This document shows positions 1-64,000 of a DNA stretch of 64,000 nucleotides, piece by piece. This DNA is from Candidatus Hodarchaeota archaeon. GTDB taxonomy: Archaea; Asgardarchaeota; Lokiarchaeia; Sigyniarchaeales; SOKP01. The translations under genes and the position numbers were made by a program. Positions within the stretch are counted from its first letter, which is position 1. Each line of letters begins with the position of its first letter. The DNA lies in the NCBI GenBank assembly GCA_048887225.1, contig JBHLJY010000008.1, forward strand, positions 1-64,000, in the 5' to 3' direction. Below the pieces are notes generated by a model that did no database searches, was not told the origin of the DNA, and worked only from the letters and a program-made list of their open reading frames with translations.

Positions 1-178
1 TCACGTCTATCGGCTTGTCACTATAGATCGGGTTATCCGGCTGTGGAGCCATGTGGGAAACGCTCGCCTTTTTTAGAGAGAAATATTCCCCCGGCTTCGC
101 GTTATCGTACGCATTTCTAACCATTTCAGAGATCGCTTCTACTTTTCTTCTATGTATTGCTAGTTTTTCTTCGCTCAT
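1..178 (-). CDS. 5' part of a CDS running off the window; possibly the 2-hydroxyacyl-CoA dehydratase-like partner of the upstream gene
   Basis: ATG at 178 with AGGGTG upstream; frame open to window edge (MSEEKLAIHRRKVEAISEMVRNAYDNAKPG...). Product inferred only from context. Confidence 0.55.
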   Translation of the reverse strand, partial: MSEEKLAIHRRKVEAISEMVRNAYDNAKPGEYFSLKKASVSHMAPQPDNPIYSDKPIDV

Positions 179-272
179 GTCAAACACCCTTTAAAGCAAT
201 TCGGATTAATATAATTAAAATTTATTTTAAACCAATAAATAAATATTTTTTTTTCTTTTTCTCTTTCTTTTT

Positions 273-1337
273 TTAAATTATCTTTAATTTAGGTTTCTGT
301 TTTTCCAATCCCAGCTTTTCTTCTCTTTCCTTCTTTCTTTTGATCATATCGGTAAAACTTTGAACGCGTGTTAACATTCCTACATCAGAGCTATGTTCAT
401 CAATTATAATTGCGAGATGTGGAATTCCTACAGCTTTCATGTCATGCATTATTAATTCTGATATAAGGCTATCCGGACCACAAGCGAAGCTTATGAGGAA
501 GATAACTCCATCTATTTCATTGCGCCCTTTAAATAAAAAATATCTAATTGCCTGCATAATTTCCTCTTCATGTCTCCAGTAGTTTCTCAATTTTTTGTTA
601 ACAATTACTGGTTCCTTAAAGATATGTTCTGGCAAGTTCTCAATCGTTATTACCTCAACATCTTGATCGTTCAATTTTTTTGCGAAATCTAAATTTACAT
701 AAGTATCAAAGAGATTATAAGCATGCCCTAATAATAGGAATTTAATAGAACCCTTACTTTTTCTTTTTGGTGATTTGAAAGGGACGTCTCTTAAAACTAG
801 TCTTAAAGCATGATTGACAGAAACTCCTTTCCTTAAAAAATCTAAATACTCCCGGTAAAATTTTTGGGCTTTTTTATATGCCTCTAAAGAAGCAGACCGA
901 TTTTTGCCTAGTTGCTTACCAAGTTCTATTACTGCTGTTGCAATTGGAAATTCCTTCACATTTACTTCGAAATTTAATAATTTTGGACAACTTGGCAAGA
1001 TTTTAATGACATCTGGGAGAGATATCCATTTAGGACAGAAGTAAGATTCCTTCAACTCAGAAACATATCTCGGAACAAATAAAAAGTCTAAATCAGGATG
1101 TTCATTTATTAATTTGAGAGCGTGGCCGTAATATACTTTTACAGGTAGACAAAGTTCTCCGAATCCGTGCATTACACCTACTTCTACGATTTTCTTGTTA
1201 GTTGGTGTGCTAAGTATTATCTCAACATCTAACTCATCAAATAATTTCTTCCAGAATGGAAAGAATTTGAAATAATGGAGAGCCCGGGGTATACCAACTT
1301 TAATTTTTTTTAGAGAACTTTGCTGGTTTGATTGCAT
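273..1337 (-). CDS. DUF2229 / acyl-CoA dehydratase activase-related protein (PlsA/Ger reductase-domain-like)
   Basis: KVGIPRAL..FPFW, ELCLPVKVYYGH, YFCPK, SFACGPDS, DEHSS..G..TR motifs typical of the family. Confidence 0.85.
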   Translation of the reverse strand: MQSNQQSSLKKIKVGIPRALHYFKFFPFWKKLFDELDVEIILSTPTNKKIVEVGVMHGFGELCLPVKVYYGHALKLINEHPDLDFLFVPRYVSELKESYFCPKWISLPDVIKILPSCPKLLNFEVNVKEFPIATAVIELGKQLGKNRSASLEAYKKAQKFYREYLDFLRKGVSVNHALRLVLRDVPFKSPKRKSKGSIKFLLLGHAYNLFDTYVNLDFAKKLNDQDVEVITIENLPEHIFKEPVIVNKKLRNYWRHEEEIMQAIRYFLFKGRNEIDGVIFLISFACGPDSLISELIMHDMKAVGIPHLAIIIDEHSSDVGMLTRVQSFTDMIKRKKEREEKLGLEKQKPKLKII

Positions 1338-1358
1338 TTTATTTGCGTCCTATTGAAT

Positions 1359-3017
1359 TTAGACGTTTGGGTTGTTATAAAACATTAAGTCCTTTATTTT
1401 GGCCATCAGATTATTAGTTATCCTTTTCAGCTCGTCATAACTTGGCATTTGCTGATCGAAATATTTTGAATGTTCCATAAAAGGCTCACCAGCTTTAAAT
1501 ATACATCCTTTTCCGAAATTTAACATTTTAGCGTGTTTTGGATATATATTTTCGGAACCTGTCGCTCCAACTGGGATAATGGGTACTTTTGCTTCAATTG
1601 CCAAACGGACTGCTCCAGTATGTCCTTCCAGTAGTACTCCGCCACCTGGATTTGTTGTTCCTTCAGGATAAACGACAACAAGCTCACCTGCTTCTAATAG
1701 ATCTTTCCCAGTATTATAAGAGCTTATATCGTGTTCTCCCCTCCTTAGTGGGAATGCAAGATGTGTTCTAACCCATGCGTTTACAACTGGTATTTTGAAT
1801 AAAGACTCCTTTGCCATTTGATATAATTGGCGACGTCCATTTTTCCATATGGCTAAAGGAAGCATTAGTACGTCCCACTCTGAATTATGTCCACTTGCAA
1901 TAAGAGCTCCGCCTTCCTTAGGAATATGCTTATCAAAATCAATCGCTTTAATTGGATTAATAAGGTCAGTATAAGCTTTTAATATTGAACCCGTGAAGCC
2001 ATAAATAGGCTTCGTAAATGCGTCTCGTGCACCGATCATCTCTAGACTTTTAAGAAGCGCAAACCAAAAATCGTCAATACCCCATAAAATATTGTGTCGA
2101 ATATTTTTAAGAATTTTTTTAACTCCACTTGATTTAGGTGTATCTTCCATATCTTCAGGGTATCCTATTGAAAGTTCTTTTGACTTCTCATCATTGCCTT
2201 CGTATAAGTCAATTATGATTTGTTGTAATTCATCAGTCAATTTTCGGATTTCAGGGTAAGACACTTCCCTACCGTAATAATCCCAATAATATATTGGTTC
2301 TCCGCGACGACAAGTTACCTTAGTTGGTTTCATTACTAACTTGCCCTTTGGAAGAGCATCACGAGATCCGATAACTGCGCATGGTACTATCGGTACGCCC
2401 ATTTCAAGCGCAAGTCTGATAGCTCCAGTACGAAATTCTTGAACAGTTCCATCTTCAGAACGCGTACCCTCAGGAAATACACCTATATATTGCCCATCTT
2501 TGAGTAATTCCCTTGCTGTTTCAAAACCTTTATCTGGGTCATCACGATCAAGCTCAAAAGCACCTAAATTCTTGAAAAGAGTTGTTACTAAAGGTGTTTT
2601 AAAGTTTTCTTTTTTGGACATCCATCTAATTGGTTTATAGACCGCTCCACCAACGAAGAATGGATCTAAATGGGAATTATGATTTGATACTATTACGGCA
2701 CCACCATGCTCGGGAGGAATTGGACCTTCTACGCGATAATTCCAAAATAGACGCATCGCTGCTTTACACCATATTCCATAAGCAATCCACCATTGAAATT
2801 CGTCAGCTTCCTCTTGTATAGTGAGCTTATCGAGAATGGAACGTATAAAATTGTTAATAGGGTCAATAGGGTTTAACTTTAAGAGTTTATAAATCCAATT
2901 ATGCGTTTTCTTTTTATAGAGAAGTTCCTCTGGCTCTTTCTGTTCAATTTCATATTTTACTTTTTCTTTTTTTAATTCTCCTTCATGTGCTTTCAAATCT
3001 GACTTAGGTATTTCCAT
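1359..3017 (-). CDS. plsC: tandem two-domain PlsC-family (lyso)phospholipid acyltransferase
   Basis: Two full catalytic sets: SNHNSHLD...FPEGTRS and SGHNSEWD...YPEGTTN; both followed by G-A-x-RLA-x-E-x-x-VPI. Confidence 0.9.
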   Translation of the reverse strand: MEIPKSDLKAHEGELKKEKVKYEIEQKEPEELLYKKKTHNWIYKLLKLNPIDPINNFIRSILDKLTIQEEADEFQWWIAYGIWCKAAMRLFWNYRVEGPIPPEHGGAVIVSNHNSHLDPFFVGGAVYKPIRWMSKKENFKTPLVTTLFKNLGAFELDRDDPDKGFETARELLKDGQYIGVFPEGTRSEDGTVQEFRTGAIRLALEMGVPIVPCAVIGSRDALPKGKLVMKPTKVTCRRGEPIYYWDYYGREVSYPEIRKLTDELQQIIIDLYEGNDEKSKELSIGYPEDMEDTPKSSGVKKILKNIRHNILWGIDDFWFALLKSLEMIGARDAFTKPIYGFTGSILKAYTDLINPIKAIDFDKHIPKEGGALIASGHNSEWDVLMLPLAIWKNGRRQLYQMAKESLFKIPVVNAWVRTHLAFPLRRGEHDISSYNTGKDLLEAGELVVVYPEGTTNPGGGVLLEGHTGAVRLAIEAKVPIIPVGATGSENIYPKHAKMLNFGKGCIFKAGEPFMEHSKYFDQQMPSYDELKRITNNLMAKIKDLMFYNNPNV

Positions 3018-3030
3018 AATTTTTAACCTC

Positions 3031-3822
3031 TTACGATTTTATTTTTAGAGAAGCTTGAACTTTTGAATTTGAAATATGACCATGTTTAATCCCAATAAGA
3101 TCTAATAATTCTATTATCGAATCAACCAATAAATCTGGCTGGTATTCAGCTAAGACTTCTTTTTTACTTATACCACTTGCTATACCAATGGTACATATTC
3201 CTGCCTCTTTTCCTGCTTCAATATCAGTTGGCATATCTCCAAATAACACCCATTCAGATCCTTTAACCTTTTCATATTGCTCCAGAATAGGGAGAAAAGC
3301 ATCTGGGTGTGGTTTTAATGCGGGAAGCTTATCTGCGCCATATATTTCTTTGAAATATTGATCAATTTCTTCTTTTTCTAAAGTTTCTATAATACTTCTT
3401 GTTTGATTATGAGACACTACAAAAAGAATACAATTTTTCTTAAGAAAAGAAATTAGTTCTTTGGAGCCAGGAAATATCGTTGCTTCTTTTGAGTATTGCT
3501 GGTATTTTCCAAAGATTTTCAATGCGATGCGAAATTTTTTCAGATATGTTAAATTATTCAAAGTAGTTATAGCATTGAAGATTTCATATGATTGAAGTAA
3601 TATTTTGGGAATGGGATACCCTTGGATTGATTGCAATGTAGCTCCAATTTCTCGTATTGTAAGTTCCATGTCAGTTTGGATGTTTTTTTCATTAAGAACT
3701 TCTTCTATTGATTTTTGAAGGGGGTCCATGATGTCCAACAATGTGCCATCAAAATCAAAAATAACTCCACGAAATGAGCGCGAACGAAGTTTTTCGATTA
3801 TATTTTGATCGTGACTTGTCAT
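3031..3822 (-). CDS. HAD-superfamily phosphatase
   Basis: FDFDGTL motif I, KPHP, GDMPTD motif IV. Confidence 0.9.
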   Translation of the reverse strand: MTSHDQNIIEKLRSRSFRGVIFDFDGTLLDIMDPLQKSIEEVLNEKNIQTDMELTIREIGATLQSIQGYPIPKILLQSYEIFNAITTLNNLTYLKKFRIALKIFGKYQQYSKEATIFPGSKELISFLKKNCILFVVSHNQTRSIIETLEKEEIDQYFKEIYGADKLPALKPHPDAFLPILEQYEKVKGSEWVLFGDMPTDIEAGKEAGICTIGIASGISKKEVLAEYQPDLLVDSIIELLDLIGIKHGHISNSKVQASLKIKS

Positions 3823-4037
3823 TTCAAATTCAAAAATTATTCTATAGCTCTATATCGATATATATCGTTTATTCAAATAGATATTTATACAATTAAAATT
3901 ATAATTTTATTTTTAAAGATAATCAACTATTTCATACTTTCTGAAGTATTAAACTATTAACAATCGTATTAAAATTTCAGTAAAAAGTTAATAAAAAAAA
4001 AAGAAGTCAGTTGGATTTTAGAGTTTAGACAATAAGA

Positions 4038-4784
4038 TCATTCTAATGATAGAATTTTTTTCATCCACTTAGGCATTAAAAATCCGATGTAATAAAATAT
4101 CATTGAAAGCACTATAATTGTCCTAAATATTATTAAATCTACTGCACCATATTCGATTAATGCGTCACCAAATGCCCCGATTGGAAATAAAATAAATGAA
4201 ATTAACAGAAATCTACCTTTCCAAATAACTGCGGGATTATCTATTACATTCATAGATATAATAGAAAAATTTATGCCAGTAAAAAGAGTTACCACGATAC
4301 AAAATGCCAAAAAAATTATAACAAAACTTCTATATGTTATGTCATTAGGTTTATGTTGAATTCCGATCATGTTAATAATAGGGGCATCAGGGGCAAAAAA
4401 TAGAAAATAGAAAAGGTAAATATAGAATATTATGAATAAAATTGTAAAACAGATTAAAACCAATTTTTTTTTCTTTGGATGTAAAGTTGACATATAGATT
4501 TCAAGCCAAGCTATAAGTGCAACTGGTATAAATATCGTTCCCATTAAAACATATACTTGATAAGAAAAAACATTGCCAGTGAATAACCAATATACGTATC
4601 CAAATCCACTGGGGTACCATGGCGACATTATGAAAATTACAGCGAAAAAGAAATAGAAAAGTATTTTTTCTCTTTTCCTAATTGCCTTATGAAGAATAAT
4701 TGCTCCAAGAGTAAGCGAAAATAAACTTTGAAGAAAGGCCAGTAATCCTGAGAGTTGAGAGATTAGATCCAATTCTACAACCAA
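4038..4784 (-). CDS. stand-alone ~7-TM membrane protein (paralog of 8036..8761)
   Basis: About seven hydrophobic segments; PWYPS and C-terminal G-F-L-M-P-K-W motifs shared with 8036..8761. Confidence 0.75.
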   Translation of the reverse strand: MVVELDLISQLSGLLAFLQSLFSLTLGAIILHKAIRKREKILFYFFFAVIFIMSPWYPSGFGYVYWLFTGNVFSYQVYVLMGTIFIPVALIAWLEIYMSTLHPKKKKLVLICFTILFIIFYIYLFYFLFFAPDAPIINMIGIQHKPNDITYRSFVIIFLAFCIVVTLFTGINFSIISMNVIDNPAVIWKGRFLLISFILFPIGAFGDALIEYGAVDLIIFRTIIVLSMIFYYIGFLMPKWMKKILSLE

Positions 4785-4950
4785 AATTAGACGCCTCGAT
4801 TGGAATTAATTTTATAATTATTAATTATCTTTTTCTTTTAAAAGTTTCAAACCTAGGTTATTATTAACTTAGAAATATACTGATCTGTCATTTCAATATG
4901 TTAAAATTGTAGATCTCATTTTCACAAATACCAATAAAATATTTTTTTTT

Positions 4951-6372
4951 ATGACTAAACCAAATTCAGAATATTCTGAGATTTCACTTACTAAAACATT
5001 TTGGCCTTTATTTTTATTAAATGGTTTTCAACATATTTCGTTTGGAGGTATAATTATCTTAATAGTTCCTTTATCTTTATTAATGTGGCCAAACGATGCA
5101 TATCATGCAATTGAGATGGGTATTCTAATTACAATATTATTTTGGAGTGATTCTTTAGCAGGGTTGGTATTTGGAAGGTTTATTGATAAATATTCTCGTA
5201 AAACAATAATAATTATTATTTCTTTCTTTAGAGGGGGTTCAATGATTATGCTGGGATTTGCTTTTATAGGGAGGGGATTAGAAACATGGATGTACTTTGT
5301 TTTTTTCACACTTATCTTTGGTGTATTTGCGGGCGGATCATGGCCTGCGGTAGTCTCCATTTCTCACGATGCCGTCCCATATCATCAGCGATCTCGATTT
5401 TTCGGGTATTATCAAATAATGAGAACAATTTCTACTGTATTAGGTTTTTTAATTGCGAGTTATTTAGTGCAAAATGGATTCTGGAGGCAATTTTTCATAG
5501 GAGTTGGCTCATGCATCTTGATTATGGGTTTTATCTTCGGACTACATAATAAAGAACCTAAGAGAGGTTCTCAGCGTGAGGAATTAATGGATATTCTTCA
5601 AGATGATTCAATTGAATACAACTTCCAAATTGATAGATCAACGATGAGGAAAACTATGCTTAGCAAAACAAACAAAGTGGCACTAGTTGAAGGGATTTTT
5701 ACTATGGTTCTTATGGGGAGTTTAATAATCTTGATTTTACCATACGTTCAGAGCCCACCTCACAATATATCCCCATTTTCGACTAGTGTTTTTTTAGTAA
5801 TTTTCGGTTTAACCGGCGGATTATTAGGGACAATTATACTAGCAAGGTTATGCGACAAAGTAGCTAAAGAAAAGCCTATAATAAGATTGCCAATAATAGT
5901 ATTCTCTATTGTTGGAGGTTTGATTATGTTTGTATTAATTTTCTTTCTTCCTTTACCACACTTAACAGTTGAGCAAGGGAAAAATGTTTCTTATTTAATG
6001 TCTTTGCCAATTATTTGGGTTATGGGAGCATTTTATTTTAGTTCTCGCTCAATCTTCTCTCTTTATATTGTCAACCAAGCACCAATTTTACAGGAGATTA
6101 ATCTTCCCGAAGCTCAAGGGCAAATAATTTCTTGGAATCAATTCTTGGAATCAATGGGACGTGGTATCGGACCTGTAATTGTGGGAATTCTATTAGTAAT
6201 ATCAGGAACAAATTATCAATTTGTAATAACGATAATTGTGTTATGTATTATACCTGGGATTATCCTATGGATGCTTGCATTAAAATGGTTTCACGATGAT
6301 TCACTAACAATCAAAAAAATTCTTGAACAACGAGCCGAGATTTTAAAAACACAACAAAACAAGTCTAATTAA
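4951..6372 (+). CDS. MFS transporter
   Basis: ~12 TM; motif A GRFIDKYSRK; paralog of the next gene. Confidence 0.88.
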   Translation: MTKPNSEYSEISLTKTFWPLFLLNGFQHISFGGIIILIVPLSLLMWPNDAYHAIEMGILITILFWSDSLAGLVFGRFIDKYSRKTIIIIISFFRGGSMIMLGFAFIGRGLETWMYFVFFTLIFGVFAGGSWPAVVSISHDAVPYHQRSRFFGYYQIMRTISTVLGFLIASYLVQNGFWRQFFIGVGSCILIMGFIFGLHNKEPKRGSQREELMDILQDDSIEYNFQIDRSTMRKTMLSKTNKVALVEGIFTMVLMGSLIILILPYVQSPPHNISPFSTSVFLVIFGLTGGLLGTIILARLCDKVAKEKPIIRLPIIVFSIVGGLIMFVLIFFLPLPHLTVEQGKNVSYLMSLPIIWVMGAFYFSSRSIFSLYIVNQAPILQEINLPEAQGQIISWNQFLESMGRGIGPVIVGILLVISGTNYQFVITIIVLCIIPGIILWMLALKWFHDDSLTIKKILEQRAEILKTQQNKSN

Positions 6373-6469
6373 TTTACAATGTTTTGTAAGAAATTCAAAT
6401 TCAATATATTCAAATTTAAAATCTCATTTCACAAGTCAATCATAATTTTTTAATTTAATAGCCAATGTC

Positions 6470-7903
6470 ATGAGTACTTCAAATTCCTTAAATAGTTCTA
6501 AATTTTCCATAAGCCGCCATTTTTGGTCTATGTTTTTGTTAGCAGGCTTCCAAAGTTTGGCTTTTGGAGGATTTATTATACTTGTTGTACCATTATCATT
6601 TATAATATGGCCTAATGATCCCTATCACGCACTAGAAATAGGAATTTTAGTTGCCTCGTTATTTTGGATAGCATCACTCGGCGGGGTTATTTTTGGGATT
6701 TTAATTGACAGATTTAACAGAACGAAAATAATTTTTTTCATATCAATATTTAGAGGTTTTAGCATGATCATGCTTGGATTTGCAGTTGAAGGAAAAGGTT
6801 TTGAGACTTGGCTCTATTTTTTAGTATATGTGTTAATTTTTGCTTTTTTTACTGGAGGAAGTTGGCCTTCTATTGTTTCCATCTCAAATGATATTGTTCC
6901 AAAACTTTATAGATCGCGATTTTTTGGAGCTATGGGGATTATGATGGGATTATTTACTACATTTGGTTTTTTAGTGGCTTCTGCTTTTGTCCAATACGGT
7001 TATTGGAGGCTTTACTTTTGGTGGATAGGGATATCAATTATTATAGCTGGTTTTATCTTTTTTATTCATGTTAACGAACCTAAAAGAGGAAGCCAACAAG
7101 AAGAACTAATCCACATCCTTAAAGATGATTCTATCGAATATAATTTTCAAATAGACCGAAAAACAATGAAAAAGACAATGCTCAGTAAAACTAATGTTGT
7201 TGCGTTAATTGAGGGTATTTCAACTAATATTCTCATGGGTAGCCTCTATTTATTAGTTTTACCTTATATTCAGACCGAACCTCATAACCTTTCTCCGGTT
7301 TTTACTGGTCTTTTTTTAATTGTATTTGGTTTAACTGGGGGATTACTTGGTCAATTTTTTCTTGCTAAGTTATCGGATAAAGTTGCTGAAAATCGTCCAA
7401 TAAGTAGAATATATTTTATAATCATAGCTCTTAGTGTGGATGTTATTACATTTGTTGTGTTGTTTTTTATTCCTTTGCCATATTTAACAGTAGAACAAGG
7501 ACGAGATATTCCATATCTATTTTCGATACCAATGATATGGATTTGGGGTACTTTACTCTTTACTTCTAGTATAATTTCTTCACTATATTTGGTTAATCAA
7601 GCTCCTCTATTACAAGAAATAAATTTACCTGAAGCACAAGGAAAGATTACTTCATGGAATCAATTGGTGGAGAATATTGGTTTTGGTGCGGGACCCTTAA
7701 TAGTTGGAATCCTCTTATCTATCTCCGGGGTAAATTATCAGTTAACTGTAATAATAATCTCTCTTCTAATTATTCCAGGAATCTTGTTATGGTTTTCATG
7801 TTTGAGGTGGTATCCCCAAGATAAACAAGTAATAAAATCAATTCTTAAAGAACGAGCAGAAGCGCTTAAATCAAGGCATAATAATTCTCCAATGAAGAAC
7901 TAA
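6470..7903 (+). CDS. MFS transporter (tandem paralog)
   Basis: GILIDRFNR motif A; shares EPKRGSQ, KTMLSKTN, NQAP.LQEINLPEAQG blocks with 4951..6372. Confidence 0.88.
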   Translation: MSTSNSLNSSKFSISRHFWSMFLLAGFQSLAFGGFIILVVPLSFIIWPNDPYHALEIGILVASLFWIASLGGVIFGILIDRFNRTKIIFFISIFRGFSMIMLGFAVEGKGFETWLYFLVYVLIFAFFTGGSWPSIVSISNDIVPKLYRSRFFGAMGIMMGLFTTFGFLVASAFVQYGYWRLYFWWIGISIIIAGFIFFIHVNEPKRGSQQEELIHILKDDSIEYNFQIDRKTMKKTMLSKTNVVALIEGISTNILMGSLYLLVLPYIQTEPHNLSPVFTGLFLIVFGLTGGLLGQFFLAKLSDKVAENRPISRIYFIIIALSVDVITFVVLFFIPLPYLTVEQGRDIPYLFSIPMIWIWGTLLFTSSIISSLYLVNQAPLLQEINLPEAQGKITSWNQLVENIGFGAGPLIVGILLSISGVNYQLTVIIISLLIIPGILLWFSCLRWYPQDKQVIKSILKERAEALKSRHNNSPMKN

Positions 7904-8035
7904 TTAGTTTAAATTCTAGAGTTACATTCGTTATTGAAAGCTTGTGTATATTAACAAATATTTAAAAAAAAGTTTTATTAATTACTCGTTTATTTTATAT
8001 TATTAAACTTATTTTTATTTTAAAGGAGATTATTT

Positions 8036-8761
8036 ATGGCACTAACACCTATTGAAAGTCTCATTGGTCTTTTTAGTCTAATTTTTTCTATAATAGCCAC
8101 TATTATAGGTCTTCTTATTACATCAAAATATCGTAAATATAAAAAAAATACTTTACTTTATGTTGGTCTTTCCTTACCAGGATTAGCATTTCCATGGTAT
8201 CCAAGTAGCATCTCTTTTTTAACGACACTAATGATCGATCAAAGTCTTTCACGTGAATGGTATTTTTTAATCGGAAACGCTTTTCTCCCAATAGCATTAT
8301 TACTTTGGATATTGGCACTAACAGAACTTATTTTAAAAAAAAAACAAAAAATCATCTTAATAACATATACAGTTATTGGAATAATTTTTGAAATATATTT
8401 CTTTTACAGCCTCTTTACAACTCCTGATGTAATCGGGGAATTGAAAGGACCTGTTGATGTTGAATATTATGGAATTACGAGGTTATACCTAATATTTGTT
8501 GTATTAACAATAATTGTAACAGGTTTATTATTTGTTATCGAATGTCTTAAATCTGGCAATCCTGAAATCAAGTTAAAAGGAATATTTCTTCAGATCGCTG
8601 TTATTTTATATACCATTGGTGCTGTTGCTGATGGTTTTATGACTCTAACTTTTGTGACATTACCAATAATAAGAATAATTCTGATCTCAAGTATAATTAT
8701 GTTTTATAACGGTTGGATTTTACCTGAATCTGTGAAGAAACTATTTTTAAAGCAGAAATAA
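8036..8761 (+). CDS. stand-alone ~7-TM membrane protein
   Basis: Hydrophobic segments; PWYPS motif; GWILPESVKK end matches the paralog. Confidence 0.75.
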   Translation: MALTPIESLIGLFSLIFSIIATIIGLLITSKYRKYKKNTLLYVGLSLPGLAFPWYPSSISFLTTLMIDQSLSREWYFLIGNAFLPIALLLWILALTELILKKKQKIILITYTVIGIIFEIYFFYSLFTTPDVIGELKGPVDVEYYGITRLYLIFVVLTIIVTGLLFVIECLKSGNPEIKLKGIFLQIAVILYTIGAVADGFMTLTFVTLPIIRIILISSIIMFYNGWILPESVKKLFLKQK

Positions 8762-8857
8762 CTCACATTTGAAATTATTTATTATTTTTTTTAAATCTTT
8801 AATTTCTTTATTGAATCCTCTGCATTAAAAAAGTTTAGAGAAGATTATATAAAACCT

Positions 8858-9154
8858 TTAAATATCTAACATTCTTAGCCGTTGGGAAATACTCCTTCTT
8901 TTTAAAATTTTTACAAAATCATCCTGCTTTTGTTTTAGTCGTGTAAAAAAATCATCTAATTTATCAAAATTGTTGAAAAAATGGTCTATTCCATCTACAG
9001 AAATTTTAACACCTTTTTTATCGCCATTTTGAATGGTTGCATAGATTCCTATACCATTATCGTGTTTTATAAAAACTTTTTCTTTATTTCCCTTTTCGTT
9101 TCCTTTTTTAGCCCAAAAATCATTTTTAAGGAGGTAAGAACGATACATACTCAT
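8858..9154 (-). CDS. hypothetical protein
   Basis: 98-aa ORF with GGTGTGGGTGG purine-rich RBS-like sequence upstream. Confidence 0.55.
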   Translation of the reverse strand: MSMYRSYLLKNDFWAKKGNEKGNKEKVFIKHDNGIGIYATIQNGDKKGVKISVDGIDHFFNNFDKLDDFFTRLKQKQDDFVKILKRRSISQRLRMLDI

Positions 9155-9577
9155 TTTTCCACACCCACACCCTTTTTTTTATTTTAATCTATTTTGTGAA
9201 AGTCATCTTGATATATTCATTTATGACCATCATAGACAGATCTAAGTAATATTAATAAAATTCGTTATATAGATTAGTGTATTATCTAGATGCTATACCA
9301 AAATTTATTCATATTACTCTGCCTTATCACAATCTGAACAACACAGATTTTATTTATAAATGAAAAAGTAAAATGTTTTTAAGTGTTCAGTACATTTTTT
9401 TTCCTTGGGGTCAATTTCGACTGTAAAATATAGAATTTGTGTGTAAAATTCTTTTTTCGTATTAAAAGAACGAACTAAGGTTTTTTTTAACTTTTTTTAA
9501 TAATTTGGTATAATATAAATTAATTATAGACAGATACCTAAAACTAAATGGGTTAAGGGGGTTAGCTAATTATTAAG

Positions 9578-9838
9578 ATGGATTGGGAAGTAGAGTTTTA
9601 TTCCAATATTATGGAGCAAGCTCTCGCTGTTTTAGACAAAGATGATAAGAAGTTCATTTGGAAATGCCGTAAAATTATAGAATTAATGAATTTTTTAAGA
9701 CAATCATATAAAAAAATAGTCGTTAAAAACGCTCTGATTCTGATATTATCGTTATTTGAGGATTATCGTATTGATGCGATTTCAAAAAAAGAAAAAAATA
9801 TTCTAATTAATACGTTAAAAGAGGAATTTTTAGCTTAA
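9578..9838 (+). CDS. hypothetical helical protein
   Basis: 86-aa ORF, AGGGGG RBS-like sequence upstream. Confidence 0.55.
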   Translation: MDWEVEFYSNIMEQALAVLDKDDKKFIWKCRKIIELMNFLRQSYKKIVVKNALILILSLFEDYRIDAISKKEKNILINTLKEEFLA

Positions 9839-9854
9839 ATTGAAAAGAAAACAT

Positions 9855-19684: not shown

Positions 19685-19900
19685 TTAACTCCCTCCGAAA
19701 AAAATTCTTGAAAGTAAATTAACTATAAAATCAAAATAATAAACAAAATAGAAGATAGCTATAAAAGTTATAATAAACTGTATTACAACACCTAAAGACT
19801 TTAGCATCATATCTTTATATGGCAATAATCTCACTTCTTCATTAATCTTTATAGCTTTTTCCCTATTGGATTTAACTTCTTTAACGTTTGTTTTTTCGAT
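19685..19900 (-). CDS. small C-terminally anchored membrane protein, not in the ORF track (start uncertain: ATC 19900, or ATG 19810)
   Basis: Stop-free frame IEKTNVKEVKSNREKAIKINEEVRLLPYKDMMLKSLGVVIQFIITFIAIFYFVYYFDFIVNLLSRIFFGGS*, ending 1 nt before the next start. Confidence 0.5.
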   Translation of the reverse strand: MEKTNVKEVKSNREKAIKINEEVRLLPYKDMMLKSLGVVIQFIITFIAIFYFVYYFDFIVNLLSRIFFGGS

Positions 19901-20068
19901 AAAAATTCACTAGAAAATAATCAATTTTAAACTTATTCAATAATAATGAGGATTTCAATATAAAAATATACAAAAATAAAAAGATAGGTAATATCGAACA
20001 GTTTTTATATATTCGAAAATTTACCTAAAACATTGTAATACCTAAATTAAATAATTTCCAATAAAAAA

Positions 20069-21172
20069 ATGCCAACATTAGGACATATATTTTACGGGCT
20101 TTGTCTTTTGATTCCGATTTTGTATTTTACAAAAAAAGAGGTTGGTTTCAACTATAAAGTCGCTTTTATTTTTATCATAAATAACATATTTGGACCCGAT
20201 ATCGTCGCATTATTCTTTATCACACCATTTCATAGTATTTTAGGCTTCCTTATACTCGCAATTCCCCTATCTTTAGTTTTTTCTTATTCTTCCAGATTTT
20301 CATTGATAAAATCTGGAAAAAAATTTTTTCCATTAAAATTCATAGATGAAGGAATTAGAGAAGTAAACTGGAAAAATGCTTATTATATAACGGCAGCTGG
20401 AGGCATATCCCATTTTTTTATTGATCAATTTTTTCATTGGGAAAAAGAAATGTGGATATGGCCAGGTATAAGTATTCACCATGATCAAATGCTCGCGTGG
20501 AGTGGAACTGCTTATCACGTTGTCACACCGTTAATGATCATAGGTGATATAATAGTTGTAACTACATTATTGCTTTCTCTCTACTTCTTGAGGAAAGGAG
20601 TTAAACAAACATTTATGTTATTACTGATAGCAAGTGGATTGCTGGTTTTTCTAATGCTTATAATATCAACATCAATTCTTATGGGTGAAAGAGAATATGC
20701 AGTGATAGTATTTGCTGTTGTATACATATTAATTCCTCTCTCTCTACTGATGTATGTTGCTCGCGATGTAAGAGATAATCCGAATAAAATTCCTGATGAA
20801 CCAAAAATCAATAGAAAATCACTTCTCTATATTGTTGCAACTATTACTATGGCTCTAGCGTTGTTTTTTATATTATATGCATTTCTCGCAATTAGTAATT
20901 CAAAATATATTGCCTCGATGATAGGTGAAAATCCAACACAAAGTACTGATGAAATAGCAACTTCAGTTGTAATCATTGGTTATTTTTTTCTTATTGTTTC
21001 AGTAATACTGTTCATTAGCTCAATAGGTTTATTCTTTAAAATAAACATTTGTCGCTATATTGTAATTGTAATTTGTTGCTACTTTCTTATCTTTGGATTT
21101 CCACTCGCAATTGCTCTATTCTTATGCGAGAAAGATGTAAAAGCTTTATTTGGTTTAGAATCAGAAGATTAA
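20069..21172 (+). CDS. multi-pass membrane protein, YdjM-like metal-dependent hydrolase
   Basis: MPTLGH, GPDI, PFHS, SHFFID motifs plus extra TM helices. Confidence 0.7.
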   Translation: MPTLGHIFYGLCLLIPILYFTKKEVGFNYKVAFIFIINNIFGPDIVALFFITPFHSILGFLILAIPLSLVFSYSSRFSLIKSGKKFFPLKFIDEGIREVNWKNAYYITAAGGISHFFIDQFFHWEKEMWIWPGISIHHDQMLAWSGTAYHVVTPLMIIGDIIVVTTLLLSLYFLRKGVKQTFMLLLIASGLLVFLMLIISTSILMGEREYAVIVFAVVYILIPLSLLMYVARDVRDNPNKIPDEPKINRKSLLYIVATITMALALFFILYAFLAISNSKYIASMIGENPTQSTDEIATSVVIIGYFFLIVSVILFISSIGLFFKINICRYIVIVICCYFLIFGFPLAIALFLCEKDVKALFGLESED

Positions 21173-21204
21173 TTTTAAATTATTTTTTTTATTTTTACAT
21201 TTTT

Positions 21205-22008
21205 TTAATCAAACTTGAATTCTTTTAATATTTCATCAACTGTATAATTTTTATGCACGATTTTTGCAATTGCTTTTACTAATTGTGTAGGATCCTTAGC
21301 TTGAAAAACATTCCTTCCAAAAGCTACTCCCGATCCTCCTGCTTGAATAGAATCATAGACCATTTGTAAGAGTTCGGGAATTGTGTCCATTTTTGGACCT
21401 CCAGCAATAATTACAGGAACATCAACGCTTTTAATGATATATTTATATGTGTCAATATCACCTGTATAATTTGTTTTTACGATATCTGCCCCAAGTTCGG
21501 CACCTACACGTACGGCAATATTTACAACCTCTGGATCGTGTTCATTTTTAATTTTTTTCCCTCTTGGATACATCATCGCTAGAAGTGGTAAGCCCCATTC
21601 TCTTGAAGCCTCGACAGCTTTATGAGCATCTTGAAGCATCTCTGGTTCGTCGTCTGCCCCAATATTAATATGAATTGAGCACGCATCAGCACCAATTTTT
21701 AAAGCCCTTTCTACAGAACATACTAAAACTTTCCTATTTGGGTCAGGAGCCAAATTAGTTGCTCCAGATAAATGAATTATCAATCCTATGTCTTTTCCAC
21801 TTTTTCGATGTCCGGCACCTACCATCCCTGAATGCATCAACACGGCATTTGCGCCACCAATAGCTACTTTGTCAACCATTTCAGCAACATTTTCTAGACC
21901 TTTGATTGTTCCAACACTCATACCATGATCCATCGGTATAATTATGGTTTTTTTTGTTTCTCGATTTATTATACGTTCAATTCTAATGCTCTTGCCAATA
22001 TTAGCCAT
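21205..22008 (-). CDS. class I aldolase, 2-amino-3,7-dideoxy-D-threo-hept-6-ulosonate synthase-like
   Basis: [35 protein letters not shown]. Confidence 0.88.
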
Positions 22009-22078
22009 TTTTTTCTCCTTATTTTTAAAGTTTAAAGTTATATGTATTTTAATTCTATTAAACTTTTTTATAAGGTCT

Positions 22079-23650
22079 TTACCAAGGTCTTTTTAAGAAT
22101 GAAGGTCTTGCTATTTTAGTTTTTTCAGGATGGTCTTCATTAAAATGAGTCCCTCTACTTTCTTTACGGCTCATAGCACACCTTATTATTATTTCAGCCA
22201 CCATTGATAAATTTCTTAATTCAACTAAGTTTTTATCGATTTGGTAATTCCAGTAGTAGTAATCGATTTCTTCTGAAAAAAGATTCATTCTTTTCAAAGC
22301 CCTTTTTAATCTCCTATCTGATCTGACAATTCCAACTAAATTTTGCATCGTTATTCTTATTTCGTCCCAATTTTGTGTAATAACAACTCCTTCTGTTGAT
22401 GGAATAGCGTCTCCTATTTCCCATTCTTCAAATTCTATAATCTTTCTGTCTTTGACTTCATTAGCGATCGTAGTTGCGCATTCATGCGCACACACAGCTC
22501 CTTCCAACAATGAATTACTAGCCAAGCGATTTGCCCCATGAAACCCTGTACATGCGGATTCACCAATAACAAATAAATTTTTTATACCAGTCTTTCCATC
22601 AATTCCTGCAACTACACCTCCACAACAATAATGTGCTGCGGGAACAACAGGAATAGCCTCCTTGGTTATATCTAAATTGAAATCTAAACAATTCTCGTAG
22701 ATCCTGGGAAAATGGCTTTTTATAAAGTCCGAATCTTTATATGAAGCAATATCTAATAAAACATAATCATCTCCAGATTTTTTTAACTCAGCATCTATAG
22801 CCCTTGAGACAATATCCCTTGGCGCCAATTCTTTTAAGGGATGATACTTTTCCATGAAAAAATTTCCCGATAAATCTTTTAATATAGCGCCTTCACCACG
22901 CATTGCTTCTGTAATTAAAAAATTTTTCGCAAAGGGATGGTAAAGACAAGTAGGGTGAAATTGAAAAAATTCCATGTTTGAAATCATAGCCCCAGCTCGA
23001 TATGCCATCGCTATTCCATCTCCCGAAGCGACATCTGGATTTGTAGTGTATAGATAGATTTTGCCAGCTCCTCCCGTAGCTAATATTGTAGCTTTAGCAG
23101 CAATATTGTGAATTTCTCCTGTAATCTGATTCATGACATAAGCACCATAACATTTAGAGTTTTTTGCATATAAGTTTACAGCACACCATCTCTCCTTAAT
23201 TTCTACATTTTTGCATTTCTTTACATTTTCAATTAATTTGGATTCAATACTTTGTCCAGTAAGATCGTTCACATGAAGAACTCTTCGCTCTGAATGACCA
23301 CCTTCTTTGCCTAGATCGTATTCTCCTTTTTCATTTCTCGTAAATTCAACCCCCAAATCAATTAATTCTTTTATCCGTTCAGGAGCTTGAGATACTATGT
23401 GTCTTACAAGTTTTTCATCACACAAACCATCTCCAGCAATTAAAGTATCTTGAATATGCTTTTCGGGGCTGTCATTTTCGTTCCAAACGCAAGCTATCCC
23501 ACCTTGTGCGTGAAATGTATTACAATCCTCTAATTTTTCTTTAGTTATTAACAAAATTTTATAATCTTTAGCTAAATTACTTAGTTTAATAGCTAATGAT
23601 AATCCCGAAATACCACCGCCGATTACTAAAATATCAGTCTTAAGCTTCAA
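22079..23650 (-). CDS. nadB: L-aspartate oxidase
   Basis: [46 protein letters not shown]. Confidence 0.93.
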
Positions 23651-23752
23651 TAAAATCTCTTGCTATTTTATTTAATTTTTATCAAGAATTATTTTAAATA
23701 GAATTAATAAAAATTTTTTTTTAAATTAATGTATTTTTTCAATAGATAAGGT

Positions 23753-24250
23753 ATGGGTAATATAAAAAATGTTCTCTTTCTATGTAGTGGAAATACTTCA
23801 AGGAGTCCTGCGGCTGAGTATATCGCAAAATGGTTAAAAGAGACAAAATATAAGAAGGAGTTAAATAATGTATTTTTTGACTCTGCTGGGCTCTATAGCT
23901 ACTATAAAACTCCACAAGAGGGAACTATTAAATATCTAAAATCCAAAAATATTGATTACGGTGATTTTGAAGGAAAACAAATCAATGCTGATTTAATTAA
24001 AAAGCAAGATTTAATTTTAGGTTTCGAAGAAAAGTGGCATATCAGAAAACTTAAAAGGAGATTTAAGAATCTTAAAGAACTTAATAATAAAACTTTTTTA
24101 TTGTTAGATTTTGCTGGAGAAAGAGATAATTTAGAAATTCCTGATCCTATTAATTTTGAACCAGACGAGTATCATCAAGTTCTAAAGAGAATTGAAAATG
24201 CGGTAGAAAAAGTTTTAATAAAAATTATTGCGATTAATAAATCTTCATAG
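23753..24250 (+). CDS. low-molecular-weight protein-tyrosine/arginine phosphatase family, copy 1
   Basis: CSGNTSRS P-loop, DSAG, IPDP. Confidence 0.9.
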   Translation: MGNIKNVLFLCSGNTSRSPAAEYIAKWLKETKYKKELNNVFFDSAGLYSYYKTPQEGTIKYLKSKNIDYGDFEGKQINADLIKKQDLILGFEEKWHIRKLKRRFKNLKELNNKTFLLLDFAGERDNLEIPDPINFEPDEYHQVLKRIENAVEKVLIKIIAINKSS

Positions 24251-24254
24251 TGGG

Positions 24255-24752
24255 ATGGTTTTGAATAAAATTAAAAACGTCTTATTCGTATGTATGGGTA
24301 ATACTGCAAGAAGCCCCGCAGCAGAATATTTAGCAAAAGGTCTTAAAAAGAAATATAAAGATGAACTTAAAGGTGTTAATTTTGATAGTGCCGGCTTTTT
24401 TAATGCCTTTTCTTATATGCAATCTGAATCTAAAAATTACATAATCTCAAAAGGGATAGATGCTTCAGATTTTATCCCAAAAATAATCAGCAAGAGTTTA
24501 CTTGAAAAGCAAGATTTAATATTAACAATGGAGCAATTTCATTCCGAAGATATTGTTAGAAACTTTAATAATTTAGAAGATATCAATAAAAAGACCTTTA
24601 CCCTAAAGGAATTTGCTGGAGAAACAAGAAATTTAGATATATCTGATCCTTATTATACAAGTTCAAATAATTATGGGAGAATTCTAAAGATAATTGATGA
24701 AAACGTTAAAAAATCTATAAAAAAGATTATAGAAATAAATTCAATTAAATAA
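24255..24752 (+). CDS. LMW-PTP family, copy 2 (start moved to ATG 24255)
   Basis: CMGNTARS, DSAG, ISDPY; ATG start aligns with paralogs and removes the overlap. Confidence 0.9.
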   Translation: MVLNKIKNVLFVCMGNTARSPAAEYLAKGLKKKYKDELKGVNFDSAGFFNAFSYMQSESKNYIISKGIDASDFIPKIISKSLLEKQDLILTMEQFHSEDIVRNFNNLEDINKKTFTLKEFAGETRNLDISDPYYTSSNNYGRILKIIDENVKKSIKKIIEINSIK

Positions 24753-24766
24753 TAATATAAGAATAT

Positions 24767-25255
24767 ATGAATAAAATACAGAATGTCTTATTTATTTGTT
24801 ATGCGAACACGTGCAGAAGCCCTGGGGCAGAATATTTAGCTCGCTATTATGCTAAAAAATATAATTTAACAAATGTCTCATTTTCTTCAGCAGGTTGGCA
24901 TGATGCTTTTGACCACGCCCAACCAGAAACAATTAATTATATTAAAGATAAAGGAATTAATATGTCTGATTTTCGACCAGGTATTATTACAAGGGAGCTT
25001 ATTGAAAAAGCAGATCTTATAATTGGAATGGAAAGATATCAGTTAATTAAAGTAAGAAAAAAATTCAAGGATATTAAAGATAAACTAAAGGATAAAATGT
25101 ATACTTTAAAACAATTTAACGGAGCAAATGATTTTAACATCCCAGATCCATATATGACAGGTCTAGAAAATTACAATCGCATTCTACAAATTGTCGACGA
25201 AAATGTTGAGTTATTAATTAAAAAAATTATTAAAATTAACAAATCGCTTCTTTAA
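24767..25255 (+). CDS. LMW-PTP family, copy 3
   Basis: CYANTCRS, SSAG, IPDPY. Confidence 0.9.
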   Translation: MNKIQNVLFICYANTCRSPGAEYLARYYAKKYNLTNVSFSSAGWHDAFDHAQPETINYIKDKGINMSDFRPGIITRELIEKADLIIGMERYQLIKVRKKFKDIKDKLKDKMYTLKQFNGANDFNIPDPYMTGLENYNRILQIVDENVELLIKKIIKINKSLL

Positions 25256-26397
25256 ATTTCATTAAGTGTATAAGACTCCCAAAATTTTAACGCATTAATT
25301 ACTTCGGTCTTACCAACGAAGCCTATTATATTTTGATCTTCTCTTTCTTTAACAACTGCAATATAAGGTTTATTATCCATTTGTGTTAGTTTTTTCATCA
25401 CGTCTTTTCCTGTTTCTTCTTCAAAAACAATAGGAAATTTTGAGAGATTTTTCGCGACATCTCCCACAGTATACTCCGATCTTTTTTCAATTGGAATTTG
25501 TTTAATATCTTCTAAATGGAGGATTCCTATTATTTGGCCGACTTCTTTCACAACTGGAAAATAATATTGGTTAAAAACCATAAAATAATCTCTAATTGCG
25601 TCGATTAATGGTAAGTCGTACGGAAGTACAAATTTTCGTGCAGCACCTAAAATTTCTCTAACAGTGATAGTAGTTAACGCTACTTCATTTACAGTTTGAT
25701 AATAGGATTTCTTCGCTGCTGAATTCAAAAAAGATCCTATTAAAATAAGCCAAAATCCTCCAAATATTCCAATAAAAATCATCTGAATGAAACCCAAAAC
25801 CATTAGAGAATATCCAAAGAAGCTCCCAACTTTTGAAGCTGTCTTTGTTGCTGATAGCAAATTCTTTCTTCTATTCCATAAAAATGCTCTTAGCACTCTT
25901 CCTCCGTCCATAGGAAAAGCGGGTAACAAATTAAAAATTCCCAAGCCTATATTGGTAATCCCCGAATAAAATAATGTAACTAACAACCATGCGGGTAATA
26001 GTATTGGAGTTAGAAAAAATAATGCTAAAAAACTAGCACCGAAAATAAAACTTGAAATGGGGCCAATTATAGAAATCAATAATTCGCTTTTAGGTGTTTT
26101 TGGTTCTTCTTCCATTTTTGAAACTCCACCAAATAAATACAATTCAATCTCGGATACTTTAACATCGTAGCGTAAAGCCATAAGTGAATGACTAAGTTCG
26201 TGGATTAAAATAGATAAGAGAATTAAAATTCCATTAAGAAAAAAGACCAAAATAAGCTCTAATAATATCACTTCATGATTTGCTTGGCGAGCTAAATCAG
26301 TGTACAATATCACAGAGTAAAAACCAACTAAACCAACTATAAATAACGTAGAAAAGTGGAGCTTAATTTTAATGCCTTTTATTGTTCCTAATCTCAT
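25252..26397 (-). CDS. site-2 protease (M50) with CBS domains
   Basis: HELSH, FNLLPAFPMDGGR, C-terminal CBS pair. Confidence 0.93.
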   Translation of the reverse strand: MRLGTIKGIKIKLHFSTLFIVGLVGFYSVILYTDLARQANHEVILLELILVFFLNGILILLSILIHELSHSLMALRYDVKVSEIELYLFGGVSKMEEEPKTPKSELLISIIGPISSFIFGASFLALFFLTPILLPAWLLVTLFYSGITNIGLGIFNLLPAFPMDGGRVLRAFLWNRRKNLLSATKTASKVGSFFGYSLMVLGFIQMIFIGIFGGFWLILIGSFLNSAAKKSYYQTVNEVALTTITVREILGAARKFVLPYDLPLIDAIRDYFMVFNQYYFPVVKEVGQIIGILHLEDIKQIPIEKRSEYTVGDVAKNLSKFPIVFEEETGKDVMKKLTQMDNKPYIAVVKEREDQNIIGFVGKTEVINALKFWESYTLNEI

Positions 26398-26518
26398 ATT
26401 CTAAACATAAAAAATTAAATATTAAAGTCTTGGTATTATTAATCGAAAATCTTTGTTAATTTTTAGCTATAATTTGAAATTCTAAGTCTCAGACATCTTG
26501 AAATTTATAAATTTGGCT

Positions 26519-26552
26519 ATTTAGATCATCTCTTTTGATCATTTAGATCATC
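26519..26552. promoter_or_regulatory. 12-bp direct repeat ATTTAGATCATC with 22-bp period; candidate operator
   Basis: Exact copies at 26519-26530 and 26541-26552 in the divergent intergenic region. Confidence 0.4.
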
Positions 26553-26669
26553 GATTTTTATTTTTGGGAATTCAAATTTCGCTAAATTAATATAAAATTT
26601 TTAATTACCTTACACATCAATTTTTGAAATATAAAATAAACAGAAATCAAATCGAAAGGATAGAAAGAA

Positions 26670-27857
26670 ATGGTTGAAATAAAAAATGTATTATGCTTAG
26701 GAGCTGGTTTAATGGGAAACGGGATCGGACAAGTTGCGTTAATGGCAGGCTATAATGTTATTATGGTCGATATTAAAGACGAATTTGTTGATAAAGGTGT
26801 TGCCAAAATTGAAGATGGTTTGAAAAGACTCGAAGCTAAAGGAAAACTAGGCGAGGGGTTATCAGCAGCAGATGTGATGGCAAGATTAACAAAATCAATA
26901 GATTTGGCCTCCGCAGTAAAAGACGCTGACATTGTAATTGAAGCCGTCGTAGAGAATATGGAAGTTAAAAAGCAAGTATGTAAAACAACGATGGAAAATG
27001 GTCCTTCTCATGTTATTTTTGCTTCAAATACATCAACAATGAGTATCACAGAAATTGGTAAGGATTGCGGAGCACCTGATAGAGTTTGCGGAATGCATTT
27101 CTTTAACCCAGTACCATTAATGCGCTGTATAGAAGTCATTAAAGGTGCAGATACTTCTGATGCTACTTTTAATACAGCTATGGATGTAGCAAAATCATTA
27201 CCTTGCCTTAGAGGTGCAAGATATATTGCTCCTGTTTTAAAAGACAGACCTGGATTCATTGTTAATAGGTTAAACGCTCCCGTACAAATTTATTTGAGCT
27301 GGGCTTTTGATCAAGTTAAAGAAAAAGGACTTGCTTGGGAGCAGCTTGATGCTGATGCGGGTGGTAAAATGCCAATGCCTCCATGTGTTTTAACTGATTT
27401 TGTTGGTATTGATACCATGTATCATGTTATGAATTATTATGCTGAAACACTCTCACCAAATTTTAAACCTGGTAAAGTAATTACTGAAATGTATGAATCG
27501 GGTAATTTAGGGCAAAAAACAGGGAAAGGATTCTATGATTGGAGTCAAGGAAGAGACGCTATCATGGCTAAAATTAAAGCAGCTTCACCAGCCGGACTTT
27601 TTGACCTTAATAAGACTTTTGCGATTTTATTAAATGAAGGATGTCGTATTTTAGATGAGGGAATCGCAACAGGCTTTAAAATCATTGATGACGCGAATAT
27701 GGCTGGAATGAACGCGCCTGGTCCATTCAGTGCGGGCAAAAAGAACTTTGAAAAATGGTCTGAAATATTAGAAAAAATGGCTAACGAAATGGGCAAAGAC
27801 TACTTAAGACCTATTGAATTGATGAGATCAGGCGGTTTCGCTAAAATGCGAAAATAA
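26670..27857 (+). CDS. 3-hydroxyacyl-CoA dehydrogenase
   Basis: GAGLMGNGI, IEAVVE, SNTS, GMHFFNP, PGFIVNR, GQKTGKGFY. Confidence 0.95.
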   Translation: MVEIKNVLCLGAGLMGNGIGQVALMAGYNVIMVDIKDEFVDKGVAKIEDGLKRLEAKGKLGEGLSAADVMARLTKSIDLASAVKDADIVIEAVVENMEVKKQVCKTTMENGPSHVIFASNTSTMSITEIGKDCGAPDRVCGMHFFNPVPLMRCIEVIKGADTSDATFNTAMDVAKSLPCLRGARYIAPVLKDRPGFIVNRLNAPVQIYLSWAFDQVKEKGLAWEQLDADAGGKMPMPPCVLTDFVGIDTMYHVMNYYAETLSPNFKPGKVITEMYESGNLGQKTGKGFYDWSQGRDAIMAKIKAASPAGLFDLNKTFAILLNEGCRILDEGIATGFKIIDDANMAGMNAPGPFSAGKKNFEKWSEILEKMANEMGKDYLRPIELMRSGGFAKMRK

Positions 27858-27945
27858 GTTTTCAAAAAAATTTATTTTTTCTTTTTTTTTATACTAAATA
27901 TTCAAAAAATAGAATTTAAAAATCAGCAAAAAAAGGGATTAAAAA

Positions 27946-28899
27946 ATGGCTGAAACACTAAAAGTAGAGCATCTCAAAATAGAATGGCCTACAAAAGTAA
28001 ATGACAAAGGTGAAGTTGTTAGAGAAGGAACTATTGATGGAAATTATGCTGTTATTTCAATCAACCGCCCTGATAGATTAAATGCATTAACCGAACAGAC
28101 TGTCTCTGAAATTGCTCAAGCATTAAGGGTAATGGAACTGGATGGTTCTGTGCGTGCTGTCGTTCTACGAGGTACTAAAGAATTTACTAAAAAACCTGCC
28201 TTTTCTGCTGGTGCTGACCTAGCAGCAGCATTTCATAAAGAGTTAAGACCAAACGTACCAATGCACATGAGTATCGCAATGAGAATCAGACACCGTGATT
28301 ACGACGAATTTGAACAGTTTTCTAAACCACTCATCGCTGCTGTTGATGGTTTTGCCCTAGGTGGTGGTTGTGAAATAGTATTATGCTGCGATGTTGTTAT
28401 TGCATCTGATCGATCGCTCATTGGACTTCCAGAAATTAATCGTGGTATTTTCCCGGCTAATGGGGGTGTCACCAGAATGGCAGCGAGAATTGGGATTAAT
28501 AGAGCATTAAGAATGGCTATGTTTGGTGAACCTATTGATGCTCAAACAGCACTAGATTGGGGGTTAGCTACTTGGATCGCACCAGCAGGTGAAGAATTCG
28601 AAAAGCTTGTCCACGAAAAAGCTAAGTGGCTTGGTGGTGCACCAACAACAGCACTTTATATAATTAAGAAATGCGTTAAATTTGGAACTCGATATAAGGA
28701 ATTGGGGCTTATGATGGAACAATTTGGCTTTGGCGTTAATAGTGCTAGTTTTGATGCCAAAGAAGGCATAATGGCTTTCAACAGAAAAATTAAATGCCCC
28801 GTGTGCGGTGGAAAAGGAAAAATGGAAGATGGTAGCACTTGCGAAAATTGTAAAGGTAGAAGGAAAATAAGGGATTCACCTCACTATAAAGGTATATAA
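27946..28899 (+). CDS. enoyl-CoA hydratase/isomerase with C-terminal CxxCxGxG zinc finger
   Basis: NRPDRLNAL, AFSAGADL, ALGGGCE, LPEI; CPVCGGKG...CENCKG. Confidence 0.92.
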   Translation: MAETLKVEHLKIEWPTKVNDKGEVVREGTIDGNYAVISINRPDRLNALTEQTVSEIAQALRVMELDGSVRAVVLRGTKEFTKKPAFSAGADLAAAFHKELRPNVPMHMSIAMRIRHRDYDEFEQFSKPLIAAVDGFALGGGCEIVLCCDVVIASDRSLIGLPEINRGIFPANGGVTRMAARIGINRALRMAMFGEPIDAQTALDWGLATWIAPAGEEFEKLVHEKAKWLGGAPTTALYIIKKCVKFGTRYKELGLMMEQFGFGVNSASFDAKEGIMAFNRKIKCPVCGGKGKMEDGSTCENCKGRRKIRDSPHYKGI

Positions 28900-28997
28900 A
28901 TTAAATATTAAAATTTCTTATCAATTTTTTTTTCTTTTTTTACACACGTTATTCTTTTCAAAATAGTTAAATATAACTTTTTTTTTAACAAAGTTAG

Positions 28998-29558
28998 ATG
29001 CAAAATAGAGAGATAGTAGAGGCAATTAACGACAAAGATCTTTATTTAAGAAAAATTTCTTTGAGCGATTCTAAATTCTTTTTTACTTCATTAAAAGAGG
29101 AAGTGATATCTAAATTTTTATCCTTAGGTCCTTTGACTTCTCAGGAGCATTCTAAAAAATTAATAAAAAATTATTTAAAATATTGGGATAAACAAACTCA
29201 GTTCAATTATATTATAGAAATAAGAAAACAAAACAATATTGGCAATGATATAAAGAAAATAGGATCTGTAAGTATTTGGAATATTAGCTGGGTGCATAAA
29301 AGGGCTGAGGTTGGAATTTGGATTATTCCAAGATATTGGCACCAAGGCATGGCTGAAAAGGCTATAAATTTGATTAAAACTATAGCCTTTTATCATTTAA
29401 ATTTAAATCGTCTTGAAGCTCATATCGCAATTAATAATAAGGAATCAGTTAATCTTTTTAAGAAATGTAATTTTATCGAAGAAGGAATCTTAAAAAATTA
29501 TTTGAATTTGAGAGGAACTTTTACTAATGCAGTAATTTTGGCTTCATTAAGAAAATAG
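28998..29558 (+). CDS. GNAT acetyltransferase, RimJ/RimL family
   Basis: AEVGIWI.PRYWHQG, NKES..LFKKCNF.EEG. Confidence 0.9.
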   Translation: MQNREIVEAINDKDLYLRKISLSDSKFFFTSLKEEVISKFLSLGPLTSQEHSKKLIKNYLKYWDKQTQFNYIIEIRKQNNIGNDIKKIGSVSIWNISWVHKRAEVGIWIIPRYWHQGMAEKAINLIKTIAFYHLNLNRLEAHIAINNKESVNLFKKCNFIEEGILKNYLNLRGTFTNAVILASLRK

Positions 29559-29685
29559 AAAATACGTTAAATTTTTGAAAATTGTACAAATCCTTGAAAT
29601 AATAACTTTTTAAATTATAATAGCAATATTGATATATACAAGTAAAATAATTTATCTTAAAAATTTCTAAAAGGTAGATATAGTT

Positions 29686-30009
29686 ATGGGACGTAAGAGT
29701 GATCGCGATACTTTTATGAAATTTTTAGCAATTATAGGTGCTATATTAGTGATAATTGTAGCAATAATACACTTTATAGGATTTCCTAACTTAGTTTCCA
29801 TAGCTTACGGACTTATTTGGTTTGTTATAGGTTTAATAATTCTAATGAGCTGTTTTAAACCTGACAATCCTATTCCCTTCAATGAGGCTTTTATCCTTAT
29901 AATGGGGATTATTGTTCTAGTTTTGGGATTTGTAATGGGATTCAATATTATAGCTATAATTGCTGGAATTATAATAATTATTGGCGGCTTTATAGGAATG
30001 CTCACATAA
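29686..30009 (+). CDS. small 4-TM membrane protein
   Basis: Four hydrophobic helices; AGGT RBS-like sequence; T-tract downstream. Confidence 0.75.
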   Translation: MGRKSDRDTFMKFLAIIGAILVIIVAIIHFIGFPNLVSIAYGLIWFVIGLIILMSCFKPDNPIPFNEAFILIMGIIVLVLGFVMGFNIIAIIAGIIIIIGGFIGMLT

Positions 30010-30175
30010 AGCTTCTAAATAATTTTTTTTTTTAATTCATTTTATTACTACTCAAAGAGATAAATTAATAGATTTTAGATAAAAATATGGTATTATTGCT
30101 CTTAAATTCTTATACCATAATGCTATAGAAGCAGAAATTTTATCTTTAGGCATTTAGAATTATATCATAGTCAAA

Positions 30176-32263
30176 TTATTTAATAGAACTAATTAATTGA
30201 TTTTTTATCTCTTGATATTTGTTTAGCGCTTCAATAACTTTTCCCTTTTTTATTAGGTCTTCCCCTTCTTTGTTTAATTGCTCAATATTTATTTTAATTT
30301 TTTCAAATCGATATAACTCTAGAAGTTTGTAATGATAATTCAAAGTTCCAGCATCCATAGCTTCAATCTTCCATTTAAATAATTCTCCTATTTCTAAATC
30401 TGTTGATTTATCGGGTAATAAATTAGTTGGTTCGTTAATGTAATGAAGATAATATAATGGAATAATATCCTCAACTATAACCCCTTCTAATACGGTCCTA
30501 AACGGATTTGTTAAGGGTAGCTTGGCTTCATAAAGGCCATCCAATTCGAGTTTATTCAAATTGGAGTGAGTTTTTATAATTTTTAAATTATCCTTAATTA
30601 TAAATATAATTGTTCTGGAGACTCTTCGTCGTAAATTATAATTAATCTGTACTTTGTCTTTCGGAGCAAAATTCTTAACTTCCCATTTCAATTCAAGTCC
30701 TTCTTTAGTGAATGTTTTATTTGTTAAATCTTTTACAACCTCTCCATTAAATCTCACTTCAATAATTTCAAAATTATAAGGAATTAAATCGGTAATTATA
30801 GCTTCATCTATCATTTCTTCTAGACGATTTCTAAACCCTGAGCGTACTTGGTATATTATTTCTTCATTTTCTCCTCCAGATTTAAGAGCTTCCCTCGCAA
30901 TCTCCTCTTCCATTATCTCGCCGGAGCTAGTCGTTGATATGACTTTATTAATAACATATTTTTTTACGTTGACACGATGTTCATTAAGTAATGTTCCAAT
31001 TTGTTCTAATTTTTCTTGGATATCGTCAGCCAAATCTCCTAAAAGATTTTTTATGGAGAAATCCTCAACTATTGGTGATATATCTTCATCAATTTTAATT
31101 ATATTTTCGATTTCTTTTGCTTTTTCTGTTAAAATCTCAATCTCTCTGTGAGTTGCAGATTTCTTTTCACTAATTTCTTTTTCAATTTGTTCTAAAACTT
31201 GCTGATATTCCTTTTTCACCTCACCCATTCCTATTAGCTGTGAAATATGTATAATCCTTTCACAGTTGCTTAAGGCTGCGTTTAAAAAATTATTTTCTTG
31301 ATTCCTCCTTAGTTTTTCCTTATATTCTGCTAAATTCAAATAAAGTTTATTGTATTTTGTTTCAGCAGCAATAAGATCTTGTCTTGTTTCTGTTAATAAT
31401 TCTTTATATTCTGGCATATCTTCGTTTATAATTAATTTGATAACTTTATCTATTGCCAAAATTGCTTCTTGAAAAAGGAATTTTTCCTTCAATTTTTTGG
31501 ATTCTTCAATAGCTTTTTCAATTTCTTCACTCAATTCTTTTTTCCTTTTATAACTCAAATATTCATCCTCATTTGACTGCCATGTTGCTTCTATTTTTTC
31601 ATCAAAGATATTAGTAAGGAGTTTCTTAGCATTAGTAATTATTTGATTCATATTTGTTAAATCGGTTTTTTTTGAAACCCTTTTAAATTGATTATTTAAA
31701 TCTTTAAGTTCTTGTTTTATCTTTTCTTGCTCAGCTATGAAATTATTCCATAAATCTTCTTCTTTTGATATAAAATCTCTAATAGTTGTTGCGATAGAGG
31801 GTAAATTAAAAATATTTTCAAATTTTTGCTTAAAATCAGTCACAATTTTATGAGCATCCACAATTTTATTGTTTGCTACTAATTTTTCAAAATCATCTTT
31901 AACTATGTCAAAAGCATCTTTAAAGAGAGAAATTTTATTTTTTTCAATAATTTTAGCTCGTGTGTTATCAATAAATTCTTCTTGTTCTTCCACTATTGTT
32001 GGCAACTTAGCTTCCTTCGCTAACATTTTTATTTCCATAGCAACGCTTATGGCTTCTTCCAATTTTCCAATTAAAAAATTATTATTTTGGACAACTCTCA
32101 AATTATCTATTCTATCCAGAAGCCTTACCTTTTTAGCCCTTTCTTCCTCAAATGGTTTTTCTTCTATAGGTTCAGCTCTTTCTTTCGCAATGGGCTTCTT
32201 CTTTGTGGGCTTTTTGGCTTTTTTCTTCTTTTTTACTTCTTTTTTATCCCTTTTTAAACTCAA
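30176..32263 (-). CDS. helical-repeat plus tandem beta-sandwich protein with Lys-rich N-terminus (paralog of 32291..34618)
   Basis: Shares AIITDLIPYNFEI, KEGLELKW, LRRRVSRTIIF, VEDxIPLYYL with its neighbour. Confidence 0.85.
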   Translation of the reverse strand: MSLKRDKKEVKKKKKAKKPTKKKPIAKERAEPIEEKPFEEERAKKVRLLDRIDNLRVVQNNNFLIGKLEEAISVAMEIKMLAKEAKLPTIVEEQEEFIDNTRAKIIEKNKISLFKDAFDIVKDDFEKLVANNKIVDAHKIVTDFKQKFENIFNLPSIATTIRDFISKEEDLWNNFIAEQEKIKQELKDLNNQFKRVSKKTDLTNMNQIITNAKKLLTNIFDEKIEATWQSNEDEYLSYKRKKELSEEIEKAIEESKKLKEKFLFQEAILAIDKVIKLIINEDMPEYKELLTETRQDLIAAETKYNKLYLNLAEYKEKLRRNQENNFLNAALSNCERIIHISQLIGMGEVKKEYQQVLEQIEKEISEKKSATHREIEILTEKAKEIENIIKIDEDISPIVEDFSIKNLLGDLADDIQEKLEQIGTLLNEHRVNVKKYVINKVISTTSSGEIMEEEIAREALKSGGENEEIIYQVRSGFRNRLEEMIDEAIITDLIPYNFEIIEVRFNGEVVKDLTNKTFTKEGLELKWEVKNFAPKDKVQINYNLRRRVSRTIIFIIKDNLKIIKTHSNLNKLELDGLYEAKLPLTNPFRTVLEGVIVEDIIPLYYLHYINEPTNLLPDKSTDLEIGELFKWKIEAMDAGTLNYHYKLLELYRFEKIKINIEQLNKEGEDLIKKGKVIEALNKYQEIKNQLISSIK

Positions 32264-32290
32264 TATCTTACACTTAAGACTTTTTTCTAT

Positions 32291-34618
32291 TTATTTATTG
32301 TATTCTTCTAATTGATCTATTATATTATCGTAAATCATTAACGCTTCCGTTAAATCACCTTGGCTGAGGGCTAATATTCCATTTTTGCCTAAATCAATGA
32401 CATTTATTTTGATCTTTTCTAATTTATACTGCTCTAGAAGCCTATATTGGTAATTTAATGCTTCCATTTTCATGGTGCCTATATTCCATTTTACCAATTC
32501 TCCATACTCCGAGCTAGTTATTTCTGCGGGTAATAAATGTGTTGGCTCTTTGATAAAATAAAGATAATAAAGTGGAATAACATCTTCAACGATTACACCA
32601 TCTAATACTGAACCATATGAATTTGTAAATGGTAATACTGCTTCGTAAAGACCTTCAAGTTTTTCGAGTTTATTCAAATTGGAGTGAATTTTTATAATTT
32701 TTATATTTTCTTTAAAAACAAAGATAATTGTCCGAGAAACTCTTCTACGCAAACTATAATCAATTTCAACCTTTTCTTTTAGAGGTATATTTTGAATTTG
32801 CCATTTAAGTTCCAAACCTTCTTTTGTAAGAGATTTATCAGGTAATTTCTTAACTGGTTTACCATTTAATTGCATATCGGTAATTTCAAAATTATACGGA
32901 ATAAGATCAGTAATAATTGCATCTTTAACAGAATCTTTAAAAGGATTTATTATGCTTGATTTTACGCTATATTTAACCATCTCATCCTTTTCTTCTATTT
33001 TTTGGACTTCAAATTTTTTTTCATACTCAACAACATCTCCAGAAGCACTCGTTAATAAAGCTCTATTTGATATTTCTTTCTTTATATCAACTCTATGCTC
33101 GATAAGCAAATTACCTAATTGATCTAATATTTTGCTAACGTCATCCGATAAGTCTCCTAAAATCTCATTAACAGCAAATTCTTCAACTAAGGGCAATACA
33201 TTTTCATTGTCAACTACAATTATTTTTTCAAGATCTTTTGCCTTTTTAGTTAATTCGATTTGTTCATTCTGTATATTAACCTTTCTTTTATCCAATTCTT
33301 CCTTTATTTCCTCTAATATTTGATTATACTCTACTACTGAATCATGTTTTTTGATAGATTCAGCAAGCTGGATTATTTTTTCGCAATTAATTAACGCAGC
33401 ATTTAAAAAATCATTTTTAATACCCTCTTTAATTTTTTCTACTAATACCGCAATTCTTTCACGGACTTTAATATACTCCATTTCGGCCTTAATAACTTCT
33501 TTTCTTTTTTCTTGAAGTTTTTTACTATATTCTAAAATCTCTTTATCTTGTACGAATTCCATTGTTGAATTTAGTCTTGATATTGCTTCTTCAAATTGGA
33601 AACTTTCTTTCAATTTGGTGCTTTCCTCTAATGATTCTTCAATCTCTTTGATCGTCACATTTTTTCTCTTCCACTCTGCATAATCGATTTCAATTTTGCT
33701 CCAGTTCTTTTTTACCACTTCGTCAATTACTCTTAAAAGAAGATCTTCTGCTTTCATCATAGTCTCTTCTACATCAGAAATTTCAAATTTTTTCATCGCT
33801 GTTTTGAGTTTAATCTCTAATTGATCAAGTTCTTTACTAAATTTTTGTTGTTTCCTCTTAAAATTATACCAAAGATTTTCATCTCTTGCTAATAATTCGT
33901 TTGTTGACGGGATGGATGTTAAATCTATTATTTTTTCATATTTCTTTTTGAATTCTTCTATGATATTATGTGCTTTAAGAATATCTTTAGGATTATTGGT
34001 TTTTATTAGCTCATCAAATTCTTTTTTAATTTCGGTTGTGTCTTCTTCCACGGTTTCAGCATTCGCTTTAATTTTATATTTTTCTTTTATCTCTTTAATA
34101 AAATCTTCTTGCTCTCTTTCCAGTGCGCTATCAATAGTTTTCTTTGCTAATTCAATAATCTTTTCGGAAATTTTTATACAATCATCGTATAGTTCCCTCT
34201 CAACAAGCGAGGTTAATTCCTTTTTCAACGATTTTATTTCTTTTAGGAGTGGTTCTAATTTCAATTCTTGTTCTTTAATGTGAGCGTTTAACTCTTCCCA
34301 GTCAAGATCAAGAAATTGAAAGAAGTCTGATGGCTCAGAACCAGATTCTATGGTAATGTTGCGCAGAATTCTTAAATGAACGGGAAGTTTTTCAGAAAAT
34401 CTTGTACGGATTTCAGGAATATAATTTCTCAAAGTTTGAGTTACATTTTTACCTATCCAAACATACATTCTCTTTTGGATTGGGATATAAATTGCTAAAA
34501 TATCAAACAAAGTAAATAAATTAAGTAAATCTTGAGAAGTTTCTATCGAAATTTCCTCAAAATTTCCAGAATAATTTAATCTAAATACTTTTAAATTTAT
34601 AACTTCCATTATAAACAC
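32291..34618 (-). CDS. gelsolin-domain protein with helical repeats and tandem beta-sandwich domains
   Basis: N-terminal KVFRL...MYVWIGK...IESGSEPSDFFQFL gelsolin signature; start may be ATG 34609. Confidence 0.85.
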   Translation of the reverse strand: MFIMEVINLKVFRLNYSGNFEEISIETSQDLLNLFTLFDILAIYIPIQKRMYVWIGKNVTQTLRNYIPEIRTRFSEKLPVHLRILRNITIESGSEPSDFFQFLDLDWEELNAHIKEQELKLEPLLKEIKSLKKELTSLVERELYDDCIKISEKIIELAKKTIDSALEREQEDFIKEIKEKYKIKANAETVEEDTTEIKKEFDELIKTNNPKDILKAHNIIEEFKKKYEKIIDLTSIPSTNELLARDENLWYNFKRKQQKFSKELDQLEIKLKTAMKKFEISDVEETMMKAEDLLLRVIDEVVKKNWSKIEIDYAEWKRKNVTIKEIEESLEESTKLKESFQFEEAISRLNSTMEFVQDKEILEYSKKLQEKRKEVIKAEMEYIKVRERIAVLVEKIKEGIKNDFLNAALINCEKIIQLAESIKKHDSVVEYNQILEEIKEELDKRKVNIQNEQIELTKKAKDLEKIIVVDNENVLPLVEEFAVNEILGDLSDDVSKILDQLGNLLIEHRVDIKKEISNRALLTSASGDVVEYEKKFEVQKIEEKDEMVKYSVKSSIINPFKDSVKDAIITDLIPYNFEITDMQLNGKPVKKLPDKSLTKEGLELKWQIQNIPLKEKVEIDYSLRRRVSRTIIFVFKENIKIIKIHSNLNKLEKLEGLYEAVLPFTNSYGSVLDGVIVEDVIPLYYLYFIKEPTHLLPAEITSSEYGELVKWNIGTMKMEALNYQYRLLEQYKLEKIKINVIDLGKNGILALSQGDLTEALMIYDNIIDQLEEYNK

Positions 34619-34686
34619 TTAATAATTTGCTAAATGTTTATTTTGCTTTTATCTATTTCTCTATAATTCAAAAAAGTTTAAAACGC

Positions 34687-35112
34687 TTATAATTTTTGAT
34701 CTTGATTTGAACTGAAAATATCTTCAATTGTTTTGGTAAAAGAATTGAATCGAGAAATATTCCCGTCAAAATCTTCAATATCTTCTTTAAATTTGATGAA
34801 AAAGGCATCCAATAATTGTTTCGCTAGTATATCTAAAGACTTTTTTATTATTTTAACATCATCGTAGCCTCCTTTATCGCATTTAAAAATTGAAAGAAGA
34901 TTTGACTTTTTATGGGTGTAATAAGAATAAAAATATTTCGACATCATGATTATTCCTAAATCATCCTTTAAGCCGAATTTCGTATAGTGTGCTATTTGAT
35001 CTAAGAAACCAGCTATTAATTGATAATTAATTTCTTTTTTTGCTTTCTCTAAAAAATTATAATAAAAGAGCGCTATACCCGCTTTATTAATTATCATTAA
35101 TTCTTGGATCAA
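34687..35112 (-). CDS. stand-alone longin-domain protein
   Basis: MIQELMIINKAGIALF..LIAGFL..; F..KF....FDGN.SRF.SF end; homologous to the N-terminus of 12444..13343. Confidence 0.85.
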   Translation of the reverse strand: MIQELMIINKAGIALFYYNFLEKAKKEINYQLIAGFLDQIAHYTKFGLKDDLGIIMMSKYFYSYYTHKKSNLLSIFKCDKGGYDDVKIIKKSLDILAKQLLDAFFIKFKEDIEDFDGNISRFNSFTKTIEDIFSSNQDQKL

Positions 35113-35287
35113 TTTAACTCAAATAAATTCTTTAATGCTGATATTAAAGATTATAAAATATTATTGTATACAAATTTTGTTTTAATCCTATTTAATAGTA
35201 ATAAAAAAAAAATTATTAAAGAATTAGTGTGTAATAATTGGGCGAATAAAAAAAGAAATATACTTCATTATTTCATTTAGGCAACTT

Positions 35288-37057
35288 TCAAGGAGATTTA
35301 TTAATTTTCTTGGCCGAAGGTTTTTCTTCTATAAGTTTACCCTTTAATAAAGAAATAGCTGAAAATTCTCTATATATTGAATTAAATGCCTTTTCACGAC
35401 TAGTAATATCCACGCTTGGCATTTTTTTCCTTTTCAGTGTTCTTCGATATTTTCGGACTTTCCTAACGGGTTTTGGATATTTTAAATATAATTGATAAGC
35501 AAGAAGATATCCTCCTAAACAAATGGCACCCGAGATAGCAGCTATCGCTATTAATACATTAAACCATGGTTCTTCAATAAGAGTTGTTTTAGTTTTGTCA
35601 TCATCATCATCGGCAGCCGGAGGGGGGGGATTGTAAAATACAGTGTAAGAGATCACAAAATAAACATCATCGATTGAAATGTTGATTATACGATCTAAAT
35701 TAAATTCATCTAACATAAGAACTTGAATCGTTAGCGTGATGTTTTTTTCTATAGGTATGTAATCTGTAACATCGTATCCGCCTGATTTTACTTCTGTAAA
35801 ATTGCCATTTAATTTGGAATGGTTATACGATCTTAATTTAGTGTAAGGATATTCCGCTTGCGAAATATTATTAATTAGAAATTTGATTTCTGAATTAAAA
35901 GATTCGGAGGGCCATGTTTGATCAATTTTATATTTAAAATTAAGTAGAGCGTTGTCAATTCTTACATAACTATAGTATGGTATATGTGTAAAATTAATCA
36001 TATTACCTTTTTGGCTCCAAGATACAGATGCGAACTGGTTTATTTTCTTTCTGTAAGTAAAATTTAAACTAAAATAATTGATTAGTGTAGAATTCCAAAA
36101 ATCCATATCTGAATTACAATTATCTTCACTATGTATATCTATACCTACGATTATTGTAAAATTCTGATCGTCTTTAGATAAGATAGAAGATAAATCATCA
36201 ATTAAATCTTGTTGGGAAAGCGTATTCATATTTGTATTTTCCATTTCTAAATAATATAAAGATTCCGTATCATTAGCTAGACCTAAATTTTTAGTTTTAT
36301 TCCATGCAATCTCTCGAGGCGGATCTAATATTGGGTCATAATTAGGTTCAGCAATTCTAACATAAAAATGAGCATAATCATAAATATCTCCCTGAATGGG
36401 AAACAAAATAGCACCTTCAGGACTATCACTTGGGTGGCTTACATCAATATTTCTATCAACTGTAGCATTAACAGTTGCTAAAACACTAGCTGATATTATT
36501 TCATAATCGCTTATATTTACTGGTAACTCAACGTCATGAACCCATTGAATGCTAGGTTCTTGTCTAGGTCCTTCACTCCAGTTATGTTGAGCCCAAAAAC
36601 CATTTGGCGTAATCCCATACCTATCACTACCACCTGCCCCTCTAGTATCGGGCCATTCTGGAAAGGCATTAAAATATGGATTATGTTTGGCTTGCCATTC
36701 TTCCGGTTTCGAAAAATTTGCTATATATGTGAAATTTAGTTCCTTCCCCGTTACTAAAAAGTCTGCTTGACCTGAACTATTGCTCGCTTTGACATCCGTA
36801 GAATCTATCTCAGTAGTGTTAAACCAATGATTTATTCCAGAGGAAAAATTAGTATTTTTGAACCATTCTTCATTTGTATAAGATTGTGAAGCTGAGGTGT
36901 TAGGTTTTTTTTGTTCTCCATTTTCTATAAAATCATCTGAAAAATGTGCTATGGGTTGATTCTGTATTCTGCATTGTAGAAAAATATTTAAAGAAAATAT
37001 AATAAAAATGATTATTATAAATAGTTTTCCTTTATTTTCAATGGATTTTTTTTTCAT
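35288..37057 (-). CDS. cell-surface glycoprotein, copy 1
   Basis: N-terminal signal/TM, 20 N-x-S/T sequons, PPPAADDDDD linker, C-terminal TM, basic tail LKYPKPVRKVRKYRRTLK. Confidence 0.85.
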   Translation of the reverse strand: MKKKSIENKGKLFIIIIFIIFSLNIFLQCRIQNQPIAHFSDDFIENGEQKKPNTSASQSYTNEEWFKNTNFSSGINHWFNTTEIDSTDVKASNSSGQADFLVTGKELNFTYIANFSKPEEWQAKHNPYFNAFPEWPDTRGAGGSDRYGITPNGFWAQHNWSEGPRQEPSIQWVHDVELPVNISDYEIISASVLATVNATVDRNIDVSHPSDSPEGAILFPIQGDIYDYAHFYVRIAEPNYDPILDPPREIAWNKTKNLGLANDTESLYYLEMENTNMNTLSQQDLIDDLSSILSKDDQNFTIIVGIDIHSEDNCNSDMDFWNSTLINYFSLNFTYRKKINQFASVSWSQKGNMINFTHIPYYSYVRIDNALLNFKYKIDQTWPSESFNSEIKFLINNISQAEYPYTKLRSYNHSKLNGNFTEVKSGGYDVTDYIPIEKNITLTIQVLMLDEFNLDRIINISIDDVYFVISYTVFYNPPPPAADDDDDKTKTTLIEEPWFNVLIAIAAISGAICLGGYLLAYQLYLKYPKPVRKVRKYRRTLKRKKMPSVDITSREKAFNSIYREFSAISLLKGKLIEEKPSAKKINKSP

Positions 37058-37085
37058 TCTTATCTTTTCTTTTATTTTAATTTTT

Positions 37086-38855
37086 TTACTCTATTGTTTT
37101 TTTAGCTATTTTATCTGCTATAGGTTTTTTTTCGATGGGTTTACCTTTTAAAAAAGAAATAGCTGAAAATTCTCTGTATATTGAATTAAATGCCTTTTCA
37201 CGACTAATAATGTCCACGCTCGGCAATTTTTTCCTTTTCAATGTTCTTCTATATTTCCGAACTTTTCTAACAGGTTTAGGGTATTTTAAGACTCTTATAT
37301 AATAAACAAGATAACTACCTAAGCAAATAGCACCGGCCGTAGCAATTATCGCTATTAATAGGAAAAACCAGAACTCTTCAATAAAGGTTGTTTTAGTTTT
37401 GCCATCACCATCGGCAGCCGGAGGGGGAGGATTATAAAATACGGTGTAGGAGATTACAAAATAGATATCATCGATTGAAATATTGATTAAACGATCTAAA
37501 TTGAACTCATCTAACATAAGAACTTGAATCGTTAGCGTGATGTTTTTTTCTATAGGTATGTAATCTGTAACATCGTATCCACCTGATTTTACTTCTATAA
37601 AATTTCCATCTAATTCTGTATAGTTATAGGATCTTAATTTAGTGTAAGGATATTCCACTTGCGAAATATTATTAATTAAAAATTTAATTTCAGAATTATA
37701 AGATTCGGAGGGCCAGTTTTGATTAATTTTGTATTTAAAATTAAGTTGAGCATTGTCAATCCGCGTAGAACTATAGTATGGTTCGCTTGTATGGTTAATC
37801 ATATTTCCTCTTTGATTCCATGATACAGATGTAAATTGGTCTATTTTTTTTCTATAAGTGAAATTCAAACTAAACGAATTGATATAAATACTTTCCCATT
37901 GATCCCAGTCCGTTGGATGAAAATTATCTTCGCAAAAAATATCTACTCCAACAATAATGCTGAAATTTTTATAATCCTTTGATAGAGCGGACGTTAAATA
38001 ACTTTTAATATCAGACTCTGGAACAGTATTCATAAAAGTGTTTTCCATTACTCTATAATCCAAACCTTCCGATAAATTATATAATCCTAATATTTTGGTT
38101 CTGTTCCACGCAATCTCTCGAGGTGGTTCAGTATCGGGGTCATAATTAGGTTTTGCGATCCGTATGTAAAATTGTAGATGATCGTAATCAACACCCCAAG
38201 TATAATCAGGTGTAATTTGCACGCCTTCGGGAGTATCACTTTTATGATTCGCGTCAATATTTCTATTAACGCTTGCATTAACAGTCCCAGAAACTTCAGC
38301 AGACGTAATGATATAATCACTCATATTTACAGGCATTTCAACTTCATGAACCCAATTAACACTTGGTTTCTGTATGGGTGTTTCTTGAAAACTATGGCGA
38401 GTCCAAAATCCATCTTCTCTAATTTCATGTTGGTCACTACCATCATGAGGCCATACAGGATATGAAGGTCTATATGGATTATTTTCAGTATTCCATTCTT
38501 CGGGTCTTGAGAAGTTCACCACATAAGTAAAATTTCGTTCTTCACCTAACACTAAAATATCTGCTTGACCTGAACTATTGCTTGCTCTAACATCTGTAGG
38601 ATCTAATTCGGTGGTATTAAACCAATGTTCTATTCCAGAGGAAAAATCAGCATTTTTTAACCACACCACATTTTGATAAGATTGTGAAGATGATGTTTGA
38701 GGTATTCCATCCATTTTATTATCGATTAAATTCTCTGAATTAAAAGTTGAATGTTGATTTTTAATAAGACTTAGTACAAATATGTTGAAAGATAAAGTTA
38801 CTACAATAATAATCAGATACAATTTTTTCTTAGATTTATTCTTCATTATGCTCAT
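37086..38855 (-). CDS. cell-surface glycoprotein, copy 2 (start reassigned to ATG 38855)
   Basis: Same architecture; AGGAG upstream of ATG 38855; aligns with copy 1. Confidence 0.85.
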   Translation of the reverse strand: MSIMKNKSKKKLYLIIIVVTLSFNIFVLSLIKNQHSTFNSENLIDNKMDGIPQTSSSQSYQNVVWLKNADFSSGIEHWFNTTELDPTDVRASNSSGQADILVLGEERNFTYVVNFSRPEEWNTENNPYRPSYPVWPHDGSDQHEIREDGFWTRHSFQETPIQKPSVNWVHEVEMPVNMSDYIITSAEVSGTVNASVNRNIDANHKSDTPEGVQITPDYTWGVDYDHLQFYIRIAKPNYDPDTEPPREIAWNRTKILGLYNLSEGLDYRVMENTFMNTVPESDIKSYLTSALSKDYKNFSIIVGVDIFCEDNFHPTDWDQWESIYINSFSLNFTYRKKIDQFTSVSWNQRGNMINHTSEPYYSSTRIDNAQLNFKYKINQNWPSESYNSEIKFLINNISQVEYPYTKLRSYNYTELDGNFIEVKSGGYDVTDYIPIEKNITLTIQVLMLDEFNLDRLINISIDDIYFVISYTVFYNPPPPAADGDGKTKTTFIEEFWFFLLIAIIATAGAICLGSYLVYYIRVLKYPKPVRKVRKYRRTLKRKKLPSVDIISREKAFNSIYREFSAISFLKGKPIEKKPIADKIAKKTIE

Positions 38856-39150
38856 ATCTGATAATTGTCTCCTTAGAAAATTCTTATTACAATTTCTACT
38901 AATATATAATATAATAAATAATTGCTTTATTTCCAAATAATCTTTTTATAATTTTATAATTAATTATTATAAAATACTTATTTATATAATTTTATGATGA
39001 AGTGTTATTAAACTATAATCATTAAAAGAGTTTTGAGATTTCAATTTTTTCAAATAAAAACTGAATTTGGAATAATAAACAAGAGATACGGATAAAAAAG
39101 AAAGAGACTTAATTATTTTTTAATTTTCTTGGGGAAGGTTTTTCTATTGT

Positions 39151-40878
39151 TTATTTAGCTATTTTATCGGCTATAGGTTTTTTTTCTATAGGTTTACTTT
39201 TTAATAAAGAAGTAGCTGAAACTTCTCTGTATATTGAATTAAATGCATTTTCACGACTAATAATCTCCACGCTTGGCATTTTTTTCCTTTTCAGTGTTCT
39301 TCGATATTTTCGGACTTTCCTAACAGGTTTTGGATATTTTAAAACTCTTATATAATAGACGAGATAACCACCTAGGCAAACAGCGCCCCCGATAGCAGCT
39401 ATAGCTATTAATAGATTGAACCATGGTTCTTCAATAATCGTTGTTTTAGTTTTGTCATCATCATCATCGGCAGCTGGAGGGGGGGGATTGTAAAATACAG
39501 TGTATGAGATTACAAAATCTACATTATCAATTGAAATATTAATAATTTGATTTAATTCAAACTCGTCCCCCATGAAAACTTGAATAGAAAGAGTAATGTT
39601 TTCTTCTATAGGAATATAATTAGTGACATCATAACCACCTGTAATTGCTTCTTGAAATGATTCATTAGCAGAACTTAGTTTAATAAAAGCATATTTTGTT
39701 TGTTCAAAGTCATTTATTAAAAATTTGATTTCTGAATTTGGAGAAGTAGTGGTTTCTGTCCAATTTTTATCAATTTTATAATCAAAATTAAGATTAGCAT
39801 CGTCAATTCTAGTATAACTGTAGTATGGCTCGTTTGTATGGTTAATCATATTCCCCATCTGATTCCACGACAAAGAAGTACCATAGTCTATCTTTTTCTC
39901 ATATGTAAATGTTAAGTTAAGTGATTTAAAACGCATATCTGTCCATTCATCACGATCTGTAGTGGATAAATTATCTTCACAGTACATAAATATCCCCAAT
40001 ATAACTGTAAAATTATTATGACCAGGATCGACTGCTAAAACATTAGTTATTGCGTCTATTATAGCTTGTTGGCCGTAGGTTCCAATTAATCCTTCCATAT
40101 CATAATACAGTAAATTTTCATTTCCTAATAAACGGGTTTGGTTAAAAGCAATCCTATATGTATTCAATTCGTTAACATCTAAATCACTTATTTCAACATA
40201 AAATTGTGCCCAATCATATGTTTCATATTGGTTTATAGCTACCTGACCAGGAAGCCATCTAGCCCATACATCATTAGGTGTATCAATATTTTGATCGACA
40301 CTAGCATTTATAATTGCCTCAAAATCTGCCGAGGTAATTATATAATCTGACATGTCAAATGGCATACTTACATTTATTTTCCAATGCATTCGGGGGGTAT
40401 TTTTAGGTTGTTCTCCTGGATCATTTTCCCACCACTCATGACCACAATAAGCTCCGTCAACATCAACTCCATAGCCTAAGTCTGGTAAAATGACCAAATC
40501 CGTCTTATTGAAAGGTACCCAATTTGAATATGTTGTTGAATTGAGAATTACTTGTTTTTCATCTTTATACCCTTTTATTAAATAACTAGCTACTCCACCA
40601 CCTGCACTTGCGCTAACATCAGATGAATCTCCTTGCGTAGTATTAAACCAAGGATCTTTCCCTGTGGAAAAGTCTGTATTATTCATCCATTCAATATTCA
40701 CATATGAGATTGATGTCACAGCCGAGGTGCGAGGATTTCCTTGTTCTTCAATTTCAATAGTGTTTAAAGAATTATTTTTATCATGTGTTTCAGTCAGTAA
40801 TAATAGAGATAAAGAAAATATAATAAAAATACTAACTATTTTTAAAGGTGTCCAAATACTTTTACTAATTAGATTCAT
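39151..40878 (-). CDS. cell-surface glycoprotein, copy 3
   Basis: Same architecture and tail; more divergent ectodomain. Confidence 0.85.
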   Translation of the reverse strand: MNLISKSIWTPLKIVSIFIIFSLSLLLLTETHDKNNSLNTIEIEEQGNPRTSAVTSISYVNIEWMNNTDFSTGKDPWFNTTQGDSSDVSASAGGGVASYLIKGYKDEKQVILNSTTYSNWVPFNKTDLVILPDLGYGVDVDGAYCGHEWWENDPGEQPKNTPRMHWKINVSMPFDMSDYIITSADFEAIINASVDQNIDTPNDVWARWLPGQVAINQYETYDWAQFYVEISDLDVNELNTYRIAFNQTRLLGNENLLYYDMEGLIGTYGQQAIIDAITNVLAVDPGHNNFTVILGIFMYCEDNLSTTDRDEWTDMRFKSLNLTFTYEKKIDYGTSLSWNQMGNMINHTNEPYYSYTRIDDANLNFDYKIDKNWTETTTSPNSEIKFLINDFEQTKYAFIKLSSANESFQEAITGGYDVTNYIPIEENITLSIQVFMGDEFELNQIINISIDNVDFVISYTVFYNPPPPAADDDDDKTKTTIIEEPWFNLLIAIAAIGGAVCLGGYLVYYIRVLKYPKPVRKVRKYRRTLKRKKMPSVEIISRENAFNSIYREVSATSLLKSKPIEKKPIADKIAK

Positions 40879-41209
40879 ATTGGAAATAGTCCTTTTGAAT
40901 AATTTCTATTACATTATTTATTTTTATTTGGAAAATAAGAATTCATCTTATTTATATAATTTTTAATTTAATTATAAATAAAATCTTTGATTATGAATTT
41001 CATATGAGATACTTTTATACCTAAATCAAGCTTGACAAATGTTAATTAACTAAAAATAATATAATTTAAAAATATTGCATTTCAATTATGAACTTAAAAT
41101 GATATAATTTAATAAATCATTCTGTAATAAATTATTTTAGAGCAAAAAATTTTTAAAAAATTAAATACAATAGAAATTATTTAAAAAAAGAGTTAAGGCG
41201 ATTATAAAA

Positions 41210-42541
41210 TTGATTCAAGGTATATTATCATTTCAATTTGTTTTAAATCAAACTGATAAGGGGGAAATTTCACCGGAATTTAGACCTATTCAAGTTATTT
41301 TTAAAGAAGGAGAAGAGCTTTTCACCAAAGATAATTTTGCTGACTTAATTATAGAGAATGACCTTTTTGCTACGTTTTATCAGCATACGACGGGAATTTA
41401 CGGAGAAAAAGGTCCGGTTAGTAATTTTTATACAGGGCGCTTAAAAGAAACACCTTATCAAGTTTTATCCTATTTTCGACAAGAGAAGGATGGTTCACAA
41501 TTTATAACAATAGCAATATTCGAATTAGATGATGAGATTGAGCTATTCGAGGATATGATTAAGGACTTAGCAACTAGACTAGATGTCATATTTCAAACAC
41601 TATTAAGAGCTCAAAACTCAAGGCAAATCTCTCAAATTTCTAACGTAAATATCAGACTGGCTAATGAACTCAAATTTACAATCTTTCAAATTGAAAGATT
41701 AATGCGATTAGATAAACTCCAGAAAGTTGCTTTAATATATAATAGTCTCGAACGATTAAAAATACTAGAGATTTTACGCGAAAGACCAATTTTAAAAGAA
41801 GAGTTGAAAAGTATTATCGAAAAATTAAAACCTACTATAAACATTGATATACTTCTCAGACCTTTTTTAGAATTAAATTTAATTCGGCGGGATTGGAGCA
41901 AGGGAGAAAAGGATAAGGAAACTGGTATTATTAGAAATCAGGGAGAATATTTATTTTTAGTAAAAGATATTGTATTAGCACGCGTTCCTAGCGAATATAT
42001 AATAAACCATTTAAAAGAATCAAAAATAGAATTATTTGAATTATATAAACAAAAAGTAATTGAATTCTTTTCAAATTACGATCCATTGACAGAACCAATT
42101 GAAGAAACGAGAAAATTAGCGGCGATACTTTTAAATCCTGATATATACGATTTTTTTGCACTTCTACGCTCTAACTATTATCCTTTTGATAAAATTCCAA
42201 AAGTATTCTCAGATTTTGCTGTAACCGAAATTCTTTTAGATAATCTAAAGAAATTAAATGTTATAACTGAGATCACCGTGGAAGAAGAGGTAGAAGAAAA
42301 AGAAACACAAGAAATAAAAGAAAAAAAGAAAAAAGAAATAAAAGAAAAAAAGAAAGAAGAACGAAAATGGATATTATTATTAACAGATATAGAACCATTA
42401 ATTATATTTCCAGAATATATCCTTCCCTTTATTCGAGAATCCTTTAAATCTGATGATAAAAAAGTGCAAATATCACATGTAATAGCTAAGAAAGCTTATG
42501 ATTTATTGGAGGTTACTTTTCCAGAGAAAGTCGAATTTTAG
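41210..42541 (+). CDS. uncharacterised protein; putative longin-like N-terminus plus winged-helix-like repeats
   Basis: Beta-beta-alpha-beta-beta-beta-alpha-like N-terminus; RLKILEILRERPILKEEL...LELNLIRR HTH/wing pattern. Confidence 0.65.
   Translation: MIQGILSFQFVLNQTDKGEISPEFRPIQVIFKEGEELFTKDNFADLIIENDLFATFYQHTTGIYGEKGPVSNFYTGRLKETPYQVLSYFRQEKDGSQFITIAIFELDDEIELFEDMIKDLATRLDVIFQTLLRAQNSRQISQISNVNIRLANELKFTIFQIERLMRLDKLQKVALIYNSLERLKILEILRERPILKEELKSIIEKLKPTINIDILLRPFLELNLIRRDWSKGEKDKETGIIRNQGEYLFLVKDIVLARVPSEYIINHLKESKIELFELYKQKVIEFFSNYDPLTEPIEETRKLAAILLNPDIYDFFALLRSNYYPFDKIPKVFSDFAVTEILLDNLKKLNVITEITVEEEVEEKETQEIKEKKKKEIKEKKKEERKWILLLTDIEPLIIFPEYILPFIRESFKSDDKKVQISHVIAKKAYDLLEVTFPEKVEF
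42311..42358 (+). repeat. 24-bp tandem duplication encoding EIKEKKKK/EIKEKKKE
   Basis: gaaataaaagaaaaaaagaaaaaa followed by gaaataaaagaaaaaaagaaagaa. Confidence 0.8.
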
Positions 42542-42575
42542 GTGAGATGATAATTAAAAGAGGTGAATTAAAAAG

Positions 42576-44900
42576 ATGTATCTATTTAAAGACCAAGAAG
42601 AAGTAGAAATCTCTATTAATTGCAAATTATGTTTAAAAGAAATTAAATTCAAAATATCAGTTGAGGAATATAAAAATATAACCAAATTCCCCATTAAAAA
42701 AGAAAGTGTTCATGGAACTCCTCAACATCGACTAGTTGCGTATATTAGTAAGAATCTAGATATCGAAAATTTTAAAATAGAAGAAATGGAACTAGAAGAA
42801 GAAAAATCAACTTACGATGAGGAAGTAACACGGCAAGTATTAAGTAACCTTGAATTATCTGATGAAGAAATAGAGTTATATCTTCGAATTACGGGGCGAG
42901 ATGCAGTTTCTCTTGGCGAATTAGCGCTCTTAGCTGATAAGACTAAAGAAGATACCGAAAGAATGGCAGAACGTTTTGTTGAAAAAGGTTTATTTAAAGA
43001 AATTGTTGGAGCTACACCTCATTTTACTCCATTACCTCCATACGCAGCATTGGTTAGCCAATTAGAAACTTTTCGTACTTATATTACAGATCTTAAAGAA
43101 CAAGCACCTGCCGAATTAAATGAGTCATTTTCTCAACTTGAAGCACAAGCTGAAGGTATCAAAAATATTAAAGACTATACAGATTTCATGAATCAATTAA
43201 AACAAGACACACTATCAGACATTTTAACTCATAGGAAAAAATTTGATCAAACAGCTTCAGTAATAGAAGAAATTGTTGGACTTCAAGATTTTATAACTAA
43301 TCTAGAAAGTGAAGCAAGAAATATTATGGATAGCCAGACAGAGGTATTAACAAAACAATTTGATGAGCTTGGTAATAAAATATCACAAAGTATGGATCGT
43401 CAAGTTGAAGATCTAACAGCTCAATTTGATAAAATCAATACACAAATAAGTAACATTGTATTAACTCAAATTGATAATTTTAAAAATCAATTTAATGATA
43501 TGAAAGAAAGAATTTCAAATAATCTGCAAAAACTACGTCTAGGCGTGCTTCAACAAGCCGTTGATCAAGTAATCGAGACGAGCTTTACAGAATGGCTAAA
43601 TAAAATAACTGAAAATCTAAATGCGCAATTGAATGAAATCCAGAAAGCTTCTAAAGATGGATTAGTAAAAACAAAGATAAGCCTCAATAGGCAATTAGAC
43701 GAAATTCAAAGAGTTCAAAATGAGGGAATAGTAAACACAACTGATAAGTTTAATACAGAATTAATTTCGAAATTAAAAGAATCAATTGACAGTACTGTTA
43801 ATAATATCAAAGGAATTACTACAACAACGGCTCAGTCTGGAGATGCTGTAAAACAGCTTTTTGGGGAAATAAGTAAAAATTTTAGTAAAGCTGTAACAAT
43901 GGCGGAGGAAAAGCTTGGTGGAATGTCGGAAAATGTATTCGAGTCTTTTGATAATTTAAGAGAAACATTTTCGTCAAAAATAGTTGAATCGTTAAGCAAT
44001 ATTTTAAACGATATCATAGATAGGCTACAAATGAGTGAATTGGCTACAAAACAATTCTGGGACCAAGCTGTATCAGGGGTCGCAGGCGCTGCAGCATTAA
44101 CTATGAAAGATATATGGTTTATACGCTCTATTGAAGGAGCAAAAGCTCATGTTAACGACGAAATATCACAAGCTAAAATGAGGGTGTTGATCGTTGCCCC
44201 TCAAATAACAGATATAAATATTGATTCAATCAAAGCATGCAAACAACATGTAAATATTAGAATTGCTACGAGTTCTGATTTATCTAATCCAGAACATATT
44301 TCAATATTGGGAGAATTATCTGAAATGCCAAATGTTTCCGTTAGAAATCGTAAATTACAAAATTTATGGGGGATAAATAGGGATTACGAAGAAGTTGTAC
44401 TATGTGTTATCTCAAAAACAGAGTCTGGAACAGAAATTGCTGGTATTGGAAGTATAATTCAGGAACATATAAAGATATTTGTTCCCATCTTAGAAGATGC
44501 GTGGATTGGCGCTCAAAAAGGATTCGCTCCTCCTATGACAACATCCCAATCAAGTGGATCAGGTGAACTCACAGAAGAAAAAGTAGCGGCTCCAGAAATT
44601 GAGGAAGTAGAAAAACCAGAAAGTGCAATTTCTGATGTTGAAGCTTTCGAAGGAGCATCTTTAACAGAACAAATTGATGCTTTATTAAAAACTGTCGATA
44701 AAATTACTGGGACAAAAATAGCATCAAAATTAGAAATAATCAAAAATAATATTGAGAGCCAAAAGGGATTTTCAGTAGTTCTTACCCCAATTAACTTAGC
44801 TATTGCTACTTACAAATATGAAGATAATATATTAAGTTCAGAAGAGTTAGAAGAGTTAAAAACTAAACTAAATTTTTGGCGTAAAAAACTTAATATCTAA
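42576..44900 (+). CDS. multidomain TrmB-like protein (Zn-binding domain, wHTH, long helical insert, PLD-like effector domain, four-helix tail)
   Basis: CKLC..HGTPQH; LSDEEIELYL..LGELA..EKGL..PLPP; ISQAK.RVLIVAP..RIAT..RDYEEV; GAGGTGA RBS at 42560-42566. Confidence 0.8.
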   Translation: MYLFKDQEEVEISINCKLCLKEIKFKISVEEYKNITKFPIKKESVHGTPQHRLVAYISKNLDIENFKIEEMELEEEKSTYDEEVTRQVLSNLELSDEEIELYLRITGRDAVSLGELALLADKTKEDTERMAERFVEKGLFKEIVGATPHFTPLPPYAALVSQLETFRTYITDLKEQAPAELNESFSQLEAQAEGIKNIKDYTDFMNQLKQDTLSDILTHRKKFDQTASVIEEIVGLQDFITNLESEARNIMDSQTEVLTKQFDELGNKISQSMDRQVEDLTAQFDKINTQISNIVLTQIDNFKNQFNDMKERISNNLQKLRLGVLQQAVDQVIETSFTEWLNKITENLNAQLNEIQKASKDGLVKTKISLNRQLDEIQRVQNEGIVNTTDKFNTELISKLKESIDSTVNNIKGITTTTAQSGDAVKQLFGEISKNFSKAVTMAEEKLGGMSENVFESFDNLRETFSSKIVESLSNILNDIIDRLQMSELATKQFWDQAVSGVAGAAALTMKDIWFIRSIEGAKAHVNDEISQAKMRVLIVAPQITDINIDSIKACKQHVNIRIATSSDLSNPEHISILGELSEMPNVSVRNRKLQNLWGINRDYEEVVLCVISKTESGTEIAGIGSIIQEHIKIFVPILEDAWIGAQKGFAPPMTTSQSSGSGELTEEKVAAPEIEEVEKPESAISDVEAFEGASLTEQIDALLKTVDKITGTKIASKLEIIKNNIESQKGFSVVLTPINLAIATYKYEDNILSSEELEELKTKLNFWRKKLNI

Positions 44901-44989
44901 ATATCTTTTTTTTCTGTTCGAGGGTAATTCTTTCTAGTTTAGATTTAAAATAAAATATTTATTATTTTATTTTTAATTATTTTGTTTGT

Positions 44990-45985
44990 ATGACTCAAAG
45001 AATCATAACTGTAGAGACAGGGAAAATCAACGATTATTTGCATCACATAGATTTGAAAGAATTTGGAACACGAAGGATTTTATCTTCATTTATTGGAGAA
45101 TTCGATAATTTTTCGGTAATTATTGATAGTGGTTCTTCCCTTGAGGTTAAAAGGCTTATAAGATATGCTAAAAAAAACCAAATTCCTTTGTCATCATTTA
45201 AATATTTCATTACAACTCACCATCATTTCGATCATAATGGAGGAATGTGGAAACTTTACGAATTGATAAAAAAACATAATCCTAATGTGAAAATTATAAC
45301 AAATCAAAAGACTAAGGAATTGCTAAACGATTATGAATATCATCTCAACCGAGCAAAAAGCACCTTTGGAAATAATATTGGTGAAATGAGACCGATCGAA
45401 AAATCAGCTTTTAATATAATAGAACCAACAATAAATTTTAGTTCAAGTCCGAATTCTATTGAAACTATTGATACTTTTAGTTTGAATGGAAAAGAAATAA
45501 AATTATCTATATTAAAAACACCAGGTCATACTCCTGATCATCAATGTCCATTATTCATTAAAGATGGTGAAATTGACTTCATAGGTTTTGGAGAGGCCGT
45601 AGGTACTTTATATCACTCTACTAAGCTATTAACAATGCCTACATCAATGCCAGTCTATTTTCAATATAAAGAATATATGGAAACTCTTGAAAAATTGAAA
45701 AAATTACATCCCATAAAAGCTGGCTTCGGTCATTTCGGTGTTGTCAGCGGAAAAGCCAATGTTCGTGAAATTTTATTCGAACACGAATCTTTTATGAAAG
45801 AATATAGGGCTAAAATAATAAAATATTACGAACAAAAACCCGAAACAAGGTATGTAGTTAAAAGAATTCTTCCCTTTTTGGTTCATAGGACTGATTTAAT
45901 GGGTGGAGACAACCCAGTCCTTAGAAATATTATATTAGCTATAGTCTACGGTATGATGGTGGACTTAGGATATAGAAATATCTAA
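44990..45985 (+). CDS. metallo-beta-lactamase fold hydrolase
   Basis: THHHFDHNGG, TPGHTPDH, FGHFG. Confidence 0.9.
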   Translation: MTQRIITVETGKINDYLHHIDLKEFGTRRILSSFIGEFDNFSVIIDSGSSLEVKRLIRYAKKNQIPLSSFKYFITTHHHFDHNGGMWKLYELIKKHNPNVKIITNQKTKELLNDYEYHLNRAKSTFGNNIGEMRPIEKSAFNIIEPTINFSSSPNSIETIDTFSLNGKEIKLSILKTPGHTPDHQCPLFIKDGEIDFIGFGEAVGTLYHSTKLLTMPTSMPVYFQYKEYMETLEKLKKLHPIKAGFGHFGVVSGKANVREILFEHESFMKEYRAKIIKYYEQKPETRYVVKRILPFLVHRTDLMGGDNPVLRNIILAIVYGMMVDLGYRNI

Positions 45986-46045
45986 TTTTTAGTTTGAATG
46001 TTTAATTCAAAAACTTCTAATTTCAAGAATTTTTAACCTTTTATA

Positions 46046-47245
46046 ATGGATCAGAATATTGAAGAATTCGATTTAGTTATAATCGGCGGCAGTATTGCCG
46101 GTAATTATCTTACATATTTATTATCAAAATCCAATTTAAAAATAGCTGTGATTGAAGAGCACAATCAAATTGGGTTACCATTTCAATGTGCTGGTATTGT
46201 ATCGCAAAAATTAGGACAATTAATTAATCTTCCCGAAGAAATTGTTTTAAATCGTGTAAATGTTGCAAAAATTGTTGCTCCTTCCAGAAAATTTATAAAA
46301 TTATCTGGAAATGAACAACCCCTCATCATTGACAGGATTGCTTTAGACCAATTATTTTATGAAAAAATTAGAAATAATGATAATATTACTTATTTTCTTG
46401 GAGAGAAATTCAAATTATTAAAATATTTCATAGAAAATCAACAAAAACTTATTTTTGTGGAAACAAACAAAAGGGTATTAAAAGCAAGGATTTTGGTTGG
46501 ATGCGACGGCCCTCTCTCTTTAGTAGCAAGCTCTTTTGGAATTAGAAATAAACTTCTATATGGAACTCAAATTAGAATAAAAGGCAACTTTGATCAAAAA
46601 GAAGCAGTAATGTTCTTTGATCCTCGCTGGAAAGAATTATTTGGGTGGATAGTATCAGAAGGAAGCAACAATATATATAGAATTGGACTTTCATCTGCTA
46701 AGAATATAAATATAAATTTTAAGATTTTCTTAAATATGCTCCCTATCATTAGCGATGAAAAAATTGATCAGCAAGGCGGATTAATACCTTATGGAATTAT
46801 GAACAAATTAGCATTTGATAATGCTTTACTATTAGGGGATTCTGCATGTCAAGTAAAAGCTACAACAGGAGGAGGAATAGTTATGCTATTAATAGCAGCG
46901 AAATATGCGTGTTATTGCATTCAAAATTGCTTTAAATCCAATAAATTTTCAAAGAGATTTATTAAAAAATATTATGAAAAACCTTGTCGTGCGTCGATTG
47001 GTAAACAACTAATAACTCATTACTTAATAAGACAACTTTTTGAAAACTTTAGTAATAAGGATTATGAAAATTTGTTTCAGATTGTTAAAACCAATAAAAT
47101 CGAAAAATTAATATCTTTATATGGAGATATGGATTTCCCAAGAAGTCTATTAATTAAATTGTTAAAAAATTCAAAAATAATAAAATTCTTAATTCGATTG
47201 TTAATAAAAAAACCTTTTCTTGTTTTAAAACTAATCAAGTTATAA
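46046..47245 (+). CDS. geranylgeranyl reductase family FAD oxidoreductase
   Basis: IGLPFQCAG, GCDG, FGW, GDSA.QVKATTGGGI. Confidence 0.88.
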   Translation: MDQNIEEFDLVIIGGSIAGNYLTYLLSKSNLKIAVIEEHNQIGLPFQCAGIVSQKLGQLINLPEEIVLNRVNVAKIVAPSRKFIKLSGNEQPLIIDRIALDQLFYEKIRNNDNITYFLGEKFKLLKYFIENQQKLIFVETNKRVLKARILVGCDGPLSLVASSFGIRNKLLYGTQIRIKGNFDQKEAVMFFDPRWKELFGWIVSEGSNNIYRIGLSSAKNININFKIFLNMLPIISDEKIDQQGGLIPYGIMNKLAFDNALLLGDSACQVKATTGGGIVMLLIAAKYACYCIQNCFKSNKFSKRFIKKYYEKPCRASIGKQLITHYLIRQLFENFSNKDYENLFQIVKTNKIEKLISLYGDMDFPRSLLIKLLKNSKIIKFLIRLLIKKPFLVLKLIKL

Positions 47246-47246
47246 T

Positions 47247-47633
47247 TTATCTATATGGAGAGCCCCACGTAAAAATCGGAATATGCCCAAACAAGAAATA
47301 CCAAACTACAAAAAAAGAAACAATAATAATGTCAACAACAAGGCCAAATCCTTTAACACCTTTAGGAATACCTAAACCTTCCTTATTTCGACATTGTACA
47401 ATGGCACGTACTCCTGCTACTAAATAAATCAGAGCAACTAAAAGAGAAACAATATATAAAAAAATCGCAAACAATGCAAAAGTATAAATTGGTCTTCCTT
47501 CTGGATCAACTAGTATATTTAACAATGTCCAATATTCAAATATTAAATAGGATGGAATGGCGATAAAGATAATTGCTGATAAAAAGAAAGCCAAGCTCCA
47601 AAGGATACCTTTTAATGCCATTTTAACATCCAA
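47247..47633 (-). CDS. small 3-TM membrane protein
   Basis: Three hydrophobic helices. Confidence 0.65.
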   Translation of the reverse strand: MDVKMALKGILWSLAFFLSAIIFIAIPSYLIFEYWTLLNILVDPEGRPIYTFALFAIFLYIVSLLVALIYLVAGVRAIVQCRNKEGLGIPKGVKGFGLVVDIIIVSFFVVWYFLFGHIPIFTWGSPYR

Positions 47634-47719
47634 TTAACATCTTATTATTTTTATTTAGTATATTCTTGATTATTTATAAGATTTGTTAGCGAATGAATTC
47701 TGAGCTCTTAGAAGCAGAT

Positions 47720-48232
47720 TTATTGAGGTTGAAAATCCTCATTTAATATAATCATTGTTGCGAGTTTTGCAGCATTTCCAACTAAATCAGGACAATAATC
47801 CATTAATCCACCAGGAGCCATAGCTGCTGCAATATCATCAGGTTCCCACATATCATATGCCCTCCCTGTAAAAGATACCTGCAAATTTTCACAACGACAC
47901 GTTCCATATTTTTCAACAAACTGAAAATGTAATTTCTTGACAAGTTCATAAGATTTAAAGGGTTTTAATGGGTTTTTAAAATCTGAATGGTCTCTCCCGA
48001 ATAAATAACTTATTACCATGGATGCACCAACAAGGGCACCACACGCACCATCTCTGGTTAATCCTAATCCATCAGCTAATCCACTCGCTGATTTGAAAAC
48101 ACTCTCATCCCAAATACCTAATGCTTCGAAAATAGCAGCAATAACGCATTGGGCGCATCCTGTACATTCTGCTTCGTACTTTTTTCCAAGTTCGAAGGCT
48201 TTATTCAAAATTGAGTCTTTTGATTCTGCCAT
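47720..48232 (-). CDS. C_GCAxxG_C_C family putative redox-active protein
   Basis: GCAQC, CGALVG, C.C, YCP. Confidence 0.88.
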   Translation of the reverse strand: MAESKDSILNKAFELGKKYEAECTGCAQCVIAAIFEALGIWDESVFKSASGLADGLGLTRDGACGALVGASMVISYLFGRDHSDFKNPLKPFKSYELVKKLHFQFVEKYGTCRCENLQVSFTGRAYDMWEPDDIAAAMAPGGLMDYCPDLVGNAAKLATMIILNEDFQPQ

Positions 48233-48323
48233 TTTTCTTCATTTTAAATAGATATTGGTAAAATATATAATCTGGTTATTGATTAAATTTATTAAATTTA
48301 TTAAATATATATAGGTTTTTAAA

Positions 48324-49472
48324 TTGAATTTTGAACTTACGGAACAACAACAACTTGTTAGACGAAGTGTAAGAAAATTTGCTGAAGAAATTCTAGCACC
48401 AGCAGCCCCTATATTTGACCGTGAAGCCCAATATAGTTGGGATATTATAAATGAATTATCTAAAATAAATGCTTTTGGTATTCAACTTCCAGAAAAGTAT
48501 GGAGGTGCTGATTTAGATAATATTAGTTATGCAATTACTATTGAAGAAATTTCACGTGTATGTGCATCAACTGGACTAATGTTGTCTGTTCATAATTCTG
48601 TAGGAGCTTATCCCATTTATAAATGGGGAACAGAAGAACAGAAGGAAAAGTATTTATACGACATTGCTCATGGAAAAAAAATTTCGGGTTTTTCTTGGAC
48701 GGAACCAAACGCAGGATCAGATGCGCAAGGAATTGAATGTACTATGGTTCAGGATGGAAATGACTTTATTTTAAACGGTTCAAAAATATTCGTGACTAAC
48801 GGTGCTATAGGGTCAGTTTTATTAATTGGAACGAGATATAAAACTAACGATGGTCAAAAAGGGATAGCAACTGTAATCCTTGAGAAAGATATGAAAGGAT
48901 ATGAAATAGGGCAACCTGAAGATAAATTGGGTGTCCGAGGGAATATTACTACAAGCTTATATTTTCATGATATTCTGATTCCCAAAGAAAATGTATTAGG
49001 TTCTCTTGACGATGGATTTAGAATTGCAATGCGAACTTTAGATGTAGGAAGAATTGGCATTGCTGCTCAAGCATTAGGAATAGCACAAGCTGCTTACGAA
49101 CATTCTGTAGAGTATTCACAGGGAAGAATTCAATTTAAAAGACCTATTTCGCAGTTTCAAGGTATATCATTTAAGCTAGCTGAGATGTCAACTAAAATTG
49201 ATGCTGCAAGACTGTTAATTTATAGGGCGTCATATATGAAAGATAAAAAAAAGAGATTTTCAAAAGAGTCTGCGATGTGTAAATACTTTGCAAGCAAAAT
49301 TGCCCGTCAGGTGACTCAAGAAGCTATTCAAATTCACGGGGGATACGGTTATATGAAAGATTTACCACTCGAAAGATATTATAGGGATGCGGCTGCAACC
49401 ACAATATACGAAGGGACGAGTGAGATAATGAAATTAATAATTGCTCAGCAGATCTTAAGAGGCAATTTGTAG
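48324..49472 (+). CDS. acyl-CoA (butyryl-CoA-like) dehydrogenase
   Basis: TEPNAGSD, NGSKIFVTNG, GRIGIAAQALG, QIHGGYGY, IYEGTSE. Confidence 0.95.
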   Translation: MNFELTEQQQLVRRSVRKFAEEILAPAAPIFDREAQYSWDIINELSKINAFGIQLPEKYGGADLDNISYAITIEEISRVCASTGLMLSVHNSVGAYPIYKWGTEEQKEKYLYDIAHGKKISGFSWTEPNAGSDAQGIECTMVQDGNDFILNGSKIFVTNGAIGSVLLIGTRYKTNDGQKGIATVILEKDMKGYEIGQPEDKLGVRGNITTSLYFHDILIPKENVLGSLDDGFRIAMRTLDVGRIGIAAQALGIAQAAYEHSVEYSQGRIQFKRPISQFQGISFKLAEMSTKIDAARLLIYRASYMKDKKKRFSKESAMCKYFASKIARQVTQEAIQIHGGYGYMKDLPLERYYRDAAATTIYEGTSEIMKLIIAQQILRGNL

Positions 49473-49524
49473 CATTTACAAATGAATTAAATTAGCTAAC
49501 AAGTCATACGAGGAAAAATTTTAT

Positions 49525-50334
49525 ATGCTCAATATATTTGTTTTAATAAAACAAGTTCCAAGCCTTCATAATCTCGAAATTGACCAAAGAACTGGAACAT
49601 TAATTCGTGAAGGTGTTAAAAATATTATTAATCCCGACGATTTATATAGTTTAGAGTTAGGTCTTAGTTTAAAAGAGCAATATGGAGGGGAAATCACTAT
49701 TATGACCATGGGACCTCCGCAAGCGGAATTTGCTTTAAGAGAATGCTTGGCAATGGGTGCTGATAAAGCTATTTTAATAACTGATGAGCAATTTTCTTAT
49801 TCAGATACTCTTCAAACGACTTTAGTTCTGAAAGAGGCATTTGATAAGATAAAGAATTACGATATAATTATTACTGGAAGCCAAACTTCCGATTCAAGCA
49901 CAGGACAAGTACCTTTTCAATTATCTGAAGCATTAGATATACCCTTAATTACAGATATTTTTACCATGGAGATAGAAAATAATCTTTTTAAATGTCATAG
50001 AAATTTTGGACATGAATCTCAAAATATATCCGTAGAACTACCAATCTTAATACGTGTTAGAAGACATTTTAACGATCCTCGACATATCTCCTTATCTGGA
50101 ATAAAAAAGGCATTTGAGAAGAAAATTGAAATTTACGACTTTAATACATTTAATTGTCCTGAATATCTCGATGGATGTAATAAATCCCCCACAGCAGTCG
50201 TTAGGACAGAAAGAATTGTTCTTAAAAGAAAGAATGAAATTATTGAAGGAAATATCAATGAAAAGATTCAAAAGTTAATAAAGATCATGCAAGAACATGG
50301 AATCGAAAGGATATGGACTGGGGAACAAGTATAA
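49525..50334 (+). CDS. etfB: electron transfer flavoprotein beta subunit
   Basis: IKQVP, INPDD, MGPPQA, AMGAD, DSSTGQV. Confidence 0.93.
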   Translation: MLNIFVLIKQVPSLHNLEIDQRTGTLIREGVKNIINPDDLYSLELGLSLKEQYGGEITIMTMGPPQAEFALRECLAMGADKAILITDEQFSYSDTLQTTLVLKEAFDKIKNYDIIITGSQTSDSSTGQVPFQLSEALDIPLITDIFTMEIENNLFKCHRNFGHESQNISVELPILIRVRRHFNDPRHISLSGIKKAFEKKIEIYDFNTFNCPEYLDGCNKSPTAVVRTERIVLKRKNEIIEGNINEKIQKLIKIMQEHGIERIWTGEQV

Positions 50335-50352
50335 TAAGGAGATTGAGAGAAA

Positions 50353-51360
50353 ATGAGTAATTTAAGTGAATATAAAGATGTGTGGGTTTTTACAGAAATA
50401 AAAGATCATGTTGAGGTCCATGAATGTTCATTGCAGATTTTAGGAAAAGCAAGAGAAATTGCTGATAAATTAGAACAAAAGCTTGTAGCCATTGTAGTAG
50501 CTTTAGATGCAGAACAATATCTCCCAGTTATTGAGGAAAATGGTGTTGATAAAATTATATATTTAAGTCATCAAGATTTAAAGCATTATCACGAGCGCAT
50601 TTTCACAGATTTAGTATATGACATTGTTGAAAAACATAAACCTTCTATATTTTTATTTCCCTCTACGGAAGCAGGAAACGCTTTAGCAGCACGATTAGCT
50701 TATCGATTACGTACTGGATTAGTAAGTTCAGTCTTAGATTTAGAATTAAGTGATGAATTTGGAAATAATTTATTAATAGGAGATAAGCCAGCCTATTTAG
50801 GAAATGTTGTTGCACAAATAATTTGTCCCAATACGAGACCACAGATGTGTACAGTTACTTTAGGTACATTTCAAAAGAAGCAATTAAAGAAAGATAATGT
50901 TGAAATTGAGAAAGTTGAATATGAATATGATAAAAACAATATAAAAATTAAAATCATTGGTGCTCCAACTCGAAAGGACAAACCTACAGCTACTCTATCT
51001 GATGCTAAATTTGTAATCGGAGGTGGCCATGGATTAGTATCAAAGGATAATTTCGATAAATTAAATGAACTTGCTAATTTGACAAATGGACAGGTGGGAG
51101 GTACTCGGAGGCCAATTCTTGATGGGTGGATGCCGGAGCATTTACAGATTGGAATAAGTGGAGAGACGATATTTTCAGATTTATATTTAGCATTTGGAAT
51201 ATCTGGAGCAATCCAACATATTGTAGGCATAACTGACTCAAAAACAATTATAGCAATTAATAAAGATCCAAATGCCCCAATTTTTAAAGTTGCTGATTAT
51301 TGCGTTATTGGAGATACTAACGAGATTTTGGAAGGTTTGCTGAACTATTTTAGAATTTAA
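50353..51360 (+). CDS. etfA: electron transfer flavoprotein alpha subunit
   Basis: RPQMCTV, QIGISG, GISGAIQH, AINKDPNAPIF. Confidence 0.93.
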   Translation: MSNLSEYKDVWVFTEIKDHVEVHECSLQILGKAREIADKLEQKLVAIVVALDAEQYLPVIEENGVDKIIYLSHQDLKHYHERIFTDLVYDIVEKHKPSIFLFPSTEAGNALAARLAYRLRTGLVSSVLDLELSDEFGNNLLIGDKPAYLGNVVAQIICPNTRPQMCTVTLGTFQKKQLKKDNVEIEKVEYEYDKNNIKIKIIGAPTRKDKPTATLSDAKFVIGGGHGLVSKDNFDKLNELANLTNGQVGGTRRPILDGWMPEHLQIGISGETIFSDLYLAFGISGAIQHIVGITDSKTIIAINKDPNAPIFKVADYCVIGDTNEILEGLLNYFRI

Positions 51361-51446
51361 AAAAAGAGATTAATCCTCATTTTCAGGAATATTTCCTTTA
51401 ATTTTAGCGTTAAATAGAGTAGCTCTGTATACAAAAAGAGGGTAAA

Positions 51447-53123
51447 TTAAAATATAATACTTAAACCTGACGTGAGAGGACTTAATGTACATATAATTAA
51501 GATAAAAAACACGGTGTTCACTATGGCGCCAGATAATATATTTCTAGTTTTCTGATATAAAAGAGCCGAAATAAAAACAGATAATAAAAACATTGGCACT
51601 GCGAAATATAAAAACATTATATAAAAGAAATTCCCTAACAAAACACAGATAATTAAAATATAAGAAATAAAATATACCATTACAATAACATAGTGTAATA
51701 ATGCCGCCTTAAATAGATTTCTAAGCCCTTTCTCAAATTTTACTTGGATGATAGCTTGAAAGAGTATACTGAATATTATGAACATAAAAAAGCCGATGGC
51801 AAAATATATTGGGATCCATAGAAATTTGTTTAGTGAGGGAATAATTCCTAAATAATTTAATCCAATTGAGAGATATAGTATTGTGTATAATATCGATGCA
51901 ATAATCGCTCCTAATGCAATTTGTCTAAATAAATCCTCTCGCTTAACTCTAAATGGTTTTATAAGAATTTCTTTAATTGATAATTTGTTTTTTTTCCCAA
52001 TTCTCCATAATAAAATGAATATGCCAAATGCTTGTCCAAATAAAATTGCAATCGATAATCCTGCGGTGGATAATGGCAAAAACAGAAAAATCGTTAATAA
52101 TATAATAAACATTCCCGGAATTGCTAAAGCTATTGAATAGATAATTGTTTTTAGCGATAATGTCGTTATTGTTTCATCTTCCGTTTTTATTTCAAAAAGA
52201 TCCTCTTCTTTCAACTTAGCAATTAAATTTGAGAGTGGTTTTATGATTAGAAAGAAAAATCCAACACCACCAATGAGTTGCATAATTAAAAATAGAGCCC
52301 TTAAATTTGCATAAAAATCTTCTTCTATAGGATCTATATCAGGAAATGTGTTAATAACCCAATCTCTTGCTTCTCGTAAAAAATCTTGATCATATGCTGT
52401 CGCAAAATGGTCTGAATTGTCATCATAAAACAACTTTGTAGCATTCCCATCTTCGAAACTTCCATATAATTTGTTTACATTGACATCTTCCTCGTCTATA
52501 TTTAGTCTTTCTGCAATTTCTTCTTTCCTACCTTTAAGATTGAACGCTTGATCATATTTCGCTAAAATCATAAGAATATTTAAATATCTATTTTTACAAT
52601 CTTCATAATCTAAGCCTAAACTCGTTCCGATTCCAATAAAACATTTGAAATCATAATCATCTTTAATAATATCATTTCCAGCTAAACCACCCATAGAATA
52701 ACCAATATAACCATAATTGTCATTATCTATATCTCCTCTATCATTTAAAAATTTTTTTACTGCTTTTATATCATTTTTTAATTTGTTTCTTTCTAATTCC
52801 CCAGTACTTAATCCATGACCTCTAAAATCACATGATACTACAAAAAATCCCGAAGAGGCCAATTCAATAGCGTAACTTTTTAACATCTCTTTATTTACCA
52901 TTATCCCATGTCCAATTATTATGGCTTTCATCTTCTTATCACCATTAATTGGTTGATATGTGTTAAACGAAATTTGTACGTTATCTTTTGTCTCTACCAT
53001 TAGATTATATCTAATTTTAATATTTGAAGGTGTAATAAAAATAAGAATGGTTCCAGAAACGAAAATCAAGAAAAAAATAGAGATTAGAATTATTCTTTTT
53101 ATATCTAATTCCTTTAGATTCAT
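51447..53123 (-). CDS. alpha/beta hydrolase with C-terminal multi-pass membrane domain
   Basis: GHG, DFRGHG.S, GYSMGG nucleophile elbow, D and H candidates; ~8 TM C-terminal half. Confidence 0.85.
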   Translation of the reverse strand: MNLKELDIKRIILISIFFLIFVSGTILIFITPSNIKIRYNLMVETKDNVQISFNTYQPINGDKKMKAIIIGHGIMVNKEMLKSYAIELASSGFFVVSCDFRGHGLSTGELERNKLKNDIKAVKKFLNDRGDIDNDNYGYIGYSMGGLAGNDIIKDDYDFKCFIGIGTSLGLDYEDCKNRYLNILMILAKYDQAFNLKGRKEEIAERLNIDEEDVNVNKLYGSFEDGNATKLFYDDNSDHFATAYDQDFLREARDWVINTFPDIDPIEEDFYANLRALFLIMQLIGGVGFFFLIIKPLSNLIAKLKEEDLFEIKTEDETITTLSLKTIIYSIALAIPGMFIILLTIFLFLPLSTAGLSIAILFGQAFGIFILLWRIGKKNKLSIKEILIKPFRVKREDLFRQIALGAIIASILYTILYLSIGLNYLGIIPSLNKFLWIPIYFAIGFFMFIIFSILFQAIIQVKFEKGLRNLFKAALLHYVIVMVYFISYILIICVLLGNFFYIMFLYFAVPMFLLSVFISALLYQKTRNILSGAIVNTVFFILIICTLSPLTSGLSIIF

Positions 53124-53257
53124 AAAGAATTTCTCTTAGAATTAAAGTTAAGAAGTAATAATAAGTATTTAAGCATTTGATTTAAAAATTAACAATTTTT
53201 TATAAGCAAGTTAGTTTGTAAAAAAAGAAATTGAATATTAGGATAAAATAAAATTGA

Positions 53258-55057
53258 TTATTTTTTTCTTTTTAATTCCGCAATTGTTTTTTCAGCTAAT
53301 TTTTTTGCACTCTCGTATTGATTTCTCCATTTATTTACTTCTTGGTGCAAACTTGATATGTCATTTTTTAACATTGCTATTTCCTCATCACTAGCACCAC
53401 TAGTCTGTGGGATTTCTGAATCTGCTTTTTGTTTAAGATAATTATATTTTTCTTTCCATACTTGAATTTGTGTTTTTAATTCTTTTATAGATTCGCTATT
53501 ATCATCGCTAACTGATATCCCCTCATCCTTACTTATTGCAGCTTGTTCTAGTTTTAATGCTGCTAGTTCTTTTTCGAGGTCTTTAATTTTATCTTTTAAT
53601 TTAGTATTTTCTTCTAAAAAATCGACAGTGGTTTTAGGTTTCATCATTTCTTGATACATTGATTTACTTGATTCCAGTACCTCTTCTGACTTATTCCCTA
53701 GAATTTTATCTTTTCGCTTTTGTAATTCACTAACAGTTTGTTCTGAAAGAAAATCAAGGGGATTAAATCCCACGCCTCCATGTTTTGTTCTTCGCTTTCT
53801 TACTTTAATAAATAGAGGGATTCCTTTAACAGCTTCGCCACAAATGATCCCTTGTCCTTTATCTAAACCAGATATATCGCTGGAATTTTCTCTACTTAGA
53901 TCCTCCGCACTCTGAATCGTAATTCCAATATCTCTTATATCTGAAAGATTATGTACTACCCATGTACCACTTTGAGCTCTAATTGTGACATCTAAGAGTT
54001 GTGGTCTTTGGGTTCCAATTACAATATTAGCACCGAATTTTCGCCCTTCCTGTGCAAATAATTTTACGATTTCACATGTCTCAGTTTGTTTCTTACCAGC
54101 AAAAAGGTGCGCTTCATCTAAGAATAGATAAAAAGGAGGAATTTCTCTATTTGTGCTTGCTTGATATAATTTTTTGAGAAGTTTGCTTGCTATCACTTCC
54201 TGAACTTCAAGGTTTAAACCTCTCATATTAATAATTGAGCATAAATTTGGAGCAACAATATCCGTTGACTCTAATGAAAACAAATATTCAATGTCAACGT
54301 CAGCACTTTTATTCATTTTCATATCGGCATATTCAATTATTTTCTCAACAAATTCACTCGCATCAGGATCTTTAGTCTTGGGCATTTCGGAAATTTCGCT
54401 TTCTAAACTTTTTCCACATTGTTTACAATTTTTAGAATCTTTAGGAATTTCTTCTCCACACCAAGGGCAAAATCCCGATTTAACTTCAAAAGAAGCGGGT
54501 ACTTCTTTTTCTAACTCTTCGCTGGCTACTTTTAAGCTCCCATATTCTCCGTGCCTATCTAAAATTACAACAGGTATACCTTTTTTCATAAATTCCTCGC
54601 ATAATACTCCCATTGTATAACTTTTTCCTGAACCAGATTTTCCAGTTATAAAAATTCTTCCAAAATTCTTTACTAAAAGGTTTACATCAAAAGGATAACC
54701 TATTAACTTTCCTAACGAAACTGATTTTTCAGGAGGATTATATATTCCTAAAACTTTACTAATTTGCTCTTCAGTTGCAAGGAAAGCTTCTGTACCCATC
54801 TCAAAAGGCTTGCTTGGTCTATCACCTAAGACTTGTAATTTTGCCATCATCCCTTTTGGTTCGCTCCACATCTCGGTAATATTCAGGATGTAAGATGGTC
54901 TCGTTCCTTCCTCTATTTCTTTGCCGTATATAACAAAATAGCTGTTTCTCTCAACCTTAGGGTCAGAAAATAGTATTTGGACTGAATGCGTTGTAGTTTT
55001 TCCAGTTAACCTTCCTACTGCACCTGGATTCAATTCTAATTCTTCTTGATCTGACAT
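53258..55057 (-). CDS. HerA/FtsK-like (DUF87) ATPase with zinc-ribbon insert and coiled-coil tail
   Basis: GKSGSGKS, LDRHGEY, FLDEAH, EGRKFG, TQRP; CPWC..CKQC. Confidence 0.9.
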   Translation of the reverse strand: MSDQEELELNPGAVGRLTGKTTTHSVQILFSDPKVERNSYFVIYGKEIEEGTRPSYILNITEMWSEPKGMMAKLQVLGDRPSKPFEMGTEAFLATEEQISKVLGIYNPPEKSVSLGKLIGYPFDVNLLVKNFGRIFITGKSGSGKSYTMGVLCEEFMKKGIPVVILDRHGEYGSLKVASEELEKEVPASFEVKSGFCPWCGEEIPKDSKNCKQCGKSLESEISEMPKTKDPDASEFVEKIIEYADMKMNKSADVDIEYLFSLESTDIVAPNLCSIINMRGLNLEVQEVIASKLLKKLYQASTNREIPPFYLFLDEAHLFAGKKQTETCEIVKLFAQEGRKFGANIVIGTQRPQLLDVTIRAQSGTWVVHNLSDIRDIGITIQSAEDLSRENSSDISGLDKGQGIICGEAVKGIPLFIKVRKRRTKHGGVGFNPLDFLSEQTVSELQKRKDKILGNKSEEVLESSKSMYQEMMKPKTTVDFLEENTKLKDKIKDLEKELAALKLEQAAISKDEGISVSDDNSESIKELKTQIQVWKEKYNYLKQKADSEIPQTSGASDEEIAMLKNDISSLHQEVNKWRNQYESAKKLAEKTIAELKRKK

Positions 55058-55155
55058 TAGAAAATCACATTTAAAATAATTTTCAATTTTTTTTCTTTAA
55101 CACCATTAGGCTATAATAGACAATTTAAAATATTTAAATCTTTAAGAATCCAATT

Positions 55156-56067
55156 TTAAGTCTTCTGATAAACTATACTTTTTTTTACCATATGATGAGG
55201 TTTATACGATTCTTTTGCCTTTCTTAAACCGGAAATTCCTAAATCTTGTTCTCTATTTACATATATAGCATCTTTGCAACAATTTTTCAAAAATAAATTA
55301 TTGATAGCTTGGTAAGAACCTTCGTAATTAATATGAGCTTTTTCTATGTGAATTACCATAGTGTTTGTATTCAACATCTCTCCTAATGTATATCCAACGC
55401 ATTTGTCTTCCACGCATAATATTCCTCCTCTCAGATTTAAGTCAGAATAATTATTTAAAGCAGCGTTTATTGCCTTCTGTTCTTCCATTAAATCTTCATT
55501 GCTTTGACACTCGTTCATATCACACCATTCCAACTGTAGCGATCGAGTTTTTTCTATATAATCTTCACTTATTATATGAAACTCGTAGTTATACTCGGAC
55601 ATAAATTTATTTAACCATCTTCTTTTTTGGCGATACGTATTTCCTTGAAGTGAGATAAGCGCTTCTTTTTCGTAGATATAATCCCAATTATTTCTATCTT
55701 CTATGATATTTAGAGAATTAATATTCCTAATTTTATTAATTATACAATCTGGAACTCTGTGAATTTCAATATTATTCATTTCTTCAAATAAATCAACCAT
55801 AATCTTTTCTGGATTTTGACCAATTGGAGGTAAAAAGAAAAATACATCTTGTTTATTTGAAAAGGGTTTTTTCCATTTTTTAAGATAGTTTTCCGAAAAT
55901 ATTAATAAGTGTTCATTATATTCCATGAATAAAAAATTATAATAATTTCTCCATATGAACAAATTGGTAAAAGTCAGTTCAGAAATCTCAGGTGGAAATT
56001 TCTGAAAATAATTGTTAAATAAAGGGTGGTCACTTATCTCTAAAGGCTTAGCATTGGTAGGATCCAT
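55156..56067 (-). CDS. DUF2156 / aminoacyl-phosphatidylglycerol transferase-like domain protein
   Basis: SELTFTNLFIW, DYIY..L..L.G, HIEKA, VNREQDLG..GLRKAKESY.P. Confidence 0.88.
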   Translation of the reverse strand: MDPTNAKPLEISDHPLFNNYFQKFPPEISELTFTNLFIWRNYYNFLFMEYNEHLLIFSENYLKKWKKPFSNKQDVFFFLPPIGQNPEKIMVDLFEEMNNIEIHRVPDCIINKIRNINSLNIIEDRNNWDYIYEKEALISLQGNTYRQKRRWLNKFMSEYNYEFHIISEDYIEKTRSLQLEWCDMNECQSNEDLMEEQKAINAALNNYSDLNLRGGILCVEDKCVGYTLGEMLNTNTMVIHIEKAHINYEGSYQAINNLFLKNCCKDAIYVNREQDLGISGLRKAKESYKPHHMVKKSIVYQKT

Positions 56068-56125
56068 TATGAAATTGAATAGTAAAGAGATTTATAAATT
56101 TAATAATTAATCTTTTCAATAAATT

Positions 56126-56391
56126 TTATTTAATATAATCATTTAAAAGATTACCCACTTCTCTATATTTTTTTAGAGCTTCAATAAATTATCGCCGTTG
56201 AGAACAGGAATACCCTCTTTATCTAATTCATTTATTGCAATCTTAAATTCTTTAAATTTATATAGCTCTAGAAGTTTATAGTGATAATTCAATGTTTCAG
56301 TATCCATCCGACCTACACTCTATTTAATCAAATCTCCTTGTTTCGAGCTTCTTGCTTCAGCGGGCAAAGTATGCGTTGGTTCCTTTATATA
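56126..56391 (-). pseudogene. decayed 3' fragment of a third paralog of the 30176/32291 family
   Basis: YIKEPTHTLPAEARSSKQGDLIK*SVGRMDTETLNYHYKLLELYKF...; TAG at 56320-56322 replaces conserved Trp; frameshift before IEALKKYRE; no start. Confidence 0.85.
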
Positions 56392-56433
56392 AATTAAAAA
56401 AAATAAAAAAATAGTAGGGTTTTAATTAAAGAT

Positions 56434-57435
56434 CTATAACCTTTTAACAATTAATTCAGCCATTCGGTTTGAAAATCCCCATTCGTTATCGTACCATGAC
56501 ATTACTGAGATTTGGTTCCCAATTACTTTTGTCCACAAACCATTAAATACTGAACTATGTGGATTTCCAATAATATCTGAACTAACAATTGGATCGTCAG
56601 AATATTCTAAAATACCTTTTAATTGACCCTCTGATGCATCTTTCATCTTCTCATTTATTTCGGCAGCTGTTGTAGATCTATCTACATTGGCTTTTAAATC
56701 AACGACGCTACCGTTTACTGTAGGAACTCTAACCGCAATCCCGTCTAATTTTCCTTGTAATTCTGGAAATACTAAACCAATTGCCTTTGCGGCACCCGTT
56801 GATGTGGGAATCATATTCATTGCAGCGGCTCTTCCACGAATCATTTTATCTGGACTTCCTGCTCTCGCGATGTCTACATTTGATTGATCATTTGTATAAG
56901 AGTGAATTGTTGTCATAATTCCGTTAACAATTGTAAAATTTTCATGTAAGATTTTTACCACAGGAGCTAAGCAATTGGTTGTACACGAAGCATTTGAAAT
57001 AATTATATGTTCGGAGGTTATTTTATCATCATTGCAACCCATTACAACTGTCATATCCGGATTAGTTGCTGGGGCACTAATCAGAACTCTTTTTGCTCCT
57101 GCTGTTAAATGCTTAGAAGCACCATCTCTATCAACAAAACGTCCTGTAGATTCAACAGCTACATCAATGTTATTCACTGCATGTGGTAAATTCTCAGGAT
57201 CTCTTTCAGCTGTTATGGGTATTTCTTTTCCATCTATTATGAGAGTTTTATCGGAAGAGCTTACTGAACTCTTAAATCTACCAAATACCGTATCATATTT
57301 AAGAGCATAAGCAAGGTATTTTGGCTCAAAAAGATCATTTATTGAGACTATGTTAATATCTGGATTTCCCCAAGCAGCTCTGAAAAATAGCCTTCCGATT
57401 CTCCCGAAGCCATTTATGCTAACACGTTTAACCAT
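56434..57435 (-). CDS. gap: type I (bacterial/eukaryotic-type) glyceraldehyde-3-phosphate dehydrogenase
   Basis: INGFGRIGR, SNASCTTNCLAP, RVPT, WYDNEWG. Confidence 0.96.
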   Translation of the reverse strand: MVKRVSINGFGRIGRLFFRAAWGNPDINIVSINDLFEPKYLAYALKYDTVFGRFKSSVSSSDKTLIIDGKEIPITAERDPENLPHAVNNIDVAVESTGRFVDRDGASKHLTAGAKRVLISAPATNPDMTVVMGCNDDKITSEHIIISNASCTTNCLAPVVKILHENFTIVNGIMTTIHSYTNDQSNVDIARAGSPDKMIRGRAAAMNMIPTSTGAAKAIGLVFPELQGKLDGIAVRVPTVNGSVVDLKANVDRSTTAAEINEKMKDASEGQLKGILEYSDDPIVSSDIIGNPHSSVFNGLWTKVIGNQISVMSWYDNEWGFSNRMAELIVKRL

Positions 57436-57637
57436 TTTTTATCACATCTTTTTGTTTAAATTGGTTCTATATATTAAAAATGATGATTTTAATATGTGTT
57501 CGTTTGTTTATTAACTTTTTAGTTTTAAGCTGATCGTATGTATACTAAGTTATTTAGATAAAAAATAATAGAACCTAAAATATAAACCTTATAGAAGTTT
57601 ATACAAAAAAATTATACGAAAAAGGAATTTGATTTTT

Positions 57638-58402
57638 TTATTCTTCTTCTACCTCTTCTTTTCCCAACAAACGGAGAACGGAATCTGCGAGTTTATTTTG
57701 ACTGCGACTTAGAATTCCCTTAATTTTCCCTTCTTTACCAAGCACTCTTAACATGATTCCATTCCAGACAGAAGAAGGTTCTCCCTTTACTTTTTTAAAT
57801 CTGTCTCTGAAAATTTTAACGCTAATATTCTCATAGTTTTCCTGAGCGTCTGAACATTTAAAGCATAAAATGCATTTGTTCTCGTCAACTTCTAAATTGC
57901 TATTTTTTCTTGATAAAGCGCCCACAGAACATTCATCTGCGAATTGGTCAATAACTTTAGTATCTTTTTCATTACAAGTTATTGTTATGCTCCCTTCTAC
58001 GGCCTTCCGGACTTTTTGGCCAGTATCTAATTCTCGAACCTCCTCCTCAAATTCTGGTAATGAGCCATTTTCTACTAGTAATAATTTCTTTTCGCCGTTA
58101 ATTAATAGCTCAAGAGTATATCCAGGGCAAATCCAAGTGCAACTCCCACACCAAATACATTTTTCTGTGTCAACTACGATTTTCAAATCTGATTCGATTC
58201 CCATTTGTTCAGGTGTACCAATTGCGGTTTTCTTCAATGGCTCATCATAAATAGAAACAGTTACAGGACATACACGATGACAAAAACCACACTCAATACA
58301 CTTGCTCTCATCATAACGTAACACCATGTTATGCGAGAGCATTTTGTACTCATAATCTGTAATATTTTCTTCTCTAGTAGCTTTTTTAGAAGGTAAAACC
58401 AT
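57638..58402 (-). CDS. multi-[4Fe-4S] ferredoxin-like protein
   Basis: CIECGFCHRVCP, CIWCGSCTWICP, CILCFKC. Confidence 0.88.
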   Translation of the reverse strand: MVLPSKKATREENITDYEYKMLSHNMVLRYDESKCIECGFCHRVCPVTVSIYDEPLKKTAIGTPEQMGIESDLKIVVDTEKCIWCGSCTWICPGYTLELLINGEKKLLLVENGSLPEFEEEVRELDTGQKVRKAVEGSITITCNEKDTKVIDQFADECSVGALSRKNSNLEVDENKCILCFKCSDAQENYENISVKIFRDRFKKVKGEPSSVWNGIMLRVLGKEGKIKGILSRSQNKLADSVLRLLGKEEVEEE

Positions 58403-58464
58403 ATTTCTTCACAATATTAATTTTTTTATTTCATGTAATTTTTTTATACTTTAGAAATTGATAA

Positions 58465-59604
58465 TTAAACTCTTTCCAACTCCATTTCTTGAATCGCTTT
58501 TCCAGACCTGAAAGGAATATCATCAACAGATTCCCCTGGACAATATCCGAACTTTTCGTTAAAAGCTTCGTTTAAAGACATGAAGTATAAACTTAAAGGC
58601 AGATTCTGAGGGCAGTTATTATAACAGTTACCACATTCAACACAGCGATCCGCAACATGTGCTATTCTTGTCAATTGATAAGTTTCTTTGTTTATAGTTT
58701 TTTCTTTTCTTTTTTTCGTGAGAATGCAATCTACACAATAACAAACTGGGCATCCACGGATACACATACCACACATCGTACAATTCAGAAGTCTCTCAAT
58801 TTTTTCTTCTTGAGGAACTTTTGCCCATTCTTCAAGGTCCTTCTTTCTTTTCTCTTTTGCCTTTTCAAGAATTTCATTCATTTTTGCTGTGTGAGTGTCT
58901 TTTATATCATCAGGTAATAGCTTTTTATCAATCTTAGATTTTTCTAGGAGATCATTTCCCTTGTCAGAATAGACTTTTAATATAATCTCATCAGAATCAA
59001 TGGGTATTCCAATATCACTTACGCTCAAATCTGCAATAACAGGTATTTTTCTTGTGCATCTTAAGCAATTATCAGAGGGTTGAATATTTAGTTCTTTGGT
59101 CTTTCCATCAGCAAATTTAAAAATTAGTCCGTTATCGCCAATTTTTTCTTTTATTATTTTACTGGGATCGATCTCCTTCATGTTCTTTATTTCTCGACCA
59201 ACATTAATAGCCATTCCCCTATCCTCAATTCCAATAATAAAAAGATTGTCTAGCTCAACTTGTTTTATTTTTGCCAATTCAATTAAAGCTCGTGTATCGC
59301 AGGGACGAGCAATAAGACCTATTTTTGCGTTTTTAGCACCTTCTACCGATTTATGTAAATATTTCGCAGCAGAGTCAGTTCGAGCATAGCCGTATGCAAT
59401 AAAATTATATAGAGGGAAGCTATTAGCATCTCCTAATTTATCAATTAATTTAGGTGTAATCGTAAATCTATCAACAGCATTCGTTTTTTTATCTACTCTT
59501 TCTTGTGCACTGATAATTTTATCTACGATTTTTTCCTGCAATAATGAGCCTAATAACTTAGGAAAATCTTCACTTTTTATAAGATATTCTGCTATTGGGT
59601 CCAA
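58465..59604 (-). CDS. F420-binding FrhB/FdhB-family subunit with C-terminal 2[4Fe-4S]
   Basis: ARPCDTRA..EL.K..Q, NCLRC..ADLS, CTMCGMCIRGCPVCYC, CVECGNCYNNCP. Confidence 0.88.
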   Translation of the reverse strand: MDPIAEYLIKSEDFPKLLGSLLQEKIVDKIISAQERVDKKTNAVDRFTITPKLIDKLGDANSFPLYNFIAYGYARTDSAAKYLHKSVEGAKNAKIGLIARPCDTRALIELAKIKQVELDNLFIIGIEDRGMAINVGREIKNMKEIDPSKIIKEKIGDNGLIFKFADGKTKELNIQPSDNCLRCTRKIPVIADLSVSDIGIPIDSDEIILKVYSDKGNDLLEKSKIDKKLLPDDIKDTHTAKMNEILEKAKEKRKKDLEEWAKVPQEEKIERLLNCTMCGMCIRGCPVCYCVDCILTKKRKEKTINKETYQLTRIAHVADRCVECGNCYNNCPQNLPLSLYFMSLNEAFNEKFGYCPGESVDDIPFRSGKAIQEMELERV

Positions 59605-59672
59605 ACGTTTCCAACTCTTAATAATAAATTTTTATCTTAATTTCTAACTAATAATATTTAATTAATTTTTTT

Positions 59673-59746
59673 TATGCGTTAATGGAGCTTCCATTTCTTC
59701 TACTAAGTTCTCATTTTTTTAACTTAGTTTCATTAGCTAACACATA
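59673..59746 (-). promoter_or_regulatory. eukaryote-like SECIS element
   Basis: Minus strand: helix I UAUGUGUUA/UAACGCAUA; AUGA; helix II ACUAAGUU/AACUUAGU; A-rich apical loop; 3' GA; begins right after the mvhD stop. Confidence 0.88.
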
Positions 59747-60208
59747 TTATGTTTTTGCCTTTTCTTTGGCTTTTTTCTTTTCAGGTGTGCCGCCTTTGGG
59801 TCTTAATGGGCTAGGACCTAATTCTCTTATCACTTTATCGAATTTAATTGCAGTTTGCTGAAATTTTTGACCCTCTGCTGCAGTGCAATATCCCATCATT
59901 ATTCGCTTTTCATTTAATCCAATCGACTTTAAAACTTCTTTTATGTATTCGACTTGACGGTAAGCGAAGTAATTTCCCGTCTCATAATCGCACTCTTTAG
60001 GGTATCAAGCAATTATCATCACACCATCTGCCCCGCGCCCAAATGCTCTCATAATGACATCAGCACCAACTCTACCGGTACAAGGGACTAAAACAGATCT
60101 TATTGAATCGGGATACTGTGCTCGAATTGTTCCTGCCATATCAGCAGAACCATAACCTCATTTCCAGCATAAAAATGCTATAATTTTAATATTTTCATCT
60201 TTTGCCAT
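59747..60208 (-). CDS. mvhD: MvhD/VhuD [2Fe-2S] subunit, selenoprotein with two Sec (153 aa), absent from ORF track
   Basis: AFLCWKUGYGSADMAG..VPCTGRV..GADGVMIIAUYPKECDY..GPSP; TGA at 60158-60160 and 60005-60007 at conserved Cys sites; GAGGTGA RBS at 60218-60224. Confidence 0.92.
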
Positions 60209-60225
60209 TTCTTTTATTCACCTCT

Positions 60226-62190
60226 CTATTCCTCAATTGGTAATAACTCATCAATAAACGCCATGTATTGATCATCCCTAAAGTATGTTAGCTCAATTGC
60301 TTTCGATGGACAAAGTGCTGCACATGTTCCACAGCCTCTACATAATATGAGATCAACGACAAGGTTTCCTTTCTCGTTTACTGAAATAGCATTAAATGGA
60401 CACGCTTCAATACATTTATAACATTTAGCGCATCTTTCATCTGAAGGATCTGCTCTAATTAGTTCCATTGTATATTCTCCTTTACTCATTGGAATTGATG
60501 CTGTTGATGCTGCTCCTTTTGCTTGACTTACAGCTTTATCAATTTCTTTCTGCCCTTGAGCAGAGCCACAAATAATTATTCCAGGTACTTTAGTACTAAT
60601 CGGATCAAGGCGAGCATGATATTCTTTAAGAAATCCATCTGGGCTTCTTTCCATATTTAAAATCTTTGCGATTTGCAACGTACCTGCGGATGGCAATGAA
60701 GCAGGTGATAACACAACCATATGGAACTCTGCTGTTATTACAGCATCGGTGCCAACAGGCTCAAACTGCACTCTTAGATTTTTAGTCAAGGGGTCTTCTT
60801 CAATTTTCCCTACTAGCCCTTTAACGAATATAATTCCTGCATCTCTAGACCTTCTATAATATTCCTCGTAGTCTTTCCCACAAGCTCTCATATCAATATA
60901 AGTACATAGAATCTGCGAATCGGGATATTCTGATTTTATGAGTTTCGAGTTTTTAAGCGATAAATTACAACAAATAACGCTACACCATGGATTTTTTTTG
61001 ACATCTCTGGACCCAACGCAATTAATAAATAATACCTTGGTTGGGCGCTTACCATCGGAAGGACGTTGTAAATGTCCAAGAGTCGGTCCATTTGGTGCAA
61101 GAATTCGTTCTAACTCGATTTGATTAATAACATTCTCATATGTTCCATATCCATAATCATCTCCCTTATAGAGATCCCACCCCGTGGCTATTATAATCGT
61201 TCCTACTTCAAGTTCAATAATTTCATCTTGCTGACTAAAATCAATAGCTTCTTGTTCACAACCATCGACACAAGCAAAACATTCTACACAAGATACTCTT
61301 TCAATATTAGAAACTGCAGGAACAGCCTGGGCAAATGCAATATCAATCACTTTTCTTGCAGAGAGGTTTTCATCAAAGTAGTTAGGTACATATATTGGAC
61401 AAACTTCAGTGCAAGTACCACATCCAGTACATTTATCTTCATCTACAAATCGAGCTTTTCTTTTAACTTTCACTTTAAAATTTCCAATATACCCATCGAC
61501 ATTAACTATTTCGCTGTATGATAAAATTTCAATGTTCTCATGGCGATTAGCTTCTAACATTTTCGGTCCCAATATTCATATTGAGCAGTCATCAGTTGGA
61601 AATGTTCGATCGAGTTGAGACATACGACCTCCAATTGTCGTATTTTTCTCAATTAAATAAACTTTAAATCCTTCATCCCCTAAATCTATAGCAGCACTTA
61701 GCCCCGCGATTCCTCCTCCAACTACTAACGCAACAGGTTTTACTGGAACTGTCTTTGTAGGAACATCCTCTAATAATCTAGCTCGCGCGATACCAGCTCT
61801 TATTAATTCAATAGCTTTTCCTGTAGCGCTTTCTCGAACTTCAAGTGCTTGATGTACGAAAGAGCAATGTTCTCTTATATTGATAAATTCTAAATATCTT
61901 GGAGGTAATCCAGCTTCTTTTAAGATAGCATGAAAAACAGGTTGATGTGTTCTTGGAGTACATGCTGCAACAACAATTCGGTTTAGTTTATGATCGACAA
62001 TTTGTTCCTTGATATAGTCAGCACCGCCAGTAGTACATACTGATATATATTCATAGGCATAAACATTTTCTAATTTATTGATCTCTTCTACGATTTTTGG
62101 AACGTCCAAAATACCAGCAATGTTGATACCTCAGCGACACACGAAAACGCCGACGTTTGATTCTTCTTCTATGGTCTGATTTTCAGACAA
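60226..62190 (-). CDS. hdrA: heterodisulfide reductase subunit A, selenoprotein with two Sec (654 aa)
   Basis: TTG start; VGVFVCRUGINIAG (TGA 62131-62133) and FPTDDCSIUILGPK (TGA 61576-61578) join the track fragments in one frame; AACTP, NIREHCS, GGGIAG, CVGSRD. Confidence 0.93.
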
Positions 62191-62384
62191 TTTTTTCACT
62201 TTTTTAGCTATAACCTATTATTATAATTCTAAAATAATATTGATGATTAAGTTAATAGTTCTATCATTATAAAAATAATCGTTATAAAATTTCACGATAA
62301 TATTAATATTTTAAATGATAGGATCCATCAAAACTAACAAAAAAAAAATAAAGAATATTTAGAGAATAATATAAAATTTTATAA

Positions 62385-62930
62385 TTATTCCTTACTTTCA
62401 AAATCTTCAATTACTTCAGCAAAAAGTCGTTTTGCAGCATCAATTCGGTTTTCTTCGCCAATTTGGACGACATTCTTTAATGATATTGCTTCTTTAGGAC
62501 AAACTGCAATACATTGAGGCTCTACTTCTCCGACTTCAGGATCAATAAATTCTTCTCTCATATCTTTGCAAAGATCACACACTAAGGCTTTTTGTGTATC
62601 TATATGAAGCGAAATCACTCCAAAGTCACATGCCCTAATACAGAATCCGCACCCATTGCATTTATCCTCGTCTACGACAATTGAACCTTCCTCATCTTTA
62701 TCTAAAGCTTTTTCAGGACAAGAACGAATACAAGGTGCATCTTCACATTTTTGGCAAGCTAGAGCGATATTTAAGACAGGCTCAATTCGAACTCTATGGA
62801 TTCGAGTATTAATTGGATTGAACTCGCCGTCGTGGACAAATGAACAAACAGATTCGCATGTTTCACAACCAGTACATAAATCAGGATTAACAATAATAAA
62901 TTGATGTATTTTTTTTTTCTTAGCCGACAT
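62385..62930 (-). CDS. 4x[4Fe-4S] electron-transfer subunit associated with AOR
   Basis: CTGCETCESVC, CQKCEDAPCIRSCP, CNGCGFCIRAC, CDLC..PQCIAVCP; abuts the AOR stop. Confidence 0.9.
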   Translation of the reverse strand: MSAKKKKIHQFIIVNPDLCTGCETCESVCSFVHDGEFNPINTRIHRVRIEPVLNIALACQKCEDAPCIRSCPEKALDKDEEGSIVVDEDKCNGCGFCIRACDFGVISLHIDTQKALVCDLCKDMREEFIDPEVGEVEPQCIAVCPKEAISLKNVVQIGEENRIDAAKRLFAEVIEDFESKE

Positions 62931-64000
62931 CTATTTCTTTGCCTCTTTTTTTTTTAATTTTCCAATTACAAAATCCATTCCAAGTTTCTTCAGAGTTGCG
63001 TCTGTCGGAATTCCTGTTTCTTTATCCCATCCACGTGCCTCGTAATATCCTGAAAGTAAAGTTTGGAAACCATTTTCATCCAATGTGACTCCCTTTGCAG
63101 GTCCTCTTGTATGAGCTTCCTTAAAAAATCTCTCTGGTGGATGATCATCTTTCCTTGTCCAGCCTTCTCTTATATTGAAACATTTCGAAAGAGTTACGAT
63201 TGCATCTCCTCTTTCGAGAATTGTCTTTTCAGTGTGAGGAATGCCTGTTACAAGTTCAAAAACTTTTGCCATTTCTGCATCGTTCTCATAAATACCTCTT
63301 GTGAACTTACAGATAATATATGAGTCTATTAGAGCGTAAACATCTTCAATATTTTTTATTGCTTTTCCACGTTCAACAGGTTTATCGTAGCTGAATCGAT
63401 CAAATGTTCCTTTAGCGTCTAAACCGTAGGCACCATTTCTTAGATGACATGCTCCTCGAATTGCGACACTCTCTCCTACTGCAAATGAATTCATACCATG
63501 AATATCAAATGCAGGCATCTCTAATCCTTTAATTTGCATAGCGTAATAACTTGCGTTTGTCCTTCCCATTTTTTCTAATCTTATACCTGCCATTTTTGTT
63601 CCGTCGGCAAAAATTTCTCCAGGAAAGCCCTTACCTAGTATCATTTCTTCGTTGAATCTAACCAAATTCTTTGTCGATCCAAAGGGTAATTCGTAGCCTA
63701 AATCTTCTTTTGTGATAATTCCTTCTTCGAAACAATCACATGCCATAGCACATGTAACACCTCCAGAAATGGCATCAATTCCTAAATCATCGCATTGTGT
63801 TATACATTTAAAGATTGTTGGCCAATCAGAATTACCACAAGAAGTACCATATCCATAAATTAACTCAACATCAACGCTGGCAACGAGATTAGGATAATCT
63901 GGATGTTTTTTAGGAACTCTAGCTAAATGATCACATGCAATAGAACATTGCGAGCAAGCTACCTTTTTAACTACCCATTCCTCGTTTAAAACTTCTCCGT
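62931..64000 (-). CDS. tungsten aldehyde:ferredoxin oxidoreductase family protein (5' end outside window)
   Basis: Frame open to edge: ACSQCSIACDH, CDDLGIDAISGG, KGLEMPAFD, RGACHLR, YYEARGWD..GIPT. Confidence 0.92.
   Translation of the reverse strand, partial: GEVLNEEWVVKKVACSQCSIACDHLARVPKKHPDYPNLVASVDVELIYGYGTSCGNSDWPTIFKCITQCDDLGIDAISGGVTCAMACDCFEEGIITKEDLGYELPFGSTKNLVRFNEEMILGKGFPGEIFADGTKMAGIRLEKMGRTNASYYAMQIKGLEMPAFDIHGMNSFAVGESVAIRGACHLRNGAYGLDAKGTFDRFSYDKPVERGKAIKNIEDVYALIDSYIICKFTRGIYENDAEMAKVFELVTGIPHTEKTILERGDAIVTLSKCFNIREGWTRKDDHPPERFFKEAHTRGPAKGVTLDENGFQTLLSGYYEARGWDKETGIPTDATLKKLGMDFVIGKLKKKEAKK

Follow-up and report, generated by a model that had tools for sequence, protein, structure and literature searches.

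The window, that is, the whole 64,000 nt stretch of DNA that was analysed, has its first position at one end of contig C8, and positions 1 to 3822 contain the 5' half of an operon conserved in Lokiarchaeia. The first-pass annotation had described four co-oriented genes here, with gaps of 13, 21 and 94 nt, encoding an HAD phosphatase, a double PlsC, a DUF2229 protein and a cut downstream product; recomputation placed all of them on the minus strand with the same gaps, and Pfam matches and ORFs bore out each assignment. The following features were identified.

1..187, minus strand: start of the gene F806 (first 59-62 codons; start at ATG 178 or GTG 187), cut by the contig end
188..272, no strand: AT-rich spacer between Da and F806, read from the sequence
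1337..273, minus strand: Da, a DUF2229 'Red1'-type Fe-S subunit of 354 aa (PF09989, E 2.7e-42)
3017..1359, minus strand: PlsC2, a tandem two-domain PlsC-type acyltransferase of 552 aa (PF01553 matched twice, E 4.3e-60)
3822..3031, minus strand: HAD-IA (Gph/COG0546-like) phosphatase of 263 aa, with which the operon begins (PF13419, E 2.4e-28)
3823..4037, no strand: AT-rich region of 215 nt upstream of the HAD gene, read from the sequence
4951..7903, plus strand: pair of MFS transporter genes in tandem, encoding 473 and 477 aa (PF07690, E about 1e-32)

Because the window begins at the contig end, truncation of the ORF at position 1 is an assembly effect. The region at 3823..4037 is likely the operon promoter region, with TATA-like elements roughly 40-90 nt before the HAD ATG and a T-run after the stop of the upstream gene. 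Metatranscriptome contigs from three libraries in three studies covered pieces of HAD, PlsC2 and Da, one of them (151 nt) spanning the HAD/PlsC2 junction; as RNA libraries can contain DNA, this is weak support for expression of the operon.

In relatives, the full operon runs from HAD, PlsC2 and Da through Db and a BcrAD/BadFG ATPase to a PlsC-fold protein in which the catalytic His is absent. Db is a second Fe-S subunit with partial DUF2229/HGD-D matches and an invariant Cys triad (C49/C79/C307), and the gene after it encodes a separate, single-domain ATPase (PF01869/TIGR00241) in which the two cluster Cys are kept in CAAGTG and RCTVF and a C-terminal 4-Cys motif is invariant. The first-pass annotation had suggested looking for flanking HGD-D and BadF/BcrAD genes; relatives carry the missing parts in the form of Db and the ATPase, whilst in this genome only the C-terminal 205 aa of the ATPase turned up, on contig C22, whose end also carries the PlsC-fold gene. 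The ATPase piece is 99 % identical to its counterpart in the closest relative, and the PlsC-fold gene 95 % identical. Db and most of the ATPase gene were not found in the assembly, Db most likely lying in the gap beyond the contig end.

PlsC2 was located immediately 5' of Da in 19/19 relatives' loci, with gaps of 13-30 nt, and as these loci had been fetched blind, by DUF2229 match, the arrangement is not due to chance. The PlsC-Da-Db-ATPase core was also retained in Promethearchaeum syntrophicum MK-D1 and Ca. Harpocratesius repetitus, so that plsC linkage across Lokiarchaeia, on which the earlier proposal leaned, is kept family-wide and in the sister family holding MK-D1. It is highly improbable that a PlsC gene and an unrelated Fe-S module merely travel together here, adjacency having no functional meaning. 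In keeping with such an explanation, insertions cluster at the Da-Db junction, a hot spot for them, and gene order varies downstream of Da, but the invariant, closely spaced PlsC2-Da pair argues against it, as does a PlsC-Da linkage that persists at the order level despite a different PlsC architecture. The operon ends in a further PlsC-fold gene whose product is catalytically dead, and in two genera a PlsA/PlsR-like pair (a 977-985 aa BBD protein plus one of 469-474 aa) is inserted within the same cluster, both of which also speak for a functional association.

PlsC2 scored 168.9 bits against TIGR00530 (cut-off 102.95), and its first domain aligned over about 175 residues to the Thermotoga maritima PlsC structure (PDB 5kym; E 2.4e-19). 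The catalytic motifs read HNSHLD/PEGTR in domain 1 and HNSEWD/PEGTT in domain 2, and HX4D and PEGT(R/T) were retained in both domains of 9/9 orthologues; both active sites are intact. Genome-wide (98 % completeness), the two domains of PlsC2 were the only PF01553 matches, making it the genome's only canonical PlsC; PlsY and the GpsA C-terminal domain were not found in this genome with the queries used. Among the best 120 matches, the two-domain form occurred only in Promethearchaeota-type MAGs. Candidate acceptors for PlsC2 would be G3P, G1P, a lyso-lipid or archaeal GGGP, and candidate donors acyl-CoA or acyl-ACP.

The HAD protein carries the DxDxT motif (FDFDGT, residues 22-27) within an HAD core with a C1 cap, and also matched PF00702 (E 1.6e-21). 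Its best solved relatives are predicted phosphatases, and no NCBIfam equivalog reached its cut-off. HAD was found upstream of PlsC2 in all nine family-level loci read, directly in eight and with one intervening ORF in the other (L026); it does not adjoin the PlsC cluster in MK-D1 or Harpocratesius, and its linkage is thus limited to the window's own family. That it dephosphorylates the lipid product is a guess.

The two MFS proteins are 59 % identical to each other, their genes diverge from the operon, and an MFS orthologue adjoins or lies near the operon in 5/9 family loci, making them possible, unproven operon partners. They bear on a reading in which phospholipids of foreign origin, bacterial or eukaryotic, are salvaged or remodelled by the products of the cluster, whereby the MFS proteins import lysolipids, PlsC2 re-acylates them, HAD trims phosphate and the reductase plays a secondary role or none in new lipid classes. 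The apparent lack of PlsY and GpsA suits such a pathway, and both PlsC2 (E 9.8e-31) and, weakly, the two MFS proteins (E about 1e-5) matched models of MFS-acyltransferase (lysophospholipid transporter/Aas-type) fusions. The MFS matches are, however, at the level of generic MFS proteins and far below the model cut-offs, several genera and MK-D1 do not have the MFS linkage while that between PlsC and Da is invariant, and salvage gives no reason for an ATP-driven Fe-S reductase in the same transcription unit. We therefore consider salvage quite unlikely.

Da contains a PF09989 Red1 domain with its three-Cys site and is the unfused counterpart of the first PlsA/Ger reduction domain. C63, C101 and C286 were invariant in a 134-sequence alignment (Da plus 133 homologues 300-399 aa long) and in a second one of 90 sequences that overlaps with it, as were Y207 and D313, with K67, H72, E314 and H315 nearly so; the CxP, FCP and CGPD motifs are common to Da and the Red1 domains of BBD proteins. 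The AF2 model of Da (pLDDT 94.9) had as its 20 best PDB folds exclusively BCR/HAD catalytic subunits, with Foldseek E values of 7e-11 to 3e-06 and TM scores of about 0.45-0.56 against dehydratase and reductase catalytic subunits. The first-pass annotation had proposed a comparison with the true 2-hydroxyacyl-CoA dehydratases, among which Da does not belong: it scored 27.7 bits against HGD-D (PF06050), below the cut-off of 28.4 and over residues 171-332 only, and its match to HadC covered about 60 residues. Weak matches of this kind scored 27.7-29.4 bits, compared to 130-340 for the five canonical HGD-D pairs that the genome encodes at other loci, whose matches span the whole profile. The Had, Hgd, Fld and Lcd systems lie in operons with CoA-transferase and 2-hydroxyacid dehydrogenase genes, neither of which turned up in the window or among the loci read from relatives. 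Taken together, the sequence comparisons clearly indicate that Da is not an amino-acid-fermentation dehydratase.

The Da, Db and ATPase parts list matches the domain schemes published for Ger, with its BBD(H/D) architecture kept in all ether-lipid producers (PMC13159169), and for PlsA, arranged as Act1-Act2-Red1-Red2 (PMC12838417). As the whole explanation of the locus, we favour, at a little short of even confidence, a conserved operon that would acylate a glycerol backbone and then convert the ester to an ether by means of a split reductase. PlsC2 would attach fatty acyl chains through ester bonds to a backbone of glycerol-phosphate or lyso-lipid, its two domains possibly performing two successive acylations. 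The ATPase would form a homodimer bridged by a [4Fe-4S] cluster, in which ATP hydrolysis drives a low-potential electron into the Da/Db heterodimer. Modelling the reaction on the fused bacterial PlsA/PlsR and Ger, which act under anoxic conditions on an sn-1 acyl ester, we infer that Da/Db, with a three-Cys Fe-S site per subunit, may reduce the lipid ester carbonyl to an alk-1-enyl or alkyl ether. The observations themselves comprise gene content, motifs, family membership, fold, synteny and the tree; substrate, product and the part played by HAD are inferences.

The relationship between fused and split forms complicates this picture. Da does not have the BBD architecture, in which two BcrAD_BadFG domains lie N-terminal to Red1, as it carries no ATPase domain. 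In the Red1 tree, the PlsC-linked Lokiarchaeial Da clade (98-99 SH-aLRT) stood apart from a fused BBD clade (99); these were quick trees, and the nine rows of the BBD clade included the MK-D1 fused protein, which is probably the published Ger homologue, and a Clostridial single-gene form, with no characterized PlsA or Ger sequence among them. The Red1-Red2 match pattern of Da and Db recurs both in the fused proteins of about 1400 aa and in bacterial Da-Db fusions of 690-770 aa. In bacteria, Da-Db-ATPase modules stand on their own among changing neighbours, as would suit an enzyme with a substrate found everywhere, a membrane lipid for instance. One Clostridial genome has the fused form alongside a split module, and MK-D1 carries the fused form, the PlsC-linked module and a second split module. 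As the two forms coexist in single genomes, they probably differ in substrate or product and are probably not interchangeable.

These observations also favour an alternative in which the split Da/Db/ATPase is a paralogous ATP-dependent radical enzyme acting on a substrate other than that of PlsA and Ger. Candidates would be an acyl-CoA or another acyl thioester, an acyl chain bearing a hydroxy or oxo group, or a lipid intermediate of the isoprenoid type, and the enzyme would then prepare or modify the chain transferred by PlsC2 instead of reducing a glycerol ester. The solved relatives of the Da fold use CoA thioesters (HadBC, BzdNO, MbdON) or a small molecule (DCCP), and a Red1 paralogue fused to a flavoprotein named Delta(24)-sterol reductase (see below) suggests that the family has been recruited to varied lipid chemistry. 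Conversely, the characterized PF09989 enzymes so far known use glycerolipid esters (PMC13159169, PMC9702350), the loci read contain no CoA-transferase, CoA-ligase or hydroxyacid dehydrogenase genes in the operon, and the five canonical HGD-D systems already serve CoA substrates in this genome. We regard this alternative as somewhat unlikely, and as less likely than the ester-to-ether reading. Of what the first-pass annotation had claimed, the parts of an ester-to-ether operon, their family and their linkage stand, including membership of the DUF2229 protein in the Pfam family of the PlsA/PlsR/Ger reduction domain, whilst placement outside the fused clade and the missing BBD architecture do not agree with it.

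The cut gene at the contig end belongs to a different unit. Its fragment was 89-98 % identical to the N-terminus of ORFs of 803-837 aa in relatives and had no similarity to Db; full-length F806 is about 806 aa long and combines an FAD_binding_4 flavoprotein domain with a second DUF2229 domain (PF01565 and PF09989 by Pfam in the orthologue). A second reductase subunit or an activase was accordingly ruled out for this gene, which is the start of an FAD_binding_4-DUF2229 fusion. F806 heads a cassette with an ATPase and an Fe-S subunit that is inserted here in some genomes, and the spacer at 188..272, with TATA-like runs 5' of the F806 start, is the boundary of the insertion; positions 199-274 recur on contig C33 with 74 % identity. 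Nucleotide similarity to other genera (94-98 %) ends at position 187, where contigs from other samples also diverge and depth is about three times higher. In this genome the cassette, a paralogous set of three genes, was inserted directly behind Da, and the contig ends within it. The full F806 orthologue was 54 % identical to a protist protein automatically named 24-dehydrocholesterol reductase, and the automatic name of the Atlas cluster nearest to it is Delta(24)-sterol reductase, no characterized DHCR24 being part of the comparison. Flavoproteins resembling Delta(24)-sterol reductase are of the C=C reductase type, and we offer as an unlikely but specific extension of the ester-to-ether reading a two-step route to non-isoprenoid ether glycerolipids in Lokiarchaeia, in which the split reductase would make a vinyl ether from an acyl ester formed by PlsC2 and the F806 cassette would saturate it to an alkyl ether. 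Such a route would represent a modular, archaeal equivalent of the bacterial PlsA and Ger systems and, in a lineage close to eukaryotes, a way across the lipid divide.

PlsC and fused Ger homologues have already been published for Lokiarchaeota (PMC13159169, PMC6737245), and a link between PlsC and a reductase in one operon was not found in the literature searched. Against the ester-to-ether reading stand the missing PlsY and GpsA matches, which bear on the supply of the acyl acceptor, the absence of Db and most of the ATPase gene from this assembly, and a lipid analysis of MK-D1 that reported archaeal isoprenoid lipids only, by a method that may miss ester lipids (PMC13400652). The genome's only fatty-acyl glycerolipid acyltransferase nonetheless lies in one conserved operon together with a protein related to, but not fused like, the bacterial ester-to-ether Fe-S enzymes. 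The operon provides a defined, unproven gene set for asking whether Asgard archaea make bacterial-style ether lipids.

In comparison with known systems, PlsC2 carries the HX4D and PEGTR motifs of bacterial PlsC (LPAAT, T. maritima 5kym) but differs in having two complete acyltransferase domains in a single chain. The closest counterparts of the reductase module are the glycerol ester reductase Ger of Thermotoga maritima (Tmari_0479) and Desulfatibacillum alkenivorans, and the anaerobic plasmalogen synthase PlsA/PlsR, CPE1194/1195 in Clostridium perfringens and a single-gene PlsA in Enterococcus, Lactococcus and Bifidobacterium. Shared with these are a BcrAD/BadFG ATPase, a full DUF2229 Red1 with the three-Cys motifs, in the operons of relatives a degenerate DUF2229/HGD-D Red2, an anaerobic lineage and a module without CoA-handling genes. 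In contrast to PlsA and Ger, where two ATPase domains are fused N-terminally, the predicted Lokiarchaeial system consists of three separate proteins, encoded as Red1-Red2-ATPase, and has a single ATPase domain; Da falls in a separate Red1 clade, and the operon includes PlsC-type acyltransferases and, in the window's family, HAD. The published Lokiarchaeota Ger homologues (PMC13159169) come from the same phylum and superfamily and raise the same ether-lipid question, but are BBD proteins of about 1400 aa at other loci (for example L069 in MK-D1), without PlsC linkage in the loci read; Da, at 354 aa, would probably miss the 30 % query-coverage filter of that study. HadBC/HadI, HgdAB/HgdC and class I benzoyl-CoA reductases resemble this system in the catalytic-subunit fold of Da, in pairing two paralogous Fe-S subunits as a heterodimer and in having an ATP-dependent activator that belongs to the same family of ATPases, whereas Da is only 10-16 % identical to them and lies outside any CoA-transferase context.

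The window starts at the end of a contig (C8) in a 3.27 Mb assembly that is 98 % complete (G000), and the first-pass annotation had described a candidate ester/ether lipid operon at positions 1–3822. Near-identical proteins in the databases bear names that assign the genome to the Promethearchaeota/Lokiarchaeia. ORF calls bore out its four co-oriented minus-strand genes, separated by gaps of 13, 21 and 94 nt, and Pfam and NCBIfam upheld the HAD, PlsC and DUF2229 family assignments. The features were as follows, the first three from Pfam/NCBIfam family calls and the last from ORF reading:

3822..3031, minus strand: HAD-IA phosphatase, 263 aa
3017..1359, minus strand: PlsC2, a tandem protein with two PF01553 acyltransferase domains, 552 aa
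1337..273, minus strand: Da, a DUF2229 Fe-S protein, 354 aa
ATG 178 or GTG 187, running off the contig, minus strand: truncated ORF, the start of F806 (a fusion of FAD_binding_4 and DUF2229 domains)

Five family-level genomes showed the whole operon, among them the closest relative (G002, locus L031), with the gene order HAD, PlsC2, Da, Db, ATPase and a PlsC-fold protein. Db, of about 395 aa, gave partial DUF2229 and HGD-D matches, whilst the ATPase (about 340–360 aa) matched PF01869 and TIGR00241. The reductase partner and activase for which a reading of the flanking sequence had been proposed therefore lie downstream of Da in relatives, and part of the ATPase was located in G000 itself. The end of contig C22 carries the ATPase C-terminus (205 residues, 99 % identical to G002) and the PlsC-fold gene (95 %), in the orientation predicted for a join between C22 and the start of C8; a search of the G000 assembly for Db gave no match. 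The last gene of the operon was placed as follows:

G000 C22:41614-42324 (L036:358-1068), minus strand: PlsC-fold gene; L031:9720-10430 in the relative

Contigs from three metatranscriptome libraries, each from a different study, matched portions of the HAD, PlsC2 and Da genes with 90–99 % identity, and one of them spanned the HAD/PlsC2 junction. This is a weak hint that the operon may be transcribed, because RNA libraries can contain DNA.

Linkage to plsC was conserved, with PlsC2 adjoining Da upstream in all 19 loci fetched by a match to Da alone, and HAD lay upstream of PlsC2 in all nine family loci (directly in eight, with one intervening ORF in L026). Two members of the sister family, Promethearchaeum syntrophicum MK-D1 and Ca. 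Harpocratesius repetitus, have Da, Db and the ATPase downstream of an active PlsC with a single domain, and the latter species also has a PlsC-like ORF without the motifs. Close orthologues among 151 genomes of the phylum were found only in the window's own order, plus one probable contaminant, and a contig search with a narrower alignment gave matches confined to Asgard loci. One other family in the phylum carried paralogues 31–36 % identical; the two loci there that reached the ATPase were complete Da–Db–ATPase modules without PlsC, and a third showed Da–Db only. The operon described in the first-pass annotation is real, and it is conserved.

Upstream of HAD, window positions 4038-4784 (minus strand) and 8036-8761 (plus strand) encode paralogous polytopic membrane proteins of 248 and 241 aa, 33 % identical and without a Pfam family, and these two genes flank a tandem pair of MFS transporters. 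Besides the window, the gene for the 248-aa protein adjoins HAD only in the closest relative. The transporters were considered as LplT-type lysolipid transporters, but the matches were generic and sub-threshold, and the idea was retained as a weak lead. The AT-rich spacer after Da (window 199-274) recurs at C33:4287-4363 in G000 with 74 % identity and may represent an intergenic or promoter element common to both sites.

PlsC2 retains HX4D and PEGT(R/T) in both domains in all nine orthologues examined, its first domain is alignable to the solved T. maritima PlsC, and a genome search returned its domains as the sole PF01553 matches in G000. In the PlsC-fold protein (229–261 aa in relatives), the HX4D histidine is replaced by lysine and PEGTR by PEARL or similar in five genera; judged by these residues it is probably not an acyltransferase, and it might bind lipid as a non-catalytic partner of the reductase. 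Regarding backbone supply, neither PlsY nor the GpsA C-terminal domain was found in G000 with the Pfam queries used, and an Fe-ADH_2 search for G1P dehydrogenase gave weak matches only, in 400–450-aa alcohol-dehydrogenase-like ORFs.

The AlphaFold model of Da was confident (pLDDT 94.9), and its 20 best PDB matches were all catalytic subunits of the benzoyl-CoA reductase/2-hydroxyacyl-CoA dehydratase superfamily of radical enzymes, including the double-cubane protein, at TM-scores of about 0.5 and 10–16 % identity. Three cysteines of Da are invariant in a 134-sequence alignment (Da and 133 homologues of 300–399 aa), and Red1 domains from fused proteins show these motifs as well; Db has a separate invariant cysteine triad. 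The ATPase keeps the two cysteines that, in HgdC-type activators, bridge a [4Fe-4S] cluster. Beyond the ATPase fold, each of the 11 split-module ATPases examined, from archaea and bacteria alike (L031:8406-9491 and 10 others), carries an invariant C-terminal CxxCxxxC...C motif, which might provide a further metal or Fe-S site. The existence of Da–Db fusion proteins, together with the HadBC precedent, implies that Da and Db would form a heterodimer.

Unlike fermentation dehydratases, Da is covered by HGD-D only in its C-terminal part and at about the cut-off, and it is clearly not such an enzyme, an alternative that the first-pass annotation had set down for checking. No CoA-transferase or hydroxyacid dehydrogenase genes lay beside the module in the loci read. 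Elsewhere, G000 encodes two small activases and five genuine HGD-D pairs, three of them in one array, suggesting that the genome is amply equipped for 2-hydroxyacyl-CoA dehydratase or BCR-type chemistry:

C27:7052-15493: array of three canonical HGD-D pairs
C3:73949-76209 and C1:188940-194213: remaining canonical HGD-D pairs

Trees of Red1, the first and full reduction domain of PlsA/Ger, were rooted on the degenerate second domain (Red2), with a Clostridial fused form standing in for named PlsA/Ger references. Fused forms made up one clade (99 SH-aLRT), including the Clostridial single-gene form and the sole fused form located in MK-D1, which is presumably the Ger homologue already published. 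A second clade (98–99 SH-aLRT) comprised PlsC-linked Da, the F806 domains and one Omnitrophota protein. The suggested affinity to PlsA/PlsR/Ger therefore holds at the level of the DUF2229 family, whilst Da itself falls outside the PlsA/Ger-type clade. One Clostridial genome (Anaeromonas frigoriresistens by its source name) encodes both a fused 1426-aa PlsA-type protein (L093:4787-9067) and a separate Da–Db–ATPase module (L059:5368-8402), and MK-D1 has three systems of this family, so the paralogues are unlikely to be redundant. The Clostridial pairing also indicates that in bacteria, too, the unfused branch is an enzyme family of its own that is still uncharacterised; the bacterial split modules are self-contained, and their neighbours vary. 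The main rival to an ester-reducing role is that Da, Db and the ATPase catalyse a paralogous reaction with some other acyl or lipid substrate. Reading the genes together, we tentatively regard as the most likely function that PlsC2 would make an acyl glycerolipid and that Da/Db/ATPase would reduce it to an ether in an ATP-driven reaction, at somewhat less than even confidence.

The truncated ORF was ruled out as a second reductase subunit, having no similarity to Db. It was instead 89–98 % identical to the N-terminus of F806, an 803–837-aa protein of relatives that begins with a FAD_binding_4 flavoprotein domain and ends with a DUF2229 domain sharing about 40 % identity with Da. F806 heads a three-gene cassette with an ATPase and an Fe-S subunit, which share 52–54 % and 39–41 % identity with their counterparts in the operon, the ATPase and Db, respectively. 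Sister-family subunits were equally similar to both sets, which are therefore co-orthologues duplicated within the window's family. Cassette sites and the accompanying PlsA/PlsR-like pairs, each a 977–985-aa BBD protein (two ATPase domains N-terminal to Red1) and a 469–474-aa protein without a Pfam match, were as follows:

Window 1-187: start of the F806 cassette
L055:8614-11034, minus strand: F806 cassette
L062:3781-8641: F806 cassette
L063:2353-7150: F806 cassette
L062:8975-13335 (G143): PlsA/PlsR-like pair
L024:10019-14404 (G019): PlsA/PlsR-like pair

Some genomes carry the cassette at an unrelated locus. In G143 it follows the PlsA/PlsR-like pair inside the cluster, and in G019 the same pair is followed by the F806 start and then the contig end; the pair is thus inserted between Da and the cassette in two genera, giving three paralogous reductase systems per cluster. 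In G155 the cassette sits directly between Da and Db with Da fragments on its flanks, an arrangement very probable in G010 and G000 as well. F806 was far better conserved than its neighbours (94 % nucleotide identity to another genus, against about 75 % at the protein level for Da) and its 90 %-identity cluster has 246 members; across genera the cassette was 86–98 % identical and the neighbouring genes about 70 %. This suggests that the cassette recently spread or recombined into the Da–Db junction. Similarity to other genomes ends at window position 187, a point marked by divergence among contigs from other samples and by roughly three times the depth. Conservation, multiple sites and this breakpoint together explain why several assemblies, including G000, break inside F806. 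No further copies of window 1-187 were found in G000, where the cassette is probably collapsed or unassembled.

The nearest solved relatives of the F806 flavin domain were cytokinin dehydrogenases (E 1.5e-18), ruling out alkyl-DHAP synthase (E 0.007) as its closest relative. Its nearest database relatives were standalone 'FAD-binding oxidoreductases' of about 450 aa from Asgard archaea and Deltaproteobacteria. One protist match is named 24-dehydrocholesterol reductase and the nearest Atlas cluster Delta(24)-sterol reductase, both automatic names and only leads.

It is still unexplained how eukaryotes, with membranes of fatty-acyl esters, arose from a host whose lipids were archaeal isoprenoid ethers, and we know of no product found so far for Asgard PlsC or fused Ger homologues. 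Here one conserved unit, also found in cultured MK-D1, links the genome's only acyltransferase with a reductase that is ATP-driven and belongs to the ester-to-ether family. The outcome is a small defined set of five to six genes open to anaerobic expression and assay, a lipid class to seek in cultures (monoalkyl or alk-1-enyl glycerols) and, in anaerobic bacteria, a large branch of unfused DUF2229 proteins that is still uncharacterised. PlsC and PlsY homologues of Lokiarchaeota have already been published (PMC6737245; see also PMC13400652), as have their fused Ger homologues, including that of MK-D1 (PMC13159169); neither the split module nor its association with PlsC in an operon was found described in the literature searched. 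On fused proteins of ~1400 aa, a Da-type profile matched a full Red1 followed by N-terminal and C-terminal fragments, and bacterial Da–Db fusions behaved alike. This pattern agrees with the BBD(H/D) architecture of Ger (PMC13159169) and the Act1-Act2-Red1-Red2 scheme of PlsA (PMC12838417), and the Lokiarchaeial module is therefore their part-for-part unfused counterpart, making the operon a new unfused, acyltransferase-linked form of a known kind of enzyme.
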